From assembly GCA_963716175.1 (NCBI GenBank), contig OY970296.1:928001-992000 (forward strand): a stretch of 64,000 bases of DNA, in the 5' to 3' direction. How positions within the stretch are numbered: position 1 is the stretch's first letter; every line of letters begins with the position of its first letter. Below the pieces are notes generated by a model, which saw only the letters and a list, made by a program, of their open reading frames with translations, made no database searches and had not been told where the DNA came from. The translations under genes were made by a program, and so were the position numbers. This DNA comes from an uncultured Armatimonadetes bacterium. Its GTDB lineage: Bacteria > Armatimonadota > Hebobacteria > Hebobacterales > Hebobacteraceae. Of this stretch, positions 1 to 64,000 are shown piece by piece.

Positions 1-182
1 GCGAAGCTGGCGGTTACATAGTCAGCCCGATGCTTCTTCGCCACCTCCGCCAGGCGCCGCCTCGACTTATCCGCAATCGCCACTAGCCGCGTCGCCGGAT
101 TCTGGCTGGCGTCCCGCAACACCCCAAACGCGGTGTACCAGTGATCCAGTCCCACCACTCCCACGCCGATCTGGTTTGCCAT
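1..182 (-). CDS. Gfo/Idh/MocA oxidoreductase, N-terminal part (runs off the window)
   Basis: Manual translation MANQIGVGVVGLDHWY...RLVAIAD; Rossmann-like start; GAGGA SD upstream; not in the ORF track. Confidence 0.7.
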   Translation of the reverse strand, partial: MANQIGVGVVGLDHWYTAFGVLRDASQNPATRLVAIADKSRRRLAEVAKKHRADYVTASF

Positions 183-308
183 TCCTCACTCCTCGCCCGT
201 GGTATTGACCTAAGCAGGCTCACTATTCCCGCTGGCCGTCGCCGCTCCTTCTCACCCGCAGGACCTGCCAGCAGCCGCGCCGAAGCTCTCCGGGCCGGAG
301 GAGCTGCC

Positions 309-1502
309 ATGAGCGACAGCGGCAAGGCCGAGATCCCCGATCTGAAAGCTCACCTGCTCACTCGCGTCCTCCCGTTCTGGGAAGAGCACAGTCTGGACCA
401 GGACTACGGTGGCTTCATCACCCATCTCGCCCGCGATGGCACCATCACTGATGCCTCCCGGAAATCCCTGGTGCCGCAGGCGCGCATGGTCTACAGCCTC
501 GCCGCCGGCGCCGGCCTGGGCGGACCCTCCCAGTGGCTGAATGCCGCCCGCCAAGGCGCCGGGTTCCTGCTGCAGCGCTTCCGCGATGTCGAGCAGGACG
601 GCTGGTTCTGGTGCGTGAGCCGCCAGGGAAACCCCCTTGAGACTGCCAAGCGGACGTATGGACATGCCTTTGTCATCTACGCCCTCTCCGAGTACGGCCG
701 GATCGCCGGCGACAACCGCGCCCTCGCCGCCGCCGACCACACCTGGAGCCTGGTCGCCGAGCGCCTCTGGGACACCACCCACCAGGGCGCGATCGAGGCC
801 TGCGATCGCGACTGGCGGCCCACCGATCCGAGCCACACCATGGGCACCCACCTTCATATCCTGGAGGCCTTGCTGGCCCTCGATCAAGCCCTGGGCGGCC
901 GCCTCCACTGGCCCCGGGTGCGCCGCCTCTGCGATCTCATTGTCGCCCGCATGGTGGAGCCACAGCATCGCTGCGCCCTGGAGAAGTTCCATCCCGACTG
1001 GACTCACGACCGGGAGGCGAGCAGAGATCTGATTGACTACGGCCACAACCTGGAGGCGGCCTGGCTGCTGCTGCGAGTGCACCAGATGGAGGAGACTGCC
1101 GCCTACCAGGAGACCGCGCGGGGTTTTCTCGATTACGCGCTGCGCTTCGGATTGGATACCAACTATGGGGGGGTCTTCTCCCACGGGCCCCTCGGGGAGG
1201 CGGCCACGGTGCGCCAGAAGATCTGGTGGGTGCAGACCGAGGCCTTGGTAGCCTTCCTGCTCGGCTATCTGGTCTTCGCCGACCGCCGCTATTGGGATGC
1301 CTTCCGGAACGTGGTGAGCTTCTGCCTGCGGTGCCTGCACGACCCCGAGCATGGCGAGTGGTATCACTCCACGGAGGAGGACGGCACCCCCCGAGACACC
1401 ACCAAGGGGTCGGCCTGGAAAGCGGCCTACCATATCACGCAGGCCTGCCTGTACGCGCATGAGTATCTGGGCCAGATCAGGGACGCCCCCGGATCGCCTT
1501 GA
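309..1502 (+). CDS. AGE-family epimerase (cellobiose 2-epimerase / N-acylglucosamine 2-epimerase-like)
   Basis: LPFW..D..YGGF, QARMVY, THLHILEA, YGHNLEAAWLL, WWVQTEAL and WKAAYH motifs; GGAGG SD. Confidence 0.9.
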   Translation: MSDSGKAEIPDLKAHLLTRVLPFWEEHSLDQDYGGFITHLARDGTITDASRKSLVPQARMVYSLAAGAGLGGPSQWLNAARQGAGFLLQRFRDVEQDGWFWCVSRQGNPLETAKRTYGHAFVIYALSEYGRIAGDNRALAAADHTWSLVAERLWDTTHQGAIEACDRDWRPTDPSHTMGTHLHILEALLALDQALGGRLHWPRVRRLCDLIVARMVEPQHRCALEKFHPDWTHDREASRDLIDYGHNLEAAWLLLRVHQMEETAAYQETARGFLDYALRFGLDTNYGGVFSHGPLGEAATVRQKIWWVQTEALVAFLLGYLVFADRRYWDAFRNVVSFCLRCLHDPEHGEWYHSTEEDGTPRDTTKGSAWKAAYHITQACLYAHEYLGQIRDAPGSP

Positions 1503-1528
1503 CACCTCGGCATGGAGCTTGCTACAAT
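1499..1528 (+). promoter_or_regulatory. sigma70-type promoter TTGACA-18-TACAAT with TGn extension
   Basis: Near-consensus hexamers upstream of the small ORF at 1564. Confidence 0.6.
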
Positions 1529-1563
1529 CCCGCTGGATTGCGGCAGTGGATGCAGGAGGATTG

Positions 1564-1764
1564 ATGCCGACGATTGATCTTGAGCAGCTGCGGACTGTCT
1601 CTCCTAGCTTGCCCCGTTTCCTCGAGTTCGAGCGCGAGATCGAGGAGAGCATCCGGCAGGAGGACTCTTTCCGCAAGGAAGAGCACGAAGAGGAGAAAAG
1701 GGCGCGGGAGAAGCGGGCGCGCAAGAAGCGCTTGAGGAAGCTGCGGCAACTGCAGCAGCAGTGA
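1564..1764 (+). CDS. small highly charged hypothetical protein (66 aa)
   Basis: AGGAGGA SD and its own promoter; E/R/K-rich helical sequence. Confidence 0.6.
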   Translation: MPTIDLEQLRTVSPSLPRFLEFEREIEESIRQEDSFRKEEHEEEKRAREKRARKKRLRKLRQLQQQ

Positions 1765-1860
1765 GCAAGTTGCCTCCGCAGCACCAGCGGGTGGGGCGCG
1801 TCTCGCCGGCCCCCTCGAGGTGGCACCAGGGGAGCCCCACATCACGGTGGGGCTTTCTGC

Positions 1861-1992
1861 CTAGAGCGCATTTCGTAACCTACCTGCTAGCTGGCCGCAC
1901 CACGCCCTCGCGTGAAATGCGCCTGCCACGGCCTGACGTTGTGCAGTGCTGTTTCATAACCTCCCCTGGGAAGGCTATGAAACAGCTTCTAG
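1861..1992. mobile_element. MITE-like element copy 1 (126 bp between TA dinucleotides)
   Basis: Near-identical copies at 41890 and 62379; imperfect TIR TAGAGCGCATTTC(A/G)TAACC / GG(T/C)TATGAAACAGCTTCTA; internal hairpin. Confidence 0.85.
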
Positions 1993-2000
1993 ATTGACCC

Positions 2001-2467
2001 ATGAACCAGGAAGCCTATAACCAGCTCGCCGCTCTGCTGCGTCTGTTCCAGCAGCACGGCCTGGATGAGCTTCTGGTAGAAGATGACTCCTTCAAGCTCC
2101 GCCTGCGCCGCGGCCGCGCCGACCACATGCCGGCTCGCACCCCTGTCGTGCCGCCTCCCTCTGCTGCGCCTCCCCGGCCGGCTGGGCGCACCACCCGCAC
2201 GGTGGCGGTCCGCTCCCCGCTCATTGGGATCTTCTACCGCGCCCCGCGTCGGACACTCCAGCCTTCGTGGAGATCGGAGACAGCGTGGAGGAGGGGCAGA
2301 CGGTCTGCGTCGTGGAGGCGATGAAGGTGTTCAATGAGATCAAGGCGGAGTGGAGCGGCCGCGTCATCGCCATCCCGGCCGAGGATGGCAAGCTGGTGCA
2401 GGCCGGTGAGCCGCTGATCGTGCTCGAATTCCCCCGCGAGGGCCAGCCGGCCAAGGAGGCGGTCTGA
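2001..2467 (+). CDS. accB: biotin carboxyl carrier protein, frameshifted near 2242-2245 (probably a sequencing error)
   Basis: VRSPLIGIFYRAP in one frame and VEAMKVFNEI biotinylation motif in another; adding one C restores FYRAPASDTPAFVEIG. Confidence 0.9.
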
Positions 2468-3768
2468 TGGCAGAGCAGCCCATCTACCTCGGCATCATCG
2501 GCTTCGGGAACGTCGGCTCCGGCACCTATCACACCCTCCTGGAGAATCAGGCGAGCATTGACCGGAAAGTGGGCCGGCCCCTGCGGGTGAAGCGCATCGC
2601 GGATGTGGACTGGTCCCGTCCCCGGCCGCTCGGGGTGAGCGTGCCGCCCGAACTGCGGACCACCGACGCCCGCACCCTGATCAACGATCCGGAGATCGCG
2701 ATCGTCGTGGAATGCATCGGTGGCATCCAGCCATCGCTCAACCTGGTGCTGGAGGCGCTGCGCGGCGGCAAGAGCGTGGTGACCTCCAATAAGGAGCTGG
2801 TGGCCCGCCACGGCAAGGAGCTGTTCGACGCCGCCGCCGCGCGCGGCCTCGATCTCGCCTTCGAGGGCAGCGTGGGTGGCGGCATCCCCATCGTCCGGCC
2901 GCTCAAGAGCTGCCTCGCCGGCAACCGCATCAGCCGCATCATGGGCATCGTCAATGGCACCACCAACTTCATCCTCACCCGCATGCGCGAGCAAGGGACC
3001 GAGTTCGGCGAGGCGCTGGCAGAGGCACAGCAGCTCGGCTATGCGGAACCGGACCCGACCAATGACGTGGAGGGCTTCGACGCCGCCTTCAAGCTGGCGA
3101 TTCTGGCCTCCATCGCGTTCGAGACCCGGGTGCTGGTGGAAGACATCCACCGGGAGGGGATCACCGGCCTGGCGGCGCGCGACATGGAGTACGCCCGGCA
3201 GTTCGGGTACATCATCAAGCTGCTCGCCATCGGCGCCGAGGTGGAGGGCGGCCTGGAGCTGCGGGTGCACCCCACCTTGCTCCCCCTGAGCCATCCTCTG
3301 GCTGCCGTGAGCGGGCCCTTCAATGCCATCTTCGTGCGCGGCAGCTCGGTGGGGGAGGTGATGTTCTACGGGCAGGGAGCAGGCCCTCTGCCCACCGGGT
3401 CGGCGATGGTCGGGGACATCATTGATGTGGCGCGCAACCTCCGCTTCGGGGCCACCGGCCGCGTGGCTTGCACCTGCTTCGAGGAGAAGCCGGCCCGCCC
3501 CATCGAGGAACTGCGAACTCGCTATTATCTCAGGACCCAGGTGGCGGATCGGCCCGGGGTGCTGGCCGCCATCGCCAAGGTCTTCGGCGAAGAGGGAGTG
3601 AGCCTCGCCTCGGTGCTCCAGGTGGCCGCCTCCGGGCAGACCGCGGAGATCGTGTGGCTGACCCACGAGACCCGGGAGCGACAGATGAGGCGCTCCCTGG
3701 AGCGCATCGCCGCACTGCCGGAGGTGCACCAGATCAACAGCCTCATCCGCGCCGAGGACCAGGAGTGA
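2467..3768 (+). CDS. hom: homoserine dehydrogenase with C-terminal ACT domain
   Basis: GFGNVG, FEGSVGGGIP, NGTTNFIL, GYAEPDPTNDVEG and DRPGVLA motifs. Confidence 0.97.
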   Translation: MAEQPIYLGIIGFGNVGSGTYHTLLENQASIDRKVGRPLRVKRIADVDWSRPRPLGVSVPPELRTTDARTLINDPEIAIVVECIGGIQPSLNLVLEALRGGKSVVTSNKELVARHGKELFDAAAARGLDLAFEGSVGGGIPIVRPLKSCLAGNRISRIMGIVNGTTNFILTRMREQGTEFGEALAEAQQLGYAEPDPTNDVEGFDAAFKLAILASIAFETRVLVEDIHREGITGLAARDMEYARQFGYIIKLLAIGAEVEGGLELRVHPTLLPLSHPLAAVSGPFNAIFVRGSSVGEVMFYGQGAGPLPTGSAMVGDIIDVARNLRFGATGRVACTCFEEKPARPIEELRTRYYLRTQVADRPGVLAAIAKVFGEEGVSLASVLQVAASGQTAEIVWLTHETRERQMRRSLERIAALPEVHQINSLIRAEDQE

Positions 3769-3772
3769 GACC

Positions 3773-4873
3773 ATGAGATCACGACCGGAGTGGCCCGGCG
3801 TCATCGAGGCCTACCGCGAGTTCCTGCCGGTGTCTCCGTCCACCCCTGTGGTCACGCTGCTGGAGGGCAATACCCCCCTGCTGCCGGCGCCGAACCTGCA
3901 AGAGCGAATCGGCCTGCCCATCCCGCTCTATCTGAAATACGAGGGCGCCAACCCCACCGGCTCTTTCAAGGACCGCGGAATGACCATGGCCGTGTCCAAG
4001 GCCCTGGAGGAGGGCCAGCGAGCGGTGATCTGCGCCTCCACCGGCAACACCGCCGCCTCCGCCGCCGCCTACGCGGCCAAGGCCGGCCTCCAGTGCATCG
4101 TCGTGCTGCCCCTGCGCTACATCGCCATGGGCAAGCTCGCCCAGTCGCTGGTGCACGGGGCGAGGGTGGTGGCGATTGACGGCGTCTTCGACGACGCCTT
4201 CCGCATCGTGGTCGAGATCAGCAGCAACCACCCGGTCCAGTTGGTCAACTCCGTCAACCCCTATCGCATTGAAGGGCAGAAAACCGGGGCCTTCGAGATC
4301 TGCGAAGCCCTGGGTGACGCGCCCGTCTACCACGCCATCCCGGTGGGCAACGCGGGCAACATCACCGCTTACTGGAAGGGCTACTGCGAGTACCACAGGC
4401 TGGGGCGCAGCCGCCGCCGGCCCAAGATGCTCGGCTTTCAGGCCGAGGGCGCGGCCCCCATCGTGCGGGGCGAGGCCATCGCGGATCCTCAGACCATCGC
4501 CACTGCTATCAAGATCGGTAACCCGGCGAGCTGGAAGGGCGCGGTGGCCGCCCGCGACGAATCCGGAGGGCTGATCACGACCGTAACCGATGACGAGATC
4601 ATTGAGGCCTATAAGATGCTGGCCGGGGTGGAGGGCGTTTTCTGCGAGCCCGCCTCCGCCACCTCGGTGGCTGGCGTCGCCAAGCTGACCCGGCAGGGCT
4701 ACTTCGCGGGCGAGCAGGCGACTGACGCCTCCGTGGTCTGCATCATCACCGGCCATGGCCTCAAGGACCCCGACCGCGCCATTGCCACCGCCGCCGAGCC
4801 GGAGAAGGTGGAGGCGAATGTGGAGGCGGTGGTGGAGTTGCTAGGGTTGAGGGAACCGGCGCTGGTTCCGTAG
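3773..4873 (+). CDS. thrC: threonine synthase
   Basis: NPTGSFKDRG, ASTGNT and PVGNAGN motifs; directly after hom. Confidence 0.97.
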   Translation: MRSRPEWPGVIEAYREFLPVSPSTPVVTLLEGNTPLLPAPNLQERIGLPIPLYLKYEGANPTGSFKDRGMTMAVSKALEEGQRAVICASTGNTAASAAAYAAKAGLQCIVVLPLRYIAMGKLAQSLVHGARVVAIDGVFDDAFRIVVEISSNHPVQLVNSVNPYRIEGQKTGAFEICEALGDAPVYHAIPVGNAGNITAYWKGYCEYHRLGRSRRRPKMLGFQAEGAAPIVRGEAIADPQTIATAIKIGNPASWKGAVAARDESGGLITTVTDDEIIEAYKMLAGVEGVFCEPASATSVAGVAKLTRQGYFAGEQATDASVVCIITGHGLKDPDRAIATAAEPEKVEANVEAVVELLGLREPALVP

Positions 4874-4950
4874 TAGGGCAGGTCCCCCTAGGCCGCCTGC
4901 CGCGGCCGGGGTGGCGGCCCGCTGCGCAGGTTGAGCCACGCGACCTGCCC

Positions 4951-4976
4951 GGCGGGCATGGGCATGCCCGCCCTAC
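4951..4976 (-). repeat. REP family A (GTAGGGCGGGCAT..ATGCCCGCC)
   Basis: GTAG plus palindrome; same family as the REPs flanking the RAYT gene. Confidence 0.9.
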
Positions 4977-5052
4977 AACGAGCTGCCTCCTGCCAATCCG
5001 ACTGCCGTTACCGCATCCCGGCGGTTCTAGCGGTCGTCGGTCGCTTTTCTCC

Positions 5053-5149
5053 CCCTTTCTCCGCCGTGCGCCCGCCGGGCCGGCCGATGATCCAGCGTAT
5101 AGTACCCCAGGTCCCGAGGGTGGGAGGCGGGCGCACGGCGGGGAAAGGG
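5053..5149. repeat. 24-bp inverted repeat with 49-nt spacer
   Basis: CCCTTTCTCCGCCGTGCGCCCGCC (5053-5076) versus GGCGGGCGCACGGCGGGGAAAGGG (5126-5149); one mismatch, which is G-U compatible. Confidence 0.8.
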
Positions 5150-5160
5150 CCTCGCAGCGG

Positions 5161-5190
5161 GGACAGGAGACAGGCTCCTGCCCAAAGAAC
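5161..5190 (-). repeat. REP-like family B (GGGCAGGAG-N5-CTCCTGCCC), diverged copy
   Basis: Related copies at 7357, 8458 (interrupted) and 11411. Confidence 0.7.
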
Positions 5191-5273
5191 GGGAACCCCA
5201 CGTAGGTAGAAGAATGAGAGGAGAAGCTCGTGTGCGCAGTGGCCTAGTGCAGACTGAACTGAGGGGAGGCGGA

Positions 5274-6398
5274 ATGCGAGTTCACGCTCAAGCGCTTCTC
5301 GGGCTGGCGCTGCTGCTTCTGGGTGCAGCAGCAGCGCGCGGGCAGCAGAGCGAATACCGGTCGGGGGCAACGCAATCCACCAATGAAGGCATAGCCACTC
5401 CGGTAAGGTATGATTGCCTTGAGTTGCTGAGCGTGACCGCGCAGCTCATGACGCCGGGACTGCCACGTGACAAGTCTCTGCTCGCAGGCGGGGACGAAAG
5501 CGCCTTGGAGGTTGTCCGAGGCTTGGCGCGCCGCTACACAGTGGTCCTTGTCAAGCTTGAAGCGAAGGGGGTCCCTGCCACCTTTCTGATGTCCAGGTGG
5601 CAGCTGGTGGCCGGGAAGAACACGCTTGACCAAGTTACCCGGATTGACGACCTAGGCGTGATGCCTCCCCTGAGCAAGAACTTGCAGGCAGGCACTGAGC
5701 TGCTTGGATTCCTATGCTATCCCAAAGCGGAATTGGGCAATGTCGACGTCGTGCTGGTCGCGCCCGAGGGCACTATACGTGAGGAGAGCTCGGGCCTCTC
5801 GGCAGTCCATTTCGTGCTCACAGGACCCAGGCCCCGGGCGCTAACTCCGCTCGATATAAGGCGCGAGCAACGGGAGTCCGATACACCATTGTTCCGTCCC
5901 GGCGAAACTGTCACGCCCGCCAAGCGCGGCAGCGGGGTTGTGAAGACACGGGTTACAGTGGTGGGACAGCCGCTCAGCGGAGTGTGGATGCTCCTCGCCC
6001 CCTTTGACTATCGCGACGACATGGACCGTGCGGAGGAGTTCTACCGAAGCATGGGCCTGTCCCTTCAGGAGGTTATGGACTCGGCCCTTGCAGGTTTCTC
6101 CGGCGCTTATCACCGGAAGGCGACGGATGCCAAGGCCGCCGGAGCTTTGTCGGAATTCCGCCTGGACCGAGCTGGGGAAGCGAACGTCGAAATGGGCGCC
6201 GGGCAGTACTGGCTTTCGGTTGCTCTGGAGCACCGCAAACACTCCCTGGAGAGTCCGTCGGGTGCACACCGTCCGAGCCACTACACCGCGCGCGATGGGA
6301 AGACCTACTGTTGGAACGTCCGTGTCGTGATCGAAGCGGGTAAGATGACGAGTGTCGTGCTGGATGAGGCGAATGCCATGCTTGTTCCAGGGAAATGA
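5274..6398 (+). CDS. hypothetical exported protein
   Basis: Signal-peptide-like N-terminus; GGAGG SD; more A/T-ending codons than neighbours. Confidence 0.7.
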   Translation: MRVHAQALLGLALLLLGAAAARGQQSEYRSGATQSTNEGIATPVRYDCLELLSVTAQLMTPGLPRDKSLLAGGDESALEVVRGLARRYTVVLVKLEAKGVPATFLMSRWQLVAGKNTLDQVTRIDDLGVMPPLSKNLQAGTELLGFLCYPKAELGNVDVVLVAPEGTIREESSGLSAVHFVLTGPRPRALTPLDIRREQRESDTPLFRPGETVTPAKRGSGVVKTRVTVVGQPLSGVWMLLAPFDYRDDMDRAEEFYRSMGLSLQEVMDSALAGFSGAYHRKATDAKAAGALSEFRLDRAGEANVEMGAGQYWLSVALEHRKHSLESPSGAHRPSHYTARDGKTYCWNVRVVIEAGKMTSVVLDEANAMLVPGK

Positions 6399-6588
6399 AC
6401 AAGAGTCACGGCCCTAGCTTACCGTCGTGCCCATTCCGCAGGAAGCCTGCCCCTGCCATTCCTTTTGAAGGCTGGCCTAGCCTCGTCACGCTCTGCGCTG
6501 GGCATTGAGACGGGCCGGAAGGCTCGTCTGCACCGAGCTTGCGCAAGCTGGGAGATCGTCCGATCCGAGTAGATGGGAGGTCAGGCAC

Positions 6589-7347
6589 ATGTGCCAATTG
6601 CTGGGCATCTCCTCTAACCGGGAAGTGGATCTTGCCTTTTCCCTTCGCGAATGGCGCCACCGCGGGTGTAGCAATCCGGATGGGTACGGATTCGCCTATT
6701 GGGACACGGCTCAGCTCTACATCATCAAGCGTGCTCGCGACCTTTGGGGAGAGAATGCCGAGCGCCTAGACGAAGTCAGGTCAAAACGTAGCCGCACGTT
6801 CCTATGCCATGTGAGGCTCGGATCAGTAGGTGAGCAGGACGGTAGGAATACGCATCCGTTCAAGCGCGTGCTCGATGGACGTCACTTCGCGTTCGCCCAC
6901 AATGGTACTCTCTGCGGGTACCGAGAGCAGTTGCAGCTGAGGCAACTGTCTCCCGAAGGCGATACGGATTCCGAATACGCTTTTCTGTGGCTGCTCGAAC
7001 AGCTATCGGGCGTAGCTGCCGAAAGCTTTTCTGTGCAGCTTCAGTACCTTGCGGACAAGGTCCAGCGATTCGGGAGGTTCAACTTCTTGCTGAGCGACGG
7101 CACAACACTATGGGCCTATGCCGACAATGCCTTGCACTTCATAGAGCGGAGGCCTCCGTACGGAGGCGAGTTGGTGCGCCTACTGCAGGAAGGGTACACT
7201 GTTGCTCTCTCGGACGTAAAGAAGTCCGATGAAAGGGCCATTCTGGTGGCGACCTGCCCGCTCACTGATGAGTCAGGTTGGGAGGGCCTAGGAGTTCGCG
7301 AACTGCTGGTGATCCGCGATGGACAGGTCTGCGAAAGGCTTCGCTAG
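6589..7347 (+). CDS. class II glutamine amidotransferase (YafJ/EgtC-like Ntn hydrolase)
   Basis: N-terminal MCQLLG, NPDGYG, NTHPF, FAHNG, GDTDSE and FNFLLSDG motifs. Confidence 0.92.
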   Translation: MCQLLGISSNREVDLAFSLREWRHRGCSNPDGYGFAYWDTAQLYIIKRARDLWGENAERLDEVRSKRSRTFLCHVRLGSVGEQDGRNTHPFKRVLDGRHFAFAHNGTLCGYREQLQLRQLSPEGDTDSEYAFLWLLEQLSGVAAESFSVQLQYLADKVQRFGRFNFLLSDGTTLWAYADNALHFIERRPPYGGELVRLLQEGYTVALSDVKKSDERAILVATCPLTDESGWEGLGVRELLVIRDGQVCERLR

Positions 7348-7356
7348 CAACCACTT

Positions 7357-7386
7357 GGGCAGGAGACACGCTCCTGCCCCACGAAC
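7357..7386 (-). repeat. REP-like family B
   Basis: GTGG plus GGCAGGAG-cgtgt-CTCCTGCC palindrome on the minus strand. Confidence 0.8.
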
Positions 7387-7396
7387 TTGCCAATTC

Positions 7397-7515
7397 TGTC
7401 ATCCTGAGCATGGCGAAGGATCACGCTGTGTTCTGTTCCGGCGCCGAACAGCTTGAACGGCGGGGTCCCTTCGACTCTGCTCAGGGCAGGTCTTCGGCTT
7501 CGCCTCAGGATGACA
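7397..7515. repeat. palindromic element with 12-bp TIR TGTCATCCTGAG/CTCAGGATGACA
   Basis: Perfect terminal inverted repeats; contains an internal CCTTCGACTCTGCTCAGGGCAGG module. Confidence 0.75.
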
Positions 7516-7540
7516 AGAGAACGGCCAGCGGCAGGAGAAT

Positions 7541-8428
7541 ATGACCCGCGTCATCCTCCAGACCGACCTCCCCTCCATCCCCCTCCTCGCCCGCGGCAAG
7601 GTCCGCGACATCTACGATCTGGGCGAGCGGCTCCTGATCGTGGCCACCGACCGCATCTCCGCCTTCGATGTGGTGATGCCCAACGGCATTCCGGACAAGG
7701 GGCGGGTGCTGACCGCTATGTCCCTGTTCTGGTTTGAGTTCACCAAGGACCTCGTCGAGAACCACCTGATCACCGCGGATGTCGCCCAGTACCCCTCTCC
7801 CCTGCAGCCTCACTCGGATCTGCTGGCAGGCCGCAGCATGCTGGTGAAGCGCGCCAAGGTGGTGCCGATCGAGTGCGTCGTGCGCGGCTACCTCGCAGGC
7901 TCGGGATGGAAGGAATACCAGGAGAAGGGCACGGTGTGCGAGATCGCGCTGCCCCTGGGCCTCCGCGAAAGCGACAAGCTGCCCCTGCCCATCTTCACCC
8001 CGGCCACCAAGGCCGAATCCGGCCACGACATCAACATTCCCCCTGAGCAGGCCTCCCGCATGGTCGGGCACGCCACCTATCACCGCCTGGAATCGCTCAG
8101 CCTCGCGGTCTACCAGCGCGCGGCCGACTACGCCCGCGATCGCGGCATCATCATCGCCGACACCAAGTTCGAGCTGGGCCGGCACGAAGGCCGCCTGATC
8201 CTGGTGGATGAAGTGCTCACCCCCGACTCCTCCCGCTTTTGGCCCCTGGACGACTACCGGCCCGGCCGCTCCCAGCAGAGCTTCGACAAGCAGCCGGTGC
8301 GAGACTACCTGGAGGGGCAGGGCTGGGACAAGCAGCCGCCCGCGCCGCAGCTGCCGACGGAGGTGGTGAAGGGGACGCGCAAGCGGTATGTGGAAGCTCT
8401 GCAGATGCTGACGGGGAAGACTCTGTAG
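7541..8428 (+). CDS. purC: SAICAR synthetase
   Basis: RGKVRDIY, TDRISAFD, ECVVRGYLAGSGW, DTKFE and DEVLTPDSSRFW motifs. Confidence 0.98.
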   Translation: MTRVILQTDLPSIPLLARGKVRDIYDLGERLLIVATDRISAFDVVMPNGIPDKGRVLTAMSLFWFEFTKDLVENHLITADVAQYPSPLQPHSDLLAGRSMLVKRAKVVPIECVVRGYLAGSGWKEYQEKGTVCEIALPLGLRESDKLPLPIFTPATKAESGHDINIPPEQASRMVGHATYHRLESLSLAVYQRAADYARDRGIIIADTKFELGRHEGRLILVDEVLTPDSSRFWPLDDYRPGRSQQSFDKQPVRDYLEGQGWDKQPPAPQLPTEVVKGTRKRYVEALQMLTGKTL

Positions 8429-8454
8429 GGCGGGCGTTCCCACGCCCACCCTAC
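8425..8454. repeat. double-ended REP palindrome GTAGGGCGGGCGT-tccc-ACGCCCACCCTAC
   Basis: GTAG overlaps the purC TAG stop; CTAC closes the other end. Confidence 0.8.
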
Positions 8455-8594
8455 AGTGGCAGGAGGCAAGCCTACTCCGCCGAAGTAGCTGAAGCTCCTT
8501 CGGCTACGAAGGCTAGAAGCTCCTGTCCAACGAACCTCTATTCAACCCCGTAGGGCAGGGCTCGCGATTCCGCGCAACACGGAAGGGAGACAGC

Positions 8595-9329
8595 ATGCCC
8601 GAGAAGATCCGCGTCGTCTGCTGGAACGAGTTTCGCCACGAGAAGAGCGATGAGCACATCGGCAAGATCTATCCCAATGGCATGCACGCCGTCATCGCCG
8701 ACCACCTGAACAAGCAGCCCGGCATCGCCGCCAGCCTGGCCTGCCTGGATGATCCGGAGCACGGCCTTACCAAGAAGAGGCTGGCAGAAACCGATGTCCT
8801 GATCTGGTGGGGACACATGGCCCACCACGAGGTGAAGGACGAGATCGTGGACCGCGTCCAGAACCGGGTGCTCGCGGGCATGGGCCTGATCGTGCTTCAC
8901 TCCGGCCACTTCTCCAAGATCTTCCGGCGCATGATGGGCACCGAATGCAACCTCTGGTGGCGGGAGATCAACGAGAAGGCGCGCTACTGGGTGGTGGCCC
9001 CGGATCATCCCATCGCCGCCGGCCTCGGTCCCTATTTCGAGCTGCCGCATGAGGAGATGTACGGCGAGTTCTTCGACATCCCGCCTCCAGACGAACTGGT
9101 CTTGATCGCCTGGTTCGCCGGGGGCGAGGTGTTCCGCGCCGGCTGCTGCTACCACCGGGGACATGGGCGGGTTTTCTACTTCCAGCCGGGCCACGAGACC
9201 TACCCCAACTATAAGGACCAGAATGTCCTCAAGGTGATCACCAACGCCGTGTGTTGGGCGGCGCCCCCCGCGGGTATGGCGCCGCGCGAGTTCGGCAACC
9301 GCGCCGTCCCGCTGGAGAAGCTAAGCTAG
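8595..9329 (+). CDS. ThuA domain (trehalose utilisation) protein
   Basis: [31 protein letters not shown] and FQPGHETYP motifs. Confidence 0.93.
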
Positions 9330-9354
9330 CACCAACCGTCCGACGCGAGAGCGA

Positions 9355-9379
9355 GGGGAGTCCGCTCCGCGGACTCCCC
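9355..9379 (+). terminator. perfect 11-bp hairpin after the ThuA gene (terminator or REP-like)
   Basis: GGGGAGTCCGC-tcc-GCGGACTCCCC; no U tract. Confidence 0.4.
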
Positions 9380-9449
9380 ATCCGGGCGAATCCGTGTTCA
9401 TCTGCGGTTCAGCCCGGTCCCCCCCTCTGTGGTTCGCTCTCCCTGCTCA

Positions 9450-9458
9450 TGCTATAAT
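9450..9458 (+). promoter_or_regulatory. extended -10 element TGCTATAAT, near-leaderless transcript
   Basis: Ends 9 nt before the ATG at 9468; no SD. Confidence 0.55.
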
Positions 9459-9467
9459 CGCCTCAAC

Positions 9468-10670
9468 ATGCAGCCCAGCCAGCCGGTCAACCTCAAACGC
9501 ATCATCATCATCATGGACGGCGCGGCCGACGAGCCGCAGGCCGAGCTGGGCGGCCGGACGCCGCTGCAGGCAGCGCGTAAGCCCCACACGGACGCGGTGG
9601 CGCGGGAGGGGAGGTGCGGCCTGGCGCAAACCATCCCCGATGAGATGGAGCCCGGCAGCGATATCGCCGCGCTCTCCATCCTGGGCTATGATCCTCGCCG
9701 CTACCACACGGGCCGCGCTCCCCTGGAGGCGGCCAGCCTCGACATCCCCATGAACCCCTCCGATGTTGCCTTTCGCGCCAATCTCGTGACCTCCGATGGC
9801 ACCACCATGGTTGACTACTCCGGTGGTGAGATCCCGACCGCGGACGCGCATGTGCTCATCTCCCTGGTGAATCAGCGGCTCTCCACGCACCGGGTGCAGT
9901 TCTACTCCGGGGTGAGCTACCGCCACGTGATGGTATGGCGCGGCGGCTCGGCGGAGGTGAAGACCACCCCACCCCACGACATCATCGGCCAGCCCATCGA
10001 GCCCTACCTCCCCCGAGGCGAGGGCGAGCAGATGCTGCGGCAGCTCATGTTCGACTCTCTCGATCTCCTGGACGGGCACGACATCAACAAGCGCCGCCGC
10101 GACCAGGGTAAACCTCCGGCCAACATGATCTGGCTCTGGGGACAGGGGCGGCCCTGCATCCTGCCCTCTTTCATGCTCCAGCGGGGCGCGATGGGCGCGG
10201 CGATCGCGGCCGTGGACCTGATCCGCGGGGTGGCCAAGTGCGCCGGCCTGGCCGCGCCGGAGGTGCCGGGCGCCACCGGCAATCTCGAGACCGACTTCAG
10301 CGCCAAAGCTCGCGCCGCGCTCGGCGCGCTCGACCGCTACGACTTCGTCCTCGTCCACATCGAGGCCCCGGATGAGGCCGCCCATCAGGGCAGCGCCGAG
10401 CGGAAGGTCTGGGCGATCGAGCAGATTGACCAGAAAGTGGTGGATCCGCTGATGGCGCGGCTACGCGAGCTGCATGGCAGCAAGCTGATGGTGGTCGCCG
10501 ATCACTACACCAAGCTCAGCACCCGCACCCATGCTCGCGAGCCCGTCCCATTCGCCATTTGGGGCGGCGCGCGCGATGCCGCGGAAGCCTTCGACGAGCC
10601 CAACGCCGCTGCCACCGGCCGCTTCCTGGAAGACGGCTGGCGGCTCCCCGACCTCCTCTTCGAGAGCTGA
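9468..10670 (+). CDS. apgM: cofactor-independent phosphoglycerate mutase (ApgM type; proposed homoserine kinase subfamily)
   Basis: DGAADEP, GRTPLQAA, PGSDIA, TGRAPLEAA, HIEAPDEAAH and ADHYT motifs. Confidence 0.88.
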   Translation: MQPSQPVNLKRIIIIMDGAADEPQAELGGRTPLQAARKPHTDAVAREGRCGLAQTIPDEMEPGSDIAALSILGYDPRRYHTGRAPLEAASLDIPMNPSDVAFRANLVTSDGTTMVDYSGGEIPTADAHVLISLVNQRLSTHRVQFYSGVSYRHVMVWRGGSAEVKTTPPHDIIGQPIEPYLPRGEGEQMLRQLMFDSLDLLDGHDINKRRRDQGKPPANMIWLWGQGRPCILPSFMLQRGAMGAAIAAVDLIRGVAKCAGLAAPEVPGATGNLETDFSAKARAALGALDRYDFVLVHIEAPDEAAHQGSAERKVWAIEQIDQKVVDPLMARLRELHGSKLMVVADHYTKLSTRTHAREPVPFAIWGGARDAAEAFDEPNAAATGRFLEDGWRLPDLLFES

Positions 10671-10671
10671 T

Positions 10672-12120
10672 GTGGCCACCTTCCCGGAACGCGTGGCCGC
10701 CACCGTCTCCGCTCACCACATGATCTCACCTGGGCAGGTGGTGCTGGTGGCACTTTCGGGCGGCGCCGACTCCACCGCGCTGCTGCACGCGCTGGCTCAA
10801 CTCCGTGCCAAGCTCGGGTTCCGGCTGGCGGCCTGCCACATCCACCACGGCCTGCGGGGAGCGGAGGCGGACGCGGACGCGGCGCACGCCGCCGCTCAAG
10901 CCCAATCCCATGGCCTCCCGTTCAGCCTCAAGCGGGGCGATGTGCGCGCCCGCACTGGCGGCCGCCGCCTCTCTCTCGAGGCTGCCGCGCGTGAGGTCCG
11001 CTACCAGTTGCTGGAGGAAGCCGCGGGCGAGATGGGAGCAGACCGCATCGCCACCGGCCACACCGCGGATGACCAGGCCGAGACCGTGCTGCTGAACCTG
11101 CTGCGAGGCGCTGGGGCCGGGGGCCTGGCAGGCATGCCGGCAGTGCGCGGCCGCATCATCCGGCCCCTGCTGGAAGTGCGCCGCGCCCAGGCGGAGGCGT
11201 ACTGCATGGCCGAAGACCTGGCGTTCCGGACGGACCGGTCCAACCAGGACCTGCGCTTCACCCGGAACCGTATCCGCCACCGCATCTTGCCGGCGCTGCG
11301 GGAGATCCAGCCCCAGGTGGACGCCGCGCTCTGCCGACTGGCGTGGCTGCTGAGAGAGGAGGATAGCTTTCTGGCGGCCGAGGCGGCACGCCACCTGAAG
11401 GCGATCGGGCTTCGTAGGGCAGGAGCGTGTCTCCTGCCCTTGCCGCCCTTTGCTGAACTGCACCCCGCGCTGCAACGCCGGGTGGCCCGCGCCGCCATCG
11501 CCCAGGTAAAGGGAGACGAGCTGAACCTGGGGCTGGAGCGGGTGGAAGCCCTGGTCAACCTGATGCTCGCCGGCCGCACCGGCGCGCGCATCGAGCTGCC
11601 CGGCCGGGTGCAAGCAGTGCGAAGCTATGGCGAAGTGGTGATCTCCCCTTCTGGAACGGGCAGGTCGAAGCGCGCCCGCCCGGAGCCGACCTGGGACTTG
11701 CCGGTGCCCGGGCAGGTCACAGTGCCTGAGCTCGATATCCGATTCGCGGCCTCCCGCTCGACTGCCAAGCGCCCGCCGCGGGATGCCTTCATCGCGCTGA
11801 TAGACGCCGCCGCGGTCACTCAGCCGCTGCAAATCCGCACCTGGCGGGCTGGTGACCGCTTCATCCCCTACGGCCTGGGCAAGCGGGTGAAGCTCCAGGA
11901 CTTCTTCGTCAACCGCAAGATCCCACGGCACCTGCGGAAGCGAGTGCCCCTGGTGGTATGCGGAGACAGGATCGTGTGGGTGGTGGGCCACCGCCTCAGC
12001 GACGAGTTCAAGGTAACTCCGGACACCCGAAGAACCATTCGCCTGCAGGCCTGCTCCGGCCTGGCCAGCTCACCTGACGGCGCAGGAGGAGACCATGGCG
12101 ACTTCCGCGGAGATCGCTGA
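10672..12120 (+). CDS. tilS: tRNA(Ile)-lysidine synthetase
   Basis: ALSGGADS PP-loop, ATGHTADDQAET, RPLL, RNRIRH and C-terminal TilS domain; GTG start inferred. Confidence 0.96.
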   Translation: MATFPERVAATVSAHHMISPGQVVLVALSGGADSTALLHALAQLRAKLGFRLAACHIHHGLRGAEADADAAHAAAQAQSHGLPFSLKRGDVRARTGGRRLSLEAAAREVRYQLLEEAAGEMGADRIATGHTADDQAETVLLNLLRGAGAGGLAGMPAVRGRIIRPLLEVRRAQAEAYCMAEDLAFRTDRSNQDLRFTRNRIRHRILPALREIQPQVDAALCRLAWLLREEDSFLAAEAARHLKAIGLRRAGACLLPLPPFAELHPALQRRVARAAIAQVKGDELNLGLERVEALVNLMLAGRTGARIELPGRVQAVRSYGEVVISPSGTGRSKRARPEPTWDLPVPGQVTVPELDIRFAASRSTAKRPPRDAFIALIDAAAVTQPLQIRTWRAGDRFIPYGLGKRVKLQDFFVNRKIPRHLRKRVPLVVCGDRIVWVVGHRLSDEFKVTPDTRRTIRLQACSGLASSPDGAGGDHGDFRGDR

Positions 12121-13195
12121 GAAGCAGCGCCGCGTCGACCAGTTCCTGGAGGCCCGGGGTTACGACGGGCTGCTGCTGGCCCGGGTCGAGAACTTCGCCT
12201 GGTTCACTGGAGGCGGCGACAGCCACGTCAGCCTCGCCGCGGAGGCCGGAGTAGGGGCCCTGCTGCTGCGCCGGGATCGCAAGATCCTGATCACGAATAA
12301 TGTCGAGCAGCCCCGCCTCCAGCAGGAGGAACTCGCCGCCCAGGGTTTTGAAGAGGCAGTAGTCCCCTGGTGGCAGGGCTCGCTGCCCCCGCTAGTGGCC
12401 CGCCTGACCCCAGGCGAGAAGATCGCCTCCGACCTCCCCGCTCCCGGTGTCACCGAGTGCGCCGAGGAGATCGCCCGCTTGCGCTGGTCCCTCACCCCGG
12501 AGGAGGTAAGCCGCTACCGCGCTCTGGGCCGAGAGGTGGGCGAGGCCATCGGGAAGGCCTGCATGAGCATCCAGCCAGGCCTGACCGAGCACGAGGCCGC
12601 GGCCGCCCTGGCGGAGGAGCACTTCCGCCGCGGCATTGCTCCCATCGTGGTGCTGGTGGCGGCCGACGAGCGGCTGTCCAAGTACCGCCACCCCATTCCC
12701 ACCGACCAGCCGATCAGGCGTGCGGTGATGCTGGTGGTGTGCGGGCGGAGGCACGGCCTCATCGTCTCCGCCACCCGCCTCGTGCACTTCGGGCCCCCGC
12801 CGGCCGAGCTCGCCGCAAAGCACGCCGCGGTGATGGCGGTGGACGCTGCCTTCATCCTGCACACCCGCCCCGGGGCCCGCATCGGCTACATCTTTCGCAA
12901 GGGCTTAGAGGCCTATGCGGCCCAGGGATACCCCGAAGAGTGGAAGCTTCACCACCAGGGCGGCCCGACCGGCTACGCCGCCCGCGAGTATCGTGCCACG
13001 GCCGAGGTGGACGACCGGGTCGAGCCCTTCCAGGCCTTCGCCTGGAACCCCTCCATCACCGGCACCAAGTCAGAGGATACCATTATCGCCACCCCCGAGG
13101 GCCCTGAGATCATCTCCCTCTCGGCGGGCTTCCCGACCGTGGAGCAGAGGATCGCCGGCTCCTGCATCCCCCGCTCCGATATCCTGGTGCGCTAG
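12095..13195 (+). CDS. M24-family peptidase-like protein
   Basis: Creatinase-like N-terminus; YRHP, HHQGGPTGY and WNPSITGTKSEDT motifs. Confidence 0.85.
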   Translation: MATSAEIAEKQRRVDQFLEARGYDGLLLARVENFAWFTGGGDSHVSLAAEAGVGALLLRRDRKILITNNVEQPRLQQEELAAQGFEEAVVPWWQGSLPPLVARLTPGEKIASDLPAPGVTECAEEIARLRWSLTPEEVSRYRALGREVGEAIGKACMSIQPGLTEHEAAAALAEEHFRRGIAPIVVLVAADERLSKYRHPIPTDQPIRRAVMLVVCGRRHGLIVSATRLVHFGPPPAELAAKHAAVMAVDAAFILHTRPGARIGYIFRKGLEAYAAQGYPEEWKLHHQGGPTGYAAREYRATAEVDDRVEPFQAFAWNPSITGTKSEDTIIATPEGPEIISLSAGFPTVEQRIAGSCIPRSDILVR

Positions 13196-13449
13196 CCTGC
13201 GAGCAGCCTGTCTCGTGGCCAGCAGGCCCCACAATTGGCGATTCTGTACCCAAACTGTGACGACATTATGACAGGCCTGTAGCGAGCCGTGGGCGTACAC
13301 TGGCACAAGAGAGAACCGGACGAAGGGAGGTGAAGCGAGATGGTTCGACCCATGGTGATGTGGTAGTCAGGGGAACGAACTTCTCTGCGCTTGGTTGAGT
13401 CTAAGGCAGCAGTCACATGCCATAAGCGTGCGAAAGGGGCTGAGATAGC

Positions 13450-13854
13450 GTGTCTCGACGACTAGTCCTGTTGATCGCCGTGGTCCTGATCTTGGCTATG
13501 GCAGGCCTGGTCCTGGCCCAGGGCACCGCGGCCAAGGGTCCAGCCGCCAAGGGCGTGGTCACCAAGGCCAAGGCCGCCAAGGCCAAGGCCCCAGCAGCTA
13601 AGGCCAAGATGGCGGCCAAGAGCAAGGGGCGCGCGGCCCGGATGAAGGCCGAAGCCAAGGAGAAGGCAGAGCCCAAGGAGAAGGCCGCAGCCAAGCCCAT
13701 GGCGGCCAAGAAGATGAAGGCCGCAGCCAAGATGAAGAGCAAGGCCGGCGCGGCCAAGATGGAAAAGGGTAAGGCCAAGGGCAAGGCGATGAGGGCCAAG
13801 ACAAAGGCGGGTGCCAAGGCCAAAGCCAAGCCAGCCCAGGAGAAGAAGCCGTAA
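13450..13854 (+). CDS. exported Lys/Ala-rich low-complexity protein
   Basis: Signal peptide ending VLA-Q, then K/A/M repeats; AAG/GCC codon bias fits this strand. Confidence 0.8.
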   Translation: MSRRLVLLIAVVLILAMAGLVLAQGTAAKGPAAKGVVTKAKAAKAKAPAAKAKMAAKSKGRAARMKAEAKEKAEPKEKAAAKPMAAKKMKAAAKMKSKAGAAKMEKGKAKGKAMRAKTKAGAKAKAKPAQEKKP

Positions 13855-13956
13855 GCTGACGGCAGCTATTGATGCGGGATCGTTGCCCGCAAAGATGGCC
13901 AGAGACGGGTTCGCCCAAGGCGGACTCGTCTCTCGTTTTTGGTCGGACCGCCAGTG

Positions 13957-14586
13957 CTACCGGCGGCCGCCGCGCCCGGGCTTTCCCGGAAGCAGGGCCT
14001 TCAGGATCTTGTCGCCCACCGCGATCTTGCTCACCACCCCCATGCCCGCGAGAACCTTGCCAAAGGCGGTGAACCCCATCCGGTCCAGGTGGGGCGTATC
14101 CGCCAGGGTGATGTAGAACTGGGTGCTGGCGGAGTTTGGCACCAACTGCCCGCCGCGATAGAGCCGCGCCATCGCGATCGTGCCCTTCACATGCTTGATC
14201 GGCGACTTCTCGTCCGGGATGGTGTACCCTACCGGAGGACGTTTCACCAGCGCTGGGTCCCCGGCCTGGATCACGAATCCCGGCTCGACGCGGTGGAAGG
14301 GCATGCCGTCGTAGAAGCCCGCCTTCACCAGGTTGAGGAAATTGGCCACCGCGATCGGCGCCGCCCTCCCATCTAGCTCCAGTTCGATCTTCCCCTTGGT
14401 GGTGTCTAGCTCAACTCGCACCTTGCCCTGCTGCTTGGCCGCCGCGATCTGGGCCTCAGTGGGAGCGGACACAGGGATGATCCTGGGGGCAGGGGTTCCG
14501 GTCTTGCTTTGACCGCGCGAGGACTGCGCGGCGAGGGCCGAGCTGGTGGTAAGTCCGATCGTCAGCACAAGCAGGAAGCTTCGCAT
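13957..14586 (-). CDS. cyclophilin-type peptidyl-prolyl isomerase, exported
   Basis: APIAVANFLNL, FYDGMPFHRV, VIQAGDP and SASTQFYI motifs; signal peptide. Confidence 0.93.
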   Translation of the reverse strand: MRSFLLVLTIGLTTSSALAAQSSRGQSKTGTPAPRIIPVSAPTEAQIAAAKQQGKVRVELDTTKGKIELELDGRAAPIAVANFLNLVKAGFYDGMPFHRVEPGFVIQAGDPALVKRPPVGYTIPDEKSPIKHVKGTIAMARLYRGGQLVPNSASTQFYITLADTPHLDRMGFTAFGKVLAGMGVVSKIAVGDKILKALLPGKPGRGGRR

Positions 14587-14614
14587 ACGCCAGTCTCCGC
14601 ACGACGTCAGTCTG

Positions 14615-15715
14615 CTATTCGCTCAACGCTGTCCGTGTGACCTTGCGCAGACGGCGAGGACTATCGGGGTTGAGGCCGCGCTCGAGGGCCACGTGACAGG
14701 CGAAGAGCTGGCCGAGGGCGGCAAACGGGATGGGGGTGAGGGCCTCCCTGATCCTGAGCGGGCAGTGCACGGTTATGCCCGATACCCGGGAGATGTCCAG
14801 GCGGTTTGTGAAGCTCAGCACATCCACGCCCTGGCCCTGAAGCCTCCGCCCCAGGTCGAGCATGAAGCGGTACGTAGGCCCATTGGCGGCGAAGAACAGC
14901 ACCGGCGTGTCGGGATCCACGAACGCAATGGGGCCGTGCAGGAAGTCGGCCGCGGACATGCCGGCCGCGCCCAGGTAGCAGGTCTCCATCAGCTTCAGCG
15001 CAGTCTCGCGGGCGGTGGCGTAGTTGAACCCGCGGGCCAGGCAGAGACAGCGGGGAGCGTAGCGATAGTGCGCCGCGATGTGCGCGATCGCGCTATCGCA
15101 GGTCAGCGCGACCCAGAGGTGCTGGGGGAGCGCCGCCACCTCCCGCTGGGACAAGTCACCTCCCAGGGCGCGGCAGATCATGGCCATCGCCACCAGCTCT
15201 GCCGTGTAGGTCTTGGTGGCCGCCACCGCCCGCTCCTTGAGCGCGTGGAGCTGGAGCGCGTGATGAGCGATGGTGGAGAGCGAGGAGCGGGCGGAGTTGG
15301 TCACTGCCAGCGTGAACGCGCCCAGGCGGCGGGCGGTGCGCAGCGCCTTCACCACATCCGGGCTTTCCCCCGACTGGGAGATGCCGATGGCCAGCGCGCC
15401 GCTCAGGTGCAGAGGCGCAGGATAGAGGGTGAACAGGGACAGAGCCGCGCCGGACACCGGGATGCCCAGGAAGTGCTCAAACAGGTAGCGGCCGAAGAGG
15501 GCGGCGTGATCCGAGGTGCCGCGGCCCGCGATGAAGACCAGCGGCGGGGGGCGGTGGCGCAGGTGCGCCAGGGCCTTGGTGAGGGGTCCCGTCTCCTCCC
15601 GTAGCAGCACCTCCACCCGGTCCGGCGCGGCGTGGATCTCCTTCCACATCACTGGCAGCCGCGGCCGCGGATGGATCAGCTGGGGGCGCGGCACTCGGCG
15701 TGACCGGTCGTTCAT
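14615..15715 (-). CDS. double SIS domain protein (GlmS sugar-isomerase / glucosamine-6-P deaminase-like)
   Basis: GRGTSDHA, SQSGESPD, AVAATKTY, ETALKLME, HGP and NPDSPRRLRKVT motifs. Confidence 0.9.
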   Translation of the reverse strand: MNDRSRRVPRPQLIHPRPRLPVMWKEIHAAPDRVEVLLREETGPLTKALAHLRHRPPPLVFIAGRGTSDHAALFGRYLFEHFLGIPVSGAALSLFTLYPAPLHLSGALAIGISQSGESPDVVKALRTARRLGAFTLAVTNSARSSLSTIAHHALQLHALKERAVAATKTYTAELVAMAMICRALGGDLSQREVAALPQHLWVALTCDSAIAHIAAHYRYAPRCLCLARGFNYATARETALKLMETCYLGAAGMSAADFLHGPIAFVDPDTPVLFFAANGPTYRFMLDLGRRLQGQGVDVLSFTNRLDISRVSGITVHCPLRIREALTPIPFAALGQLFACHVALERGLNPDSPRRLRKVTRTALSE

Positions 15716-15729
15716 CGCGGCTCCCCTGG

Positions 15730-18315
15730 TCAAAGTGCGACCTCCACCTGGATAGTCCGGCCCCCCGCGGCGGGCAGCGCGGCCAGTGGGATCCTGAACT
15801 CCCCGCCGATGGGCGCGATGGCATGGCCGTCCAGGCTCACGCGGTTCACTTGGCTCCGACCGCTGAGGTGGTGAAAGCGAAACCGAAAGTCGAGGTGCCG
15901 GAACTGCTTGCGCAGTTCGTACTGCTTCCAGGCCGCCGGCACTGCCGGCTTGATCCGCAGGCCGGTGAACTCGGGCAGCACCCCGACCATGAGGTCAATG
16001 GCTTTCAGATACCAGTTCGCCGAGCCCGTGAAGTTGCTGTAGAGGTTCATCCCGAAGTTGGGGTGGGACGGGCCCACCGCGAAGTTGGACTGCTGGTGGG
16101 GAGGGCCAGTGGCGATGTCGGGGAAGGTGTTCCCCGGCAGCGAGAGCTTGAGCTCGGAGTAGGCCTGGTCGCCTCGCCCCATCGCAGCCAGCGCGTAAAT
16201 GAGGAACGAGTGGCCGTGGGTGTAGACCGCGCCATTCTCGAACTGGCCTGGCACCATGTCGGCCATGCGCCCGGCCAGCTCCCGGCTCTTCTGGGTGTAG
16301 GGGATGTCAATGGTGGTGGTGCCGACGGGCGTCCACAGCCGCGGCATCGCCTTCAGCACCTGCTCCTCCCGGCCGGCCGCAGCCGCCACCCCAGTGAACA
16401 GGGTCCAGGCGTTAGTCACGGCGTGGATCCGCCCCTCCTCGCTGGCCTGCGATCCGATCGCCACCCCATCATCGTTGAACCCGAAGACATAGTGATCGCC
16501 ATCCCAGGCGCTCTCGTTCACCGCACGGGTCATGGTCTGGACGATCTCACTGAGCAGCCCGGTGGCGGCCTGGTCCCTGAGGTGCTGGGCCAGCCGCAGC
16601 AGCCGCTGGGCCGCGTAGATCAGGCCCACGGAGAGCCAGGTGCTCACCCCTTCTCCCCGCTTGGACAGCCCGTCCATGGCGTCGTTCCAGTCGCCATGCC
16701 CGATGCGGCACAGCCCCCGCTGTCCCCGGTTCCGGTACAGCCCCTCCAGCGCCAGCAGCGCGTGCTCGTAGACTGACTTCCGCACCCGGTTGTCCTGGCG
16801 ATGCGTGCTCAAATCGTAGAAGCCCACCTGCTGCTCGAGCAGGCTGAAGTCACCGGTCTCCTCCAGGTAGCTGACCAGGGTGTCGGCGATCCAGAGCGGG
16901 CTGTCGCCGTACATGCGTTCATCATTGGGAGCATTGGTGTTGGGGTAGCGGAAGAACTGGCGCAGGGCACGGCCATCCGCAAGCTGGTGGTTCAAGACGG
17001 TCGGCAGGTGACTGCGCACATACTCCGGGTTGAAGCTGCAGATACCCATCAGGTCCTGGAGCACATCCCGATAGCCGATCTGGTCCAGGGCCCGCGTGAA
17101 GCGGGCGGTGTTGTGCTGCTGGTACTTCAGCCAGACATTGTGGAGCCGGTCAACTTCGAGGTCTGGGCTGCGCAGCGATACCCGCGCCAGCATCTTGCGC
17201 CACGACTGCTGAAGGCGCGCGAACTCTCGCTCCACCCCGCGGCCGCGGAAGAGCTTCTCCCTCAACTCGGGGAGGTGGCGGCGGTAGTCGTGCGGTTCCT
17301 GCTCGGTGCGGCCCACCACGATGTGCAGGCTGCGCGACCTTGCGGGGGCGAGGCGCAGATCGAACTGCAGCGCGCCGATCAGGCCCAGGTACGGCTGCAG
17401 GCCCTGCGAACCGCGGCATCTGCCCTCTTCCACCGCTCGCGGGAAGGCGCGGAAATGCCCACCCCCGGTGAACTCCTCCCCGGAGAGATCGAACCCCTGG
17501 AAGGCCGCGCTCGACATCATGAACCCGGTGCGCGGCAGCGCGTTCGCTCTGTGTCGGTTGAGCGCGACGATGGCGCGCAAGTCTCCGAGATGCTCTCCCA
17601 GGGAGGTGACGCGAGGATCGAAGTAATACGAGGGATGGCTCTCCAGGCCCCAGTTCACGCGGGCGAAGAGCTGAATCCGGCGGGGCCGGTCCGAGGTATT
17701 GGTGAGGGTGATGGTCCATATCTCACAGGGATCATCCACCGGCACGAAGACCCGGAGACGAGTGCGCAGGTCGTGGCGCGCACTCTCGATGACCACCCAG
17801 CCCAACCCGTAGCGGCAAGCATAACCCTTATACTTCTCCCTCTCCCGCCCGATCTGGGGCAGCATGTCCCAGATGCGAACCGGCTTGCCAGCACGGTCCT
17901 CGCGCAGGAAGAACTGGCGCGCATCCGTGCTGCGCGGCGAGGTGGGGACATAGCTGGTGTCCCGGTGGGAGGTCACCGGCCCCGCCAGCACGCTGTCATA
18001 GCACAGGAACCCCAGACCCGTGGCATCCCAGAAAGAGCCGGCTATCCCCGTCTCCCGGTCGTGGTTGCTGCACATCAGGTGCAACCAGGGACGTGGGGTG
18101 TCGGGGCGATGGAGGGCGAGGACGCTCTCCGTCAGGAATCCCTCCTCATCCCGAAGGTCCTCGAAGCGCGAGTAGCGGGAGGACAAGGCTTCGGCGTCAC
18201 CGGGGGAGAAGCCATGATGAGGCGAGCGGCCCCGAGCTAGGTTCGCCCGCGCCTTGGCCACCAGGCGGCCCCACCGCGCTTCCGAATCCACGATCCTGCC
18301 GCTGCGCTTTCCCAT
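15730..18315 (-). CDS. GH94 glycoside phosphorylase
   Basis: TPRPW, IGYRDVLQD, GDWNDAM, ENGAVYTHG and TGSANW motifs. Confidence 0.88.
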   Translation of the reverse strand: MGKRSGRIVDSEARWGRLVAKARANLARGRSPHHGFSPGDAEALSSRYSRFEDLRDEEGFLTESVLALHRPDTPRPWLHLMCSNHDRETGIAGSFWDATGLGFLCYDSVLAGPVTSHRDTSYVPTSPRSTDARQFFLREDRAGKPVRIWDMLPQIGREREKYKGYACRYGLGWVVIESARHDLRTRLRVFVPVDDPCEIWTITLTNTSDRPRRIQLFARVNWGLESHPSYYFDPRVTSLGEHLGDLRAIVALNRHRANALPRTGFMMSSAAFQGFDLSGEEFTGGGHFRAFPRAVEEGRCRGSQGLQPYLGLIGALQFDLRLAPARSRSLHIVVGRTEQEPHDYRRHLPELREKLFRGRGVEREFARLQQSWRKMLARVSLRSPDLEVDRLHNVWLKYQQHNTARFTRALDQIGYRDVLQDLMGICSFNPEYVRSHLPTVLNHQLADGRALRQFFRYPNTNAPNDERMYGDSPLWIADTLVSYLEETGDFSLLEQQVGFYDLSTHRQDNRVRKSVYEHALLALEGLYRNRGQRGLCRIGHGDWNDAMDGLSKRGEGVSTWLSVGLIYAAQRLLRLAQHLRDQAATGLLSEIVQTMTRAVNESAWDGDHYVFGFNDDGVAIGSQASEEGRIHAVTNAWTLFTGVAAAAGREEQVLKAMPRLWTPVGTTTIDIPYTQKSRELAGRMADMVPGQFENGAVYTHGHSFLIYALAAMGRGDQAYSELKLSLPGNTFPDIATGPPHQQSNFAVGPSHPNFGMNLYSNFTGSANWYLKAIDLMVGVLPEFTGLRIKPAVPAAWKQYELRKQFRHLDFRFRFHHLSGRSQVNRVSLDGHAIAPIGGEFRIPLAALPAAGGRTIQVEVAL

Positions 18316-18348
18316 CCCATCCTCGCAGAGGACAATCCTTGCTGCCGC

Positions 18349-18918
18349 CTAGCCTCCGGCCAGTTGTCGCCCCAACTCTCGCGCCCGCGCGACCAGATCC
18401 GGCCTCGCCGCGGCATCGTCGGGGTCGCCCAGGTTCCCCTCGGCCAGCCGGCCTACGACTTCGACGTTCAGGTCTTTCATCACGCTCGCCAGGTAATCCG
18501 CTATCCGCTTGGGGGTTTCCTGCTCCGCGTCCGCCTGCACCACGATCACCGCCCCCCGCCGCTTTCCCTCCAGGCCCAGCCGCCACCCGCCCTCCTCGGT
18601 GTAAAAAGCATAGAGCCGGTCTATCACCCGTTTCAGCGAGGCCGCCACATTCCAGAAGTAGACCGGGGCGGCGAAGACCCAGGCCTCGGATCGGCGCAGG
18701 GCGGCGTAGATCTGCTGCATGTCGTCCTGGAGGATGCACCCCGCCTCCGCGCTCTCCAGGCACATCCGATCCGCATCGCAGTCCGAGATCCTCATGCTGG
18801 TGGGATCGAACCGCGTCGTGCTCGCGTTCCGCTCCCGCGCCCCCGCCAGCGCCGCCTCCACCAGGGTAGCGGTGTTGCCGCTCTGCCGGGGGCTTCCGCA
18901 GATCGCCACCACCTCCAT
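18349..18918 (-). CDS. flavodoxin-fold NAD(P)H-dependent FMN reductase / iron-sulfur flavoprotein-like
   Basis: GSPRQSGNT, Cys cluster, DDMQ, APVYF and LKRVIDR motifs. Confidence 0.88.
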   Translation of the reverse strand: MEVVAICGSPRQSGNTATLVEAALAGARERNASTTRFDPTSMRISDCDADRMCLESAEAGCILQDDMQQIYAALRRSEAWVFAAPVYFWNVAASLKRVIDRLYAFYTEEGGWRLGLEGKRRGAVIVVQADAEQETPKRIADYLASVMKDLNVEVVGRLAEGNLGDPDDAAARPDLVARARELGRQLAGG

Positions 18919-18935
18919 GCCGTCCTCCTGTGCCG

Positions 18936-19232
18936 TCAGAATCGCACCGAGAAATCCGCAAACTCTCCTCGCGGCGCTTCCCAGTTCACCTGCAACTCCC
19001 TCACATAAGCGCCCCGCGGCCCTCGCTTCAGTTCAGCCAGAAACTCCTCCAGCAGACGCCTGTCTCCCTCGGCCACCACCTCCACCTGGCCCGTCGGGAG
19101 ATTCCGCACATATCCGCTAGCTCCGTAGCGCCCCGCCCCCGCCTCCGCAAAGGCGCGGAATCCCACCATCTGGACGTGACCCGAGATGATGGCCTGAAAT
19201 CTCGCCGGGCCTGACAGCGGTTTCGTCGCCAC
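18936..19232 (-). CDS. acyP: acylphosphatase
   Basis: GHVQMVGFR and GYVRNLPTGQVEVVAEG motifs. Confidence 0.93.
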   Translation of the reverse strand: MATKPLSGPARFQAIISGHVQMVGFRAFAEAGAGRYGASGYVRNLPTGQVEVVAEGDRRLLEEFLAELKRGPRGAYVRELQVNWEAPRGEFADFSVRF

Positions 19233-19283
19233 GACCGCGATCCTTCTGCGGGGCGGCCATGCTTCACCTACCTGCCCTACAGG

Positions 19284-19814
19284 CTACAACCGCCGCCTCA
19301 GGTTCGGGTCGGCGGCCACCGCCAGGATCTCCCCGAAGTAGAAGCGATGGTAATCCCCCTGCGGGTAGCATGATCGCGCCAGTTCCTTCACCAGGGCCTT
19401 CGGCACCAGATCGTTGGCGTGGGCCAGCTTGCACTCGTAGCTCAGCACGCATTCCTCGATCATCGGCGATCTCACGTGCCGGCTGGGCGCGGCCGTCAGG
19501 CCGGCCTCGGCCAGCTTGTCATGATCCCGGCCCGAGACCGTGCCGCAGAAGTCGGCCACATCAGCCAGCTTGCGCGGCAGCACGTTGACGGTGAAGTCCC
19601 CGGTCTTCTGAATGCACTGATAGGTGTAGCGGGATTCCCGAACCGGAACCAGGAAGATGGGCTTGCCCCAGAACACACCGATCGCACCCCAGCCAATGGT
19701 CATGGCATTGGGCCGGCGCCGCGCGTCAAGCGACACCAGCAGCAAGCCGGGGTGCGCCAACGCCTGCAAGGTCTCACTCAGGTACTCCGTCGGCCCAACT
19801 TGCACTTTCGCCAT
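19284..19814 (-). CDS. flavin reductase-like FMN-binding protein
   Basis: NAMTIGWG, SRYT, CGTVSGRDHDK and YHRFYFGEI motifs. Confidence 0.9.
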   Translation of the reverse strand: MAKVQVGPTEYLSETLQALAHPGLLLVSLDARRRPNAMTIGWGAIGVFWGKPIFLVPVRESRYTYQCIQKTGDFTVNVLPRKLADVADFCGTVSGRDHDKLAEAGLTAAPSRHVRSPMIEECVLSYECKLAHANDLVPKALVKELARSCYPQGDYHRFYFGEILAVAADPNLRRRL

Positions 19815-19885
19815 GTTCCTCCTCCTGTTTGCCGGGCGGCGTCTCCTGACGCCGCCGAGCGCGGTCGGGGGACCGCGCTCTACAG

Positions 19886-20890
19886 TCATCCTTGCTGTGT
19901 GAACTCCGCCACTAGCACCAGCAGGTTCTCCGCCGGGATGTCGCTTCCCAGGCTGTGCGTGGGAGCGATGATGAACCCTCCGCCCGTGCCGACCTCCCGG
20001 AGCAAGCGGCGAACCTCGGCCCGCAGCTCATCTGGCGTGCTATCCGGCAGCAGATGCTGCACGCTCACCCCGCCGTGAAAGGCGATGTCTCGGCCGTACT
20101 CTCGCTTGAGCTGGTAGATATCCATCACATCCGGCTGCACCGGGTTGAGCACGGTGAGACCCAGCTCGATCAGATCGGGGATGACCTCGCTGACATCCCC
20201 ATCCGAGTGCAGGAACGTGGTCTTGCCATAGGAGGCGGCCCGCTCCACCATCCGGGCAAAGCGCGGCTTGATGAACCGCTGCCACAGCCGCGCCCCCATG
20301 ATCAGGCCGCGCTGCGACCCCCAATCATCGCCGAAACGGACATTGTCGAATGGAAACCGGCAGGCCTGCTCGATCAGCGCCAGGTTGAACTCGCAGATCC
20401 GGTCCAGCAGCTCATCCGCGAACCGCGGATGCTCGACCATATCCAGCAGGAAGTTCTCGATGCCTCGCAGCGTCCAGGCCCGCTCGTAGAGGCTGAAGCC
20501 TATACCCCAGCTCAGGTAGAGATCGGGGTGGCGCGCGATCTGCTCGCCCAGCTTCTCCAACCCCGGATCGCGGGCCGGCGGGAACTCGTAGCCCCGCAGG
20601 GTGGGCTCCTTCAGAATAGGATCCCGGACCATCCCGATCTCGCCCGGGAAAGAGTCTTCCCAGATCACGCCGAAGGCATCGGTATAGTGCCGCTCGTCCA
20701 CCCGCTCGTTGGTCTCGGGGTAGCCCGTCCCCACCGAAGCCAGGTGCTGCACCAGGCCCTGGTCGAAGCTGGAATCGCCGGTCAGGGCCACCAGCCGCTC
20801 GCGCACCTCGCCGCCCACCCACAGTTCGTAAGGGCAGAAGTCCGTCTCCTGGTGCGCGAGGGCGCGCCGCACTCGTTCCTTGGGCGTCAT
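19886..20890 (-). CDS. uroporphyrinogen decarboxylase-family protein
   Basis: MTPKERV, GDDWGSQ, HSDG, NPVQP and GGGFIIAPTH motifs. Confidence 0.9.
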   Translation of the reverse strand: MTPKERVRRALAHQETDFCPYELWVGGEVRERLVALTGDSSFDQGLVQHLASVGTGYPETNERVDERHYTDAFGVIWEDSFPGEIGMVRDPILKEPTLRGYEFPPARDPGLEKLGEQIARHPDLYLSWGIGFSLYERAWTLRGIENFLLDMVEHPRFADELLDRICEFNLALIEQACRFPFDNVRFGDDWGSQRGLIMGARLWQRFIKPRFARMVERAASYGKTTFLHSDGDVSEVIPDLIELGLTVLNPVQPDVMDIYQLKREYGRDIAFHGGVSVQHLLPDSTPDELRAEVRRLLREVGTGGGFIIAPTHSLGSDIPAENLLVLVAEFTQQG

Positions 20891-21003
20891 CCCAGCTTCT
20901 CCTGCGCTGTGCTGTTCGCCCACCGCCGGGAAGACCCTTCCCGCGCCAGGAGAGAGGAGATCGTGAGGGGAAGGCAGTAGAGGAGCGAGGGAGAGGTCCA
21001 GGG

Positions 21004-21627
21004 ATGAAACTCAGGTTCATGCCGAAGGAAGAACGGTTCTTCGAGCTGTTCACGGAGGCGGCGCAGAACGTGGTGCGGGGCGCAGAGCTGCTGGTGGAGC
21101 TGGTCCGAAATCCGGACCGGACCGGCGATCTCCGCCGCCAGATCGAGGAGGTCGAGCACGAGGGGGACATCGTCACCCACGAGATTGCCGATCGCCTGAA
21201 CCGCACCTTCGTCACTCCCTTCGATCACGAGGACATTCACGAGCTGGCCGGCCGCCTCGACGACGTGCTCGATGATGTCGAGGCCACCGCCGACCGCATG
21301 TACCTGTACGAGGCCGGGGCGCCCAGCGCGGAGATGGTGGACCTGGTGAAAGTGCTGGCAGAAGCGACCGTAGCGGTGCAAAAGGCCATCTCCAACCTCA
21401 GTAACATGAAGAACGCGCGGCGCATTCTGGACTACTGCATCGAGATCCACCGACTGGAGAACGTCGGGGATGAAGACAGCCGCCTCGCCCTCGCTAAGCT
21501 CTTCAAGACTTCGGATGCCATCTATGCGCTGAAGTGGAAGGAGATCTACGACCACGTGGAGGACGCGCTGGACAAATGTGAGGACGTGGCCTCCATCGTC
21601 GAGGGCATCGTGGTGAAGCACACCTAG
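21004..21627 (+). CDS. DUF47 phosphate transport regulator (Pit accessory)
   Basis: EHEGD, TFVTPFDHEDI, HRLENVGD and WKEIY motifs; adjacent to pit. Confidence 0.93.
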   Translation: MKLRFMPKEERFFELFTEAAQNVVRGAELLVELVRNPDRTGDLRRQIEEVEHEGDIVTHEIADRLNRTFVTPFDHEDIHELAGRLDDVLDDVEATADRMYLYEAGAPSAEMVDLVKVLAEATVAVQKAISNLSNMKNARRILDYCIEIHRLENVGDEDSRLALAKLFKTSDAIYALKWKEIYDHVEDALDKCEDVASIVEGIVVKHT

Positions 21628-21638
21628 GTGCGCCCGCG

Positions 21639-22631
21639 ATGCCGCACATCTCCGCCTCCGTGGTCTGCATCTGCTTGGTCGCCTTCGCTTTCGATTTCCT
21701 GAACGGATTTCACGACGCCGCCAACTCCATCGCCACTGTGGTCTCCACCCGCGTCTTGCGGCCCATTTACGCGGTGGGCTGGGCCGCCTTCTTCAACTTC
21801 GTCGCCGCCTTCGGCTTCGGGGTGCACGTAGCCAATACGGTGGGCAGGGGAATCGTACACACCGGGGTAGTGAACAACGAGGTGATCCTGGCGGCCTTGG
21901 CCGGCGCCATCGCCTGGGACTTGATCACATGGTACCTGGGGGTCCCCACTAGCTCCTCCCATGCCCTGATCGGAGGGCTGGCTGGCGCCGCCGTGGTCCA
22001 ATCGGGCGTGGCCTCGCTGGTGCTGGCCGGTCTCATCAAGATCTCGGCCTTCATCGTGCTCTCTCCGGTCATCGGCCTGGTGCTGGGCTATGGCGCCCGC
22101 CGCCTGGTGAGCCGCCTCTTCTGGTATACCTCGCCCAAGTCCACCGCCTCGCACTTCCGGCGGCTCCAGCTCCTGTCGGCCGCGCTCTACAGCCTCGGCC
22201 ATGGCACCAATGACGCTCAGAAGACCATGGGCGTCGTCGCCATCCTGCTCTTCAGCAATGGTTACCTGAAGGAGTTCCACGTGCCGGTGTGGGTGATCGG
22301 GGCCGCAGGCGCGGCCATTTCCCTGGGCACCATGGCCGGGGGCTGGCGGATCGTCAAGACCATGGGGATGCGCATCACCAAGCTCCAGCCCGTGGACGGT
22401 TTCTGCGCCGAGACCGCGGCCGCGGTCTCGCTTTTCGGGGCTTCCCTGGCCGGCATTCCCGTGAGCACCACGCACACCATCACGGGCGCCATCGTGGGCG
22501 TGGGGTCCACGCGCCGGCTCTCCGCGGTGCGATGGGGTGTCACCATCGGCGTAGTGTGGGCTTGGGTGCTCACCATCCCGGGGTCGGCTCTGATCGCCGC
22601 CCTGGTGCGGGCGCTGCTGGGTCTGCGCTAG
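21639..22631 (+). CDS. pit: inorganic phosphate transporter, PiT family
   Basis: NGFHDAANSIAT, HGTNDAQKTMG and PVSTTH motifs. Confidence 0.95.
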   Translation: MPHISASVVCICLVAFAFDFLNGFHDAANSIATVVSTRVLRPIYAVGWAAFFNFVAAFGFGVHVANTVGRGIVHTGVVNNEVILAALAGAIAWDLITWYLGVPTSSSHALIGGLAGAAVVQSGVASLVLAGLIKISAFIVLSPVIGLVLGYGARRLVSRLFWYTSPKSTASHFRRLQLLSAALYSLGHGTNDAQKTMGVVAILLFSNGYLKEFHVPVWVIGAAGAAISLGTMAGGWRIVKTMGMRITKLQPVDGFCAETAAAVSLFGASLAGIPVSTTHTITGAIVGVGSTRRLSAVRWGVTIGVVWAWVLTIPGSALIAALVRALLGLR

Positions 22632-22755
22632 CAGGCGCAGCAACCCCGCTAGCTCCGGCAGGGAGCCCAAGACGCGACAGTTTTCCCCACCAAAGCATGG
22701 AAAATAGCATACTTGGAGGGGCTCGGAGCAGGGAGAACACCCCGGAGAGACCGCC

Positions 22756-23373
22756 ATGACAGAACAGGAAGAGTGGGCGTTGCTGGGCCAGCTGCTCCTG
22801 GCCAGCGGCGCCATCACCGCCGAGGACCTCCAGGAGGCGCGCTACCGCCAGAAGGTGACGGGAGAGCAATTGGGCCAGATCTTGCTGTCCATGGGTGCGG
22901 TGGCGCCCCGGCAGTTGGAACGGGCCCTCCAGGCCCAGGCCCGACTGCGGGGGAAATCCTCCCAGGAGCGACGCTTCGTGCTGGTGATCGACGACGACCC
23001 CGAGGTGGGGGCTCTGCTCGGAGACATTCTCGAGGGAGCGGGCTACCGCGTGGGGGTCGCCAGCGATGAGGGCGAAGCCATTGCCGCCGTCATGGCCCCC
23101 GACGGCTACCGGCCCTCTCTGATCGTGCTCGACCTGGGCTTGCCCAAGTACGGCGGCATCGAATTCCTCACTATCCTGCGCAAGAACGGTGTCACCAACC
23201 GTCTGCCGGTGGTGGTGCTCACCGGCCGCCCGGACCTCCAGTCCACCATCCAGGAGCGAGGACTGGAGATCAGCGCCTTTCTGGCCAAGCCCGTGTCGGC
23301 CCGCAAGCTCCTGGAGGTGGTAGAGGAAGTGCTGGCGCGGCCCTCGGAGACCCCCACCCTCGCGGTCCCATAG
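22756..23373 (+). CDS. response regulator receiver with N-terminal MshEN-like tandem motif
   Basis: Two LGxxLLxxGxxxxxxLxxAxxxQ units, then IDDD, LDLGLP, LTG and KP receiver residues. Confidence 0.85.
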   Translation: MTEQEEWALLGQLLLASGAITAEDLQEARYRQKVTGEQLGQILLSMGAVAPRQLERALQAQARLRGKSSQERRFVLVIDDDPEVGALLGDILEGAGYRVGVASDEGEAIAAVMAPDGYRPSLIVLDLGLPKYGGIEFLTILRKNGVTNRLPVVVLTGRPDLQSTIQERGLEISAFLAKPVSARKLLEVVEEVLARPSETPTLAVP

Positions 23374-23624
23374 CGCGATCCCCTGAGCTGCCGTCATCAG
23401 CTCCAAGATAGACCCAAAGAGGTGCCCAGCCAGTCTGCAGCGAATGCTTGCCGCGGCGAGGATGAGGCTGCGAGCGGTGGCTTCCATGGCGCCGGTGCCA
23501 ACCGTTTGGGACCTGCGCCAGCCACGTTGAGACCAACCACAGCACCGCCGAGCACCTGTCGGCAGAGCGACCGGCTTCGCACCTCATCCCCAGCGCGCAG
23601 CAAGGTTCAGAGGGGGTGAGGGCA

Positions 23625-24014
23625 ATGGATCGTGCTTCAGCGCAGGCGACTCGCGTCCTGGTAGTGGAGGACGACCGCGCAGTCATGAGCATGCTCACCG
23701 AGGTGTTGGTCAGGAGCGGCTACGAAGTGGTGCCGGCCCGCAACGGAGTCGCCGCCATGGTGGCCTTGACCGCGCCTGAACCCGAGTGCCCAAACCTGGT
23801 CCTGCTCGACCTGGGCTTGCCCCTGGAAAGCGGCGTCTCCGTGCTCTCCTTCCTCAGGAACATCATGCGGTCCGGCCTCCCCGTGGTCGTGCTCACGGGC
23901 CACAGCGATGCCCAGGAGGAAGCGGCGGTGCGAGAGCTCGGAGTGAGCGAGTACCTGCACAAACCGGCCTCGCCCCAGCAGCTGCTGGCCGCTCTTTCCC
24001 GCGCCCTCCTCTAG
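23625..24014 (+). CDS. single-domain response regulator
   Basis: VEDD, LDLGLP, LTG and KP receiver residues. Confidence 0.9.
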   Translation: MDRASAQATRVLVVEDDRAVMSMLTEVLVRSGYEVVPARNGVAAMVALTAPEPECPNLVLLDLGLPLESGVSVLSFLRNIMRSGLPVVVLTGHSDAQEEAAVRELGVSEYLHKPASPQQLLAALSRALL

Positions 24015-24159
24015 CCGCGCCGGGGCCGCAATCGGCTCACCTGCCAGGTTCGGGCTGGAACCCCGGTACTCTGGCCGCTGCCCGTCTCAGCCGCGAAAGG
24101 GTTCGCGGTACGCGATGCGAACTCTTGAGGCCGCCAATTCCGTGACCTGGAGGATTGCG

Positions 24160-24930
24160 ATGAAGCTGAGCTGCGCCGGCTACACCTTCGACACCTACTT
24201 CCGAAAGAAGGGCCTCACCCTGGAGCAGTACGTCGATGTCTGCGCCGACATGCGCCTCGATGGCGTGGAGCTGACTCAGTACTACTTCCCCGAGACTGGG
24301 AACGCCTATCTCAACCGCCTCAAGCGACAGCTGCTCCGCCGGGGGCTGGCCGTCGCTGGCGCCGCCATCGGCGGATCGTTCTGCCTGGCTAGCCCGGATG
24401 AACGCAAGCAGCACATCGCGTTCACCAAGGAATGGCTCGATATCTCGCTGCGGCTGGGCGCGCCCTGCCTGCGCATCTTCGCCGGGCCCGCCCCCGAGGG
24501 CCACACCGAGGAAGAGGCCTTCGGCTGGGTGGTGGCTGGCCTCAAGGAGTGCGCCGCCAAGGCCGAGCAGGTCGGCGTCACCATCGGGGTGGAGAATCAC
24601 GGCGGCCTCACTGGCACCGCCGATGGCCTGGTTCGGATCCTGAAAGCAGTCGGGTCGGACTGGGTGGCGGCCCTGCTGGACTTCGGCAACTACCACCGCG
24701 ACCCATACGCCGAGTTCGCTCAGACCGCGCCCCATACCGTGATGACCCATGTCAAGCCGACCTCCGATTTCGCCGGTGAGCGCGGGTGGGTGGACTACCG
24801 GAAGGTGAGCGAGATCATGGCCCAGGCCGGCTATCGCGGCTTCCTCTCCATCGAGTACGAGGAGCCCGGCAAAGACGCCATGGTCGAGGTGCCCAGGTTC
24901 GCGGCCTACCTCCGCGGCATCACGAGCTGA
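24160..24930 (+). CDS. sugar phosphate isomerase/epimerase (TIM barrel)
   Basis: GVEL, ENHGG, DFGN, HVK and SIEYE motifs. Confidence 0.9.
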   Translation: MKLSCAGYTFDTYFRKKGLTLEQYVDVCADMRLDGVELTQYYFPETGNAYLNRLKRQLLRRGLAVAGAAIGGSFCLASPDERKQHIAFTKEWLDISLRLGAPCLRIFAGPAPEGHTEEEAFGWVVAGLKECAAKAEQVGVTIGVENHGGLTGTADGLVRILKAVGSDWVAALLDFGNYHRDPYAEFAQTAPHTVMTHVKPTSDFAGERGWVDYRKVSEIMAQAGYRGFLSIEYEEPGKDAMVEVPRFAAYLRGITS

Positions 24931-25056
24931 CGCCCGGCAGGGCGGGCAGGCCTGTGCATGCCCGGCGCAGCATCGGTGTCATCTGCGAGATCTGCAGACT
25001 AACCGCTGGGCAGGTCCACGACCTGCCCAGCCGGCCTATCGCCTGAGGAGCAGACG

Positions 25057-26106
25057 TTGGCGGATCAACCACTCGGAGTCGGCCTCATCGGCTGCGGCGA
25101 CATCGCTCCCGCGCATGCCCAGGCCATTGCCCGGGTCCCCGGACTGAGGCTAGCGGCCTGCATGGATGTCGTGGCATCCTCCGCCAAGGGCCTGGCCGAA
25201 GAATACGGGATTCCCTACACGACCGAGGCCGAGGAGCTGGTCTCCCGCCAGGATGTGGACGTAGTGACGGTGGCCACTCCGGCCTTCACCCATGCCGACC
25301 TGGTCGCGCTGGCAGCGCGGGTCGGGAAGGCCGTGATCTGCGAGAAGCCCCTCGCCCCCGACCTGGCCTCCGCCGACCGGCTGATCGCGGCCTGCGCCCG
25401 GGCGAAAGTGGCGCTGGCCACGTGCTTCCCGCTGCGCTACCTCGGCGCCGCCGAGTGGGTGCGCGAGCTGCTGGCGGCCGGCGCCCTGGGGAAGGTCTTC
25501 GAGATTCGGCTCGCCGACCTCAGCGAGAAGCCCCTGTCGTACTGGACCGGCGGCTACTCCGGCCGCACCCAGACCGACTGGCGCAAGTCCAAGGCCAGCA
25601 GCGGCGGTGGCGTGGTGATCACCAACCTGACCCACCACCTCGATCTGGCGCGATCGCTCACCGGATTCGAGGTCACCCGGGTCTACGCCCAGGCCGGCAC
25701 CTTTTGCACCGTCACCGAGGTGGAGGACTTGGCGCTGGCCGCGGTCCGCTACGACCGCGGCGCGGTCGGGCTGGTTGACGGCTGCTCCTGCTTTTTCGGG
25801 GGAGAGGCCGGCTGGCACCTCACGCTGCTGGGAACCAAGGGCCAGGCTCGCTTCGCCTTCTACAGCGGCAAGTCGGAGGTGTTTCTCACCGAGGCTGCCG
25901 CCGGCCTCCCGGCGCGGGAGTGGGTGAAGCGCGAGTTCAAGGGCTCTGGCTACGGCCTCACTGGGTTCTATACTGACTTCGCCGGCGCCCTCCGCGCCGG
26001 CAACCCACCTCCCGTCACCGGAGAAGACGGCCGCAGGGCCCTCGAGATCGTCGTCGCCATCTACCGTTCGGCGGAGACCGGAAGGCCGGTAGAGCTGCCG
26101 TTGTAG
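25057..26106 (+). CDS. Gfo/Idh/MocA oxidoreductase
   Basis: IGCGDIA, CEKPL, GGGV and HHLD motifs. Confidence 0.92.
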   Translation: MADQPLGVGLIGCGDIAPAHAQAIARVPGLRLAACMDVVASSAKGLAEEYGIPYTTEAEELVSRQDVDVVTVATPAFTHADLVALAARVGKAVICEKPLAPDLASADRLIAACARAKVALATCFPLRYLGAAEWVRELLAAGALGKVFEIRLADLSEKPLSYWTGGYSGRTQTDWRKSKASSGGGVVITNLTHHLDLARSLTGFEVTRVYAQAGTFCTVTEVEDLALAAVRYDRGAVGLVDGCSCFFGGEAGWHLTLLGTKGQARFAFYSGKSEVFLTEAAAGLPAREWVKREFKGSGYGLTGFYTDFAGALRAGNPPPVTGEDGRRALEIVVAIYRSAETGRPVELPL

Positions 26107-26126
26107 GGTGGGCGCGCCTGCGTCCC

Positions 26127-27025
26127 TCACACGAAGAACATCGGGTTCGACCAGGCCCACCGCCCTTCCAGATCCCGGCACTCCACGCGCAGGTACTGCT
26201 CGTGGCCCTCCAGGCGATAGCTGGCCTGGCTGATGGTGGGGCCGGCCATCGCCCAGGCGCTGCCGCCGGCCCATCGCTGGGCGATGAAGTTGATTTTCTT
26301 CACCGGTGAGGTGGACGCGGTCACCACGCCGTCGCTGACGCTGATGTCGTGGATCGTAGGGCCCCAGGACGAGTAGAACAGCCCCTCCCGCAGCGCACGC
26401 AGCACCGCCTCTCGGCTCAGCTCCGTGGCCTTCACCATCACCCAGGCACGGGCGGTGTCGGTGGGACGACGGTCGCTGGGGCGATGATGCGCGTCATCCA
26501 CCGCGAACCCCCACATCCGCAGATTCCGGCCCAGCGCATCATCCCAGTGTGCCGTCGAGTAACCCTTCCCCAGGTCGAAATCGCACCCGGTGTTGTAGAT
26601 CTCCACCCCCAGATGTCCCTGCCAGCGCACCAGATCGGACACCACCAGGCCCGACCAGGCGGGGTGCGCGATCAGCGCATCTCCCCCCGCTGCTTGACCC
26701 ACGTGATCGCCTCCGGCACAGTGGGGTTTTCCGGCACCAGGTCGGCCCTGGCGAGGCCGAAACCTACGACATGCACGCTCTCCCCAATGTCGCTGCGGTC
26801 TCCGTCGAGCTCGACACCTAGCAGCGACAGATAGTCATCTCCCTCCACGCCGGGCGCCTCCGTCACGGTCCCGTGGTCGGTGATCGCGACGAAGTCATAG
26901 CCGGCCTGCCGGTAGCGCCGGATCACCTCCCCTGGCTCGAGCTGCCCGTCCGACCTGGTGGTGTGCACGTGCAGGCTTCCCTTATACCACCGGCCAGGCG
27001 CGGTAAAAGGATTGGCGAAATCCAT
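26127..27025 (-). CDS. PHP-domain metallohydrolase (CehA/McbA-like), frameshifted in the G run at 26683-26688
   Basis: LHVHTTRSDG and ITDH in one frame, AHP, EIYN and DDAH in the next; one extra G joins them. Confidence 0.85.
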
Positions 27026-27043
27026 GATCCCTCCTCAGTCCTA

Positions 27044-27093
27044 GTAGCGCAGGTTCCTGACCTGCCGCAGTAGGGCAGGTTCGCAATCTGCCC
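27044..27093 (+). repeat. tandem pair of GTAG-GCAGGT..A(C/T)CTGC REP-like units
   Basis: GTAGCGCAGGTTCCTGACCTGCC and GTAGGGCAGGTTCGCAATCTGCCC; related to sequence at 4873-4950 and about 25006. Confidence 0.65.
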
Positions 27094-27102
27094 AGAGTGC
27101 GA

Positions 27103-28338
27103 TTATCGTCGCGCGGCCCCGGCCACCTTACGAATCGCGGCCGCCATGTCTTCCACATCTTTCTCGGCGTAGAACTCGTGCACTGTCAGCACCACGAATT
27201 CTCTCAGCGTCTGCTCGGCGTTAGGGCACAACCCAGGGGCGTACTCCACCCGTCGCGAGGCGCAGGAGCAATCGAAGGGGTGATGGGACTTGCCGAACGT
27301 GATCTGCTTCCTCAGCGCGTCGAACAGATACAGCGGGGTGCTCGCCAGCCAGATCCAGCAGGAGACGCCCTCGGCGTTGAGCGCGGCGATGAAGCGCTCC
27401 CGCGGCATCCCGAACTCGCGCTCTCGAATGCGCAGCGGGTAGTACCAGTAGGTGTTTCCCGAGACCTTGCTGTCCGGCGGAGGGTAGAGGCCCGGGATGC
27501 CCGCGATCCGCTGAGAGAGCAGATCTCCCAGCGCCCGGCGGCGCGCCACCACCTGCTCCACCTTCCCCAGTTGCGCCAGCACCACCGCGGACTGCAGCTC
27601 GGTGATGCGGTAGTTCATCGCCAGAAAGGCGTGCCCGCGGTCATCCGCGTCGCGGTCCCATCCCTTATCGGAGAACATCCGGGCGTGGTGCGCCAGGTCA
27701 TCCCGATTCGTCACCACCAGCCCGCCATCGCCGCACGTGATGTGCTTCGATTGCTGCAGGCTGAAGGCGCCCATCTCGCCCATCGTCCCCACCAGCCTCC
27801 CCCGGTAGCTGGTGAGATAGGCCTGGGCGCAGTCCTCGATGATGGCGATGCCATGCTCCCGGCCCATCGCCAGAAACTCGTCCATCTCCGCCGCCATCCC
27901 CCAGAGATGCACCACGATGATCGCCCGCGTGCGCGGGGTGATGGCGGCTCGCACCGCCTTCGGGTCCAGCAGGTATCCGTCCTTCACCACGTCGGCGAAG
28001 ATAGGAATCGCGTTCTGGTAGATGATGCCAATCACGGTCCCCATGTCGGTCATGGAGGTCGTGATGATCTCATCTCCCGGGTCGGGGTTGATGCAGGCCA
28101 CCGCAGTGTGGATCGCCGCCGTGCCCGAGGTGACGGCGTGGGCGTGCTTCACTCCCAGCAGGGCCGCAAACCGCTTCTCCACCTGCTCGGTCTTCTTCCC
28201 ACCGACCCGGAACAGATTCCCGGAGTGCACCACATCGGCCAGATGTGCCATTTCCTCCTCGCCGAAGCCTGCTGCCCGCGAGGGGAATGGCTTGCTCCGT
28301 ACCGGTGTCCCGCCATCTATCGCCAGCCGCTCACTCAT
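27103..28338 (-). CDS. DegT/DnrJ/EryC1/StrS aminotransferase
   Basis: SGTAAIH, EDCAQA, FSLQQSKHITCGDGG and NYRITELQ motifs. Confidence 0.93.
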   Translation of the reverse strand: MSERLAIDGGTPVRSKPFPSRAAGFGEEEMAHLADVVHSGNLFRVGGKKTEQVEKRFAALLGVKHAHAVTSGTAAIHTAVACINPDPGDEIITTSMTDMGTVIGIIYQNAIPIFADVVKDGYLLDPKAVRAAITPRTRAIIVVHLWGMAAEMDEFLAMGREHGIAIIEDCAQAYLTSYRGRLVGTMGEMGAFSLQQSKHITCGDGGLVVTNRDDLAHHARMFSDKGWDRDADDRGHAFLAMNYRITELQSAVVLAQLGKVEQVVARRRALGDLLSQRIAGIPGLYPPPDSKVSGNTYWYYPLRIREREFGMPRERFIAALNAEGVSCWIWLASTPLYLFDALRKQITFGKSHHPFDCSCASRRVEYAPGLCPNAEQTLREFVVLTVHEFYAEKDVEDMAAAIRKVAGAARR

Positions 28339-29280
28339 CACGCTCTCCCCGCTTCAGGTCTTTTTGCAGCACCGCGTACCGCCGCACGATCTGCCAGCCA
28401 GCCGCGATGTAGAATCCCGTGTTCGCCCAGCCCGCGGACATCGTTTCCGACCCCGCTTCCCGAGCCCGCGTCATGCACTCCAGCAGCAGCAGGAGTCCAT
28501 AGCCCTGCCCCCGCTCCCGCCGCAGCACCAGGATGGGCCCGAAAGCCGCCGCGGGGCCATCGGCCGGTAGCGCGCCCAGCCCACGATCTCGCCCTTCCGC
28601 CGCAGCAGCAGTGTGTTCGCATCCGCCTCCGCATAGCGCGCTTCCCAGCCCACCGGGAACCACTCCGAGGCCTTGCCTTCGGCCACGAACTTGCGGAACT
28701 CGGGCAACCGCGCCGGCTCCCAGGTGATCAGCTCGACTCCCGCACCCACCCGCTCTCGCACCTGCGCCAGCCGCGCGGCATGCGCGGCGTCCCGAAGATC
28801 AACTGCCACATCCTCGATCGTCCTCACATCGCGGTAGCCGTGCCGGCCCAGCACCTCCCGCAGCCGCAGATACCGCACATCGAGGCCGGGAAAGACGTGG
28901 CGGCCGGTGTAGATCGTGACCATCAGCTCGTGCTTGCCGGCCTCCGCGCAGTAGGCCTCGGCCGCCGCCAGCAAGTTCTGCGCCGCGGCGTCCCCGCGCT
29001 CTCCCTCCGCCACGAAGAAGCCCTTGAGGAAGCCCCGCCCGGATTCCCAGTCATGGCCTCCGCCATCCCTTCCGGGCACGTCGCGCCGCACCACGCAGGC
29101 GCTGAAGCCGCAGACCTCGCCCGCCTCTTCCGCCACCACCAGCCCTTCCGGCTCGTAGTTCGGGTCTTCCAGCATCACCCCGCGGAACCGCTCCTCGCTG
29201 AGCTGGTTGTGGATCATTGCCTGGTTCCAGGCGGCGAGCACGCGGGGCAGGTCTTCACTCCTCAGCGGCCGGGTCTGCAT
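28331..29280 (-). CDS. tandem GNAT acetyltransferase, frameshifted near 28553-28556
   Basis: First GNAT domain in ORF 28471-29958; second acetyl-CoA motif (FGPILV..RGQGYG) in ORF 28331-28663. Confidence 0.8.
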
Positions 29281-29442
29281 GGTTGCACCTTCCTGTGCCG
29301 AGACGCGCGCCCCTGGGATTTCGGCATCCTCAACTCGGCCCCCTGTTTTCCGCGAGGCAGGACTCGCCGCCAGCTCCAGCGAACTTGGCGGCGCAATGCC
29401 TGCGGCGGCTGCATGCCCGCGAGTGAAACCAGGAGGCGGTAA

Positions 29443-30744
29443 GTGCAAGATAAGCCAAAGATTGCCATGATCGGAGCCGGGAGTGTGGTCTTCGCGCGGA
29501 GTCTGCTCGGGGACATCATGTCCTGGCCCGAGCTGAAAGAGCCCCACATCGCCTTGATGGACATCAACCCTGACCGCCTGGAGGTGGCCGAGCTGATGGC
29601 CAAGAAGGTGGCCGAGGCCCTGGGCGCGCGGCCCAAGATCACGGCCCACAAGACGCGCCAGCCGGCGCTGGAGGGCGCCGATTACGTGATCAACACCATC
29701 CAGGTCGGCGGCTTCCCGGCCACCAAGATTGACTTCGAGGTGCCCAAGAAGCATGGCTTCCGCCAGACCATCGCCGACACCAACGGCATCGGCGGCATCT
29801 TCCGCGCGCTGCGCACCATGCCGGTGATGGTGGAGATCGCCCGCGAGATGGAGCGGCTCTGCCCCCGCGCCATCTTCATCAACTACGCCAACCCCATGGC
29901 CATGGTCTGCTGGGCGGTGCTGCGAGCAACCAGCATCCAGACCGTCGGCCTCTGCCACAGCGTCCAGGGCACGGCCTGGCAGTTGGCCCGCTATATGGGT
30001 ATCGCCCCGGAGCAGTTAGTCTACCGCGCGGCCGGCATCAACCACATGGACTTCTACCTGAAGCTGGAGTACCGGGGCCGGGATGCTTACCCGCGTCTGC
30101 GCAAGGCGATGCAGGACCCCGGGATCTTCGGCAAGGACCCGGTGCGATTCGAGGTGATGCGGCGGCTGGGCTACTTCGTGAGTGAGTCCAGCGAGCACTT
30201 CTCGGAATATGTCCCCTGGTTCATCCGCCGCGACGCGCCGGAGCTGATTGATCGCTACCAGATCCCCCTGGACGAGTATATCAGGCGCTGCATCAACTCG
30301 GATAAGCGGTGGAAGCAGACCCGGGCGCGGATGAAGAGCAAGGAGCCACTAGAGGTTCACCGCAGCCACGAGTACTGCGGCTATATCCTGCACGCCCACG
30401 AGACCGGCGAGACCTGCATGGTCTACGGCAATGTGCTGAATCATGGGATCATCACCAACCTGCCCCAGGGCTGCTGCGTGGAGGTGCCTTGCCTGGTGGA
30501 TCGCAATGGCATCCAGCCCTGCTACGTCGGTGACTTGCCGCCACAGCTCGCGGGGGTGATCCGCAACACGGTCAATGTCCACGAGCTGACCGTGGAGGCC
30601 TTCTTCTCGGGAAAGAAGGACCACGTCTACCAGGCCGCCCTGCTCGACCCTCATGCCGCGGCAGAGCTGACCATGGACGAGATCTACTCATTAGTGGACG
30701 ACCTCTTCGCCGCCCACGGAAAGATGGTGCCGAAACTGAAGTAG
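29443..30744 (+). CDS. melA: GH4 alpha-galactosidase
   Basis: IGAGSVVF, DTNGIGG, NYANPM, GLCHSVQ, GINH and ESSEH motifs. Confidence 0.92.
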   Translation: MQDKPKIAMIGAGSVVFARSLLGDIMSWPELKEPHIALMDINPDRLEVAELMAKKVAEALGARPKITAHKTRQPALEGADYVINTIQVGGFPATKIDFEVPKKHGFRQTIADTNGIGGIFRALRTMPVMVEIAREMERLCPRAIFINYANPMAMVCWAVLRATSIQTVGLCHSVQGTAWQLARYMGIAPEQLVYRAAGINHMDFYLKLEYRGRDAYPRLRKAMQDPGIFGKDPVRFEVMRRLGYFVSESSEHFSEYVPWFIRRDAPELIDRYQIPLDEYIRRCINSDKRWKQTRARMKSKEPLEVHRSHEYCGYILHAHETGETCMVYGNVLNHGIITNLPQGCCVEVPCLVDRNGIQPCYVGDLPPQLAGVIRNTVNVHELTVEAFFSGKKDHVYQAALLDPHAAAELTMDEIYSLVDDLFAAHGKMVPKLK

Positions 30745-30765
30745 GGGCGTGATTCATCACGCCCC
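30741..30765 (+). repeat. REP family C GTAGGGGCGTGA-ttca-TCACGCCCC
   Basis: Perfect hairpin; GTAG overlaps the melA stop. Confidence 0.8.
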
Positions 30766-30787
30766 CGTAAGCCAAAGGAGGCAACCC

Positions 30788-31594
30788 ATGCAGTTCGTCA
30801 TGTTCACCAAGATGCTGAAGGACCTGAACCCCTCGCAGCTCGCCGACACCATCCAGGATCTCGGTTTCGAGGGCTTCGACTTGGCAGTGCGGCCCGGATA
30901 TCCCATCAACCCGGAGAACGTGCGCACCGCGCTGCCGAAGGCCGCGAAGGAGTGGGCGGCGCGCGGGCTCACCGTCGGCCTGGTCACCACCAACTTCGAT
31001 TTCCTGGACCCGACCAAGCCGGAGGTCGAGCCCCTGCTCGCCGCCTGCGCCGAGATCGGCTGCCGCCGCATCAAGCTCGGCTACTGGGTGTGGAAGGGCG
31101 AACCCTACTGGGAGGGCGTGGACAAGGTTCGCAAGGCCCTGGCCGGTTTCGAGAAGCTATGCGCCAAGCATGATGTCTGCGTCGCCTCCCACACCCACTC
31201 CGGCCCCTACTACGGCTCCAACTGCGCCGGCGCCATGCACCTGGTGAAGGGCTTTGACCCCCGCTACGTCGGGGTCTATATTGACCCGGGCCATCTGGCC
31301 GTGGACGGCGAGGATGTGCCCATGGCCGTGAGCATGGTGAAGGACTACCTCTGCCTGGTCGCGGTCAAGAGCCCGGCCTGGTTCAAGACCGAGAAGGGCG
31401 GCCAGGTGAAATGGCATCACCCCCTGGTGCCGCTGCGCGAGGGCATCGTGGACTGGAAGCAAGCGCTGGATCAGCTCAAGTCCATCAACTACGACGGCCC
31501 CATCAGCCTGCACAGCGAATACGAGAACATCCCCCCGGAGGAGACCATCCGCCTCACCCGGGACGACCTGGCGTATATGAAGTCGCTCATGTAG
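30788..31594 (+). CDS. sugar phosphate isomerase/epimerase (TIM barrel)
   Basis: FTKML, DLAVRPG, HTHSG, DPGH and SLHSEY motifs. Confidence 0.88.
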   Translation: MQFVMFTKMLKDLNPSQLADTIQDLGFEGFDLAVRPGYPINPENVRTALPKAAKEWAARGLTVGLVTTNFDFLDPTKPEVEPLLAACAEIGCRRIKLGYWVWKGEPYWEGVDKVRKALAGFEKLCAKHDVCVASHTHSGPYYGSNCAGAMHLVKGFDPRYVGVYIDPGHLAVDGEDVPMAVSMVKDYLCLVAVKSPAWFKTEKGGQVKWHHPLVPLREGIVDWKQALDQLKSINYDGPISLHSEYENIPPEETIRLTRDDLAYMKSLM

Positions 31595-31660
31595 GGGCGG
31601 GATTCATCCCGCCCGCCTTTCGTCTGTCGCCGTAGGGGCGGGGTCTGCGGACCTCGCCCC
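31591..31660 (+). repeat. two REP family C units
   Basis: GTAGGGGCGGGA-ttca-TCCCGCCC (31591, overlaps the stop) and GTAGGGGCGGGGTC..GACCTCGCCCC (31632). Confidence 0.8.
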
Positions 31661-31683
31661 TCTGCATCTCAACAGTTCCCCCT

Positions 31684-31713
31684 TTGACCCTTCACCCTCC
31701 ACCCGACTATAAT
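31684..31713 (+). promoter_or_regulatory. sigma70 promoter TTGACC-18-TATAAT for serS
   Basis: Near-consensus hexamers; AGGAGG SD downstream. Confidence 0.7.
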
Positions 31714-31733
31714 CACCCCCGACAGGAGGCCTT

Positions 31734-33065
31734 ATGCTCGACCTTCGACTCACCCGCTCCGACCCCGAGTTGGTCCGCCGCGGCGTGAAGCGCCGCGGCT
31801 ATGATGACGCGCCCCTGGATGCTCTCATCAAGGCCGATGAGCGACGCCGCGCCTTGCTCACCGAGGTCGAGGCCCTCAAGGCCGAGCGCAACCGGGTGAG
31901 CGACGAGATCGCGAAGATCAAGCAGCAGAAAGGCGAGGCCGGCGAGTTGATCGCCGAGATGAGGCGCGTCGGCGACCGCATCAAGGCCCTGGATGGGCAG
32001 GTGCGCGAGGCGGAGGCCGAACTCGAGCGCTTCGCCCTCCAGATCCCCAATCTGCCCGACGCCTCCACGCCAGATGGCACCACTGAGGAGGAGAATGTCA
32101 TCGTCCGGGAATGGGGCGAGCCTCGCCACTTCGACTTCGAGCCCAAGCCCCACTGGGAGATCGGCGTCAACCTCGACATCATTGACTTCGAGCGCGCCAC
32201 CAAGATCGCGGGCGCGAAGTTCGACGTGTTCAAGGGCGCGGGCGCGCTGCTGCGGCGGGCCCTGATCAACTTCATGCTCGATCTGCACACCAAGGAGCAC
32301 GGCTACACGGAGATCGCCCCTCCCATCCTGGCGCGGCGCGATTCCCTGATCGCCTCCGGGCATCTCCCGAAGTTCGAGGACGACCAATTCCACGTCCGGG
32401 AGAACGATATGTTCCTGATCCCCACCGCGGAATCGGCGCTCGTCAACCTCCACCGGGAGGAGATCCTCGACGGAGCCAGCCTCCCCCGACGCTACGTCGC
32501 CTATACGCCGTGCTTTCGATACGAGAAGGTCGGCGCCGGCAAAGAGTCCCGCGGCCTCATCCGCCAGTACCAGTTCGACAAAGTCGAGATGTTCAAGTTC
32601 GTCCTGCCCGAGACTTCGTTCGATGAGCTGGAATCAATGGTGAGCAATGCCGAGGCGGTCTACCGGCGGCTGGGCCTGCCCTATCGGCTGGCCCTGATGT
32701 GCGCCGGGGAGATGGCGATGGCCGCGGCCAAGGCCTATGACCCCATGGCCTGGTTTCCGGGCACCGGAAAGTGGCTGGAGCTGAGTTCCTGCTCCAACTG
32801 CCTGGATTGGCAGGCCCGCCGCGCCAATGTCCGCTTCCGCCGGGAGAGGGGTGCCCGTCCCGCCACACGGCCGGCGGGTTCACCCGCCGGCCGTGTGGCG
32901 GGTAAACCCGAGTTCGTCCACACCCTCAACGGCTCCGGCCTCGCCGTCGGCCGCACCCTGGCCTGCGTGCTGGAGAACTACCAGCAGGAGGACGGGAGCG
33001 TCCTGGTGCCGGAGGCGCTGGTTGAGTACATGGGCGGGATGAGGATCGTTGGAAAGGAGAAGTAA
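31734..33065 (+). CDS. serS: seryl-tRNA synthetase (with in-frame palindromic insertion)
   Basis: N-terminal coiled coil, LIPTAE, GLIRQYQFDKVE, SSCSN and HTLNGSGLAVGR motifs. Confidence 0.98.
   Translation: MLDLRLTRSDPELVRRGVKRRGYDDAPLDALIKADERRRALLTEVEALKAERNRVSDEIAKIKQQKGEAGELIAEMRRVGDRIKALDGQVREAEAELERFALQIPNLPDASTPDGTTEEENVIVREWGEPRHFDFEPKPHWEIGVNLDIIDFERATKIAGAKFDVFKGAGALLRRALINFMLDLHTKEHGYTEIAPPILARRDSLIASGHLPKFEDDQFHVRENDMFLIPTAESALVNLHREEILDGASLPRRYVAYTPCFRYEKVGAGKESRGLIRQYQFDKVEMFKFVLPETSFDELESMVSNAEAVYRRLGLPYRLALMCAGEMAMAAAKAYDPMAWFPGTGKWLELSSCSNCLDWQARRANVRFRRERGARPATRPAGSPAGRVAGKPEFVHTLNGSGLAVGRTLACVLENYQQEDGSVLVPEALVEYMGGMRIVGKEK
32859..32902. repeat. perfect 20-bp palindrome inside serS
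   Basis: CCCGCCACACGGCCGGCGGG-ttca-CCCGCCGGCCGTGTGGCGGG. Confidence 0.95.
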
Positions 33066-33066
33066 T

Positions 33067-33102
33067 CGGCGGGCATGCGAAGACATGCCCGCCCTACAGG
33101 AG
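33067..33102 (-). repeat. REP family A, left arm of a 36-bp inverted repeat
   Basis: 35/36 match to the reverse complement of 33977-34012. Confidence 0.92.
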
Positions 33103-33116
33103 ATGAGGGGGTAGAT

Positions 33117-33974
33117 ATGCGGTTCTCAGAGCGATACGGGTTCACACAACCTAGGCAAGCAATCCAGAAAGACGACATGGACGCCGCTCTCAGGAATCGC
33201 CTCTGGGACGCGGTTCACCTTTGGTATCTTTCCGGATGGGTAGAGAGCGGCGTGGATGTCACAGAGCTTGAAGACTCGACCCACGCGCTCTTGTTCCAGT
33301 TGTGGCACTCCTTGTTCAAGATCCCGTGGGACGGAATAGCAGATTCATCCACTGAGCACGTTCGGGATGAGATCCGTAGGCGGTTCTTCGCGTGTGCGTG
33401 GTGGGAGGTGTACAACCTCCTTGAGTTTCTGGCGGCGAACTTAGGCGCGTCCCAGGAAGATTTTTTCTCCATGTGCAATCGCGTACTGGAGGAGGAGAAG
33501 TCAGCTTACCGCTTCGTTGGAACAGAGATAGCGCCCATCACCTCGGAGGAGGAGATCGCTGCCATAGAGGCCGCCTTGTCTGACACCGAGGGCCTTCCTG
33601 CTGTGCGTGCCCACCTGCAGACAACTCTGCAGCTCTTCGCAGATCGCAAGGAGCCAGATTACAGGAACTCGATCAAGGAGGCGATAAGCGCGGTTGAGTC
33701 CCTGGCGCGGCTGATCTGTGGCAAGGAGAAGGCGACGCTTGGCGATGCGCTGAAGCGGATCGAGAAGCACACGAAGGTCGGCCTTCATCCCGCACTCAAA
33801 GCCGCCTTCGAGAAGCTCTATGGCTACACCAGCGATGAGCACGGCATCAGGCACGCCATGACAGAGGATGCAAATGTCGGCCAGGCCGAGGCCCAGTACA
33901 TGCTGGTGGCGTGCTCGGCATTCGTCTCATACCTCATTGCGAAGGCCGCGGAAGCCGGGATTGACCTTGCGTGA
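33117..33974 (+). CDS. AbiJ-like protein (AbiJ N-terminal domain 4 plus C-terminal HEPN-like domain)
   Basis: FSERYG..IQ..MD..LRNRLW N-terminus; PDYRNSIKEAISAVE, LYGYTSD.GIRHA and A.YMLV.CSAF motifs; atypical codon usage. Confidence 0.8.
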   Translation: MRFSERYGFTQPRQAIQKDDMDAALRNRLWDAVHLWYLSGWVESGVDVTELEDSTHALLFQLWHSLFKIPWDGIADSSTEHVRDEIRRRFFACAWWEVYNLLEFLAANLGASQEDFFSMCNRVLEEEKSAYRFVGTEIAPITSEEEIAAIEAALSDTEGLPAVRAHLQTTLQLFADRKEPDYRNSIKEAISAVESLARLICGKEKATLGDALKRIEKHTKVGLHPALKAAFEKLYGYTSDEHGIRHAMTEDANVGQAEAQYMLVACSAFVSYLIAKAAEAGIDLA

Positions 33975-33976
33975 TC

Positions 33977-34012
33977 CTCCTGTAGGGCGGGCATGTCTCC
34001 GCATGCCCGCCG
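33977..34012 (+). repeat. REP family A, shared between the AbiJ gene and the RAYT gene
   Basis: GTAGGGCGGGCATGTCTCCGCATGCCCGCC. Confidence 0.92.
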
Positions 34013-34019
34013 TCGGAGT

Positions 34020-34520
34020 ATGGCTGGCATGACGAACCCCGGCACCGAAGACCACCTCCCGCAGCGCAAGCACCTCCGCCGCCTGGAGCGCATCACCGTC
34101 CCCGGGGCGCCTCTGTTCTTCCTGACGGCCTGCGTCAGGGGGCGCCTCCCGCTGCTGGCCGAGCCGCAGGTTGCCGATATCCTGGCACGGGCCTGGCGGC
34201 ACTCTCAAATGGCTCACGGCTGGCTGGTCGGACGATACGTCATCATGCCCGATCATGTACACTTCTTCGCCTCGCCCATGGGCGAAGTGGCAAAAGACCT
34301 GGCGCGGTTCATGAACTACTGGAAGCGGAGCACCGCCATCAGGGTCCGCAAGCAGCTTCTGCGCCGGTTCTCCTGGCAGACTGAGTTCTTCGATCACCTC
34401 TTGCGCAGCGACGAGTCATATGAGGAGAAGTGGACATATGTCTGGCACAACCCCGTGCGAGCCGGATTGGTGACCGACCCGTCCGACTGGCCATACCAGG
34501 GCGAGATCAACGTGATCTGA
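34020..34520 (+). mobile_element. REP-associated tyrosine (HUH/Y1) transposase, RAYT
   Basis: FFLTAC, YVIMPDHVH (HUH), WQ..FFDH..R, Y..HNPVRAGL and DWPY motifs; flanked by inverted REPs. Confidence 0.93.
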
Positions 34521-34532
34521 GCTCCCCCGAGC

Positions 34533-34591
34533 GGCGGGCATGCGCCCTGCTCTGCCAAGGCTTCGCAACACAGGCGACATGCCCGCCCTAC
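34533..34591 (-). repeat. REP family A with about 30-bp insert in its loop
   Basis: GGCGGGCATGC[GCCCTGCTCTGCCAAGGCTTCGCAACACAGGC]GACATGCCCGCCCTAC; GTAG overlaps the MBL gene stop. Confidence 0.85.
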
Positions 34592-35421
34592 AGGACCCAC
34601 CTCTCCCCAGGCGCGATGATGTGCAAGCGCTTATCTGCGTTCTCGATCAGCGCCGCTACCTCGGCCGGGTCGTGGTCATAGGCGGAGTGGCCGGGGGCGT
34701 CGTAGCTGCCAAAGTGGTGGGCGATGATGTGGGGGGCGCCGGTGGCGTTGGCCAGGCGCGCCGCGTTCTCGGTCCCGAAGTGGTAATCGCAGTTCGAGAC
34801 ATTGAGCAGCAGCACGTCAATGCCGCTCATCCTCAGGTGCTCCTCCATCAGGCGGCTGTCACCCGGGTGCCAGATGCTCCCATCCGGAGTGGAGACGACG
34901 AACCCGCAGCAATCGTCCCGCCCCCAGGGCGGGCCCCACTCCGGGTTCTGCTCCTGCCAGGGATGATCGGCGGGAGTGGCTGTGATCTGCACGTGCCTGA
35001 ACACGAACCGCTGACCGGCCCGCACCACCTGGACCCGGTCATCCGGGACCCCCAGCTTAGCCAGCACCCCGGCCACTGGCGCTGTCCCCACGAACAAGGC
35101 ACCGGTCCGGATCAACTCCGGCGCCGTCTTCGGCCCCAGGTGGTCCTCATCGGCATGGGTGTAGAGCACCAGATCGAGCCGCGGCACCTGCGAGGCGACG
35201 ATGGGGAAAGGCACCAGCATCCGGTAGCCCATCTCCATCACGCCGGGCGCCGTCGGGTCCTGCCAGATCACCGGATCTATCATCACCAAGGTGCCGCGGG
35301 CATTGATCAGGAACCCGGCATTGGTCAGCCACCACAAGGCCGTCTCCTGAAATGGCGCGAATGCCTCCGCACCCATGGGCCGGGTGGAGGGAGCGATAAC
35401 CTGGGAGTGGAAAGAGCACAC
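34588..35421 (-). CDS. MBL-fold metallo-hydrolase (UlaG-like)
   Basis: WWLTNAGF, IDP, THADEDH, ADH, HPGDS and HHFG motifs; start uncertain. Confidence 0.88.
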   Translation of the reverse strand: MCSFHSQVIAPSTRPMGAEAFAPFQETALWWLTNAGFLINARGTLVMIDPVIWQDPTAPGVMEMGYRMLVPFPIVASQVPRLDLVLYTHADEDHLGPKTAPELIRTGALFVGTAPVAGVLAKLGVPDDRVQVVRAGQRFVFRHVQITATPADHPWQEQNPEWGPPWGRDDCCGFVVSTPDGSIWHPGDSRLMEEHLRMSGIDVLLLNVSNCDYHFGTENAARLANATGAPHIIAHHFGSYDAPGHSAYDHDPAEVAALIENADKRLHIIAPGERWVL

Positions 35422-35571
35422 GCGAGAGGTCTCCAAGGATGTTGGGGTTGGGATTCGCAGGGCGGGAAGGTGTCTCCTGCTGGCGGCACGAAGGGATTCC
35501 CGCGGGGGCAGAGAAGACCCTGGCGGGATGGCGGGGTTTCCACCAAGGTCGCAGGGCAGGAGAGGTACGCA

Positions 35572-35814
35572 ATGGCCAAGGCGAGGGTGATCATCACTCT
35601 GAAGAGGACCATCATGGACGCCCAGGGGCAGACGGTGGAGAATGCTCTGCACAACCTGGGCTATCAGGGCGTGCAGAACGTGCGCATCGGCAAGTACGTC
35701 GAGATGGAGGTCAACGGCGCGCCCAGGGCGCAGCTGCAGGCGCAATTGGACGAGATGTGCCGCCAGCTGCTGGCCAACCCGATCATCGAAGATTTCCGCT
35801 TCGAGATCGAATAG
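35572..35814 (+). CDS. purS: FGAM synthase subunit PurS
   Basis: DAQG, VRIGKY and LLANPIIE motifs. Confidence 0.96.
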
Positions 35815-35843
35815 CATGAGCGCCGCCACAAGACTGCGTGATA

Positions 35844-35865
35844 ACCGGCTGGGAGCCGGTGCCAC
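35844..35865 (-). repeat. REP-like GTGGCACCGGCTCCCAGCCGGT
   Basis: GTGG plus ACCGGCT/AGCCGGT palindrome between purS and purQ. Confidence 0.55.
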
Positions 35866-35872
35866 CTCCAAG

Positions 35873-36562
35873 ATGCGCTTCGGCGTCGTCGTCTTCCCCG
35901 GCTCCAACTGCGACACCGATGCCTGGCACGCCCTGCACGATCAGATGGGCGCGCCGGTGGACTACATTTGGCACCAGCAGACGGATGTCAGCGGCTTCGA
36001 CTGCATCATCCTGCCCGGCGGTTTCAGCTATGGCGATTACCTCCGCACCGGGGCGGTGGCGCGGTTCTCGCCGGTGATGAACGCGGTGGCGGACTTCGCC
36101 GGCCGGGGCGGGCTGGTGCTCGGCATCTGCAACGGCTTCCAGATCCTCTGTGAGGCCGCCCTGGTGCCTGGCGCCATGATGCGCAACGCCGGACAGAAGT
36201 TCGTCTGTAAGTACGTCAACATCCGAGTCGAGACCACGGACACTCCGTTTACCCGCGCCATGCAGAAGGGCGCGGTGCTGCGCATTCCCATCGCCCACGG
36301 CGAAGGCAACTACTACTGCGATGACGCCATCCTCGCCGAGCTCAAGCGGAACGACCGGATCGTCTTCCGCTACTGCACCCCGCAGGGAGAGATCAGCCCA
36401 GAGTCAAACCCGAACGGGGCACTGGACAACATCGCGGGCATCTGCAATCGCGAGCGCAACGTGCTGGGCATGATGCCCCATCCTGAGCGTTGCTCCGACC
36501 CGATATTGGGTTCTGCGGATGGGCGCCTGGTGTGGGAGAGCCTAATGCGGGGGAGCAGGTGA
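35873..36562 (+). CDS. purQ: FGAM synthase glutaminase subunit
   Basis: [23 protein letters not shown] and MMPHPER motifs. Confidence 0.98.
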
Positions 36563-38775
36563 TGGCGATCGAACCGCGCATGTGGCGAGAGCTGGGCCTG
36601 AGCGATCAGGAGTTCGAGCGCATCGTCGCCACCATCGGGCGAGATCCCACACCGACCGAGCTGGCGATGTTCTCGGTGGAATGGTCCGAGCACTGCGGCT
36701 ACCCGCGCAGCCGGCCGCTGCTGGGCCTGCTTCCCAAGGAGGGCAAGTACGCCAGCCGCGCGCTGGGCGAGGACGCGGGCGGCATCGAGGTGGCCCCGAA
36801 CCTGACCGTGCTGTTCAAGATGGAAAGCCACAACCACCCCAGCCAGGTGGAGCCATTCCAGGGCGCGGCCACCGGAGTCGGCGGCATCATCCGCGATATC
36901 TTCACCATGGGTGCGCGGCCCATCGCGGTGCTCGATCCCTTGCGCTTCGGCGAGCTGGACGAGCCCCGCGCGCGCTACCTGCTCCGGGGAGTGGTGAGCG
37001 GCATCGCCTTCTACGGCAACTGCCTGGGCGTGCCCACCATCGGCGGAGAGCTGAGATTCGAGGAGCCCTACCGCGGCAACTGCCTCGTGAATGTGATGGC
37101 GGTAGGCGTGGTGGAGACCGACAAGATTGCCACCAGCCGGGCCACTGGAGTGGGCAACCCGGTGATCGTCGTCGGGAACTCCACCGGCCGGGACGGCATC
37201 GGTGGCGCCAGCATCCTCGCCAGCCACGAGTTCGGCGAAGGAGAAGAGAAGCGCCCCACGGTGCAGATCGGCGATCCCTTCACGGAGAAGTGCCTGATCG
37301 AGGCCTGCCTGGAGGCATTGCAGGGCGGCGCCATCGTGGGGATCAAGGACATGGGCGCCGCGGGCATCACCTGCACCACCTGCGAGATGTCGGCCGCCGG
37401 CGGCTACGGCATGGAGGTGGAGCTGCAGAAGGTGCCGCGCCGCGAGCCCGGCATGGAGCCCTGGGAGCTGATGATGTCCGAGTCCCAGGAGCGGATGCTG
37501 ATAGTGGCCCAGAAGGGGCGAGAGCAGGAGGTCATCCGCATCTTCGACAAGTGGGGCCTGAACGCGGTGATCGTCGGGCAAGTCACCGAGGACGGCGTCC
37601 TGCGCATCCGTGACAACGGCGAAGTCGTTGCGGAGCTCGACGCGAAGACTCTGGCCAGCCCGCCGGTGTACCACCTGCCATATGAGGAGCCGGCGTACTA
37701 TCGAGCAGTCCAGTCGGCCGACCTGTCGCGGCTGCCGCTGCCGGGAGACATGAGCGGGGTGCTGCGCGACCTGCTCGCCAGCCCCAATATCGCCAGCGCA
37801 GAATGGGTATATCAACAGTACGACCACATGGTGCAGACCAACACCGTCGTTGCCCCGGGAGCGGACGCGGCGGTGCTTCAGTTGAAGGGGTACCGGCAGG
37901 GCATTGCCATCACCACTGATGGCAATGGTCGTTACTGCTACCTGGACCCCTACCTGGGGGCGCAGCTGGTGGTGGCGGAGGCGGCCCGGAACCTGGTGTG
38001 TGTCGGCGCCGAACCCGCGGGCGTCACGGACTGCCTCAATTTCGGAAACCCGGAGAAGCCGGACCGCTTCTGGCAGTTCCGCCGCTGCGTCGAGGGGCTC
38101 GCAGATGCTTGCAGGGCCTTCGGGCTGCCCGTGGTGAGCGGCAACGTCAGCTTCTACAATGAGACCCCGGAGACCGCGGTCTATCCCACCCCCGTGCTGG
38201 GCATGGTGGGCGTGCTCGACGATGTGCGCAAGCACTGCACCATCGGTTTCAAGCGCCCGGGAGACGTGATTCTCCTGCTGGGCGAGACGCGGGAGGACCT
38301 GGGCGGCAGCGAGTACCTGAAGCGCTTCCACCATCAGGTGACAGGCCGGCCGCCGGCCCTGAACCTGGAGCTGGAGAAGCGAGTGCAGACCGTCTGCCTG
38401 GAGGCGATTCGCGCGGGTTTGGCGAGTTCAGCGCATGATTGCTCTGACGGCGGGCTGGCGGTGGCGCTGGCGGAGTGCTGCATCTGGGGAGGGCTCGGAG
38501 CCAAGGTCAGACTTCCCGAGAGCGACGTCCGGCTGGACGCGCAGCTTTTCGGCGAATCGCCCTCCCGCATCTTGGTCTCGGCCCGACCCGCCAAGGCCAG
38601 GCGGATCAAGACCGCGGCTGAAGCACAAGACGTGGCGGTCTGGGAGCTGGGACGGGTGGAGGGAGACCAGATGGTGATCGCGGAGAAGCGCAAGCGGAAC
38701 CCGCTGCTCGCGCTCGGAGTGGCCGAGATGGAGCGGATCTGGCGCTCTGCCATCAGGTCATTGGTGGAGCAGTGA
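36562..38775 (+). CDS. purL: FGAM synthase subunit PurL
   Basis: WSEHC, ESHNHPS, DMGAAG, SESQERM and HDCSDGG motifs. Confidence 0.98.
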   Translation: MAIEPRMWRELGLSDQEFERIVATIGRDPTPTELAMFSVEWSEHCGYPRSRPLLGLLPKEGKYASRALGEDAGGIEVAPNLTVLFKMESHNHPSQVEPFQGAATGVGGIIRDIFTMGARPIAVLDPLRFGELDEPRARYLLRGVVSGIAFYGNCLGVPTIGGELRFEEPYRGNCLVNVMAVGVVETDKIATSRATGVGNPVIVVGNSTGRDGIGGASILASHEFGEGEEKRPTVQIGDPFTEKCLIEACLEALQGGAIVGIKDMGAAGITCTTCEMSAAGGYGMEVELQKVPRREPGMEPWELMMSESQERMLIVAQKGREQEVIRIFDKWGLNAVIVGQVTEDGVLRIRDNGEVVAELDAKTLASPPVYHLPYEEPAYYRAVQSADLSRLPLPGDMSGVLRDLLASPNIASAEWVYQQYDHMVQTNTVVAPGADAAVLQLKGYRQGIAITTDGNGRYCYLDPYLGAQLVVAEAARNLVCVGAEPAGVTDCLNFGNPEKPDRFWQFRRCVEGLADACRAFGLPVVSGNVSFYNETPETAVYPTPVLGMVGVLDDVRKHCTIGFKRPGDVILLLGETREDLGGSEYLKRFHHQVTGRPPALNLELEKRVQTVCLEAIRAGLASSAHDCSDGGLAVALAECCIWGGLGAKVRLPESDVRLDAQLFGESPSRILVSARPAKARRIKTAAEAQDVAVWELGRVEGDQMVIAEKRKRNPLLALGVAEMERIWRSAIRSLVEQ

Positions 38776-38922
38776 CCGGATCGCTTTTCCGACAAGGGTT
38801 CATCTGGGAGTGAGCGAAGCAGGAGCGCGACCCGTGTTTGTGGTAGGCCTAGTGTGGTCCAGTAGGAGTTGAACCTAGGCGGCAACGGGGAGAGAGTTAC
38901 TCGCCTCTGGCGAGGAGACCTA

Positions 38923-40431
38923 ATGGTAGGGCATGAACCGCTCCTCGCGCGCCCCGAGGCGCGTGAGGCGTGTGGTGTTTTCGGCATCTATGCGCCCGGC
39001 GAAGACGTGTCCCGGCTCACCTTCTTCGGGCTATTTGCGCTCCAGCACCGAGGCCAGGAGAGCGCGGGGATCGCAGTATCCGACGGGCACCGCATCACCG
39101 CTTACCGGGAGATGGGCCTGGTCTCCCAGGTATTCGACGAGGACACCCTGGGGCGACTCCGCGGCGACTTGGCGATCGGGCATACTCGCTACTCTACCAC
39201 CGGATCCAGCACTCTCGCCAACGCACAACCCATGGTCGCCGAGTGGAGCGGAGGGAAAGTCGCGCTCGCCCACAACGGAAACCTGGTCAATGCCGTGGCC
39301 CTGCGTGCGGAGCTGGAGGCGGAAGGCGAGACCTTCGATGCCAGCAGCGACAGCGAGATCATGCTCAAGATGGTGGTGCGCGCGGCTGGCAGGCACGGCA
39401 GCGTCGAGCGGGCCGTGGTCGAGTGTATGCCCAAGTGGGAAGGCGCATACTCGCTGACCATCCTGACCGAGCAGGCCGTGATGGCGGTGCGCGACCCGTA
39501 CGGGGTGCGCCCGCTCTGCATCGGGAGGCTGAACGGCGAGGCCACCGTCTTCGCGTCAGAGAGCTGCGCTCTCAGCGTGATCGGCGCCAGATTGGTGCGC
39601 GAGGTCGAGCCCGGCGAGATCGTGGTGGTGGACAAGAACGGGATGCGTGCCTACCAGGCGGCGCCGAGCACCAGGGCCGCGCTCTGCGTCTTCGAGTACA
39701 TCTACATGGCGCGCCCGGACAGCGAGATCGGGGAGCACTTGGTGCACGAGGTGAGGAGACGGCTGGGGATGCAGCTCGCGGAGGACAGCCCCGTGGAGGC
39801 GGACGTTGTAATACCAGTGCCTGACACGGGGTGGCCGGCAGCGATCGGGTATGCGGAGCGCTCGGGCATACCGTTTGGCGAGGGCCTGATCAGGAACCGC
39901 TACATCCCTCGCACTTTCATCCAGCCGGACCAGCGTCTACGGGAGCTGGGAGTGAAGATCAAGCTGAACCCATTGCGCGTTGCCCGATATGGGCCGGCGG
40001 GCCCACTGGCAGGCAAGCGGGTGGCGGTGGTGGACGATTCTATCGTCCGGGGAACGACTAAGCGCCAGATTATCGGCATCCTCCGGGATGCGGGCGCGAA
40101 GGAAGTGCACGTGCGGATCAGCGCCCCACCATACAAGTGGCCGTGCTACTACGGAGTTGACACCAGCAACCGCTCCGAGCTGATCGCAGCTCGCGCCAGC
40201 ACCATAGAGGAGATTCGTGATGCTATCGGCGCAGACAGCCTGGGCTATCAATCCGTAGAGGGGCTGCTGAAGGGCTTGGGCATCTCTCGGCGGGAGCTCT
40301 GCCTGGCCTGCTTCACCGGCGACTATCCCATTCCCATACCGAAGGATGTGAAGCTGAGCAAACTCGACCTGGAGGAGCGGGCGTGGCGAGGCCGCGCGGA
40401 CGCGCCGCAAACAAGAGCAGCAGACCACTGA
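38923..40431 (+). CDS. purF: amidophosphoribosyltransferase
   Basis: Propeptide then CGVFG; LQHRGQESAG, HTRYST and VDDSIVRG motifs. Confidence 0.98.
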   Translation: MVGHEPLLARPEAREACGVFGIYAPGEDVSRLTFFGLFALQHRGQESAGIAVSDGHRITAYREMGLVSQVFDEDTLGRLRGDLAIGHTRYSTTGSSTLANAQPMVAEWSGGKVALAHNGNLVNAVALRAELEAEGETFDASSDSEIMLKMVVRAAGRHGSVERAVVECMPKWEGAYSLTILTEQAVMAVRDPYGVRPLCIGRLNGEATVFASESCALSVIGARLVREVEPGEIVVVDKNGMRAYQAAPSTRAALCVFEYIYMARPDSEIGEHLVHEVRRRLGMQLAEDSPVEADVVIPVPDTGWPAAIGYAERSGIPFGEGLIRNRYIPRTFIQPDQRLRELGVKIKLNPLRVARYGPAGPLAGKRVAVVDDSIVRGTTKRQIIGILRDAGAKEVHVRISAPPYKWPCYYGVDTSNRSELIAARASTIEEIRDAIGADSLGYQSVEGLLKGLGISRRELCLACFTGDYPIPIPKDVKLSKLDLEERAWRGRADAPQTRAADH

Positions 40432-41449
40432 CCTACCGCGACGCCGGGGTGGATATCGCCCTCAAGTACGCAGCCGTGGAGGAGGCAAAGCCGGCGATCC
40501 GCGCTACCTTCACGCCCCAGGTGGCCAGCGATGTGGGTGCCTTCGGGGCCATGTTCTCACTCGCGGGATTGGCCAGCAGGGACAGCCTCTTGGTCGCCAG
40601 CGTTGACAGTGTGGGCACCAAGCTGATGGTAGCCAGCATGGTCGGCCGCCACCACACGGTGGGGCAAGACATTGTGGCTCACTGTGTCAACGACATCCTG
40701 GTGCAGGGAGCGCGGCCGCTGTTCTTCATGGATTACATCGCGGCCGGCAAGCTCACCCGAGAGCTGATCGTCGAGGTGCTGGAGGGCCTGGCCGCAGGCT
40801 GCCGAGAGGCAGGATGCGCGCTGATAGGCGGCGAGGTGGCCGAATTGCCGGGGGTCTACCGGGACGGGGAATACGATCTCGCCGGCTTCATCGTCGGAAC
40901 GGTGGAGCGGGAGAAGGCCATCCGCGGGGATCGCGTGGCGCCGGGCGATGTCCTCATCGGCCTCGCCTCCAATGGCATGCACACCAACGGTTACTCCCTC
41001 GCCCGTAAGCTCTTCTTCGAGATCGCCGGCCTGCCCGTGGACCAGTACCTGCCAGCCCTGGACCGCACCATCGGCGAGGAGCTGATGCGGGTGCACCGCT
41101 GCTATGCCCCCGCGGTGCTGCCCCTGCTTGACGAGCTGGAGGTGAAGGGCATGGCCCACATCACCGGCGGGGGCCTGCCGGACAATCTGGTGCGCTGCCT
41201 GCCCGAGGGCTGCCAGGCCGTGGTCCAGCGCAAGAGCTGGCACGTGCCGGCCATCTTCGAGCTGATCGGGGATCTGGGGCGGGTGACGGAGCAGGAAATG
41301 TACCACACCTTCAACATGGGCGTGGGCCTGGTGTTGATTGTGGCCGAGGAGTTGGCGGAGGCGGCCGCCTCCAGTCTCTCCGCCCACGGAGAGACCGCCT
41401 ATCGCATCGGCCGGGTGGAGGCGGAGAGCGCGGCGTTGTGATCGTGTGA
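40383..41449 (+). CDS. purM: AIR synthetase (annotated ORF ends at 41441; one extra G near 41424 gives the usual GERGVVIV* end)
   Basis: YRDAGVD, VGTK, GLASNG.HTNGYSL, HITGGG and TFNMG motifs. Confidence 0.97.
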
Positions 41450-41528
41450 GTCGCAGGAGAGGCAGGCGGGATGGCGAAGCTGAGAGCGGCACAATCCTCA
41501 CAGGGGGTACACGAACATTAACCGCACC

Positions 41529-41831
41529 GTGATCCGCTGTGGCTGCGGCCATCGCGTAGTTCGCCGGGATGTGCTGCAGACCGGGCTTTACCTCAGCGTG
41601 CTAGGGCCCAACTACGTCTACGTGCGTTTCCGCTGCGGCCGCTGCAAGCGTATCGGCGAGCAACTGGTGCAGGAGCGCGATTGGGATCCGTCGGTGCTAC
41701 GTGAGTCTGGGATCCAACCCGCTCCGCCCGACCTGCAGCGCTTCGACCAGCTCGGTGAGATCACCCCGGAGGAAGTGATCGCATTCCACTACGCGCTGGA
41801 GCATCTCGGCGCCGAGCCGGAGGAAGCGTAG
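41529..41831 (+). CDS. small zinc-ribbon-like hypothetical protein
   Basis: CxCG and CxxC pairs; coding-like codon bias. Confidence 0.7.
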   Translation: MIRCGCGHRVVRRDVLQTGLYLSVLGPNYVYVRFRCGRCKRIGEQLVQERDWDPSVLRESGIQPAPPDLQRFDQLGEITPEEVIAFHYALEHLGAEPEEA

Positions 41832-41889
41832 GCCAGGTCCGCCTTGGCCGCCGACCGGGTGGCGGCGACCCGTCTCTTGCCACATCACT

Positions 41890-42021
41890 GTAGAGCGCAT
41901 TCCATAACCTACCTGCTGGCTGGCCGCACCACGCCCTCGCGTGAAATGCGCCGGCCACGGCCTGACGTTGTGCAGTGCTGTTTCATAACCTCCCCTGGGA
42001 AGGTTATGAAACAGCTTCTAA
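41890..42021. mobile_element. MITE-like element copy 2
   Basis: Near-identical to 1861-1992; TA at both ends. Confidence 0.85.
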
Positions 42022-42157
42022 TGATGTTCGCACAACGAAGTAATGTGCGAACATCGCCCTGTGCCCATCGGGGCCGCTTCCTGAGCTTCGCGGTGTTACT
42101 TCATCCGGCGAAGCTCTTTAGGCAGGGGCTTCCCCCTGCCCGACGAACCTGACGACC

Positions 42158-43033
42158 ATGCTCTGGCAGCGCGTGCTGACGGCGGTGGTGGGGATCCCGA
42201 TCCTGCTCGCGCTGATCTACCTGGGCGGCTGGTATCTGGGCGCGGCGATCCTGCTGCTTTCCCTACTCGGTCTTCGGGAGTTCTTCCGTCTTGCCGACGC
42301 GACGGGCTTCCGTCCGGGCCGATGGATCGGGTACGCGGCGGGGGCGCTGCTGTTCCTGGCAACGATGGGGGCGACGCGCTACGCGGACTGGTGGGGATGG
42401 GGTGTGCCGCTGGAGGCAAGGCTGGCTTCCGACCTGCTCCTGGTGCTGCTCGCGGCTGTGACCGCGCTGCTGATAGAGCAGGTGGTCCTGTTCCGGCCCG
42501 GAGCCATGGCGAACGCGGGCCTGACTCTGCTGGGGGTGATCTACCTGCCGCTGATGCTCAGCTACCTGGTGCGGCTCCGCACTTTCTGGCCGGAGCTGAT
42601 GCGGCTGGACCGCACCCATTTCCTGGTGCCGGCGGGCGCCTGCTGGCTGGTGCTGGTGGTCTTCACCTGCTGGGCCGAGGACACGGCAGCCTACGCCGTC
42701 GGGAAGACGGTAGGCCGGCACAAGCTGTGCCCGGCGATCAGCCCCGGAAAGACCATCGAGGGATCGGCCGCCGGATTCCTGGCCGCGGTGCTGGTGGCGG
42801 CCGCATTGGGGTACTGGTTCGGGCTCCCGGTCCTGCACGGCGCAGTGCTGGGCGCGCTGCTCGGGGTAGTCGCCCAGTTGGGGGATCTCTCGAAATCCGT
42901 CATGAAGCGGCAAGCCGGTGTGAAGGACTCCGGCGCCATCCTCCCGGGTCATGGGGGGGTACTCGATCGGTTCGACAGCCTGCTGTTCAGCGCGCCGGTA
43001 GCCTTCTACTACCTGTCCTGGCTCATTCGGTAG
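42158..43033 (+). CDS. cdsA: phosphatidate cytidylyltransferase
   Basis: DTAAY, ISPGKTIEG and GDL.KS..KR..GVKDSG.ILPGHGGVLDRFDS motifs. Confidence 0.96.
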   Translation: MLWQRVLTAVVGIPILLALIYLGGWYLGAAILLLSLLGLREFFRLADATGFRPGRWIGYAAGALLFLATMGATRYADWWGWGVPLEARLASDLLLVLLAAVTALLIEQVVLFRPGAMANAGLTLLGVIYLPLMLSYLVRLRTFWPELMRLDRTHFLVPAGACWLVLVVFTCWAEDTAAYAVGKTVGRHKLCPAISPGKTIEGSAAGFLAAVLVAAALGYWFGLPVLHGAVLGALLGVVAQLGDLSKSVMKRQAGVKDSGAILPGHGGVLDRFDSLLFSAPVAFYYLSWLIR

Positions 43034-43046
43034 CCCAGACGCGGCC

Positions 43047-43778
43047 TCACCGCCCCAGGGCCAGCCGATCAATCAGGTACTGCGGCAGGCCCGCCAACTG
43101 CATCCTCGCCTGCACCGATTCGATGTCGTAGTCAACGCGGTGAATCTCGATGGTTCCGGCCTCGCTGTCGTAGGTGCCAAAGCTCGCCCTCGGGTTGTTG
43201 TCACGCGGCTGCCCCACGGCCCCGGGATTCACGATGTAGCGCAGCTCGGGCTCCTGCTCGATCTCCCCGCCCGACCAGAGGGAGAACCGCTCGCAGAGGC
43301 GGCTCTCTTTCCTGCTGCGGTAGTACTCGGCGATATGGGTGTGCCCCACGAAGCAGAGCGCCCCCTTGAATTCGGCGAAAACGGCCGCCGCGTCCTCCTC
43401 CGTGGTGATGTAGTCCATTGGCTCCGGCAGCGCTCCGTGCACCAGCACTGCCCCCGCCACCTCCCGCTTCAGTTCGAGCCCGGCGAGGTAGTCTCGATTC
43501 TCGGGCGAGAGCTGCCGGCTGGTCCACTCAATCGCCTGCCGGGCGAACGGGTTGAACCAGTTGAGGTCATACTTGTCAATGGCCGCCAGGTCATGGTTCC
43601 CGGCGATACAGGTGAGGCGAGGGAGTCCCCGCAGCCGCTCGACACAGGCCCCTGGATCGGGGCCATAGCCCACGATATCCCCCAGGCAGAGATAGGCCTC
43701 CACCCCGGCCAGTTCAGCTAGGACTGCCTCCAAGGCGTCAAGGTTCGCGTGGATGTCGGAGATTACACCGTAGGTCAT
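43047..43778 (-). CDS. metallophosphoesterase (YfcE/PrpA-like)
   Basis: SDIHAN, GDIVGYG, GNHD, GHTH and NPGAVGQPRD motifs. Confidence 0.93.
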   Translation of the reverse strand: MTYGVISDIHANLDALEAVLAELAGVEAYLCLGDIVGYGPDPGACVERLRGLPRLTCIAGNHDLAAIDKYDLNWFNPFARQAIEWTSRQLSPENRDYLAGLELKREVAGAVLVHGALPEPMDYITTEEDAAAVFAEFKGALCFVGHTHIAEYYRSRKESRLCERFSLWSGGEIEQEPELRYIVNPGAVGQPRDNNPRASFGTYDSEAGTIEIHRVDYDIESVQARMQLAGLPQYLIDRLALGR

Positions 43779-43804
43779 GGCACAGGGCGGACAGCGATGC
43801 CGGT

Positions 43805-43833
43805 ATTCTAGGGAGTGCACCGGGCCTTGTCAA
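43805..43833 (-). promoter_or_regulatory. sigma70 promoter TTGACA-17-TAGAAT
   Basis: Consensus spacing, upstream of the metallophosphoesterase gene. Confidence 0.75.
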
Positions 43834-43902
43834 GCGACGGCGCGTCCTTCGCTCTCGGCGCACCTCGGCCGCCCGCTCCGCGCCACCATGGCCGGAGCGC
43901 GC

Positions 43903-45000
43903 TCAGGCCTCGCCCAATCGCGCCTTCGCCACCGCCACCAGCTCTGAGGCCGAGGTCGCGTCCTGTGGATAGGCCGCGACCGCACACTCCAGCCTGGTCG
44001 CGGAGTCGCCGTTCTGGAACCGCCGACAGACCTGTGCCGCTTCCCGGAGCGGCAAGCTGAAGATCAGGGCAAGCTCGCTCGGGCCCGCCCGGAACACGTG
44101 GTCTAACACCCGCACCAGCTGATAGATGCGCTTGGCCGCTTGCGAGAGCGCGGCCGGAGTAACCGGACCGGATTCGCCATCGGGCCGCACCACCGCCAAA
44201 CTGAGCGGCGCCCGCAGCGCCTGTGCGCGGCCAATCTCGCGGTGCAGGCTGCGCTCCAGATGCTCCGGGCCGAACAACCCGGTCTCGATATCCACCACCG
44301 AGGCCACCGCCACCCAGGGCCGCGGCCCCGCCGGCGCGATCAGCCGGTCCTCCTCCTTCTGGATGTCCACCAGCAGCGCGCGAATCCGCTCTAACGCCCG
44401 CCGCAGGATGCGAGAGATACGGCTGGTGCTACGCGCCACCACCCGCGCCACCTCCCGCTGCGTCAGGTCATCATAGAAGAAGTGCTTCACGATCTGCCGT
44501 TCCAGGGAAGGCAGACGGCTGATGAGGCTCTCTGCCACCACCCGGTCCACCACCTGAACCGTGAAGTCTTCGTCCCCATCCACCAGCGCCTCCAGCGAAT
44601 CCGGGCTGGTCAGCTCCTCCCCCTCTCGCCCGCCAGGCCCCGGCCGCCAGAGCTCGCCCTCATCTGCCCCGAGCTGCTCCCGGCGCGCCTGGCCCAACAA
44701 GCGCCTTCGTTCCCGCAGGTAGTTCTTGATCGTGCCTGAGACCACCGGATAGGCGTAGGTGGAGAACTGGACTCCGTAGTCGGGCTGAAAGCGTTCGATG
44801 GCGCGGATCAGACCCAGGCAGCCTTCCTGAATGAGATCATCGTGGAGATCGCGGGCCAGCGCCGCGTAGCGATTGGCGATGTGGTACACCAGGCCCATAT
44901 GCCTGAGCACCAGGCGGTTGCGCAGACCAACATCGCGGCTGCGGCGATACTCCCGCCACAACACCGCACTCTCTTGCTGCAGGATTGCTCCGGCTGCCAT
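43903..45000 (-). CDS. sigma-70 family (SigB/F/G-like) factor fused to a degenerate GGDEF domain
   Basis: Region 2 DLIQEG.LGLI.AIERF..YG..FSTYA; region 4 HTH LTQREVA..S.ISR; C-terminal D.ETGLF, RVLD and GPSEL. Confidence 0.85.
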   Translation of the reverse strand: MAAGAILQQESAVLWREYRRSRDVGLRNRLVLRHMGLVYHIANRYAALARDLHDDLIQEGCLGLIRAIERFQPDYGVQFSTYAYPVVSGTIKNYLRERRRLLGQARREQLGADEGELWRPGPGGREGEELTSPDSLEALVDGDEDFTVQVVDRVVAESLISRLPSLERQIVKHFFYDDLTQREVARVVARSTSRISRILRRALERIRALLVDIQKEEDRLIAPAGPRPWVAVASVVDIETGLFGPEHLERSLHREIGRAQALRAPLSLAVVRPDGESGPVTPAALSQAAKRIYQLVRVLDHVFRAGPSELALIFSLPLREAAQVCRRFQNGDSATRLECAVAAYPQDATSASELVAVAKARLGEA

Positions 45001-45187
45001 GGCCCCTGGGCCGGCGATGCGCCGCGGACCAAGCCGCAGCCGCATCGGCGCTCCCAGGGGTTATTCCATAACAGCGCCAGGGGCGGGAGCTTGTCTCGTG
45101 CCACGCTGTGCAGCGGAACCGCACCCTCCCAAAGCACGGAGGAGGGTTTCCCTCCCCCCTCAATATACCAGACCTGTCGCCATCCGC

Positions 45188-45757
45188 TTATGCGTAGCGT
45201 TCTTCTCGCCACGGGTCGGCGCTGTCGCTATACCCCCGCGCCTCCCAATACCCCACTTCCTTCTGATAGGTGAACCGTATCCACCGCACCCACTTCGCGC
45301 TCTTGTAGGCGTACTTCTGCGGCACGACCAGCCGCAGCGGGAAGCCGTGCGCTGGGGTCAACTCCTTGCCATCGAGGCCCCAGGCCAGCAGCACATCTCC
45401 CTCCAGCAGCTCTCCCAGAGACAGGCTGCTGGTATAGCCTGCCTCGCAGCCGATGGTGACGAAGTGCGCCCGTTCCGTGGGAGAGACCAGATCGCAGATT
45501 TCGGAGAAGCGCACTCCCTCCCAGGCGCAGTCGAGCCGGCTCCACCCAGTGACGCAGTGGAAATCGGAGGTGTCAATCACCGCCGGCAGCGCGCGCACCT
45601 CCTGGTAGCTGAGGCGGCGCGGCGCCCGCACCTCGCCCTCTATGCGCAGATCCCAGGTGGACGCATCAAAGCGCGGCACCGGCCCCACGTGCAGTACCGG
45701 CAAAGAGTCAACCGCATGTTGCCCCGGAGGGACTCTTGGCTTCTCTTCCCTTGTCAT
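45188..45757 (-). CDS. sulfite oxidase-like molybdopterin oxidoreductase (YuiH-like)
   Basis: PPGQ, DFHCVTGWS, HGFPLRL, YKSAKW and GYWE.RGY motifs. Confidence 0.92.
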   Translation of the reverse strand: MTREEKPRVPPGQHAVDSLPVLHVGPVPRFDASTWDLRIEGEVRAPRRLSYQEVRALPAVIDTSDFHCVTGWSRLDCAWEGVRFSEICDLVSPTERAHFVTIGCEAGYTSSLSLGELLEGDVLLAWGLDGKELTPAHGFPLRLVVPQKYAYKSAKWVRWIRFTYQKEVGYWEARGYSDSADPWREERYA

Positions 45758-45783
45758 ATCTCTCCACGCCCTCTGGCCTTCGT

Positions 45784-45813
45784 GTAGGGCGGGCATGTCT
45801 CTGCATGCCCGCC
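45784..45813 (+). repeat. REP family A
   Basis: GTAGGGCGGGCATGTCTCTGCATGCCCGCC. Confidence 0.9.
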
Positions 45814-45814
45814 G

Positions 45815-47092
45815 CTAGCTTTGGGCAATCGGATACCTCCCGCACTCCCGCGCCGACTCGAACATCGCCAGCACGTTCTCCACGGGCGTCATTGCCTGGA
45901 TGTTGTGGATGGAGTTGAACACATAGCCGCCGCCCGGCGCCAAGCTTCGCACGCGCTCACCCACCTCCCGCCTCACCTCCTCCGGCGTCCCGAAGGGCAG
46001 CGTCCGCTGCGTATCCACACCTCCGCCCCAGAACACCAACCGGTCCCCGAACTCCTGCTTCAGCCGCGCCGGGTCCATATTGGCGGCCGAGCACTGCACC
46101 GGATTCAGGATGTCCACCCCGGCCTCGATGAAGCTCGGGATGAGGTGGTAGACGGATCCGCAGCAGTGGTAGAACGTCTTCCAGGTGGTGTGCTCGTGTA
46201 CCCAATCGTTCATCCGCCTGTGAAACGGCAAGTACAGCTCCCGGTAGAGATCGGGCGAGATGAACTCTCCGCGCTGCGTGCCGAAATCCGTGCCCGAGAT
46301 GAAGATGGCGACGATGTGGCTCCCCACTGCTTGCCGGTACAGCCCCAGATCCTCGATCGCCTGCTCGGTCTGCCGGGCGAAGATCCCCTTGATGTACTCA
46401 GGATGGGTGAGATGCGCCACCATCCAGTCATCGAAGTTCCGGATTCCCTTGGGCGCCTCCAGTTCCGGCGCCAGCACTCTTGGCAGATCACCCAGCCCAC
46501 CTCCCCCGAACCCTCCGAGAATGGCGAAGTCGGTGTTCCGGTATAGCTCGTCGGCGGTGGCGCGCAGGTGCTCCAGCGCGGCCTCGCCGAGGGGCGTGAA
46601 CTGCTCCGCGAAGTCAGCCGGATGGAGGCGCTCCCAGTCCAGAGGCTGCTGGCGCACAATGATGTCGAAGTAGTGGCCATCCTTGGGCATGCGCCCGCTC
46701 GGCCTCTTGCCGGTGTCACCACCGGGCGAGAGGAGGAGGTCGCCATTCTCATCCACCCGATAGTGGAACTGCCCGGGCACCAACACCTCGGTGCCATCGA
46801 AGGCGCGCCACGGCTTCCAGTCCTGATTGGCAATGCCGAAGGAGCGCACCAGGGGGATCAGGCCCACGACATCACATCCCAGCCGCTCTAGCACCGGGAT
46901 CTCCACCTCGGCCAGCATCTGCAGCAGATCGCTGACCTTGGGCGGATTGCCGCTGATCCCGAGCCTGCTCCTGAGCTTGGCGTAGGTGGTGGCCATGATC
47001 CCGGTCACCACGCTGCTGCCCAGGTCAACTGGCACCCGGTCGGCTTCCTCATGATTGAGCGCCCGGACCACTCGCTCTCTGGAGGTCATCAT
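45815..47092 (-). CDS. uroporphyrinogen decarboxylase-family (methyltransferase-like) protein
   Basis: MTSRERV, DFGTQ, HCCG, NPVQ, FWGGGVDTQ and HNIQ motifs. Confidence 0.9.
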   Translation of the reverse strand: MMTSRERVVRALNHEEADRVPVDLGSSVVTGIMATTYAKLRSRLGISGNPPKVSDLLQMLAEVEIPVLERLGCDVVGLIPLVRSFGIANQDWKPWRAFDGTEVLVPGQFHYRVDENGDLLLSPGGDTGKRPSGRMPKDGHYFDIIVRQQPLDWERLHPADFAEQFTPLGEAALEHLRATADELYRNTDFAILGGFGGGGLGDLPRVLAPELEAPKGIRNFDDWMVAHLTHPEYIKGIFARQTEQAIEDLGLYRQAVGSHIVAIFISGTDFGTQRGEFISPDLYRELYLPFHRRMNDWVHEHTTWKTFYHCCGSVYHLIPSFIEAGVDILNPVQCSAANMDPARLKQEFGDRLVFWGGGVDTQRTLPFGTPEEVRREVGERVRSLAPGGGYVFNSIHNIQAMTPVENVLAMFESARECGRYPIAQS

Positions 47093-47104
47093 CTCTCCTC
47101 GCCG

Positions 47105-48757
47105 CTACGGAGGCGCGCCGCCCCACGCCTTCTCCGCCCACACCTCCATCGCTCGGTACTTGCCCTGCCAGGTGGTGTACATCGCGCCTGCGATTCCGGG
47201 AACCCCCTCCGCACCCTTCACCCAGGCCGCGATCTCAGAGCCATCCTCGTCGGCATCGTAGTAGCCGGCCAGCACCTGCTTCTCCCCGCGGTCGGCGAAG
47301 AACCTGGCATTCTTGCCTCTCAGCTCATGATACCAGTTGACGATCCCGATCCCTGGGTCCAGCTCCTCCCAGGAGCCCTTCAGGCTCCCGTTGACGAGGT
47401 AGTAGTGGTCCACCGCGTTATGCATGGGGTCGAACATATCGTTCCAGACCCAGATCTCGGCATCGGGCCTGATCTCGCGGATGATCTGCGCCGCCCGCCG
47501 TACATTATCGGCCAGCAGTTGCCCCGGCGTCAGGTGGCGGCTCTGGCAGGCCTGGCACCAGTTGACTACCCGCAGCTCGTCATGCTGCATGAAGAAGGCC
47601 GGCGGATGGAACATATCGTTGGCCTGGTTCACCTCATCCCGCCACTCCTCGAAGATCTTCGGCTCGCTCAGGCAGCTCGTCAGCCGCTCGTCGTAGATGA
47701 TGACCGGATGATAGTAGCTCACCCGCAGCCTCTCCCCCTCCTGGATACGCGTGTTCGGCGTAAGCTGGATCACGGGCGGCTCATGGTAGGGCCGCCAGAT
47801 GTCCAGCTTCGGGTCGCGTATGGGCAGATAGTCCCGCCCCTCCTCGTAATCCACCCCGTTCTCGCCGCGCACCGAGACCGGGCAGCCCGCCCGGCGCAGC
47901 ACGTTCACCAGTCCGATCTCCGCCACGCAAAGATCGTCCCACCACAGCCGCCCGCTCTTCCCGCCCCAGATCCCGAAGTAGAGCGTAGCCTCCCGGTGCT
48001 CGAGGCTGTTGAACACGATGTCCTCGCGGGTCCAGTCCTGCGTGGGCTTCATCGGGAAAGTCTCGAAGCTGATCTCGCGGTCCGCGTCCAGGACGAGCAC
48101 CTTGACCTCGGACCTCGCCAGGTCCACGTTCTCTGTCTTCAGCCACACCGAGATATGGTACTGGCGGAAAGGCTGAAGCTGGATGTGCTGCGACAGGCGG
48201 CAGTTGCCGGCCTCATTGCCCTCCGGCATGTTCTCCATCCGCACCGCGGTCTTCCCTCCATGCACCACCTCGTGATCGGCGAAGGTACTCTTGCCAGGGC
48301 CGTCCTGAAACTGCCAGCCCTGGAAGCGATCGCCGATAGCGCGCTCGAAATCCCCGCCCCGCAGCTCCGTGGGGTTGTCCGGCTGGAACGTCGCTGTGCC
48401 ATCGCGGGCCACAAACAGCGCCTCCTTCACCGGCACTCCCTCGGTATAGTTCTGGTCGTGGGCATTGCCCATGACCTTGGGAATAAGGTCCAATCCATAG
48501 AGCTTCGCCGCCTGCTTCAGCGCCTCCACTCTGCCGGGCGCGACATCGTAGGGGATGACGCAGGCATTGTAGCCCGCGGCTTGCGCCCGCGGGAAGAGCG
48601 CGATGACGCGGTCCACCTGCTGTGGCTCGCTCAGATCCTCAGAGACGAACAGCCAGCGGTGAGTGAGCTTCTGCTGGGCAGCATCAGCCCGGCCCAGCAT
48701 CAGCGCTCCTACCATCAAAGCGATCCCTGACCAGCTCAGCCACAGCCACCTTCCCAT
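47105..48757 (-). CDS. exported putative glycoside hydrolase with CBM4/9-like insert
   Basis: Signal peptide; GGDFE..W, Y.ISVW.KT and WWDDL CBM-like motifs; HDE and WNDM TIM-barrel-like motifs. Confidence 0.6.
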   Translation of the reverse strand: MGRWLWLSWSGIALMVGALMLGRADAAQQKLTHRWLFVSEDLSEPQQVDRVIALFPRAQAAGYNACVIPYDVAPGRVEALKQAAKLYGLDLIPKVMGNAHDQNYTEGVPVKEALFVARDGTATFQPDNPTELRGGDFERAIGDRFQGWQFQDGPGKSTFADHEVVHGGKTAVRMENMPEGNEAGNCRLSQHIQLQPFRQYHISVWLKTENVDLARSEVKVLVLDADREISFETFPMKPTQDWTREDIVFNSLEHREATLYFGIWGGKSGRLWWDDLCVAEIGLVNVLRRAGCPVSVRGENGVDYEEGRDYLPIRDPKLDIWRPYHEPPVIQLTPNTRIQEGERLRVSYYHPVIIYDERLTSCLSEPKIFEEWRDEVNQANDMFHPPAFFMQHDELRVVNWCQACQSRHLTPGQLLADNVRRAAQIIREIRPDAEIWVWNDMFDPMHNAVDHYYLVNGSLKGSWEELDPGIGIVNWYHELRGKNARFFADRGEKQVLAGYYDADEDGSEIAAWVKGAEGVPGIAGAMYTTWQGKYRAMEVWAEKAWGGAPP

Positions 48758-48803
48758 CTGCCTCCTCCTCTTCTCTGCGCCCTCTGGGGTGTTGCGTCGT
48801 TCG

Positions 48804-49790
48804 TCAGACCCTGCACGGCCGTCCCGTCTCCGCCGCCTCCCGCGCTCGCAGCGCCACCTCCGTGATCCGCACACAGTCACCAAACGCGATGAATGGCTCT
48901 CGGTTGGTGCGCAGCGCCTCAAGGTAGTCGGGGAAGAAGTCAACCGGGGCCGGCAGAGGAAGCTCGTGTGGCCCCTGTTGGCTGGAGATGAGAGTCACCC
49001 CTCCGGCCATCGCTTCCACCACCCCTCGCTTGCCGGCAATGCGCAGCCGGTCGTCGCCATGCGTCGGCGCAGCCGCCGGCCGGCAGTAGTCCAGCCGGAT
49101 GGCCGCCGAGGCGCCATTGTCCAGACGCGCGACCACGCAGGCATTGTCCTCCAGATCGCCCATCTCCGGATGCCCGACGTTCGAGGCGTAGGCCATCACC
49201 TCGGTAAACTCGCGGCCAGTCGCCCAGCGGATCAGGTCCAGGGAGTGAATGCCGATGAAGGGGATGATGCCGCTGAAGGTCTCCCGGCTTTTCTGCCAGG
49301 CCGGCCGCTCCCCCAGGCGGTAGGACTTCTGCGCGCCGGCCTGGGTCACTTCCCCGATAGCACCATTCGCCACGGCCTGGCGCAGAGCCAGATAGGGCGG
49401 CTCGCACCGCATGGTCAGCAGCATGGTGAGCTTGACCCCGGCCTTCACCACCGCTGCTCGCACTCGCTCCAGGCCTGCCAAGTCTGTGGCCAGAGGCTTC
49501 TCGGCGATGAGATGTATGCCCCGCTCGGCGCATGCGACCAGGATCTCGGCGCGGTCGCGGTCCGTGCCTGCCTCCAGCACGATGTCCGGCTCATGGTTGG
49601 CCAGCAGCTCGCGGTGATCCAGGTAGGCCCGCGTGTCGGGCCTCGCCCCGGGGAGGGCCGGCACTTCCTTCAGCGCCTCCGGGTCGTCATCGGCGACCGC
49701 CACCAGCTCGACCTCAGGCAGCCCGGGCAGCGCCTCCAGCACTATGTACTGATGGCCTTTCAGCCCAATCAGAGCGAGCGCGATGGACAT
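48804..49790 (-). CDS. Gfo/Idh/MocA oxidoreductase
   Basis: AEKPLA, IHSLD and EDNA motifs. Confidence 0.88.
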   Translation of the reverse strand: MSIALALIGLKGHQYIVLEALPGLPEVELVAVADDDPEALKEVPALPGARPDTRAYLDHRELLANHEPDIVLEAGTDRDRAEILVACAERGIHLIAEKPLATDLAGLERVRAAVVKAGVKLTMLLTMRCEPPYLALRQAVANGAIGEVTQAGAQKSYRLGERPAWQKSRETFSGIIPFIGIHSLDLIRWATGREFTEVMAYASNVGHPEMGDLEDNACVVARLDNGASAAIRLDYCRPAAAPTHGDDRLRIAGKRGVVEAMAGGVTLISSQQGPHELPLPAPVDFFPDYLEALRTNREPFIAFGDCVRITEVALRAREAAETGRPCRV

Positions 49791-49792
49791 AC

Positions 49793-50149
49793 TCACCTCC
49801 CCTCGGCCGCTGCCCGCTTGGCGGGCCTGCCCCCCGTAGCTCTGGCGAAGGGGGGCGGCTCCACCTGCACCTGGGTCCGGCGCGGCCGCGCTGGCATCGG
49901 CTTCACGATCTCGACTAGCGCCGCCTCGATCCGGCGCATCGGCTCGGGCAGTGGTATGCACTCCAGCACGATGCGCAACCCGTTCTCGTCGCTGCGCGAG
50001 TCGAAGTGAATGCCGAACACGATCCTCTGCTCCTCCAACACCCGGCCCATCTTGTCCTCAACCTCACGCGCGTAGTGGGCCGGCAGGTAGACGCAGTCGG
50101 TGACGAAATGGGTATGAATCCACACCACCTCGCGCCGCAGGATTCTCAC
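49793..50149 (-). CDS. hypothetical protein (118 aa)
   Basis: AGGAGG SD before GTG; coding-like; C-terminus overlaps a palindromic element. Confidence 0.6.
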   Translation of the reverse strand: MRILRREVVWIHTHFVTDCVYLPAHYAREVEDKMGRVLEEQRIVFGIHFDSRSDENGLRIVLECIPLPEPMRRIEAALVEIVKPMPARPRRTQVQVEPPPFARATGGRPAKRAAAEGR

Positions 50150-50272
50150 ACCAGCCTCCTCACGCGGTGGCCTTCCTCTCTCCCCATTGCTCCACCTTCC
50201 AAGGAAGGCGCTAGCTGACCACGGGTGGAAGCCAAGAGGTTGCCGAAAGTAACGCCATGATGGAGCTGAGGT

Positions 50273-51613
50273 TTGGCTGATCCACCGCAGGCGGACGGAG
50301 GTCGGGCGGGCCTCCCGTGGCCGGGCCAGCGGCGAGTGCTCGTCATCGCCGCCATCGTTTGCCTCCTGACCACCCTGGTGATGGTGCTGAAGCTGCGCGA
50401 CGGCGACCTGAAGGATGCCGAAGTCTGGTACCAGGCCGGCCGCCGTGTGCTCACCGGCCAGAGCCTGGTGGGCCTGCGCAGCTACCGCTATCCCCCTACC
50501 TTCGCGGTGATAATCGCGCCGCTCTGCGCGCTGCCCTTCTCCGCTTACTGCCTGGCCTGGTACGCCATCAACCTCGGCCTGTTCGTGCTCTCCCTGCGCC
50601 TGGCGGCCAGCCTCACCTCCCCGCTTGCGGGCTGGCGCGATCTGCCCCGCTACTGGCTCCCCACGCTGCTGACCGCTCTCTTTGCCATTGACAACCTGTT
50701 CCTGGGCCAGACCAACATCCTGGTGATGACCCTGGTCTACTGGACCCTGCGAGAGGCCGCGCGCAATCGCGAGTGGAGAGCAGGCATCAGCCTGGCCGCC
50801 GCTATCGCGATCAAAGTCTTCCCCGCGCCCCTCATCGCCTATTTCCTCTACCGTCGGAGGCTGCGCCTGGTGGCTGCCTCCCTGCTCACCTGCCTCTTCT
50901 TCCTGGTTCTGCTCCCCGCGCCAGCGCGCGGCTTTCAGCGGAACCTGGACGAGCTGGCGGACTGGGGCCAGCGCGTGGTCATGCCCTATCTCTCCCGCGG
51001 CCAGGCCGGGGACTGGGGCCAGCACGCGCTCGACTTCGGCAACCAATCGCTGCAAGCCCTGGCCCACCGCTATCTCACTCCGGTCAACGCCTATGTGCTG
51101 GCCCGCCGTCCCCGGAGGGACATGTACGTCAACTTCGCCGACCTGACAGCAGGTCAGGCCAACCAGGTCGTGCTCGCGCTGTTCGCCGCCCTGGGCCTCA
51201 GCTTCGTTGCCGCCTGCGGCTGGCGCCGGCCCGCCCGGTTCTGCCAGCAGGCCGCCGAATACTCCATGGTGGTCATCGTCCTGCTGCTGGTCTCCGCGCT
51301 CTCCTGGACCTATTTCTTCGTGATGCTGCTGCTGCCACTGGCCTCCGCTGTCAGCCTGCTCGGCCTGGGTGATAGACTGCGTTCACGATCTCGCTGGGCC
51401 CTGCGCGCCGCCCTCTGGCTCTGGGGCCTGGCCACCGCCCTGGTAGCTATCCCCTACGCCCGCGCCCTGGGCAACCTGATGTGGGCCAGCCTGATCGTCT
51501 ATGCCGCGCTCGCCCTGGCGTGCTGGGATCTGCGCCACGCCCCCGAGCTGAAGGCGGCTCACCCCGTCAGGCCCAGCAGCTTGGCCATAGTCCCGCCGAA
51601 CACCAGCTCCTGA
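50273..51613 (+). CDS. GT87 (DUF2029) membrane glycosyltransferase
   Basis: YRYPP, GQTN, IK.FP, NQS and SW..Y motifs; many TM helices. Confidence 0.85.
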   Translation: MADPPQADGGRAGLPWPGQRRVLVIAAIVCLLTTLVMVLKLRDGDLKDAEVWYQAGRRVLTGQSLVGLRSYRYPPTFAVIIAPLCALPFSAYCLAWYAINLGLFVLSLRLAASLTSPLAGWRDLPRYWLPTLLTALFAIDNLFLGQTNILVMTLVYWTLREAARNREWRAGISLAAAIAIKVFPAPLIAYFLYRRRLRLVAASLLTCLFFLVLLPAPARGFQRNLDELADWGQRVVMPYLSRGQAGDWGQHALDFGNQSLQALAHRYLTPVNAYVLARRPRRDMYVNFADLTAGQANQVVLALFAALGLSFVAACGWRRPARFCQQAAEYSMVVIVLLLVSALSWTYFFVMLLLPLASAVSLLGLGDRLRSRSRWALRAALWLWGLATALVAIPYARALGNLMWASLIVYAALALACWDLRHAPELKAAHPVRPSSLAIVPPNTSS

Positions 51614-52359
51614 AGGTCTGGCCTCACCCCGATCGCGTCCATGGTGCGCTGGAAGTCGTTCATCACATCCTCGATCAGCTCGATCGTCACATCCGACCCG
51701 AACACGATCTTCGCCCAGGCGTGCCGCCCCTCCGGGTCCCGGTACTGGCTGGTCTCCGTCCACCAGAGGAGCTGGCCGAAGAACTGAGGTGGCTTCGCCT
51801 TCAAGCTGGACCCGCTCAGGTCGAAGTAGAGATTCGGGTTCCAGCGGCAGGCCATCGCCGCCTCCTCATACCACGGGTTGCCGAGGTGCGCGCCCACGAT
51901 CTTGAGCGTGGGGAAAGCGCGGGCGATGGTGTCCAGGAAGACCGGGCGGTGGCGGTCGTTGTTCACATCGTACTGCTTGTCCAGCGGAGTGCGAGCCACG
52001 ATCCCCAGGTGAAACAGGCAGACCAGTCCCAGCTCCTCCGCCGCCTCATACACCGGGTAGAAGGCCTTGTCATCATAGCGGGCGGGAGGGCGGATCATCT
52101 TCAGCCCCTTGAAGCCCTGCTGGTGCAGCTCCCGCACCTCCCGGGGGCCCATCTCCCCCAGAGGCACGAAGCCGAAGCCGACGATGACATCGGGGTATCT
52201 CGCCGTCGCCTCCGCCACGCGCTTGTTCCCATCTTTGAAGTCCAGCCACAGCGCGCCGTTCAGGCACACCCGGTCGAATCCCAGCCGCTTCTCCTCCGCC
52301 ACCAGCCGGTCAACAAAGCCTGCCTCGGTACTGTAATGGACATGCGCATCGATCCTCAT
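51559..52359 (-). CDS. amidohydrolase 2 family protein
   Basis: IDAHVH, GLK, FHLG, AHLGNPW and FGSD motifs. Confidence 0.9.
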   Translation of the reverse strand: MRIDAHVHYSTEAGFVDRLVAEEKRLGFDRVCLNGALWLDFKDGNKRVAEATARYPDVIVGFGFVPLGEMGPREVRELHQQGFKGLKMIRPPARYDDKAFYPVYEAAEELGLVCLFHLGIVARTPLDKQYDVNNDRHRPVFLDTIARAFPTLKIVGAHLGNPWYEEAAMACRWNPNLYFDLSGSSLKAKPPQFFGQLLWWTETSQYRDPEGRHAWAKIVFGSDVTIELIEDVMNDFQRTMDAIGVRPDLQELVFGGTMAKLLGLTG

Positions 52360-52512
52360 CGCTTCACCTCCCTTGGCGCTCCAGGAGGTTCTGGTTCCCG
52401 CGCCCTGCCCCTGCCAGGCCGGCGCACCGGTCTCGGTTGCCTATCTGCGCCGATCCGCCAGAGGCGGACAAGTCTGCGTAATCTGCGGATGAGCCGTTTC
52501 CGCCGGCTCTCC

Positions 52513-52542
52513 TTGACACTGCCGCGAAGCCCATGCTAGAAT
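52513..52542 (+). promoter_or_regulatory. sigma70 promoter of the tRNA array, TTGACA-18-TAGAAT with TGn extension
   Basis: Consensus hexamers about 70 nt before tRNA-Glu. Confidence 0.8.
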
Positions 52543-52612
52543 CCCGCCATAGCCGGGCCGAGAGGTGCAGGTCGCCGCCAGCAAGCCATCCCATCCGGGG
52601 ACCGGCGCACGG

Positions 52613-52688
52613 GGCCCCATCGTCCAGAGGCCTAGGACGCCGGCCCTTCAAGCCGGAAACGGGGATTCGAATTCCCCTGGGGCTACCA
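52613..52688 (+). tRNA. tRNA-Glu(TTC)
   Basis: Cloverleaf, anticodon arm CCGGC-cc-TTC-aa-GCCGG, encoded CCA. Confidence 0.95.
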
Positions 52689-52763
52689 GCTACATCGCCA
52701 TCCACCCAGGGCGCGGTCAGGCGTGGGCTTGCTCGTGGCGGCGGGAGTGAAATCGCGAGGGCC

Positions 52764-52838
52764 GGGCGCATGGCTCAGTGGGAGAGCGCCTGCTTCACAC
52801 GCAGGAGGTCGCTGGTTCAAATCCAGCTGCGCCCACCA
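52764..52838 (+). tRNA. tRNA-Val(CAC)
   Basis: Cloverleaf, CCTGC-tt-CAC-ac-GCAGG, encoded CCA. Confidence 0.95.
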
Positions 52839-52872
52839 GCACCCGGCTGCCAGCCGGGGCAAACCCGGGCGC

Positions 52873-52948
52873 GGGCGAATAGCTCAGTTGGTAGAGCGCT
52901 TGCTTTACACGCAAGTGGTCACAGGTTCGAGCCCTGTTTCGCCCACCA
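52873..52948 (+). tRNA. tRNA-Val(TAC)
   Basis: Cloverleaf, CTTGC-tt-TAC-ac-GCAAG, encoded CCA. Confidence 0.95.
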
Positions 52949-52957
52949 GGCAAATCT

Positions 52958-52983
52958 GTAGGGCGGGCATACCCATGCCCGCC
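52958..52983 (+). repeat. REP family A within the tRNA array
   Basis: GTAGGGCGGGCATACCCATGCCCGCC. Confidence 0.9.
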
Positions 52984-52999
52984 GGCCGTATCGTAGCGC

Positions 53000-53076
53000 G
53001 GAGCCGTAGTGCAGTGGTTTAGCACACCGGCCTGTCAAGCCGGAGGTCGCGGGTTCAAATCCCGTCGGCTCCGCCA
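53000..53076 (+). tRNA. tRNA-Asp(GTC)
   Basis: Cloverleaf, CCGGC-ct-GTC-aa-GCCGG, encoded CCA. Confidence 0.95.
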
Positions 53077-53090
53077 CAAGTGAACACCGT

Positions 53091-53230
53091 GCCGGGTTAG
53101 CTCAGGTGGTAGAGCTTACGCCAGACGCTAGCATACCTAACTGAAGACCGACGAACTCGTGCCGGGTTAGCTCAGGTGGTAGAGCTTACGCCAGACGCTA
53201 GCATACCTAACTGAAGACCGACGAACTCGT
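53091..53230 (+). repeat. 2 x 70-bp exact tandem repeat, each unit starting with a 25-nt tRNA 5' fragment
   Basis: GCCGGGTTAGCTCAGGTGGTAGAGC plus 45 nt, at 53091 and 53161. Confidence 0.95.
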
Positions 53231-53306
53231 GCCGGGGTAGCTCAGATGGTAGAGCACTGGACTGAAAATCCGGGTGTCCCCAGTTCGATTCTGGGCCCCG
53301 GCACCA
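53231..53306 (+). tRNA. tRNA-Phe(GAA)
   Basis: Cloverleaf, CTGGA-ct-GAA-aa-TCCGG, encoded CCA. Confidence 0.95.
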
Positions 53307-53346
53307 GTGAGGCGGCGGTTCGCTGCCGAGCGGACGGGAGCTGGAT

Positions 53347-53583
53347 ATGAGGCCACTGCGACACACCATCCATGCCGTGATCCGGCCAGGCGAAGACGGT
53401 GGGTTCGTCGCGGAGTGCCTAGAGATTGCGGTAGTGACCCAAGGCAAGAGCCTCGATGAAACGGTTGCCAACCTCCGGCAGGCGGTGGGGCTGCACCTGG
53501 CAGGAGAGGACCTGGAGGCATTGGGCCTGTCACCCTCGCCGTCCCTTGTGGTGAGCATGGAGATCGAACCGGTCCATGCCTAA
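53347..53583 (+). CDS. hicB: short HicB-family antitoxin
   Basis: GGFVAEC..VTQG..LDE...NL..AV.LHL; no DNA-binding domain. Confidence 0.88.
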   Translation: MRPLRHTIHAVIRPGEDGGFVAECLEIAVVTQGKSLDETVANLRQAVGLHLAGEDLEALGLSPSPSLVVSMEIEPVHA

Positions 53584-53821
53584 GCTCCGGCGCCTCTCGG
53601 GCCGTGAGGCGCTAGCAGTGCTGGGTCGGTTCGGGTTCGAACGGGTGTCGCGGCGGGGGAGCCACGTGAAGCTTGCCAGGGTGGGCCCAGCGGGTGAACG
53701 GCAGGTTCTGACTGTTCCTGATCATGCCACCATGGATCTGGGGACTATCCGCGCTATCTTCCGACAGGCCTCGCGGTTCATCCCTGCAGATCAGTTGCGG
53801 GTGTTCTTCTACGACGACTGA
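53576..53821 (+). CDS. hicA: HicA-family mRNA interferase toxin
   Basis: L...GF, RGSH, TVPDH and GT.RAI.RQA motifs; overlaps hicB. Confidence 0.9.
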   Translation: MPKLRRLSGREALAVLGRFGFERVSRRGSHVKLARVGPAGERQVLTVPDHATMDLGTIRAIFRQASRFIPADQLRVFFYDD

Positions 53822-53874
53822 GCCCGAAGAGGGCCTGAGCTAGACGAGCGGTCGCGAGAGCGAACCCTGGTTTG

Positions 53875-53902
53875 CCCAGTTCGACTCTGGGACCCGGCAC
53901 CA
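53875..53902 (+). repeat. tRNA 3' fragment (T arm, acceptor strand and CCA), att-like
   Basis: CCCAGTTCGACTCTGGGACCCGGCACCA; 26/28 identical to the tRNA-Phe 3' end. Confidence 0.9.
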
Positions 53903-53951
53903 GCGACAGAGAGGCGACGGCCGTCCGGTCGTCGCCCCTATCTCCTCTTCC

Positions 53952-54449
53952 CTACGCGATGGCGGAGAACTTGCTCTTCGGCGACTGGCAGATGGGACAC
54001 TTGTCGGGCGCTTCCCCGATCACGGTGTTGCCGCACACCCCGCACACCATGATGGGCGCCGCCAGCATGTCCTTGCCCGAGTTCAGCGCCGCCAGCGCCT
54101 CCGTGTAGAGCCGGTGGTGGATCTTCTCCACCGCCAGCGCGTTCTCGAATGACATCACCGCCGCTTTGTTCCCCTCCGCCTTCGCCTCGGCCACGAACCC
54201 CGGGTACATCTCGGTGAACTCGTAGGACTCACCGCCCATCGCCGCCTTCAGATTCTCGGCCGTCCCCTTCAGGCCCAGCACCTCGAAATGCGCCTGCGCG
54301 TGCACCCGCTCTGCCTGGGCTGCAGCCCGGAACAGTTTCGCGATCTGGGGATATCCCTCCGCCTCCGCCTTCTTGCCAAAGGCCAGATAGGTCTGATGAG
54401 CCTTGCTCTCGCCCGCGAACGCAGTCTGCAAGTTGTCACCGGTTGCCAT
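53952..54449 (-). CDS. rbr: rubrerythrin
   Basis: AFAGES, E..HA, MYP and EK.H motifs; C-terminal CxxC...CPxC. Confidence 0.95.
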   Translation of the reverse strand: MATGDNLQTAFAGESKAHQTYLAFGKKAEAEGYPQIAKLFRAAAQAERVHAQAHFEVLGLKGTAENLKAAMGGESYEFTEMYPGFVAEAKAEGNKAAVMSFENALAVEKIHHRLYTEALAALNSGKDMLAAPIMVCGVCGNTVIGEAPDKCPICQSPKSKFSAIA

Positions 54450-54582
54450 TACCAACTCTCCTTCACCATCAGGTGTAGTTCAGCACCACCGTCGCGCACG
54501 GCCTTCGCCGCCTGATCGCCTCCACCTATCCCTCTGCACAGCCATCGCTGCGACCTTGCCCGCGATTCGCGCCAAGGAGCTG

Positions 54583-55881
54583 CTATCCCTCCACCCCATA
54601 GATCCTCTTCGGGTTCTCGTAGAGCACCTGGCGCGCCAGAGAGAGGGCGACCTCCTGTGTGTAAGTCCCCTCTTTGACTCGTTCCAGCACTGCCTCGGCC
54701 AAGATGCGTTTCACCAGCTTCAGCTTCGGATAGCACCACTCTGCATGATAGGCGTCGGAGAAGAAGGCCACGATCTTGTTGGCCGGCACCATGTCCAGGC
54801 GCGTTTCGATGCTCGCGCGAATGTAGGAGGGGTAGAGGGTATGCCACCAGTAGCCCCCCACGCTTACGTTGGGGATGTGCTTGGCCAGCACCGCGAGGTC
54901 TTGCCCATGCGCCTCGGCCGCGGTCGAGCAGTTGAAGTGCAGGTCCTCGAATTCGCCCGCCATTCTCGCCAGCGTCCCCGGCAGCTCCGGCGCCCAATTC
55001 GTCACCGACCGGTGCGGCGGAAGCACCTCCGCCCCCACGATCACCTGCACCGTCCGCATCGGGCCTGCACCCAGGCCCTTCAGGAGATTCCGCAGCCCAT
55101 AGCAGGTGAAGACACTTTGCTCCTCTTGGTCGAGGCGGTGGCCTGCTCGCGCCCGCGCGACCACTGCCGCCACCTCTGACTCCCTTGGCTCCAGCCAGAT
55201 CATCTCCGGCCGGAGCCACACTCCCACGAAATGGATCGGGCGCTTGCTGTAGTCACGCCCCCGCGCCAGCATCGCCTCTCCATACGCCTCCGGCTTGCTC
55301 AGTTCAACGCCCAATTCCCGCTCGATGCTGTCCACCATCTCTGCCGAGCTCTGCTTGCCGCTCATCAGGCTGAAGCCGGCGACTTCGATTCCCTTGCCGA
55401 TGGTCTGCGACCACGCGGGCTGCCCCCGGCCCTCCACGGTCAGACTCCTCGCGATCCGGCACCTGTTCTGCAGCACTTCGGAGCGCCAGCCGGGGTCCGA
55501 GGCCCGCTCCGCCGCCTCCGCCATCACCTCCTCCAGGTTCTCGGCGCGCAGTCCGCCCCCCGGCACCCCGTACAGGTCTTTCAGCATGACGCGTAGGAAG
55601 CTCGCACAGGTGGTATTGCGGATGCGATCCAGATATGGGAGGGCCGCTTGCAGCCTCTCCCGCGGCGTCATCCCCGGGTCGGCAACCTCGTGAGGGAGCC
55701 CGGCGCGAGTGGCTGCGTCGGCCGGCATCCCGGCCGACACCAGCTCGATCCAGAGGTGGTGGTAGAGCACGATGTCGGCCAGGTCATCCGCCTCCGGCTT
55801 GCCCGGCCGCAGGTGAGTGTGCACGTCAATCACGGGGGCGGCATCAACCTCCGCCCTCAGCGCCTCCTCGAATCCATCCAA
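54583..55881 (-). CDS. amidohydrolase-superfamily protein (uronate isomerase-like)
   Basis: IDVHTH, YHH, GYWW and FSDAY motifs. Confidence 0.75.
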   Translation of the reverse strand: MDGFEEALRAEVDAAPVIDVHTHLRPGKPEADDLADIVLYHHLWIELVSAGMPADAATRAGLPHEVADPGMTPRERLQAALPYLDRIRNTTCASFLRVMLKDLYGVPGGGLRAENLEEVMAEAAERASDPGWRSEVLQNRCRIARSLTVEGRGQPAWSQTIGKGIEVAGFSLMSGKQSSAEMVDSIERELGVELSKPEAYGEAMLARGRDYSKRPIHFVGVWLRPEMIWLEPRESEVAAVVARARAGHRLDQEEQSVFTCYGLRNLLKGLGAGPMRTVQVIVGAEVLPPHRSVTNWAPELPGTLARMAGEFEDLHFNCSTAAEAHGQDLAVLAKHIPNVSVGGYWWHTLYPSYIRASIETRLDMVPANKIVAFFSDAYHAEWCYPKLKLVKRILAEAVLERVKEGTYTQEVALSLARQVLYENPKRIYGVEG

Positions 55882-55897
55882 TTTCCACCTCCGCCAG

Positions 55898-57862
55898 CTA
55901 TCTCACCATCACCTGACCGCTGTCGCACACCAGCGTCTGCCCGGTGATCGTGCGCGCCTGCTCCGAGCACAGGAAGATCACCGCGTTCGCCACATCCTGA
56001 CCGGTGATGTCTCGCTTCAGGGCGGTCATGTTCACATAATATGGGATCACTTCCTCGGGCTTGATCCCATACTTCTCCGCGCACATCCGGATGTACTCTT
56101 CGTTCCAGATCTTGGAGCCGGCGAACACGTTGCCTGGGGCCACCGCGTTCACCCTGATCCCGTGCGGCCCCAGCTCCAGCGCCCAGCCCCGCGCCATGTG
56201 AATCTCCCCGGCCTTGGTGGCATTGTAGGCGGTGTTGCCCCTGCTCGCCTCCAGCCCCGACTTCGAGCTCACCACGATGATGCCCCCGCCCATCCCCTGC
56301 TGGATCATCACCTTCGCCGCTGCCTTGGCCGCCAGGAAGTACCCGGTCAGGTTCACCTCCAACGCCGCCCGCCACTGCCTCACCGGCAAGTCAACCAAGG
56401 CGAAGGGCGGCGCGATGCCGGCCGCGTTGACCAGTATGTCCAGCCCGCCCCACTGGTCGAGGACGGCGTCGAACAGCGCCTCCACCTCCGCTTCGCTGGT
56501 GACATCGCACCGCAGCGCCAGCGCCGATCCACCTGGCGCCATCTCGCTGATCAACCTGGTGGTTTCTTGCGCACCGCCGGTATCAATGTCGGCCAGCGCC
56601 ACCGCCGCCCCCGCGTCCGCCAGCCCTATGGCAATGCTCCGCCCCAACCCGCTCCCAGCGCCGGTCACCACCGCGATCCGGCCCGCCAGCTCACCCGCCT
56701 CAGAGATGCCCGCCACTTGCTTCCGGAAGGTCTCCGCCTCCCAGTTCAAGATGAAGTCACGCTCTCGCTTGCTCAGCGGGTTGACTCCGCCGAACTCGCT
56801 CGCATACCCCCGCACCAGCAGAGATGCCGTTACCACTTCCTTGGTGCTGGCGATCGCCTTCGGGCTCGCCGCCACAAACAAGCCCAGGCCCGGCGCCAGG
56901 AAGCTGACCGCCGGTTTCTCTCCCCGCGCCATCTGCCGCTTCAGTTTCTCCCGCACCCGCCCCGCCTCGCACCGCTCCAACCACAGCGGCGGCCCATTCG
57001 CGTACACCAGCTCATCGGGCATGATCGCGGGCAGAGAGGCCAGCCGTTTCGCTTCTGGCCTCGCCAGGAATCCAGCGACGCCAGTATCCATGAAATGCTT
57101 CACGCACTGGTAGCGCCCAGTGGCCTCGAACACCCCCTTGCGGATCGCCAGGCCGGCGGCCCCCACCGCGTCTCGCGGGGGCCACGCCAGCCTTCGCGAT
57201 GGCGCCGAGGGCAGATGCTCACGGCAGATGCGGATGACCCCGGCCACCCTCCGCAGCACCGCCTCCGGCGAGTCGCCGACGACAAAGAGTCCGTGCTTGG
57301 CGAGAAAGAGCGTGTGAGGCTTGCGACCATGCCTGCGCACGTAGCCCTCGACCAGGCGGCATACCGTGCGCGCCAGCGTGTAGCCCGGGCGGGCGGCGGG
57401 AACCCACAGCGGGGGAAGCGCCTCGCCCCGGAACAACCGCTCCAGCTCCGCCTTGCCGTTCCTCGCGCATACATAGGCCCCCACCGCCACCGGGTGCAGA
57501 TGCACCACGCAGCGGCCGAGCTGGGCGTGCAGGTGGGCCTCCACCGAGGGCCGCGCTTCCCCGGTGACATCATCGTCACAGCACAACTGGAGCCGGCGCG
57601 CGATCTCGTTCTCCCTCGCCGTCTCGCCCAGCCCCCCCAGCGACGCGTCCTGGATGACCGCACACACCGGCGCCACCCTCAGCCGCCGCCATCCCCGGTG
57701 TTCGTCAATGTCCTTGATCGCGGTGCCGCTGGCCTTGATGTACATGTGCTCGCCATCGGCCGTCTTCACCGAGGTGTTCCCTCCGCCTCCTTGCACCAGC
57801 GAGCTATCGCGGCCCACTCGACGTGAGATCCTTATCAGGTCTGCTAGCGCCCGATCCATCAT
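55898..57862 (-). CDS. bifunctional class II aldolase / short-chain dehydrogenase (RhaD-like)
   Basis: GGGGNTSVK, KASG, PSVE..LH and HLHP; TGAGSGLG, NAAG and Y.ATK motifs. Confidence 0.9.
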   Translation of the reverse strand: MMDRALADLIRISRRVGRDSSLVQGGGGNTSVKTADGEHMYIKASGTAIKDIDEHRGWRRLRVAPVCAVIQDASLGGLGETARENEIARRLQLCCDDDVTGEARPSVEAHLHAQLGRCVVHLHPVAVGAYVCARNGKAELERLFRGEALPPLWVPAARPGYTLARTVCRLVEGYVRRHGRKPHTLFLAKHGLFVVGDSPEAVLRRVAGVIRICREHLPSAPSRRLAWPPRDAVGAAGLAIRKGVFEATGRYQCVKHFMDTGVAGFLARPEAKRLASLPAIMPDELVYANGPPLWLERCEAGRVREKLKRQMARGEKPAVSFLAPGLGLFVAASPKAIASTKEVVTASLLVRGYASEFGGVNPLSKRERDFILNWEAETFRKQVAGISEAGELAGRIAVVTGAGSGLGRSIAIGLADAGAAVALADIDTGGAQETTRLISEMAPGGSALALRCDVTSEAEVEALFDAVLDQWGGLDILVNAAGIAPPFALVDLPVRQWRAALEVNLTGYFLAAKAAAKVMIQQGMGGGIIVVSSKSGLEASRGNTAYNATKAGEIHMARGWALELGPHGIRVNAVAPGNVFAGSKIWNEEYIRMCAEKYGIKPEEVIPYYVNMTALKRDITGQDVANAVIFLCSEQARTITGQTLVCDSGQVMVR

Positions 57863-57873
57863 GCCGCCCTCTC

Positions 57874-58314
57874 CTACCCTCGCCTCCACACCAACACCGC
57901 GCCAGCCAGCAAAAGGACATCCCTCCCGAACAGCCCCCAGCTCGCCTCGGTCGCGCTCATTCCGCTCACGTCGAAGCACCCGCACTCGATCTTCAGCCCC
58001 CGGGCCTGGGCCCAGGCGATAGCTGCCAGGAAGGCCACGGTCAGCGCCGAGGCCAGCAGCCCGGCTCCCCTGCGCCACACCCCCACGATCAGCGCCAGCC
58101 CCGCGGTCAGCTCCACCCAGGGCATCCCCAGCGCGAAGGCGTTGATCAAGACCCTCGGCAGCAGGTCGTAATCGTGCACCACATCCGCGAAGCGGTCCGG
58201 GTGACCGACCTTGTCCAGGCTGGCGTAGACGAAGACCACCCCTACCGCCACGCCTACTATGCGGAGCGCGATGCGATGGCAGAGCAGCCGCCAGATGGCG
58301 CGCAGCGCTCGCAT
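57874..58314 (-). CDS. MauE/DoxX family membrane protein
   Basis: F.YAS.DK, PWVE, CGCF and RD motifs. Confidence 0.9.
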   Translation of the reverse strand: MRALRAIWRLLCHRIALRIVGVAVGVVFVYASLDKVGHPDRFADVVHDYDLLPRVLINAFALGMPWVELTAGLALIVGVWRRGAGLLASALTVAFLAAIAWAQARGLKIECGCFDVSGMSATEASWGLFGRDVLLLAGAVLVWRRG

Positions 58315-58884
58315 TCAGCTCGCCTTGTCCGCCGGCCGTGTGGCGGACTTTCGCACCGTGGGGTAGCCCGCCTCGGTCCACTCCGCGAAGCCGCGCCTCA
58401 GGACCAGCAGCCTGCGATAGCCCAGCTCCAGCAGTCTCTTGCCCATCCGCGTGCTGAGCCCGCATTCGCCGCCATAGCAGTAGAGCACCAGAACAGCATC
58501 CCGCGGCAGCCGCGCTCGCATCTTCGGCCAGGCCTGGTTCCACTCCCTCATGGGAAGGCTGATCGCACCGGGGATGTGATCCGCCTGGTAGTCCTTGGTG
58601 TCCCGCGAATCAACGAAGATGGCCCCGCCGGACTTCAGGAGTGCCAACGCCTGCGCGGCCGAAATCTGAGGCAGACGCGACTCGAAGACCCTCGGAATCC
58701 CGATCCGGCCATCCGGCGACGGCCGCCACCGCAGCCCCTGCGGGTTGGCCGCATTGAAGATTGCGCCCACCACGAGCGCCACGGCCAGCAGCCCACCTGC
58801 CCGCGCGGCATGAGGAAAGCGCGCTAGCACTCCCACGCCTGTCCCAACCGGTCTCCGCGCCTCACTCACCTGGGGCAAGCCCAT
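58315..58884 (-). CDS. rhodanese-like domain protein
   Basis: VDSR, HIPGAI, YCYG..C and GFAEW motifs; start uncertain. Confidence 0.88.
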   Translation of the reverse strand: MGLPQVSEARRPVGTGVGVLARFPHAARAGGLLAVALVVGAIFNAANPQGLRWRPSPDGRIGIPRVFESRLPQISAAQALALLKSGGAIFVDSRDTKDYQADHIPGAISLPMREWNQAWPKMRARLPRDAVLVLYCYGGECGLSTRMGKRLLELGYRRLLVLRRGFAEWTEAGYPTVRKSATRPADKAS

Positions 58885-59046
58885 GGGGAGAAGGATTCCA
58901 CCACCAGAACCAGCGTCCTGCGAGCACCGCATGGGCCGCCTCCCATCTCGCGTGGCAGCGCGGTCCTCCGGGTGACTGCGGTGCTTCGGGGGTTCAGCGC
59001 TCGCTGTGAATGGCGGTCAGGGGGGTGCGATGGCCTGCGGAGCGTC

Positions 59047-62000
59047 TCATTGCACAGGTAGCACCCCGGGCGGCCTGGCGACCTCCGGCTGGTCCCACCA
59101 TCCGGTCAGCCCGCGGGCAGCGGCGCTGTCCCGCTCAGCGTTCGCGTCTTCGCCCAGCACGGTATAGCCCAAGGCGCGGTAGTTGTAGAGAACAGGCCGG
59201 GTGGGATCGGCGCCGATGGCATCGCTGGTCATGTCAACCAGATCCACGGCATAGGGCCTGACCTCGCTCCTGAAGCCGTGAGCGGAACAGAGATCAACGA
59301 GGCTGTAGAGCATGTCCAGGCCCCGCGTGGCGATCTTCAGGGCGCGCCGGAAATGGGCGTGGGCGGCCGCGGTCTTCCTGGCCTTGAGGTCGCAGACACC
59401 CAGGCCGATATGCATGACAGGGGACTCCTGGCCGCCCGCCGCCGCCTGCTCGAAGTCGCTCCTGGCGGCCTGGTAGTCGAAGTTGCCGAGGGCAGTCAGC
59501 CCCGAGTAGACCAGCACCTGGAAGATCTTCCGCTGCTCAGGTGAACTCAGGGCCAGGGTCTGCCGCGCCAGGTCGAGATCCCCCATCTCCAGGGCCGCGT
59601 AGGCCGCGCCAGTGAGCGCGTCCACGCTGCCGGAGTCATTGGCGTAGGCCTCCCGGAAGGAGGTATAGGCCTGATTGGGATAGCCGTCCTCGTCCTGCTG
59701 GTTGCCGACTGACCAGAGCGCGTCGGACACGACCCGTCGGATGAAGACATCGTGGGGTCGCAGCCCCTGAGCCTGATTGGCCGCCTCCAGGTACTGGTCC
59801 GAGTTGTCGCAGGAGTAGACGAGCTGGCCCCGCATCAGCCAGCGCCCGGCGAGCCGGCCCACCGCGGCATCCCGCAGCGTCTCCGCATCCAGCGGCCGCG
59901 TGCACAGGTTGTTGAGCTGCTGCCAGACCTGGGTCTCTGGCACCTGTTCCACCGCGGCCAGCAGGGCCGGCATGGTGGAGGAGACACCCCGGACGGTGAT
60001 CGCCCGGGGAGCCGTGAACTCCAGCACCGGGTATTCCACGCGGTTCACTGGCGCGTCGCCTCCCATGGCGTCGAGCTGCTCGGGGCCGGCCACGAACCAG
60101 CTCAGTATGTCGGCCGGTTTCTGCACGCCCATGGAGAGCAGATCACCCATCACCGCGGGCGCCGCCATCCGCTCCCCCAGGTTCCTCAGGTCTATCTTCA
60201 GGTCGCCGCCCTTGGTCCCGATGAGCACGGTGTCAATGCCGGAGAACCACATGGTGGCATTTGGGAAGACATCCACGAAGGTGCGGATGACGGTGGCGAA
60301 GTCGCTGGGCGAGAGCTGGTAGAGGGGCAGCCACTGGGCCAGCACGCCGCCCTCCTTGAGCCGCTCCTTGCAGATCCGCCAGTGCTCGTAGGAATAGAGG
60401 ATCCCGTTGCCGGAGATGAAGGGGTGGATGGGATCGGAGCTGATGATGTCGTACTGCTTGCGCGTGGCTTTGACGTAGTTGGCGCCGTCGTTGATGATCA
60501 GCTTCACCTTGGGGTTGTGGAGCACGTCGTGGTTCCAGTCGGCGAACTTGGCCGCCCCGCCCGGCACCTCCTCAGAAAGCTCCACCACGGTGACGTGCTC
60601 CACCGAGGGGTAGCTGGCGATAATCCCGCTGGACACGCCCGCGCCCAGCCCGATGATGAGCACTTGCTTGGGATCCGGATGCAGTAAGGCCGGCAGGTGC
60701 CCCAGCATCTTCAGGGCTCGCATGTCGTAGAGGTAGGTGGTGGCCACCGGTTGGGCGTTGACGGAGATGATCCTCTCCCCGGAGCCGGTCTCGAGCACAT
60801 CCACCGAGGCGGTGACCCCCTCCTTGTGATAGAGCAGCTTCTGCATGTGGCGATCGGTGACGTCCACGGTCGAACCCGCCGCCCGGCTGACGTAGTAGCC
60901 GCCGGCGAACGGCCCCCAGCCCGCGAAGAGCAGCTTGGTCTCGAAGCGAGGGTGGAGGAAGGCGAGCACTACTACCGCCGCTACCATCGCGGTCGCGGTT
61001 CCGCCTCGGGCCGCCCGGGGCCAGGGCCTGGCCAGGGATACCGCCAGGGGTCCACCAACCAGCATCAGGAAGAGCGCAGCGACCGTGAGGGCGGGCTGGA
61101 GGCCGAGAAACTTCACCAACACGAAGCCCCCGACCAGTGACCCGACGATTCCCCCCAAGGTGTTCATGGCGTAGACATCGGCAACCGTGCGGCCCACCTG
61201 GGCCGCACCCCGGGAGTACATCCTAACCAGGATCGGGAAGCTGGCGCCGGAGAGGAAAGTTGGCACGAACACCAGCAGGAAGCAGATCACGAACTGGGCC
61301 GCGATCACCAGGCTCCAGACCCCAGCGGCCCAGTCGGACAGCCGGAGGAAAACGAAGGGCAGGCGGTTGATCACGGCCGGCCCCAGCAGGGCGCAGAAGC
61401 CGCCCGTGAAGAGCAAGCCTGCCACCAGGGCGGCGCGATTGCGCATGCGATCAGCGTACGGCGCGAGCACCGCGCTGCCCAGCGCGATGCCGACCAGCAC
61501 CGCGGTGAGCATGGTGGAGAAGGCGTAGGTGGTGGAGCCGAGAATCAGGATCAGGCTGCGCGTCCAGACCACCTCGAGGGCGAGGGCGGCAAGGCCCGCG
61601 GTGAAGGCCAGAGTGAGGACGATCCGCTCTGCTCGGCCCACGCGGCCGGCCGGCGCCGTGATCGGAAGCGCCGCCGGGGCCGCGGCGCCCCGAAAGGCGG
61701 GCCGTCTGCTCAGCAGCAGAGCGCAGGTGGCGAGGAAGAAGTTGCCCAGGGCGGCCACCAGGGTGGTCTTGGGCACGCCAAGGGCGGGAATCAGCAGGAA
61801 CCCCGCACTGGCCGATCCCGCGACCGCGCCGAAGGTGTTCACGGCATAGAGCCGGCCCACGCTGAGGCCGAGCACGCTCTCTCTATCCACCATCAGCTTG
61901 CTCAGCACTGGCAGCGTCGCCCCCATCAAAGTGGTGGGCAGCACCAGCACGGCGAAGCACACCACGAACCGGAACAGGGTGAACAGGCTGAAGCTCTCTC

Positions 62001-62361
62001 CGATGCTAGTGTAGACGGCCGGGTAGGTGGCCTCCACGAGACCCAGGAAGAGAGGCAGCAGCAGCGCGTAGACTCCGACCGCGCCCTCCATGCCGCCGTA
62101 GACCGCCAGGGGGTGAAGCCGGGTGCGATCTATGATCCGGCCCGCCAGGAAGCTCCCGATCGCCAGCCCAGCGAAGAAGGCGGCCAACACGGTGCTCACG
62201 GCATAGGTGCTGACCCCAAACACCAGGCCAAACTTCCGCACCCAGATCACTTCGTAGATCAGGCTCGTCAGCCCGGAAAGGAAGAACAGGAGGAAGATCA
62301 CCACCGACCAACGCCGCCACTCCCCGGCGGGCGGAGCGGACTCGCGATCCATCTGCTTCAT
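59047..62361 (-). CDS. fused multi-TM / spermidine synthase-like methyltransferase with C-terminal TPR
   Basis: SG..SLIYEV.W, LY..NT.G, IGLGAG, DG.NY and YDII.SD motifs. Confidence 0.88.
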   Translation of the reverse strand: MKQMDRESAPPAGEWRRWSVVIFLLFFLSGLTSLIYEVIWVRKFGLVFGVSTYAVSTVLAAFFAGLAIGSFLAGRIIDRTRLHPLAVYGGMEGAVGVYALLLPLFLGLVEATYPAVYTSIGESFSLFTLFRFVVCFAVLVLPTTLMGATLPVLSKLMVDRESVLGLSVGRLYAVNTFGAVAGSASAGFLLIPALGVPKTTLVAALGNFFLATCALLLSRRPAFRGAAAPAALPITAPAGRVGRAERIVLTLAFTAGLAALALEVVWTRSLILILGSTTYAFSTMLTAVLVGIALGSAVLAPYADRMRNRAALVAGLLFTGGFCALLGPAVINRLPFVFLRLSDWAAGVWSLVIAAQFVICFLLVFVPTFLSGASFPILVRMYSRGAAQVGRTVADVYAMNTLGGIVGSLVGGFVLVKFLGLQPALTVAALFLMLVGGPLAVSLARPWPRAARGGTATAMVAAVVVLAFLHPRFETKLLFAGWGPFAGGYYVSRAAGSTVDVTDRHMQKLLYHKEGVTASVDVLETGSGERIISVNAQPVATTYLYDMRALKMLGHLPALLHPDPKQVLIIGLGAGVSSGIIASYPSVEHVTVVELSEEVPGGAAKFADWNHDVLHNPKVKLIINDGANYVKATRKQYDIISSDPIHPFISGNGILYSYEHWRICKERLKEGGVLAQWLPLYQLSPSDFATVIRTFVDVFPNATMWFSGIDTVLIGTKGGDLKIDLRNLGERMAAPAVMGDLLSMGVQKPADILSWFVAGPEQLDAMGGDAPVNRVEYPVLEFTAPRAITVRGVSSTMPALLAAVEQVPETQVWQQLNNLCTRPLDAETLRDAAVGRLAGRWLMRGQLVYSCDNSDQYLEAANQAQGLRPHDVFIRRVVSDALWSVGNQQDEDGYPNQAYTSFREAYANDSGSVDALTGAAYAALEMGDLDLARQTLALSSPEQRKIFQVLVYSGLTALGNFDYQAARSDFEQAAAGGQESPVMHIGLGVCDLKARKTAAAHAHFRRALKIATRGLDMLYSLVDLCSAHGFRSEVRPYAVDLVDMTSDAIGADPTRPVLYNYRALGYTVLGEDANAERDSAAARGLTGWWDQPEVARPPGVLPVQ

Positions 62362-62378
62362 CGGTCACCTCTGAAGTA

Positions 62379-62510
62379 CTAGAGCGCATTTCATAACCTA
62401 CCTGCTGGCTGGCCGCACCACGCCCTCGCATGAAATGCGCCTGCTACGGCCTGACGTCGTGCAGTGCTGTTTCATAACCTCCCCTGGGAAGGTTATGAAA
62501 CAGCTTCTAG
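62379..62510. mobile_element. MITE-like element copy 3
   Basis: Near-identical to copies 1 and 2; CTAG at both ends. Confidence 0.85.
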
Positions 62511-62601
62511 CCCCGTGGCCTACAGGTGCTGCGGCCCCGGGACAGAATTAGACTTTCTTCCCGTGGCCGGGCCTTCCTGCCCGCCGCGGCGCAGGGAAGA
62601 C

Positions 62602-62627
62602 GGCGGGCATGGGTATGCCCGCCCTAC
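62602..62627 (-). repeat. REP family A
   Basis: Exact reverse complement of the copy at 52958. Confidence 0.9.
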
Positions 62628-62680
62628 AGTGGGCTTGGTGTGTGCAGGGAACTCGTATCTGTCGGCGAGGAGGCGCGAGC

Positions 62681-63862
62681 ATGCTGGTGAAGGTCGGGCT
62701 CTCCACAGGCGATTTCGTAGGCAGCAGCAATACCGCCATTCAGCAGGCGATTGACGCCGCCGCAGGCCGCGGAGGCGGGACGGTCGAGTTGGGGCCTGGG
62801 GTATTCACGCTCCACGACTCCGTCAGGCTTAGACCGAACGTGCGGCTGGTGGGTTCCGGGCCGGACACGGTGCTGCGCAAATGCGACGGGCCAGCCAGCG
62901 GCTTCGCGGTGGATGCCGACTACGGCCAGTCCAAGGTGACGGTGCAGGACCCCGCGGGCTTCTGCGCGGGCATGGGGGTGGTAGTTGGGGACGAGCATTC
63001 CGGCGGATGGCACGACACGGTGGCGACCATCACCGCGATCCAGGGCAACGTGCTGCACCTGGACCGGTGGTTCCTGTCCGACTACGACGCGGACCAGGGT
63101 GGGCTGGTACACTGCGCTTTTCCGCCGATCTCAGGCATTGATGTTGACAACGTGATCATCGAGGGGATAGGTGTGGACGGCAACAAGGCCAACAACGGGC
63201 GGATCAACGGCTGCGTGGCCGGGGGCATCTATCTTCACCGCGCGCGCCACTGCCGCATCGCCGACTGCCTGGTGCGGGATTTCAACGGCGATGGCATCAG
63301 CTTCCAGATCACCCAGGACATTGTGGTAGAGGGCTGCGAGGTCACAGGCAGCGTCGGCCTGGGCCTGCATCCCGGCACCGGCTCGGCCCGGCCCATCATC
63401 CGCAACTGCACCGCACACCACAACGGAGAGGATGGCTTCTTCCTGTGCTGGCGGGCGCAGGAGGGGCTGTTCGAGAACAACCAGTTTCTCCACAACAGCC
63501 GCTACGGGATCTCGATCGGCCACAAGGATACGGACAATCTGTTCGTTGGCAATCTGGTGAAAGGCAACAAGTCCCACGGCATCTACTTCCGCGACGAGAA
63601 GCCGACCAACGCCGGCAGCCGCAATACCTTCCGCGACAACGTGGTCGAGGACAACGTGGGCAGCGGGATTCATGTCGAGGGGCATACTACCGACCTGCTG
63701 TTCGAGGAGAACACCATCCGCGACACCCGCTCGGGCGACCCTCGCACCCAGCGCATCGGCATCTATGCCGGAGACCACACCGCCCGCATCCGCGCCCTGC
63801 GCAACCGCATCGAGAACCACGTCGAGGCCGCGACCAAGGGGGCGGTGACGGTGGAGGCATAG
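62681..63862 (+). CDS. right-handed beta-helix (pectin lyase-like) protein
   Basis: AIQQAID..GGTV.L.PG start; repeated N..GI/N..N beta-helix coils. Confidence 0.85.
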   Translation: MLVKVGLSTGDFVGSSNTAIQQAIDAAAGRGGGTVELGPGVFTLHDSVRLRPNVRLVGSGPDTVLRKCDGPASGFAVDADYGQSKVTVQDPAGFCAGMGVVVGDEHSGGWHDTVATITAIQGNVLHLDRWFLSDYDADQGGLVHCAFPPISGIDVDNVIIEGIGVDGNKANNGRINGCVAGGIYLHRARHCRIADCLVRDFNGDGISFQITQDIVVEGCEVTGSVGLGLHPGTGSARPIIRNCTAHHNGEDGFFLCWRAQEGLFENNQFLHNSRYGISIGHKDTDNLFVGNLVKGNKSHGIYFRDEKPTNAGSRNTFRDNVVEDNVGSGIHVEGHTTDLLFEENTIRDTRSGDPRTQRIGIYAGDHTARIRALRNRIENHVEAATKGAVTVEA

Positions 63863-64000
63863 GGCGAGCGTCCGCCCTAGCCTCGGCGAAGCCGGATGCC
63901 CCCCGGAACCCCATCCACCTCGGAGGCGCAGAGAACACAGAGGGAGAGGGGTTTTGGGACTTCAGTCCCGGAACCGAGATCCTCGGAGTTTGCACGGTCT

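Follow-up and report, generated by a model that had tools for sequence, protein, structure and literature searches.

A gene that looks foreign and probably belongs to the candidate anti-phage genes (AbiJ-like, PDC-S32 type) lies between inverted copies of a GTAG-type REP hairpin, in the order REP(-)-cargo-REP(+)-RAYT-REP(-), and comparison of strains supports a younger history for this cassette than for its flanks. The locus may represent an ordinary REPtron in a variable slot, in which REPs serve as boundaries of insertion and recombination and the cassette is exchanged among strains; we give this reading an even chance of being correct. This arrangement is confirmed and is seen again in one sister genus. 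As the repeats enclose ordinary genes no less often, active capture of the AbiJ-like gene is no more than a possibility.

Anatomy of the locus

The AbiJ-like gene (Table 1) is enclosed by a 36-nt inverted repeat, the arms of which (33067-33102 and 33977-34012) are 35/36 (97%) complementary and 874 nt apart. The left arm, REP1, stops 14 nt short of the ATG at 33117, and the right arm, REP2, begins 2 nt past the TGA at 33972-33974. Both GTAG feet (minus strand 33094-33097, plus strand 33982-33985) face the gene; read on the plus strand, REP1 presents its hairpin first and CTAC second. The tight enclosure with a single mismatch and the polarity of the feet agree with the original prediction, as does the double role of the right repeat as 5′ REP of the RAYT gene: REP2 ends 7 nt before the ORF of an apparently intact RAYT1, and REP3(-) opens 11 nt after its stop codon. 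The AbiJ-like gene and RAYT1 are on the same strand, with a gap of 45 nt that contains REP2 alone. On the outer sides, the TAA stop of serS lies 1 nt before REP1, and the TAG stop of the MBL gene is supplied by the GTAG of REP3. REP1 and REP3 have identical segments of 13 nt and 20 nt in common. The single-stranded hairpin folds beat those of shuffled sequences (z = -4.6 for REP1, -5.3 for REP2, -3.4 for REP3).

The repeat had also been described as reaching 5 nt beyond GTAG. This extension is seen, but it is partly family consensus: among 226 REP copies of the genome, T is found at -1 in 209/226 and C at -2 in 151/226, and CTCCT is the second commonest 5-mer before GTAG (10/226). TnpA-REP enzymes cut at CT in vitro according to excerpts of one study (PMC8266576), which the conserved CT before GTAG matches here.

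Table 1. Positions of the serS-MBL features within the analysed stretch.
Feature	Position	Strand	Family or fold
serS (seryl-tRNA synthetase), upstream core gene	31734..33065	+	Pfam Seryl_tRNA_N, tRNA-synt_2b
REP1, GTAG-type, left inverted-repeat arm, direct repeat of REP3	33067..33102	-	ssDNA fold -14.2 kcal/mol
AbiJ-like / PDC-S32 candidate defence gene, 285 aa	33117..33974	+	AbiJ_NTD4 N-terminal and HEPN-like C-terminal helical domain (predicted)
REP2, right arm, GTAG first then hairpin	33977..34012	+	ssDNA fold -16.3 kcal/mol
RAYT1 (REP-associated tyrosine transposase, TnpA-REP type), apparently intact	34020..34520	+	NF047646, Y1_Tnp; alternative start 34029
REP3, long-loop subtype, 3′ REP of RAYT1	34532..34595	-	ssDNA fold -22.3 kcal/mol
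MBL-fold hydrolase gene, downstream core gene, convergent with serS	34588..35385	-	Pfam Lactamase_B_2, 4.5e-22

The REP-bounded gene

The assignment of the cargo to an AbiJ-like, defence-type family is supported by sequence profiles and, more tentatively, by fold comparison. The product matches AbiJ_NTD4 (Pfam PF18863, 2.2e-31, profile positions 1-151/152) and, over its full length, PADLOC PDLC04997 (PDC-S32; 2.1e-106, covering 7-282 of 285). For residues 156-280 the top VIA-align matches are HEPN domains, with Z scores of 9.1-8.1 that are below the safe level for helical bundles. The cargo thereby resembles AbiJ/HEPN abortive-infection proteins and PDC-S32. It differs from AbiJ/HEPN proteins in that its C-terminal 135 residues (151-285) yield no Pfam match, neither HEPN nor Abi_C, and in that the canonical Rx4-6H spacing is not seen in its family, where the adjacent R245-H246 plus R183-N184 are invariant. 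Neither Foldseek against the PDB (E <=0.001) nor a profile search of the PDB, run with the cargo alignment, returned a match. Neither the name PDC-S32 nor a defence test of the family was found in the literature searched.

An expected foreign origin of the cargo is borne out by the rarity of PDC-S32, present in 1/31 genomes of the class, and by a GC3 of 72% vs 87-90% in the neighbouring genes; its overall GC of 58% falls within the lowest 0.5% of genome windows. The closest outside homologues belong to other phyla and are 39-59% identical; near-identical cargo was not found in the genome or metagenome collections, where the best match is 59% identical. A paralogue in the same genome is only 51% identical and is without tight REPs. 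Such features suggest that the gene was acquired horizontally.

A constant tie of this cargo to REPs does not hold elsewhere: inverted repeats flank 0/20 PDC-S32 homologue loci (the paralogue of this genome and 19 loci from elsewhere, 2 more having been set aside because their flanks were short). A Y1-like gene lies within 5 kb of PDC-S32 homologues elsewhere at 2/21 loci, never adjacent.

RAYT1 and the REP family

RAYT1 is a genuine RAYT with cognate REPs, as had been proposed. It scores 104.6 bits with NCBIfam NF047646 (cut-off 80) and 26.3 bits with Pfam Y1_Tnp (cut-off 23), and it aligns to the TnpA-REP structure of PDB 4er8 with an E value of 6e-8. The HUH residues H79 and H81 and the catalytic Y140 are invariant in 14 aligned RAYTs and match the equivalent residues of 4er8. 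Catalysis by RAYT1, including cleavage of single-stranded REP at CT, is putative. TnpA-REP is described as cleaving and recombining single-stranded REPs in vitro (excerpts of PMC3333891), the complementary strand of a REP reportedly not being a substrate (excerpts of PMC8266576).

The genome contains four RAYT paralogues (54-67% identical), each with its own REP subtype, and RAYT1 with its GTAG-REPs is one of at least four such pairs. Both studies, as far as their excerpts go, portray RAYTs as domesticated, single-copy and immobile (PMC8266576, PMC3333891); several paralogues at non-conserved loci do not fit that picture. Like the E. coli REPtron (yafM locus, PDB 4er8; Ton-Hoang et al. 2012, PMC3333891), the unit has a RAYT that belongs to NF047646 and carries the HUH and Tyr motifs, flanking inverted GTAG-tagged palindromes that are dispersed genome-wide, and the CT conserved beside GTAG. 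Unlike there, an extra protein gene is present between a further REP and the 5′ REP, and RAYT paralogues are several instead of single. Moreover, the RAYT units of different genera are found here at different places, lodged between genes that are neighbours in G000; the E. coli REPtron, by contrast, reportedly does not move as a unit.

The 14-nt REP core occurs 7 times at <=1 mismatch in the window (the whole 64-kb stretch analysed) vs 0.02 expected. Genome-wide we count 87 exact copies, 226 at <=1 mismatch and 387 at <=2, with a concentration near all four RAYTs. Since any two copies of the subtype of REP1 and REP2 are already 32-33/36 identical (and 13/231 pairs among its 22 copies also reach >=35/36), identity between flanking REPs is only slender evidence that a REP was duplicated.

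REP bracketing is generic in this genome, and ordinary genes are enclosed by the repeats no less frequently. Genome-wide, 14 genes (<=1 mismatch) or 20 genes (<=2 mismatches) have REPs on either side at a distance of no more than 130 nt. The 17 others that we annotated are mostly housekeeping genes (e.g. PGK, 6PGD, PfkB, ROK, BacA, RtcA, serpin), and a full-length defence match was obtained for 0/17. An enrichment of REP-bounded genes for foreign or defence functions is absent in this genome, an outcome that the original prediction had named as counting against it. Because core metabolic genes are bracketed too, REP brackets alone are no sign of mobility.

The serS slot in relatives and strains

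Orthologues of serS (69-83% identity) are present in 12/14 family relatives. The serS region was retrieved for 11 relatives; serS and the MBL gene are direct neighbours in four of them (G001, G004, G010, G014), and neither the AbiJ-like gene nor a RAYT is found at this region in any (0/11). The serS-MBL spacer of G001 and G010 holds one GTAG palindrome, which contains the MBL stop codon; this junction REP, single there, is doubled here as REP1 and REP3, which are direct repeats separated by ~1.43 kb. The 1.5-kb block is lineage-specific, as anticipated, and constitutes an insertion at the serS-MBL junction relative to these genomes, the order of events being read from family-level relatives with no same-genus genome among them. 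The slot beside serS is variable: it holds PIN and SPFH genes in G006, an SPFH gene in G005, and REPs followed by ETF genes in G008 and G012. Variable cargo between the same REPs at the same locus, which had been suggested as a check, was not found.

For strain comparison, we used contigs of four metagenome runs (X1-X4, Logan) over 31500-36500. The runs were chosen by k-mers in common with the stretch, which favours runs holding some near-identical part; none of the runs listed in this way was an RNA run. The REP-to-REP piece 33071-34009 differs by 0/737, 5/939, 2/939 and 4/626 in X1-X4; at the same depth, divergence of the flanks amounts to 1.5%, 3.1%, 2.7% and 2.7%. Divergence is thus 0-0.6% in the cassette vs 1.5-3% in the flanks, RAYT included (Fisher p 1e-3 to 1e-7). 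As the RAYT1 pieces are 1.6-3.5% diverged between strains and the cargo 0-0.6%, cargo and RAYT1 lack one common history. Logan contigs break at REPs, so the position of the cassette in the other strains and the limits of the low-divergence tract are presumptive; X1 is uncovered at 34172-35507. REP3 is 29 nt shorter in X2 and X4 (12 nt and 17 nt are left out), and this shortened form appears to equal REP1 letter for letter, including a loop variant present in only 2/22 subtype copies.

Excised or inverted forms, also named as a check of the original prediction, were not seen: the contigs of X1-X4 contain no credible excision, circle, inverted or empty-site joints over 31500-36500. Two joints in X2 (34012>34316 and 34350>33067) were rejected as excision forms, as their short side is <=28 nt and their depth differs; they are attributed to other REP loci.

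Recurrence at other RAYT loci

Beside a RAYT of another genus (G002:C309), the equivalent REP-bounded position is taken by another defence-like gene, in support of the original prediction. This locus has the identical five-part layout with a SIR2-like cargo; direct REP(-) copies, nearly identical to each other, stand on both sides of the unit, and GTAG once more contains the stop codon of the core gene that follows. An empty site for this insertion was not found, the UbiA gene having other neighbours in the 6 relatives checked. In the genome studied here, a TIR-gene remnant occupies the 5′ slot of RAYT3, and in G006 a UDG-family gene lies 5′ of the RAYT. At three RAYT loci of the lineage, a defence-type gene or remnant is present in the REP-bounded slot just upstream. 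The G002 layout and the TIR remnant show more order than would be predicted for a passive hot spot. Of the GTAG-REP RAYT loci examined in the family, 7/13 have no extra gene inside their REPs.

Relatives of RAYT1 were gathered by an alignment query, a single-protein scan having given only 2 loci, and the resulting RAYT1-like set comprises 82 loci. Their REPs were located via locus-specific copies, since general detection of GTAG hairpins gave too much noise where DNA is rich in GC. At 51/66 RAYT loci, the gene next upstream has the same orientation. In other genomes of the phylum, RAYTs are found between the two genes of a Type III R-M pair and immediately upstream of a Type I REase gene, and in a survey of the phylum strong defence neighbours number 10/129 vs 0/134 in controls (p = 0.0007). 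The defence signal at wider RAYT1-like loci is weak: PADLOC matches number 14/138 vs 7/134 in controls (p = 0.17), and a second count gave 6/138 vs 0/134, chiefly generic matches. Beyond the family, an esterase-like gene and a cyclophilin gene are among the REP-bracketed genes next upstream of RAYT1-like genes.

Possible origin of the arrangement

In the reading to which we give an even chance, RAYT1 and its cognate GTAG-REPs would be an intact REPtron of the ordinary kind, lodged in the variable slot between the convergent serS and MBL-hydrolase genes, and an acquired PDC-S32 gene would fill the space that separates REP1 from REP2, the 5′ REP of that REPtron. REP hairpins would be sites of DNA insertion in this lineage, and their near-identical 35-nt sequences would permit exchange between strains; the REPs would bound the gene because they are such sites. 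The cassette would have been introduced or swapped among strains later than the divergence of the RAYT and the flanking genes. The anatomy, the family assignments, the foreignness of the gene, the insertion relative to relatives and the unequal divergence are observed; we infer REP-targeted insertion, REP-to-REP exchange and any enzymatic role of the RAYT.

REPs are said to be insertion targets of IS elements, a proposal attributed to Tobes and Pareja in 2006. Replacement of the E. coli REPtron by hicAB is also described (excerpts of PMC3333891). In both, as at this locus, REPs or their immediate surroundings received foreign DNA, and an accessory module of the toxin type occupies a REPtron locus; here, the cargo comes without an IS or integrase and the REPtron is kept alongside. 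Strain-specific genes and mobile elements of Pseudomonas are reported to fall in REP deserts (excerpts of PMC3390384), so that a foreign gene this closely framed by REPs would not be expected as the rule.

Alternatively, [REP(-)-cargo-REP(+)-RAYT] might be a RAYT-catalysed mobile module, i.e. an IS200/IS605-like unit with a passenger gene, the circle of which integrates at a resident REP by cleavage at CT beside GTAG and strand transfer, leaving direct REPs at the junctions. The 1.43-kb insert flanked by direct copies of a REP found once at this junction in G001 and G010, the apparent identity of the shortened REP3 of X2 and X4 with REP1, the same layout with direct flanks in G002, the RAYT units at different loci per genus and the in vitro activity of TnpA-REP all point this way. 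Similarity to IS200/IS605 elements with passenger genes extends to a Y1 HUH relative, subterminal hairpins (REP1, REP3) on one strand at the insert ends, and an insertion between two core genes for which relatives (4/11) show the empty site, with a single REP in two of them. However, these elements differ from the present unit, which is single-copy (no second REP-cargo-REP-RAYT was found in the genome, the AbiJ paralogue being only 51% and the RAYT paralogues 54-67% identical), is not conserved as a unit elsewhere, contains an internal inverted REP and is unequally diverged in cargo and transposase. In view also of the missing excision or circle joints and the limited weight of identical REP flanks, we regard such a module as unlikely. 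We judge it similarly improbable that the bracket arose by coincidence in a REP-dense neighbourhood, where REPs would gather at RAYTs and gene 3′ ends as RNA or terminator-like hairpins and the defence gene would have arrived by an unrelated route, the bracket being irrelevant to its mobility. The 14-20 genes bracketed likewise, the clustering of REPs near all four RAYTs, the bare PDC-S32 loci, the esterase-like and cyclophilin neighbours and the outcome of the RAYT1-like survey speak for coincidence, but the exact layout in G002, the TIR remnant, the UDG-family gene, the low divergence specific to the cassette in X1-X4 and the phylum survey argue against it.

A functional pairing, in which the AbiJ-like gene and RAYT1 would be co-transcribed, the ssDNA-cutting RAYT would aid defence and the REP hairpin would tune expression, may be suggested by the shared strand and 45-nt gap, by the co-oriented neighbours and by the RAYTs at restriction-modification genes. 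However, partners vary by locus, more than half of the family loci examined have no extra gene inside their REPs, Y1-like genes are never adjacent to PDC-S32 genes elsewhere, and the two genes are unequally diverged; we consider this pairing very unlikely.

Possible significance

The interest of the locus lies in the host role of RAYTs and REPs. A more far-reaching version of the exchange reading, which we hold to be quite doubtful, takes the REP-bounded interval 5′ of the RAYT as a docking slot for gene cassettes. RAYT-catalysed REP-to-REP transfer would integrate or swap [REP-gene] or [REP-gene-REP-RAYT] modules at resident REPs, or recombination between near-identical REPs would be seeded by RAYT nicks. 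If true, this would amount to an integrase-free, integron-like acquisition and exchange of defence genes and to a host benefit for RAYTs. If REPs, with or without RAYT, mark exchangeable slots, REP/RAYT systems would be tied to the turnover of anti-phage genes; if they do not, the locus calls for caution, as tight REP brackets flank core metabolic genes too. With three REPs and one enzyme in 1.5 kb, it offers a compact, testable substrate.

The original proposal that RAYT and REPs act as a capture or exchange system for defence genes stands in part: the recurrence in G002 and the younger cassette favour it, but brackets are generic, no excision joint was seen, and an inverted pair, which places the cleavable strands on opposite strands, is not a known substrate geometry of Y1 transposases, RAYT1 activity itself being putative.

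Relation to REPINs

Bertels and Rainey are reported to have described the REPIN, in 2011, as a REP doublet that forms a hairpin. REP1 and REP2 resemble it in being one REP present twice in inverted orientation. That they form a giant REPIN or the ends of a transposon is nevertheless rejected on polarity, on spacing and on the complementary strand reportedly not being a substrate (excerpts of PMC8266576): the present pair is GTAG-inward with a coding spacer, whereas in this genome the doublets of REPIN type have GTAG outward at distances of 60-200 nt, with 25 '+-' vs 2 '-+' pairs at <=2 mismatches.

Organisation of the serS locus

The genome is a single contig of 4.56 Mb with 66.2% GC, and the array between serS and the gene of an MBL-fold hydrolase is as follows.

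Features of the array at 31734-35385 (window positions)
Feature	Position	Strand	Structure or role
serS	31734 onward, stop 33063-33065	+	first feature of the array
REP1	33067-33102		hairpin then CTAC
AbiJ-like ORF (cargo)	33117-33974		
REP2	33977-34012		GTAG then hairpin
RAYT ORF (RAYT1)	34020-34520		
REP3	34532-34595		long-loop hairpin then CTAC
MBL-fold hydrolase gene	ends array at 35385	-	TAG stop is the TAG of the REP3 GTAG

The original prediction of a 36-nt inverted repeat around the AbiJ-like gene is confirmed, REP1 and REP2 matching at 35 of 36 positions. REP1 and REP3 are direct repeats, identical over 13 nt at one end and 20 nt at the other, and each of the three REPs folds as a DNA hairpin better than shuffled controls. 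The match of REP1 and REP2 is high, but not unique: among 22 REP copies of the same subtype, 13 of 231 pairs reach at least 35/36 identity. The repeat does extend 5 nt beyond GTAG as had been noted, but these bases are partly family consensus, above all CT. TnpA-REP enzymes are described as cutting at a CT dinucleotide in vitro (PMC8266576).

The 14-nt REP core occurs genome-wide in 87 exact copies, 226 with up to one mismatch and 387 with up to two; further copies in the window lie at 4963, 45784, 52958 and 62614 (n=4). REP doublets at 60-200 nt (up to two mismatches) are almost all GTAG-outward (25 '+-' vs 2 '-+'), whereas REP1 and REP2 face GTAG-inward; hence the pair is not a REPIN.

The identity of RAYT1 is borne out by the NCBIfam model REP_Tyr_transpos (104.6 bits, cut-off 80) and by alignment to E. 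coli TnpA-REP (4er8), with the HUH histidines and the tyrosine retained. Four RAYT paralogues in the genome, with 54-67% identity to RAYT1, belong to this type, each beside a distinct REP subtype; a fifth, more distant RAYT lacks REPs of this type in its vicinity. RAYT2, one of the paralogues, has an IS110-family transposase gene about 1.5 kb away (G000:C1:4047550-4049220; L071 751-2421). Insertion of IS110 elements into REPs has been reported (PMC12288879).

Family and origin of the cargo

Residues 1-155 of the cargo match Pfam AbiJ_NTD4 (2.2e-31), and its full length is covered by a match to PDC-S32, a single-gene candidate system in PADLOC (2.1e-106), in agreement with its assignment as an AbiJ-like defence-type gene. 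A Pfam search with the C-terminal 135 residues matched no family, and Foldseek with the predicted model (mean pLDDT 75) gave no match. In VIA-align, HEPN domains are nearest to residues 156-280 (2hsb, Z 9.1; 1ufb, 8.9; sacsin HEPN, 8.2; AbiA, 7.5; AbiV, 6.2), which may suggest a HEPN fold for this part, Z values of this size not being safe for helical bundles.

The cargo is a foreign gene. Its GC content of 58% lies in the lowest 0.5% of genome windows, and its GC3 is 72% vs 87-90% in the neighbours. The PDC-S32 profile finds two copies in this genome and none in 30 other genomes of the class, and the closest homologues in genome and metagenome collections show 39-59% identity, the titled records coming from other phyla. 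The second copy (G000:C1:3718471-3720054, locus L029, outside the window; 51% identity to the cargo) adjoins a VapB-VapC (PIN) pair next to uvrC, and there is no REP within 900 nt of it. A tie between this gene family and REPs was not borne out: flanking inverted repeats were found at 0 of 20 homologue loci (19 from elsewhere and the paralogue; two more were dropped for short flanks), with best scores of 7-11 vs 33 for the window.

Neither are REP-bounded genes in this genome enriched for defence or foreign functions. With a crude gene caller (3972 genes), 14 genes had a REP core no more than 130 nt from each end when one mismatch was allowed, and 20 when two were. Leaving out the cargo and the RAYT1 and RAYT2 genes, 17 were annotated, among them phosphoglycerate kinase, 6-phosphogluconate dehydrogenase, PfkB and ROK kinases, BacA, RtcA, a serpin, a nitrilase-type hydrolase, a TPR protein and three unknowns. 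PADLOC matched only two of the 17, partially and generically (a methyltransferase and a TPR protein). The GC3 percentiles of the 17 are mostly 0.4-1.0.

The serS junction in related genera

The serS region was compared in 11 relatives, all from other genera of the family. In four of them (G001, G004, G010, G014) serS adjoins the MBL gene, followed by purS-purQ-purL, and in two (G002, G003) purS comes directly after serS. The others carry 1.1 kb of unassigned DNA after serS (G011), 3.9 kb ahead of the MBL gene that encode a PIN-domain and an SPFH protein (G006), an SPFH gene (G005), or REPs and then ETF genes (G008, G012). An AbiJ-like gene or a RAYT was found at this junction in none of the 11. 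The serS-MBL spacer of G001 and G010 (about 40 nt) is a GTAG palindrome in hairpin-CTAC orientation, and the MBL stop codon lies inside its GTAG exactly as at REP3 (window 34588-34591; G001, G010; L019, L023). In the window REP1 keeps the serS junction and REP3 the MBL junction; the cargo, REP2 and the RAYT, about 1.43 kb in all, are therefore enclosed by direct copies of a REP of which G001 and G010 have just one here. Relative to these genera, the block is inserted at a variable junction that carries REPs.

Other RAYT loci of the family

A RAYT locus of the relative G002 (G002:C309) has the order methyltransferase gene, REP(-), 356-aa SIR2-like ORF, REP(+), RAYT, REP(-) and convergent UbiA gene, the signs giving the strand of GTAG. 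The two REP(-) are nearly identical. The TAG stop of the SIR2-like ORF lies within the GTAG of REP(+), and that of the UbiA gene within the GTAG of the second REP(-) (L067 4529-4532, 5151-5156). The ORF is a weak SIR2 candidate by profile search (Pfam SIR2_2, 24.0 bits vs a cut-off of 24.5; best PADLOC SIR2 models, 2e-8 and 3e-7).

Directly 5' of RAYT3, a further paralogue of the genome under study, an 87-aa ORF lies between two REPs outside the window (G000:C1:3131739-3132002; L072 2240-2503). It matches a CAP12/Pycsar-type TIR domain (PF10137, 2.5e-15) and PDC-S35 (2.6e-16), over the C-terminal part of each, making it a C-terminal fragment of a TIR-type defence effector. The closest RAYT1 homologue (66%; G006:C472) and a co-oriented UDG-superfamily gene are bracketed by one and the same REP pair, and seven further family loci are plain REP-RAYT-REP. 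The RAYT units of the family are wedged between genes that are adjacent in the present genome, except RAYT2, which is syntenic with G008; RAYT positions are therefore otherwise not conserved across genera.

Strain divergence in metagenomes

Four metagenome runs from four studies (X1-X4), ranked by shared k-mers, each hold parts of the window. Their contigs end at REPs, and the cassette (REP1-cargo-REP2) and the flanks were compared as separate pieces. Mismatches to the window number 0/737 (X1), 5/939 (X2), 2/939 (X3) and 4/626 (X4) in the REP1-to-REP2 contig (33071-34009); the flank pieces listed (serS, RAYT, MBL gene, purQ), at equal depth, differ by 1.5%, 3.1%, 2.7% and 2.7%, respectively (Fisher p about 1e-3 to 1e-7 for the pieces listed). 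Among these, RAYT pieces alone diverge by 1.6-3.5%. All pieces in X3 have a depth of about 22, for the whole of which the serS variants account, and therefore represent one population with diverged flanks and a near-identical cassette. These data support a cassette history decoupled from that of the flanks.

The REP3 loop is shorter by 12 nt and 17 nt in X2 and X4 (polymorphic region 34545-34575); the shortened REP3 appears identical to REP1, including a loop variant present in 2 of 22 subtype copies. Several REPs elsewhere in the genome also have the long loop. In one X2 contig (depth 12.4) a REP2-like end runs into 34316-34350, followed by 12 other letters and the REP1 start; it may be another locus, with two REPs flanking a 35-nt scrap of a RAYT gene.

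Defence genes beside RAYTs

Transposase genes are frequent in defence islands. Survey A drew on the NF047646 hits of a phylum sample of 121 genomes and on the family loci, 69 RAYT loci from 40 genomes in all, and 134 evenly spaced genes, all from the genome under study, served as control for both surveys. PADLOC matched 17 of 129 immediate neighbours at E 1e-6 or better (8/66 upstream, 9/63 downstream) vs 7/134 controls, all generic (p = 0.03), and 10/129 vs 0/134 at 1e-20 (p = 0.0007). With the loci of the control genome removed, 13/119 (p = 0.11) and 8/119 (p = 0.002) remain. The 1e-20 set consists of ZorD/DpdE-like, Type III MTase, REase, ShosA, IetA-like, mad3, PDC-S32, PifA, UvrD-type helicase and Type I REase genes. 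The Type III MTase and REase genes lie on opposite sides of one RAYT (L096, genome G096), and another RAYT is directly upstream of the Type I REase gene (L117, G094:C281).

In Survey B, which covered 82 RAYT1-like loci from species genomes, neighbours were truncated at 480 residues. Matches were found for 14/138 neighbours at 1e-6 (7/67 upstream, 7/71 downstream; p = 0.17) and for 6/138 at 1e-20 (p = 0.03), five of the latter generic (two DEAD-box helicases, GlgB, an ABC-type ATPase and a methyltransferase) and the sixth PDC-M37B/DolB. Three related Kiritimatiellales loci have a Cas4-like nuclease upstream (about 1e-17). Locus-specific REP copies bracket the upstream neighbour in 5 of 82 loci, namely the SIR2-like gene of G002, an acetyl-xylan-esterase-like gene, a cyclophilin gene and two unassigned genes. 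With a one-genome control, related genomes that are not independent and crude ORF calls, the surveys display a modest enrichment of defence genes beside RAYTs, strongest for restriction-modification genes, and no rule.

Possible origin of the arrangement

A REPtron is described as a RAYT gene bordered by REP/BIME, IS200/IS605-like and apparently not transposing as a unit (PMC3333891). In some strains of E. coli, hicAB has taken its place (PMC3333891), and REPs are reported as targets of IS elements (PMC1525189). Our literature search found no report tying RAYT/REP to defence-gene capture, and PMC6006769 does not contain the words 'restriction' or 'defen'.

The data support a REPtron located at a REP already resident in a variable slot, carrying a foreign defence-type gene in a REP-bounded interval upstream of the RAYT, the same design with another cargo in a sister genus, and a cassette history decoupled from the flanks. 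The predicted capture or exchange system is thereby supported in part; active capture by the RAYT is not supported, and its simplest geometry is implausible. Excision of REP1/REP2 as IS200/IS605 ends is ruled out, because the inverted REPs put the substrate strand on opposite strands and the complement of REP is reported inactive as substrate (PMC8266576). The geometry of IS200/IS605 ends, both on one strand, is found only for REP1 with REP3, and the same source describes tnpA-REP as usually single-copy and lacking evidence of mobility. Movement of the module by RAYT catalysis appears unlikely to us. Coincidence within a REP-dense neighbourhood seems similarly improbable. The other RAYT loci (G002:C309, RAYT3, G006:C472), the population data and the REP3 polymorphism point to a more organised arrangement. 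We give about even chances to REPs having acted as boundaries of insertion and exchange, with or without the enzyme.

A perfect palindrome (21-nt arms, 2-nt loop) lies in frame within serS at 32859-32902. It coincides with a 16-residue insertion missing from SerS of three relatives, and the plus strand of the genome carries the arm 19 times when two mismatches are allowed; an essential gene therefore appears to have received an in-frame copy of a second dispersed palindrome family.

Follow-up and report, generated by a model that had tools for sequence, protein, structure and literature searches.

The second messenger c-di-GMP is known to reach transcription through repressors, activators, riboswitches and one anti-sigma/sigma pair, RsiG-WhiG. 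PopA of Caulobacter is a receptor-type degenerate GGDEF protein, binding c-di-GMP at an RxxD I-site. Degenerate GGDEF domains can act as c-di-GMP receptors through RxxD, PelD being an example (PMC7288161). In Streptomyces and Rubrobacter, a group-3 sigma factor is controlled post-translationally in the complex RsiG-(c-di-GMP)-sigma-WhiG, as two papers describe (PMC10118264, PMC8325347); in that system c-di-GMP is bound by a coiled-coil anti-sigma factor, a protein apart from WhiG, which itself is devoid of a sensor domain. Fused C-terminal regulatory domains are described for the sigma factors ECF41, ECF42, ECF44/CorE, ECF56 and others (PMC8999054, PMC3426412, PMC7826278). Such factors consist of region 2 and region 4 with a regulator in cis rather than a separate anti-sigma, and their extensions are SnoaL-like, TPR or Cys-rich.

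The gene described here lies in a window (the whole stretch of DNA that was analysed, 64,000 nucleotides) from an uncultured member of the Armatimonadota, and it joins a sigma factor to a shortened, degenerate GGDEF domain; we refer to it and its close relatives as the short type. As in PelD (Pseudomonas aeruginosa) and PopA, a GGDEF fold with a dead active site retains RxxD, and c-di-GMP binding is predicted. The output differs, since PelD and PopA use other domains to act on polysaccharide synthesis or on protein degradation whereas here a sigma factor is fused; the short type is also shortened with respect to them, with a loop deletion and neither the beta-hairpin insert nor the C-terminal helix. 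The resemblance to RsiG-WhiG lies in the sigma part, WhiG being among its fold and family matches, but no anti-sigma gene is adjacent and the putative sensor, a GGDEF I-site, stands within the sigma chain. With the ECF factors it shares the two sigma regions and the regulator in cis, but it carries GGDEF and scores best with SigB/F/WhiG models; the accessible portions of the literature on ECF extensions contain no mention of a GGDEF extension. No account of a sigma-GGDEF fusion came up in searches of the literature, in keeping with the suspicion voiced in the preliminary description of this DNA that the architecture was undescribed.

Architecture of the sigma-GGDEF fusion

The gene and the domains of its product are arranged as follows.

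43903..45045, minus strand: sigma-dGGDEF gene as the single longest open reading frame, 380 aa
44701..44913, minus strand: sigma-70 region 2, residues 45-115 (Pfam PF04542, Sigma70_r2, 1.1e-19)
44533..44700, minus strand: linker replacing region 3, residues 116-171, short, variable and acidic
44380..44532, minus strand: sigma-70 region 4 with helix-turn-helix, residues 172-222 (PF04545, 1.4e-11; PF08281, 2.3e-6)
44299..44379, minus strand: connecting helix and flexible linker from region 4 to the GGDEF-like domain, residues 223-249
43906..44298, minus strand: degenerate, shortened GGDEF domain, residues 250-380 (family profile against PDB, AF2, Foldseek)

The true gene is probably the shorter 43903..45000, encoding 365 aa, because at least 30 homologues in the alignment begin at Met16, whose ATG is at position 45000 with AGGGG shortly upstream; the preliminary description had set its upper bound at this same position. 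The strings that it quoted from the protein (D.ETGLF, L.REI.RA, PLSLAVV, RVLD-HVFRA-GPSEL and AVAAYPQDA) are all present in the translation, and the fusion in one frame that it reported is intact in the 42 aligned full-length relatives (43-78% identity, the set to which all counts out of 42 refer) and in a 1436-nt contig from an independent metagenome run, which covers the whole gene and the fusion junction without a frame-breaking indel. The persistence of the fusion in these relatives and in the contig across the junction indicates that it is under purifying selection.

Regions 2 and 4, claimed at the outset, were both found by Pfam, the PF04545 (Sigma70_r4) match itself spanning residues 175-222, and the core-binding and −10 recognition motifs of region 2, DLIQEGCLGLIRAIERF and FSTYAYPV, are nearly invariant in the alignment of relatives. 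Region 3, which had been called reduced, gave no Pfam match (PF04539) in the short sigma-GGDEF protein even at E<=10; the short linker in its place contains the conserved patches GEEL..P..LE and DF..V and is modelled by AF2 with pLDDT < 50. The superfamily model TIGR02937 is the sole sigma model above its cut-off (116 bits against 42.9), while TIGR02980 (SigB/SigF/SigG) remains below cut-off with 114.8 bits against 234.35, gathered in two separate stretches. Having regions 2 and 4 only, the protein has an ECF-like layout, yet the best-scoring subfamily models are SigF, SigBFG and WhiG; Foldseek matches of the sigma part include SigS, SigB and WhiG. The AF2 full-length model has a helix at 209-236 and pLDDT < 50 at 241-247, and is poor in region 4 (pLDDT < 50 at 181-207) with a pTM of 0.49, being uninformative on interdomain docking.

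For the C-terminal half, the architecture first proposed is recovered by a family profile and not by Pfam, as PF00990 on the single sequence stays below its gathering score (13.2 bits, E 0.079, where 23.8 bits would be needed); a precomputed PF00990 match exists for one relative, P0042. The family profile of the C-domain matches 12900 library proteins at E<=1e-3, and among solved cyclases it finds 6d9m (1e-11), DosC (4zve, 1.7e-8), TpbB (7a7e, 4.4e-6) and PleD (6.6e-4). The AF2 model of the domain reached pLDDT 84 and pTM 0.79, and every match listed by Foldseek with this model was a GGDEF domain (TMq 0.64-0.77). Profile and fold comparisons thereby agree with the GGDEF fold first read from the letters.

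Active-site and I-site residues of the C-terminal domain

The residues on which a catalytic or a receptor function would depend are located at four places.

44071..44085, minus strand: GPSEL, residues 321-325, degenerate counterpart of GG(D/E)EF (codons checked)
44101..44112, minus strand: RVLD, residues 312-315, the RxxD I-site motif with R312 and D315 (codons checked)
44020..44022, minus strand: R342, equivalent of PleD R390 and third primary I-site residue (42 of 42 relatives)
44227..44229, minus strand: R273 in helix alpha-1, equivalent of PleD R313 by position (39 of 42 relatives)

The degenerate active site claimed from GPSEL is corroborated by free variation of the motif and by loss of the metal- and guanine-binding residues. 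Position 322 is Pro in just 22 of the 42 relatives, position 323 takes 12 different residues, and across 10 diverse fusions the motif at the GGDEF position differs in every sigma-GGDEF subfamily. In the column of the metal-binding Asp, 35 of 42 relatives have Arg. A deletion of 7-8 residues takes out the ND...GH..GD segment that forms the metal/guanine-binding loop, a segment present in all five canonical GGDEF domains of the genome; the beta-hairpin insert is absent from the shortened domain, which also stops short of the AK..GRN helix and so has no C-terminal phosphate-binding helix. By its residues, the catalytic and substrate/metal site is destroyed, and the domain does not qualify as an active diguanylate cyclase.

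The RxxD motif is where it had been placed, RVLD being followed by five residues (HVFRA) and then by GPSEL in translation and codons alike, and its conservation in homologues is nearly complete: R312 and D315 each occur in 41 of 42 relatives, the lone exception being a gap. R342 aligns with the Arg of the 'AERI' helix in solved cyclases (6d9m alignment), and R273 lies 14 residues before the metal-binding Asp column of 6d9m. The PleD numbers R390 and R313 are assigned on our assumption that counting from motifs in the 6d9m alignment identifies the same residues. The I-site consists of RxxD, R390 and R313 of the neighbouring GGDEF domain (PMC7288161). Among 10 sigma-GGDEF fusions that reach down to 26% identity, R312, D315 and R342 do not vary. 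To judge from these alignments, all four residues of the c-di-GMP inhibitory site are kept while the catalytic residues drift or vanish. I-site residues rank among the best-conserved positions of GGDEF domains generally, and all five canonical GGDEF domains in the genome have RxxD too. Since conservation in the short type extends over the entire strand VRVLDHVFRAG, part of the I-site signal could be structural.

Paralogues, promoter and genomic context

The short type is intact in about 45 relatives and was found only within the GTDB family of the window's organism. The same genome contains a sigma-GGDEF fusion of 474 aa with a region 3 (7.7e-13), adjoining pilus genes, which is colinear with the short type (27% identity across the full length, E 5e-37). 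About 74 of 121 sampled Armatimonadota genomes have a match that extends over both halves of this pilus-linked type, which measures 420-490 aa and has the same architecture and the same invariant I-site residues as the short type. The two types differ in that the pilus-linked one has region 3, a full-length GGDEF domain passing Pfam (6.3e-23) and a PilC/pilin neighbourhood, whereas the short one has no region 3 and a truncated domain, and is located between MsrP-like and metallophosphoesterase genes. The short type is a second, derived and family-restricted paralogue of a phylum-wide sigma-GGDEF fusion. In a quick tree of 67 GGDEF domains (17 sigma-fused and 50 others), 13 of the 17 fused domains cluster, with 35 of 64 inner branches unresolved.

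A promoter-like motif precedes the gene, and a second promoter separates it from its downstream neighbour.

45061..45070, minus strand: TATGGAATAA, promoter-like motif of TRTGGAATAA type, preceding the gene in all 8 loci examined
43047..43820, minus strand: downstream metallophosphoesterase (Metallophos_2; Pfam 4.5e-18; PDB 3rqz 1.9e-56)
43805..43833, minus strand: near-consensus housekeeping-type promoter TTGACA-17-TAGAAT of the metallophosphoesterase (11 of 12 matches)

TRTGGAATAA occurs 21 times in the genome against about 2.4 copies expected, 19 of them intergenic, and the reversed-pattern control gave 0. The motif is common to pilin, cyclase, HD-GYP and response-regulator genes, which it also precedes, and this would place the sigma-dGGDEF gene inside the c-di-GMP network transcriptionally too. 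No −35 element was found at the genome's 30 TGGAATAA sites; CATCTCA stands 16-17 nt upstream in 6 of 8 orthologous loci and is absent from the window. The gene appears to be transcribed alone, as a monocistronic unit, from its TRTGGAATAA-type promoter. The 20 sequencing runs listed for the gene included no RNA run. A single transcription unit with the metallophosphoesterase, whose true start is probably the ATG at 43778, was rejected because the intervening TTGACA-17-TAGAAT is conserved in the window and in the related loci L002, L003, L004, L005 and L007. The preliminary description makes no mention of this conserved neighbour or of its promoter. The flanking hairpins were discarded as terminators, as they fold no better than shuffled sequence (z -0.95 and -1.30).

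Autoregulation through TRTGGAATAA, the simple reading of its position, was also rejected: the motif is equally enriched in family members without the gene (G058, G169, G083 and G251, with 10-14 copies against 0-2 for the control) and is therefore not the short factor's own signature. In five genomes with the pilus-type paralogue, the counts of motif and control were 20/1, 17/3, 15/3, 9/4 and 3/3, and in five genomes without it they were 1/0, 1/0, 16/7, 15/12 and 17/8. Across these five and five genomes there is a trend tying the motif to the pilus-type paralogue, which we regard as a lead only.

The neighbours of the gene encode a MsrP-like molybdoenzyme, a URO-D-like protein, a CBM protein, the metallophosphoesterase, CdsA, an unnamed 100-aa protein, PurM and PurF. 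No adjoining anti-sigma gene, RsiG-like ones included, was found among the neighbours scanned, and the window contains no partner-switching genes (RsbW-type kinase or STAS antagonist). The only STAS match of the genome and its best HATPase_c_2 (RsbW-type) match are together 2.4 Mb away (G000, 3372073-3372788), adjoining a plain SigB/F gene. Neighbour scan and distant matches are both in line with the initial remark that no anti-sigma gene is adjacent. The genome (4.56 Mb, 90.85% complete) has 8 GGDEF, 10 HD_5 (HD-GYP type), 0 EAL and 1 PilZ domain matches; these matches indicate that c-di-GMP synthases and HD-GYP hydrolases are both present in the organism.

Proposed function and alternative readings

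We lean, by a modest measure, towards a working alternative sigma factor of SigB/F/WhiG ancestry, in which region 3 would have been replaced by a linker and the dead GGDEF domain would have been kept as a c-di-GMP receptor. In the model, an intercalated c-di-GMP dimer would bind R312, D315 and R342 and would cross-link the C-domain to a second arginine-bearing surface, as in product-inhibited cyclases. This second surface may be R273 of another copy, leading to dimerisation, or the protein's own sigma domains, giving a lock in cis; with either surface, regions 2 and 4 would become more or less able to spread over the RNA polymerase core. Our guess, by analogy with cyclase immobilisation and with RsiG-WhiG, is that high c-di-GMP would inhibit the sigma factor.

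That the dead domain is instead a ligand-independent protein-protein module, used for constitutive dimerisation or for docking a partner, with its Arg and Asp residues serving the interface, we consider unlikely. GGDEF domains do work as dimers and the whole beta2-beta3 stretch is conserved, beyond the I-site residues, which would suit such a module; but the conserved residues coincide exactly with the four by which the c-di-GMP site is defined, and they stay invariant from one subfamily to another although the neighbouring genes differ. The partner might be an active diguanylate cyclase, an anti-sigma factor or the neighbouring metallophosphoesterase. The gene of the latter directly follows in the window and in five of nine related loci, as would befit a partner, but it has its own conserved promoter and is missing or displaced in three loci (L001, L006 and L009).

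It is an improbable reading that the I-site, or a remnant of the A-site, senses another nucleotide, for which GTP, (p)ppGpp or a different cyclic dinucleotide are candidates. Among the sequence matches the best is 6d9m, a GGDEF domain from Geobacter that we take to be of the hybrid, cGAMP-making type, and the entry titles of 9g85 and 9g86 name PleD structures with ppGpp and pppGpp. Degenerate GGDEF domains binding GTP or hydrolysing ATP are known (PMC7288161). A precedent for GTP is the degenerate GGDEF domain of Caulobacter CC3396. The guanine-binding Asn/Asp segment is nevertheless deleted here, Arg stands in place of the metal Asp and there is no C-terminal Lys/Arg helix, losses that make an A-site ligand unlikely, and the residues retained are those of the c-di-GMP site. 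Equally hard to credit is a C-domain that is an evolutionary remnant of structural or stabilising value in an ordinary alternative sigma factor controlled by its own transcription only. In its favour, a conserved promoter motif of alternative type precedes the gene, and the narrow subfamily (one GTDB family) has already lost region 3 and parts of GGDEF. Against it, conservation of the C-domain equals that of the sigma part (mean column identity 59% in alignment A2, against 54% for the whole protein in alignment A1), its surface-type Arg and Asp residues are invariant, and the I-site, which a remnant should have lost alongside the A-site, is kept.

A two-tier cascade in the Armatimonadota, with sigma factors directly reading c-di-GMP at both levels, is a speculative extension of the receptor model that we think quite unlikely. 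In the cascade, the phylum-wide pilus-linked sigma-GGDEF factor would recognise TRTGGAATAA promoters, including that of the short-type gene, and the short sigma-GGDEF product would read c-di-GMP again, switching a further regulon. If this were true, these would be the first sigma factors binding a second messenger without an anti-sigma partner.

If the receptor model holds, a sigma factor with its own c-di-GMP receptor would provide the shortest possible path from messenger to promoter choice and would represent a class of one-component regulator that is new. Since the protein is small and soluble and four residues make up its predicted ligand site, the idea lends itself to direct testing. Moreover, one genome has two paralogues whose domains are complete to different degrees, which allows a natural comparison and gives a hint of a sigma cascade within a c-di-GMP network with a single PilZ protein.

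A sigma factor of two regions fused to a GGDEF-like domain

The sigma-GGDEF gene and its closest features in the window are the following; residues are numbered on the 380-aa ORF, and feature coordinates were verified by translation.

Features of the window around the sigma-GGDEF gene
43903..45045, minus strand: sigma-GGDEF gene, single ORF, 380 aa
43047-43820, minus strand: metallophosphoesterase (Metallophos_2), closest PDB entry 3rqz, uncharacterised, 1.9e-56
43805-43833, minus strand: near-consensus promoter TTGACA-17-TAGAAT (11/12 matches), between the sigma and metallophosphoesterase genes
45061-45070, minus strand: TRTGGAATAA motif, upstream of the sigma-GGDEF gene

Since homologue starts coincide with Met16 in the alignment and the ATG of Met16 is preceded at short distance by AGGGG, the true gene is probably 43903-45000 (365 aa), and the bounds of the preliminary description are probably right. 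Pfam places Sigma70_r2 at residues 45-115 (1.1e-19) and Sigma70_r4 at residues 175-222 (1.4e-11), and gives no match to region 3 even at E<=10. A variable, acidic linker of ~55 residues, modelled with pLDDT <50 (AlphaFold2), occupies its place, in agreement with the reduced region 3 noticed at first sight. The superfamily model TIGR02937 is the only NCBIfam model passed (116 bits vs a cut-off of 42.9), the SigF, SigBFG and WhiG models matching in two disjoint stretches and, at 97-115 bits, staying far under their cut-offs. By these model matches and the variable linker lacking region 3, the sigma part descends from group 3 and is laid out like an ECF factor, with regions 2 and 4 only.

The first protein search found ~45 relatives with >90% query coverage and 45-98% identity, the next-ranked matches being plain sigma factors (~32% identity, 58% coverage). 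The fusion is encoded at nine genome loci, all from Armatimonadota-type MAGs, and an independent metagenome run on sediment gives a 1436-nt contig that covers 43895-45200, differs by 28 substitutions and has its sole indel upstream of the gene; the fusion is real. At two of the loci, L006 and L008, the gene is interrupted, either by a frameshift or because the contig ends. There it forms two ORFs with a break near the sigma/GGDEF junction (L006:10028-11130, in a complete-chromosome MAG; L008:967-2020, in a 2-kb contig), and assembly frameshifts seem more likely than real splits.

The genes on both sides, for an MsrP-like molybdoenzyme upstream and the metallophosphoesterase downstream, share the strand of the sigma-GGDEF gene. 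The metallophosphoesterase gene follows directly in five of the nine related loci (L002, L003, L004, L005 and L007), is displaced in L001 and L006 and was not found in L009; the L008 sequence ends before that point. The TTGACA-17-TAGAAT promoter is kept in the window and in the same five loci and, because it sits between both genes, these would be separate transcription units. The metallophosphoesterase more likely begins with the ATG at 43778, because the GTG at 43820, called as its start, overlaps with the -10 element of this promoter. Upstream of the sigma-GGDEF gene, T(A/G)TGGAATAA is found in 8/8 loci, with CATCTCA 16-17 nt further upstream in 6/8 and absent in the window. Elsewhere in the window, a gene (41529-41831, plus strand) encodes a 100-aa Cys-rich protein (CGC...CGRC) that matches no Pfam or NCBIfam family and is conserved beside purM in L003, L004 and L005 with 60-67% identity.

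The C-domain: fold, A-site and I-site

The single sequence of the window gives a sub-threshold GGDEF match in Pfam (13.2 bits, E 0.079) and reaches 6d9m with 0.002 in a phmmer search of the PDB. A profile (A2) of eight C-domains, from the window and seven genome loci, matches solved diguanylate cyclases (6d9m 1e-11, DosC 1.7e-8, TpbB 4.4e-6, PleD 6.6e-4) and 12900 proteins at E<=1e-3 in a library of 1.84 billion. All PDB matches listed by Foldseek for the C-domain model (pLDDT 84.2, pTM 0.79) are GGDEF domains (TMq 0.64-0.77), and the full-length model recovers the same ones plus the sigma factors SigS, SigB and WhiG. On account of the profile and Foldseek matches, the assignment of the C-terminus to the GGDEF fold is upheld.

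Aligned with the five canonical GGDEF domains of its own genome (G000), the domain of the window has a 7-8 residue deletion where these carry D.D..K..ND..GH..GD, reads GPSEL in place of their GGDEF, AGDEF or GGDEL, and ends ahead of the canonical AD.ALY.AK..GRN helix.

Residues at A-site and I-site positions in 42 aligned full-length relatives
Column of the metal-binding Asp, A-site: Arg in 35/42
Motif position 322, A-site: Pro in only 22/42
Motif position 323, A-site: 12 different residues among 42
R312, I-site (RxxD): 41/42
D315, I-site (RxxD): 41/42
R342, I-site: 42/42
R273, I-site: 39/42

The sole exception at R312 and D315 is the relative P0044, which has a deletion at that place. The preliminary description was correct in calling the active site degenerate, and the RxxD that it noted is conserved in homologues. 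The passages of PMC7288161 on the cyclase I-site describe it as the RxxD (R359 and D362 in PleD) with R390 of the same domain and R313 of an adjacent GGDEF domain, which jointly bind an intercalated c-di-GMP dimer. In the HMMER alignment to 6d9m, R342 pairs with the Arg in 'AERI', 18 residues past the F of GGDEF, and R273 with the Arg located 14 residues ahead of the metal-binding Asp. We take these offsets, mapped through 6d9m and not on PleD directly, to be those of R390 and R313.

In ten sigma-GGDEF fusions spanning subfamilies, with identity down to 26%, the invariant positions of the C-domain are D252, L257, R312, D315, R319, R342, L369 and A373, and the GGDEF motif appears as GPSEL, GGDEI, SGWTI, RRWVL, GDREF, DQQTF, DKREF or RGTRF. 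The contrast between a drifting motif and a kept I-site is sharper across subfamilies than in close relatives.

A second fusion and the TRTGGAATAA motif

Other features of the genome of the window
L081:1410-2834 = G000:C1:3270409-3271833, minus strand: 474-aa sigma-GGDEF paralogue, with Pfam regions 2, 3, 4 and GGDEF
G000:C1:3372073-3373686, plus strand: operon of STAS, RsbW-like kinase and plain SigB/F, 2.4 Mb from the window
G000:C1, other TRTGGAATAA sites (examples): 3270313, 1449456, 1451376, 1454650, 2852181, 3189733, 4034165, 4503009
Genes behind TRTGGAATAA (examples): pilin-like gene adjoining the 474-aa paralogue; 533-aa GGDEF protein; GGDEF + HD-GYP protein; HD-GYP protein; two response regulators

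The 474-aa paralogue, encoded by an ORF at L081:1413-2834, aligns end to end with the protein of the window (27% identity, E 5e-37); its GGDEF domain passes Pfam (6.3e-23), with a degenerate motif, LRGTRF, and RSID as RxxD. Its gene directly follows a PilC/T2SSF gene and precedes the pilin-like gene, which has CATCTCA-N17-TGGAATAAG upstream. Used as a query on 121 genomes sampled from the phylum, it finds some match in 120, and a fused match (sigma part to beyond residue 400) in at least 74 of them, counted among the matches listed, 150 of 428. The window-type C-domain profile, at E<=1e-39, finds G000 and, out of 14 further members of its GTDB family, nine, and no strong match in 286 sampled genomes outside it (best 1.4e-17). 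The family members lacking one (G083, G251, G058, G169 and G272) are 92, 84, 96, 95 and 55% complete. Given this narrow distribution, set against the phylum-wide fused paralogue, the gene of the window is a derived paralogue confined to the family, in which region 3 and a portion of the GGDEF domain were lost and the I-site was kept. Whether the fusion arose once could not be read from a tree of 67 GGDEF domains, as its resolution was poor.

TRTGGAATAA occurs 21 times in G000, where base composition predicts ~2.4 copies and the reversed pattern is absent, and 19 of the 21 lie outside crude gene calls, though 83% of the genome is coding. The motif may resemble GGGWAW, the -10 element of promoters of the SigB type, or else an extended -10 element. 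It is enriched in 15/15 family genomes (7-21 copies; reversed control 0-2), also in those without the gene of the window. This gene is therefore among the targets of the factor that recognises the motif, and does not evidently encode that factor. Compared with the presence of the fused paralogue, in five genomes with and five without it, the motif shows a trend only. The plain SigB/F of the operon (286.7 bits, above the TIGR02980 cut-off) is another candidate reader. Three TGTGGAATAA sites lie inside 5.2 kb at G000:C1:1449456-1456266, preceding two paralogous ~600-aa proteins with a common N-terminal motif, PVGFGRGR.TNRIVV, and the 533-aa GGDEF protein; an additional GGDEF domain is located nearby (G000:C1:1454083-1454538).

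A possible one-component response to c-di-GMP

The operon holds the only STAS match and the best RsbW-type match of G000, being its only canonical partner-switching set; no STAS or RsbW-type gene is found in the window, as anticipated by the remark that no anti-sigma gene is adjacent. The protein combines (i) an intact sigma core, (ii) a GGDEF fold with a dead A-site and (iii) a complete, conserved I-site, in a genome with c-di-GMP enzymes and with no anti-sigma gene beside it. We propose, with somewhat better than even confidence, that c-di-GMP at the I-site cross-links the C-domain and so alters access of the sigma factor to the RNA polymerase core. In the model, c-di-GMP would be bound at R312/D315/R342 and would connect the C-domain to R273 in another copy of the protein, or to the sigma domains of the same chain, by analogy with product-inhibited cyclases; access to the core would change, and our guess for the direction of control is inhibition. 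Next to the conserved I-site residues, a C-domain acting as a ligand-independent interaction module seems unlikely. It is more doubtful still that the ligand is another nucleotide, and a structural remnant with no regulatory role is equally improbable.

The C-domain would work like the receptor-type degenerate GGDEF domains, such as PelD, in the passages of PMC7288161 that treat them. RsiG-WhiG, as presented in the relevant part of PMC10118264, relies on a separate anti-sigma, whereas the protein of the window would reach the same outcome without one. Its logic would be akin to that of ECF sigma factors whose C-terminus carries a fused regulator; it belongs to none of these three kinds. No description of a sigma factor-GGDEF fusion was found in a search of the main text of openly accessible papers. 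The genome of the organism, a single contig of 4.56 Mb that is 90.85% complete, encodes 8 Pfam-grade GGDEF, 10 HD_5 (HD-GYP type), no EAL and one PilZ domain. With a single PilZ in so lopsided a set, the organism must have receptors for c-di-GMP that mostly belong to other classes.

Follow-up and report, generated by a model that had tools for sequence, protein, structure and literature searches.

In an Armatimonadota genome (4.56 Mb, one contig), an intact tRNA-Phe gene with the pair G7-C66 is flanked on both sides by pieces of a different tRNA-Phe allele. The intact gene is probably the original resident, and the flanking pieces would be the remains of two separate small insertions; from the sequence comparisons given below, we put the probability of this reading at about 0.6. 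The first-pass annotation had offered two explanations for the locus. One, an element that replaces the host tRNA with its own copy, is not supported, as a contig from another metagenome sample (run X4) has the G7-C66 gene at the empty site. The other, separate integrations at either end of the gene, is favoured by the same empty site and by the occurrence of the upstream units elsewhere without hicBA.

Layout of the locus

The window is the whole 64-kb stretch of DNA that was analysed (genome positions 928001-992000). Alleles of tRNA-Phe with T7, G16, C59 and A66 are called type 2, and those with G7-C66, A16 and T59 are called type 1. The features of the locus, in window coordinates, were as follows.

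52613-52688: tRNA-Glu (Rfam tRNA match and ARAGORN)
52764-52838: first tRNA-Val (Rfam tRNA match and ARAGORN)
52873-52948: second tRNA-Val (Rfam tRNA match and ARAGORN)
53000-53076, + strand: tRNA-Asp(GTC), gene 4 of the cluster (ARAGORN, Rfam)
53088-53096 and 53228-53236, + strand: left and right copies of CGTGCCGGG, the 9-nt direct repeat bounding the 140-nt insertion (from the X4 contig)
53091-53160, + strand: unit 1, type 2 tRNA-Phe positions 1-25 (53091-53115) followed by a 45-nt spacer, TTACGCC...GAACTCGT; missing from the X4 contig
53161-53230, + strand: unit 2, with its fragment at 53161-53185; identical to unit 1 at 70 of 70 positions (sequence comparison)
53231-53306, + strand: intact tRNA-Phe(GAA), type 1 (ARAGORN; Rfam tRNA, 69.3 bits)
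53307-53902 (equivalently 53297-53892), + strand: islet of 596 nt, made of a 40-nt leader, a hicB-like gene, hicA, 41 nt, a tRNA-like segment and the 10-nt repeat CCCGGCACCA (from the X4 contig)
53347-53583, + strand: ORF of a predicted HicB-like antitoxin, 78 aa, N-terminal domain only (weak matches)
53576-53821, + strand: ORF of a predicted HicA toxin, 81 aa (PF07927)
53863-53902, + strand: 3' fragment of a type 2 tRNA-Phe, clear over 53875-53902 and weaker back to about 53863
53913-53936, + strand: GC-rich hairpin GGCGACGGCC-GTCC-GGTCGTCGCC, resembling hairpins 3' of other tRNA-Phe genes
53952-54455, - strand: convergent rubrerythrin gene (Pfam PF02915, E 4.1e-24), in the downstream flank common to the empty-site contig

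The Glu-Val-Val-Asp-Phe cluster was kept in all 13 relatives of the family whose cluster was fetched, and the promoter scan placed a strong promoter-like site (TTGACA-18-TAGAAT, 52513-52542) ahead of it. The hairpin at 53913-53936 adjoins the tRNA directly in the X4 contig and is taken to be the terminator of the resident tRNA-Phe.

All tRNA-Phe fragments and the intact gene were on the + strand, with the 5' fragments upstream and the 3' fragment downstream. The 5' fragment GCCGGGTTAGCTCAGGTGGTAGAGC (53091-53115) corresponds to tRNA-Phe positions 1-25 and starts 14 nt past tRNA-Asp; relative to the intact gene, it has T for G at position 7 and G for A at position 16. The 3' fragment CCCAGTTCGACTCTGGGACCCGGCACCA (53875-53902) corresponds to positions 49-76, is identical to paralogs B, C, F and G of the same genome, and departs from the intact gene in having C instead of T at position 59 and A instead of C at position 66. 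The coordinates first annotated for the two fragments, with hicBA between them, were thereby confirmed, as were the T7-A66 of the fragments against the G7-C66 of the intact gene and the one further difference in each fragment.

A single 5' fragment had been described. That fragment is real, but two identical 70-nt units are present, and the second copy had been missed. Tandem Repeats Finder reported an array at 53088-53255 with a period of 70, 2.4 copies, 97% matches and a score of 322, of which the third, partial copy is the beginning of the intact tRNA-Phe. The repeat CGTGCCGGG consists of the final 3 leader bases and tRNA-Phe positions 1-6, and CCCGGCACCA corresponds to positions 67-76. No copy identical to the window unit was found elsewhere in the genome.

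Empty site in a metagenome relative

Logan contigs of four DNA metagenome runs were compared with window positions 52950-54000. The closest relative seen was record 26 of X4 (493 nt, depth 25.4), in which three pieces of the window are contiguous in contig coordinates:

53027-53087: 0 differences
53228-53296: 1 difference (53258 T>C)
53893-54000: 11 differences

The contig reads tRNA-Asp, the same 14-nt spacer, tRNA-Phe (G7, A16, T59, C66), the hairpin and the rubrerythrin flank. It is without exactly the 140 nt of the units, 53087 being joined to 53228 (ambiguous over the 9 letters of the upstream repeat), and without exactly 596 nt holding hicBA and the fragment of positions 37-66, 53296 being joined to 53893 (ambiguous over the 10 letters of the downstream repeat). 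Both inserts were observed present in the window and absent from X4, with exact boundaries.

The empty site is a single short Logan contig whose downstream flank is ~90% identical to the window, and the comparison tool warns that joints at likeness <95 can come from other organisms, which bears on this contig. A 31-base word across either X4 joint could not be built from the window arrangement, so the contig would not be a graph artefact arising from a genome like that of the window, a point reached by reasoning and not by computation. For the occupied state, the junction from tRNA to hicB was matched with 0 differences by record 8 of X1 (548 nt, from the tRNA through hicA) and by record 24 of X3 (234 nt, from the tRNA-Phe 3' end into hicB, from a different study), showing that the occupied state is real. 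Two deletions through short repeats would yield the same X4 contig; gain rather than loss of the inserts is what we infer. According to the first-pass annotation, a G7-C66 allele ancestral in relatives would speak against its reading of the locus; the X4 contig carries that allele at the empty site, and so supplies this counter-evidence if the change ran in the direction assumed here.

Measured against the criteria by which Islander recognises genomic islands, the locus had cognate fragments in the same orientation and an empty site with a short identity block (in one contig), and the interval contained no integrase gene.

tRNA-Phe alleles

The count of tRNA-Phe genes that had been proposed as a check gave nine loci: five tRNA-Phe(GAA) genes found by ARAGORN, and four Phe-like copies added by BLAST that are mutated or without a proper 5' end. 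Eight of the nine were type 2, with T7, G16 and A66 in all eight, C59 in most and a different anticodon stem in most; the intact gene of the window was the only type 1 copy. Both window fragments carry the type 2 allele, whose T7 and A66 would form a pair. Their complementarity needs no special link between them, because each comes from a type 2 gene and such genes are common in the lineage. The earlier proposal that the fragments come from one different allele stands in so far as both are type 2, but not in the form of a single split ancestral gene, as X4 has a G7-C66 gene without either fragment.

The alleles of the syntenic gene in the 13 relatives were:

G7-C66: G006
A7-T66: nine relatives
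T7-A66 (type 2): G012, G008 and G005 (3 of 13), at unit-free sites

An intact T7-A66 gene had been expected at empty sites. It was found in the last three relatives, but the X4 site, with the same flanks as the window, has G7-C66. Type 2 was also the syntenic gene in L087. The intact gene of the window is identical to a paralog in G011 and to genes in L101 and L046, and it occurs with at least four different spacer tails. Within the window genome, paralog B is followed 5.5 kb on by copy G, which consists of a flank and tRNA positions 8-76; the 167-nt flank of copy G (97% identical) also precedes a unit at paralog C.

The hicBA islet and the 3' fragment

The hicB-like gene and hicA were the only ORFs of at least 40 aa with a family match in the islet. 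HicA matched PF07927 at E 1.9e-12 (47.5 bits, the cut-off being 27), and its GSH stretch aligns with HicA 9svk_A. The HicB-like ORF gave weak, sub-threshold matches (Pfam DUF7387, E 0.0046; PDB 2yzt, 1.6e-4; HicB 9svk_B, 3.5e-3) and no NCBIfam match; judged by HicB architecture, it presumably has no DNA-binding domain. A stabilising role of hicBA at this locus is conceivable. Over 53863-53902, the tRNA-like segment is identical to paralog B at 36 of 40 positions, and the true extent of the 3' fragment is uncertain because positions 37-48 match at only 8 of 12.

No 3' fragment was found at 13 syntenic loci in the downstream sequence covered (150 nt to 4.5 kb), and none stood downstream of tRNA-Phe at most metagenome loci. 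A search for units of tRNA, hicBA and fragment at other tRNAs had been proposed. There was no hicBA at tRNA-Phe in any of 14 family relatives, and the sole hicBA homologue among them, in G006, had no adjoining tRNA. A right end shared with other islands was considered and rejected: GGCCTGAGCGCGAGTGGAGCGA was exact only at paralogs C and G, and the likeness to 53830-53862 was too weak.

5' units in the genome, the family and metagenomes

Units of the upstream kind were widespread. Four other tRNA-Phe loci of the same genome had one or two units directly upstream. At the syntenic Asp-Phe site, 6 of 13 family relatives had units, in every case without hicBA:

No unit, Asp-Phe spacer 12-44 nt: G006, G003, G007, G004, G012, G008, G005
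One unit, Asp-Phe spacer 77-78 nt: G013, G002, G014, G010
Three units, Asp-Phe spacer 218 nt: G009
One decayed unit, Asp-Phe spacer 99 nt: G011

For a wider search, the spacer core was used as a pattern against species-representative, metagenome and viral contigs. It matched 7 stretches in the one-genome-per-species contigs (4 from the family, and 3 unrelated and without tRNA context), 33 stretches in the metagenome contigs (units in 29, none with hicBA) and 0 in the viral contigs. We parsed 63 units, which formed arrays of 1-4 parsed units with unit inserts of 61-72 nt. Spacers were 35-37 or 44-47 nt long, bar one decayed spacer of 40 nt, and their first ~30 bases were conserved while the tails were variable.

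An empty and an occupied site for the unit alone were found in G004 and metagenome L077, which have the same 17-nt Asp-Phe spacer tagtggctgttgtgcgt: the gene follows right behind this spacer in G004, and in L077 a unit comes before the gene. A T7/G16 fragment ahead of an identical or near-identical G7-C66 gene was also present in L101 and L084, without hicBA. Unit subtypes were mixed within arrays and common to unrelated arrays. The distal unit was more decayed in 9 of 16 arrays, equally decayed in 2 and less decayed in 5. Of 30 distinct proximal units, 12 had a fragment equal to the first 25 positions of the gene behind them. The mixed subtypes, the distal decay and the foreign allele in the window units speak for repeated events over simple local duplication; the identical window units and the gene-matching proximal fragments speak for local duplication or gene conversion.

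In the unit alignment, columns 1-49 were without gaps in 40 of 41 units, which sets the distance from the D-loop (T)TGGTA to TAGCAT at 17 nt. This (T)TGGTA-N17-TAGCAT resembles the native promoters of the family, TTGACA-N17/18-TAGAAT. The promoter scan did not report the units (7 of 12 matches by hand count, against a threshold of 9), so a promoter role is put forward as a possibility only.

Two other identities of the unit were tried and rejected. Against a structured RNA, the fold of a single unit had a z of -0.26 relative to shuffles, and RNAalifold on 41 units gave 4 pairs and -3.46 kcal/mol. Against a decayed second tRNA, the unit has neither an anticodon nor a T arm, and its CTGAAGA stretch is without a flanking stem. 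An Rfam search of the units returned no family at threshold; weak tRNA-like YrlA matches lay far beneath it.

Recombinases and displaced 5' fragments

Tyrosine and serine recombinase matches (PF00589 and PF00239) were found in the genome and none within the 64-kb window, in agreement with the first annotation. There was no complete recombinase gene beside the other tRNA-Phe copies of the genome; integrase fragments lay ~3 kb from paralog D. The island ORFs between paralog B and copy G had no Pfam family above the cut-off. No integrase was found within a few kb of the tRNA-Phe copies of G011. In the same relative, a 16-nt 5' fragment at G011:2976643 was ~600 nt from an integrase.

A displaced 5' fragment with an integrase was present at a different gene of the window genome: a fragment of tRNA-Thr (positions 1-38) and the intact tRNA-Thr gene, 1.7 kb downstream of it, enclose a PF00589 integrase. 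At metagenome locus L086, a gene for a 420-aa Xer-like tyrosine integrase had its 3' end ~70 nt past a unit; this integrase has close homologues, in several copies, in the window genome and in G011. No units were found beside its close homologues at the flanks examined (two places in G000 and one each in G011, G005, G008 and G012), nor by DNA comparison of the flanks of homologues, the region next to paralog D included. As the homologues examined had no adjoining units, L086 is the one case that links the integrase to the units.

When an element integrates into a tRNA gene, the target is split; the gene is made whole again by the element, whose other end is marked by the displaced fragment (PMC4383910 and PMC9897764). 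Islands with a displaced 5' fragment are the smaller class in the Islander counts of PMC4383910 (159 islands, against 3760 with a 3' fragment; 159/3919).

Origin of the locus

In the reading preferred here, the resident G7-C66 tRNA-Phe of the conserved cluster would have taken two inserts, one at each extreme end, and each insert would have brought a stretch of type 2 tRNA-Phe, as the attachment sites of tRNA-targeting elements do. Upstream, 140 nt would have been inserted within or next to CGTGCCGGG, as two 70-nt units, each of which as an insert would comprise type 2 positions 7-25, the 45-nt spacer and the repeat. Downstream, 596 nt would have been inserted within CCCGGCACCA, carrying hicB-hicA and ending in type 2-like positions 37-66. 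The part of an attachment site beyond the crossover would stay with the element and keep the sequence of its gene of origin. As the crossovers would lie in the outermost 9-10 bases, which are common to types 1 and 2, the resident gene would have kept G7 and C66; as the variable positions would not lie within them, T7 and A66 of the foreign allele would have ended in the displaced pieces. Neither insert encodes a recombinase, so both would be relics or reliant on an enzyme made elsewhere. Site-specific recombination is the cause that this pattern suggests. On the other hand, were the change a loss, selection for a paired 7-66 would favour exactly the observed crossover points, which alone leave these two positions paired. 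An insert of 70 or 140 nt is too small for an ordinary excised circle, and this counts against insertion.

An ancestral type 2 gene might instead have been split by one element carrying the spacer, its own G7-C66 tRNA-Phe and hicBA, with positions 1-25 pushed left and the 3' part pushed right; a later loss would have removed positions 8-36 from the remainder, and the left unit would have been duplicated afterwards. Such a split would account for two type 2 fragments around the only type 1 copy of the genome. It also agrees with the flanks of paralog B, copy G and paralog C, where long remainders and unit-type junctions come together, and with the joint occurrence of the spacer tail ...CGACGAACTCGT and the window tRNA subtype in L076, L078 and L100, there behind a different fragment allele. 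However, X4 has G7-C66 in the same flanks without fragments, and two further exact deletions would be required to produce it; the same tRNA sequence occurs with several spacer tails; and the window itself would require an extra deletion and an extra duplication, with no recombinase there. We regard the split as improbable. Islands with their own complete tRNA that integrate in the D-arm were dropped as the main reading on the X4 contig and kept as this rival. An assembly chimera formed through repeated tRNA-Phe sequences is scarcely credible. Nine tRNA-Phe-like loci and repeated units can mislead assemblers, and X1, the best-matching run, may be the source sample and so not independent; yet the X3 contig from the other study crosses the junction without a difference, as does the longer X1 contig, and the repeats are shorter than the distinguishing context.

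The 70-nt units could also be local tandem duplications or selected cassettes (e.g., extra tRNA-Phe promoters) that change in number by unequal crossing-over, with hicBA alone inserted. We consider this unlikely, though it deserves to be kept in view. The complete identity of the two window units, the proximal fragments that equal the gene behind them, the ungapped alignment columns and the promoter-like 17-nt gap all fit it. Against it, the window fragments carry exactly the two type 2 alleles, which the adjacent gene does not have, an identical unit is found nowhere else in the genome, and subtypes are mixed within arrays and common to unrelated ones. The silence of the promoter scan goes against promoter cassettes in particular, and duplication of the leader and 5' end predicts an array that begins on the left with a spacer rather than a fragment. 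There is a slim chance that the units are cargo-free mini-cassettes of 61-72 nt, which a trans-acting Xer-like integrase of the L086 type would insert and remove site-specifically where tRNA-Phe, or occasionally tRNA-Gly, begins, building integron-like arrays; each might bring a promoter whose -35 is the D-loop copy ((T)TGGTA-N17-TAGCAT). If so, the arrays would serve to adjust tRNA-Phe expression, or as landing pads that leave the gene unharmed.

Relation to known systems

The locus would belong to a known kind, the scars of tRNA-targeting elements, one of them with a predicted toxin-antitoxin pair. Like the tRNA-gene islands of Islander and TIGER (PMC4383910), it has an intact tRNA with displaced fragments that run in the gene's own direction and lie on the correct side, short blocks of identity where the inserts end, a relative with the empty site, tandem accretion at one tRNA gene and, in the islet, a predicted toxin-antitoxin pair as cargo. 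Unlike such islands, both window inserts are without an integrase, the downstream islet measures only 596 nt, and the upstream inserts are cargo-free, at 61-72 nt, in arrays of 1-4 parsed units; moreover, the window gene is occupied at both ends, and the displaced pieces are of another allele than the resident. The islet genes resemble type II HicAB modules in their antitoxin-first order, 8-nt overlap, HicA domain (PF07927) and small HicB-like partner, but the predicted HicB-like protein has 78 aa and weak matches.

In archaea such as Nanoarchaeum and Caldivirga, split or permuted tRNA genes have their 5' and 3' pieces apart in the genome. The 5' and 3' pieces of one tRNA also stand apart in the window. 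Unlike the archaeal genes, however, they cover positions 1-25 and about 37/49-76 without an anticodon stem-loop or whole anticodon arm, occur in a bacterium, have an intact gene between them and are absent from an empty-site relative. Nothing suggests that the window pieces are joined. The arrays may be likened to integron cassette arrays in that short units with copies resembling recombination sites stand in ordered tandem by a fixed site, the distal ones often more decayed, but the units have no integron integrase, attC structure or genes, and RNAalifold found no conserved fold.

Transfer RNA fragments on both sides of an intact gene need not come from a split gene; integrating elements are expected to carry a foreign allele in their attachment sites, and one empty-site contig can decide between a split gene and insertion scars. 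What is unusual here is the tandem 5' units without cargo, which are widespread across the Armatimonadota family. Each unit in these arrays holds the first 25 bases of the gene, and displacement of a 5' fragment is a rare class in Islander (PMC4383910). No description of islandless arrays of 5' scars was found in the literature, in a search that was not aimed at this question. Should the units be inserted as such, they would represent a new minimal kind of site-specific mobile DNA; should they bring promoters, a tRNA gene would be regulated in a new way. The 5' unit arrays merit a study of their own.

A similar unit at tRNA-Gly

A unit of similar build was present at tRNA-Gly(GCC) of the same genome. 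It was missing from the 12 relatives in which the tRNA-Gly gene was found. The unit consists of a fragment of positions 1-30 and a 39-nt spacer, which has GCAGCGGCTAGCA in common with a tRNA-Phe spacer.

tRNA-Phe copies and remainders in the source genome

Three 3' remainders of tRNA-Phe were found downstream of the window tRNA-Phe gene in the source genome (G000, contig C1), at distances of +0.6, +47 and +91 kb.

C1:981879-1072292, same strand as the window tRNA-Phe: tRNA-Phe 3' remainders (the start is 53879 in the window)

Copies I (+47 kb) and F (+91 kb) comprised tRNA-Phe from about positions 17 and 5, respectively. The stretches between the three remainders contained no integrase match, and the arrangement may represent old tandem accretion at the window gene. 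Elsewhere on the contig, two stretches looked like islands with other tRNA-Phe-like loci (paralogs B, C and H and copy G) as their borders.

C1:2279679-2285258, outside the window: paralog B to copy G
C1:747667-789520, outside the window: paralog H to paralog C

Paralog B was followed by a 5.5-kb stretch of ORFs, in which no Pfam family scored above the cut-off, and then by copy G (flank plus tRNA-Phe positions 8-76). Paralog H was separated by 42 kb from the unit (tRNA-Phe positions 1-25 plus spacer) at paralog C, and the 167-nt flank ahead of this unit was 97% identical to the flank of copy G.

Fragments and repeats at other tRNA genes

Partial copies were also observed at four other tRNA genes, and a second hicB-like/hicA pair at a fifth.

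C1:1468576-1468644, outside the window: tRNA-Gly(GCC) 5' unit (L123)
C1:1709494-1711299, outside the window: tRNA-Thr(TGT) 5' fragment, integrase and intact gene (L124)
C1:1774695-1775504, outside the window: tandem repeats downstream of tRNA-His(GTG) (L126)
C1:3484904-3485434, outside the window: tRNA-Arg(CCG) pseudo-copy and intact gene (L125)
C1:3555067-3555720, outside the window: tRNA-Ser(CGA) and hicB-like/hicA pair

Upstream of tRNA-Gly(GCC) lay a copy of positions 1-30 of the gene (1 mismatch) with a 39-nt spacer, and this spacer had the 13-mer GCAGCGGCTAGCA in common with tRNA-Phe spacers. The unit was missing from all 12 relatives having that gene; one relative (G011) carried two other partial 5' repeats upstream of its tRNA-Gly. 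A 5' fragment of tRNA-Thr(TGT), comprising positions 1-38, was located 1.7 kb ahead of the intact gene, and a PF00589 integrase lay between the two. This small island belongs to the rare class in which a 5' fragment is displaced.

Downstream of tRNA-His(GTG) were five 162-nt tandem repeats, each ending in a tRNA-His 3' part (about positions 44-76) with its T-loop interrupted by a hairpin of ~51 nt (GGCTAAGCCC...CCTAGCC). A similar 51-nt hairpin sat in the T-loop of the tRNA-Arg(CCG) pseudo-copy. Downstream of this pseudo-copy came, in order, a small ORF, a duplicate of the 45-nt upstream flank and the intact gene. The ORF looks GIY-YIG-like from a reading of its sequence, and the arrangement may be a mobile element targeting the T-loop for insertion.

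The second hicB-like/hicA pair began 44 nt after tRNA-Ser(CGA), and its hicA matched PF07927 (3555500-3555667). The last 10-12 nt of this tRNA had no repeat within the following 3 kb.

Loci in relatives and metagenome contigs

Several relatives (loci L041, L027, L042 and L073, from relatives and metagenome contigs) had in common a conserved stretch, AAGGGAAACGACCAGGGCATTGCTGTAGT..GCGGGTTCGAATC.CCGG, at ~40-110 nt 3' of tRNA-Phe, with a T-arm-like motif inside it.

L073:3056-6625 (-) and 8036-10879 (+): protein-coding regions

At L073, a 1189-aa TPR-CHAT protein was encoded between an open unit and a unit-plus-tRNA-Phe. Past the open unit were genes for an HTH protein, a CHC2 zinc-finger primase-like protein and a DnaB-like helicase, suggesting mobile DNA.
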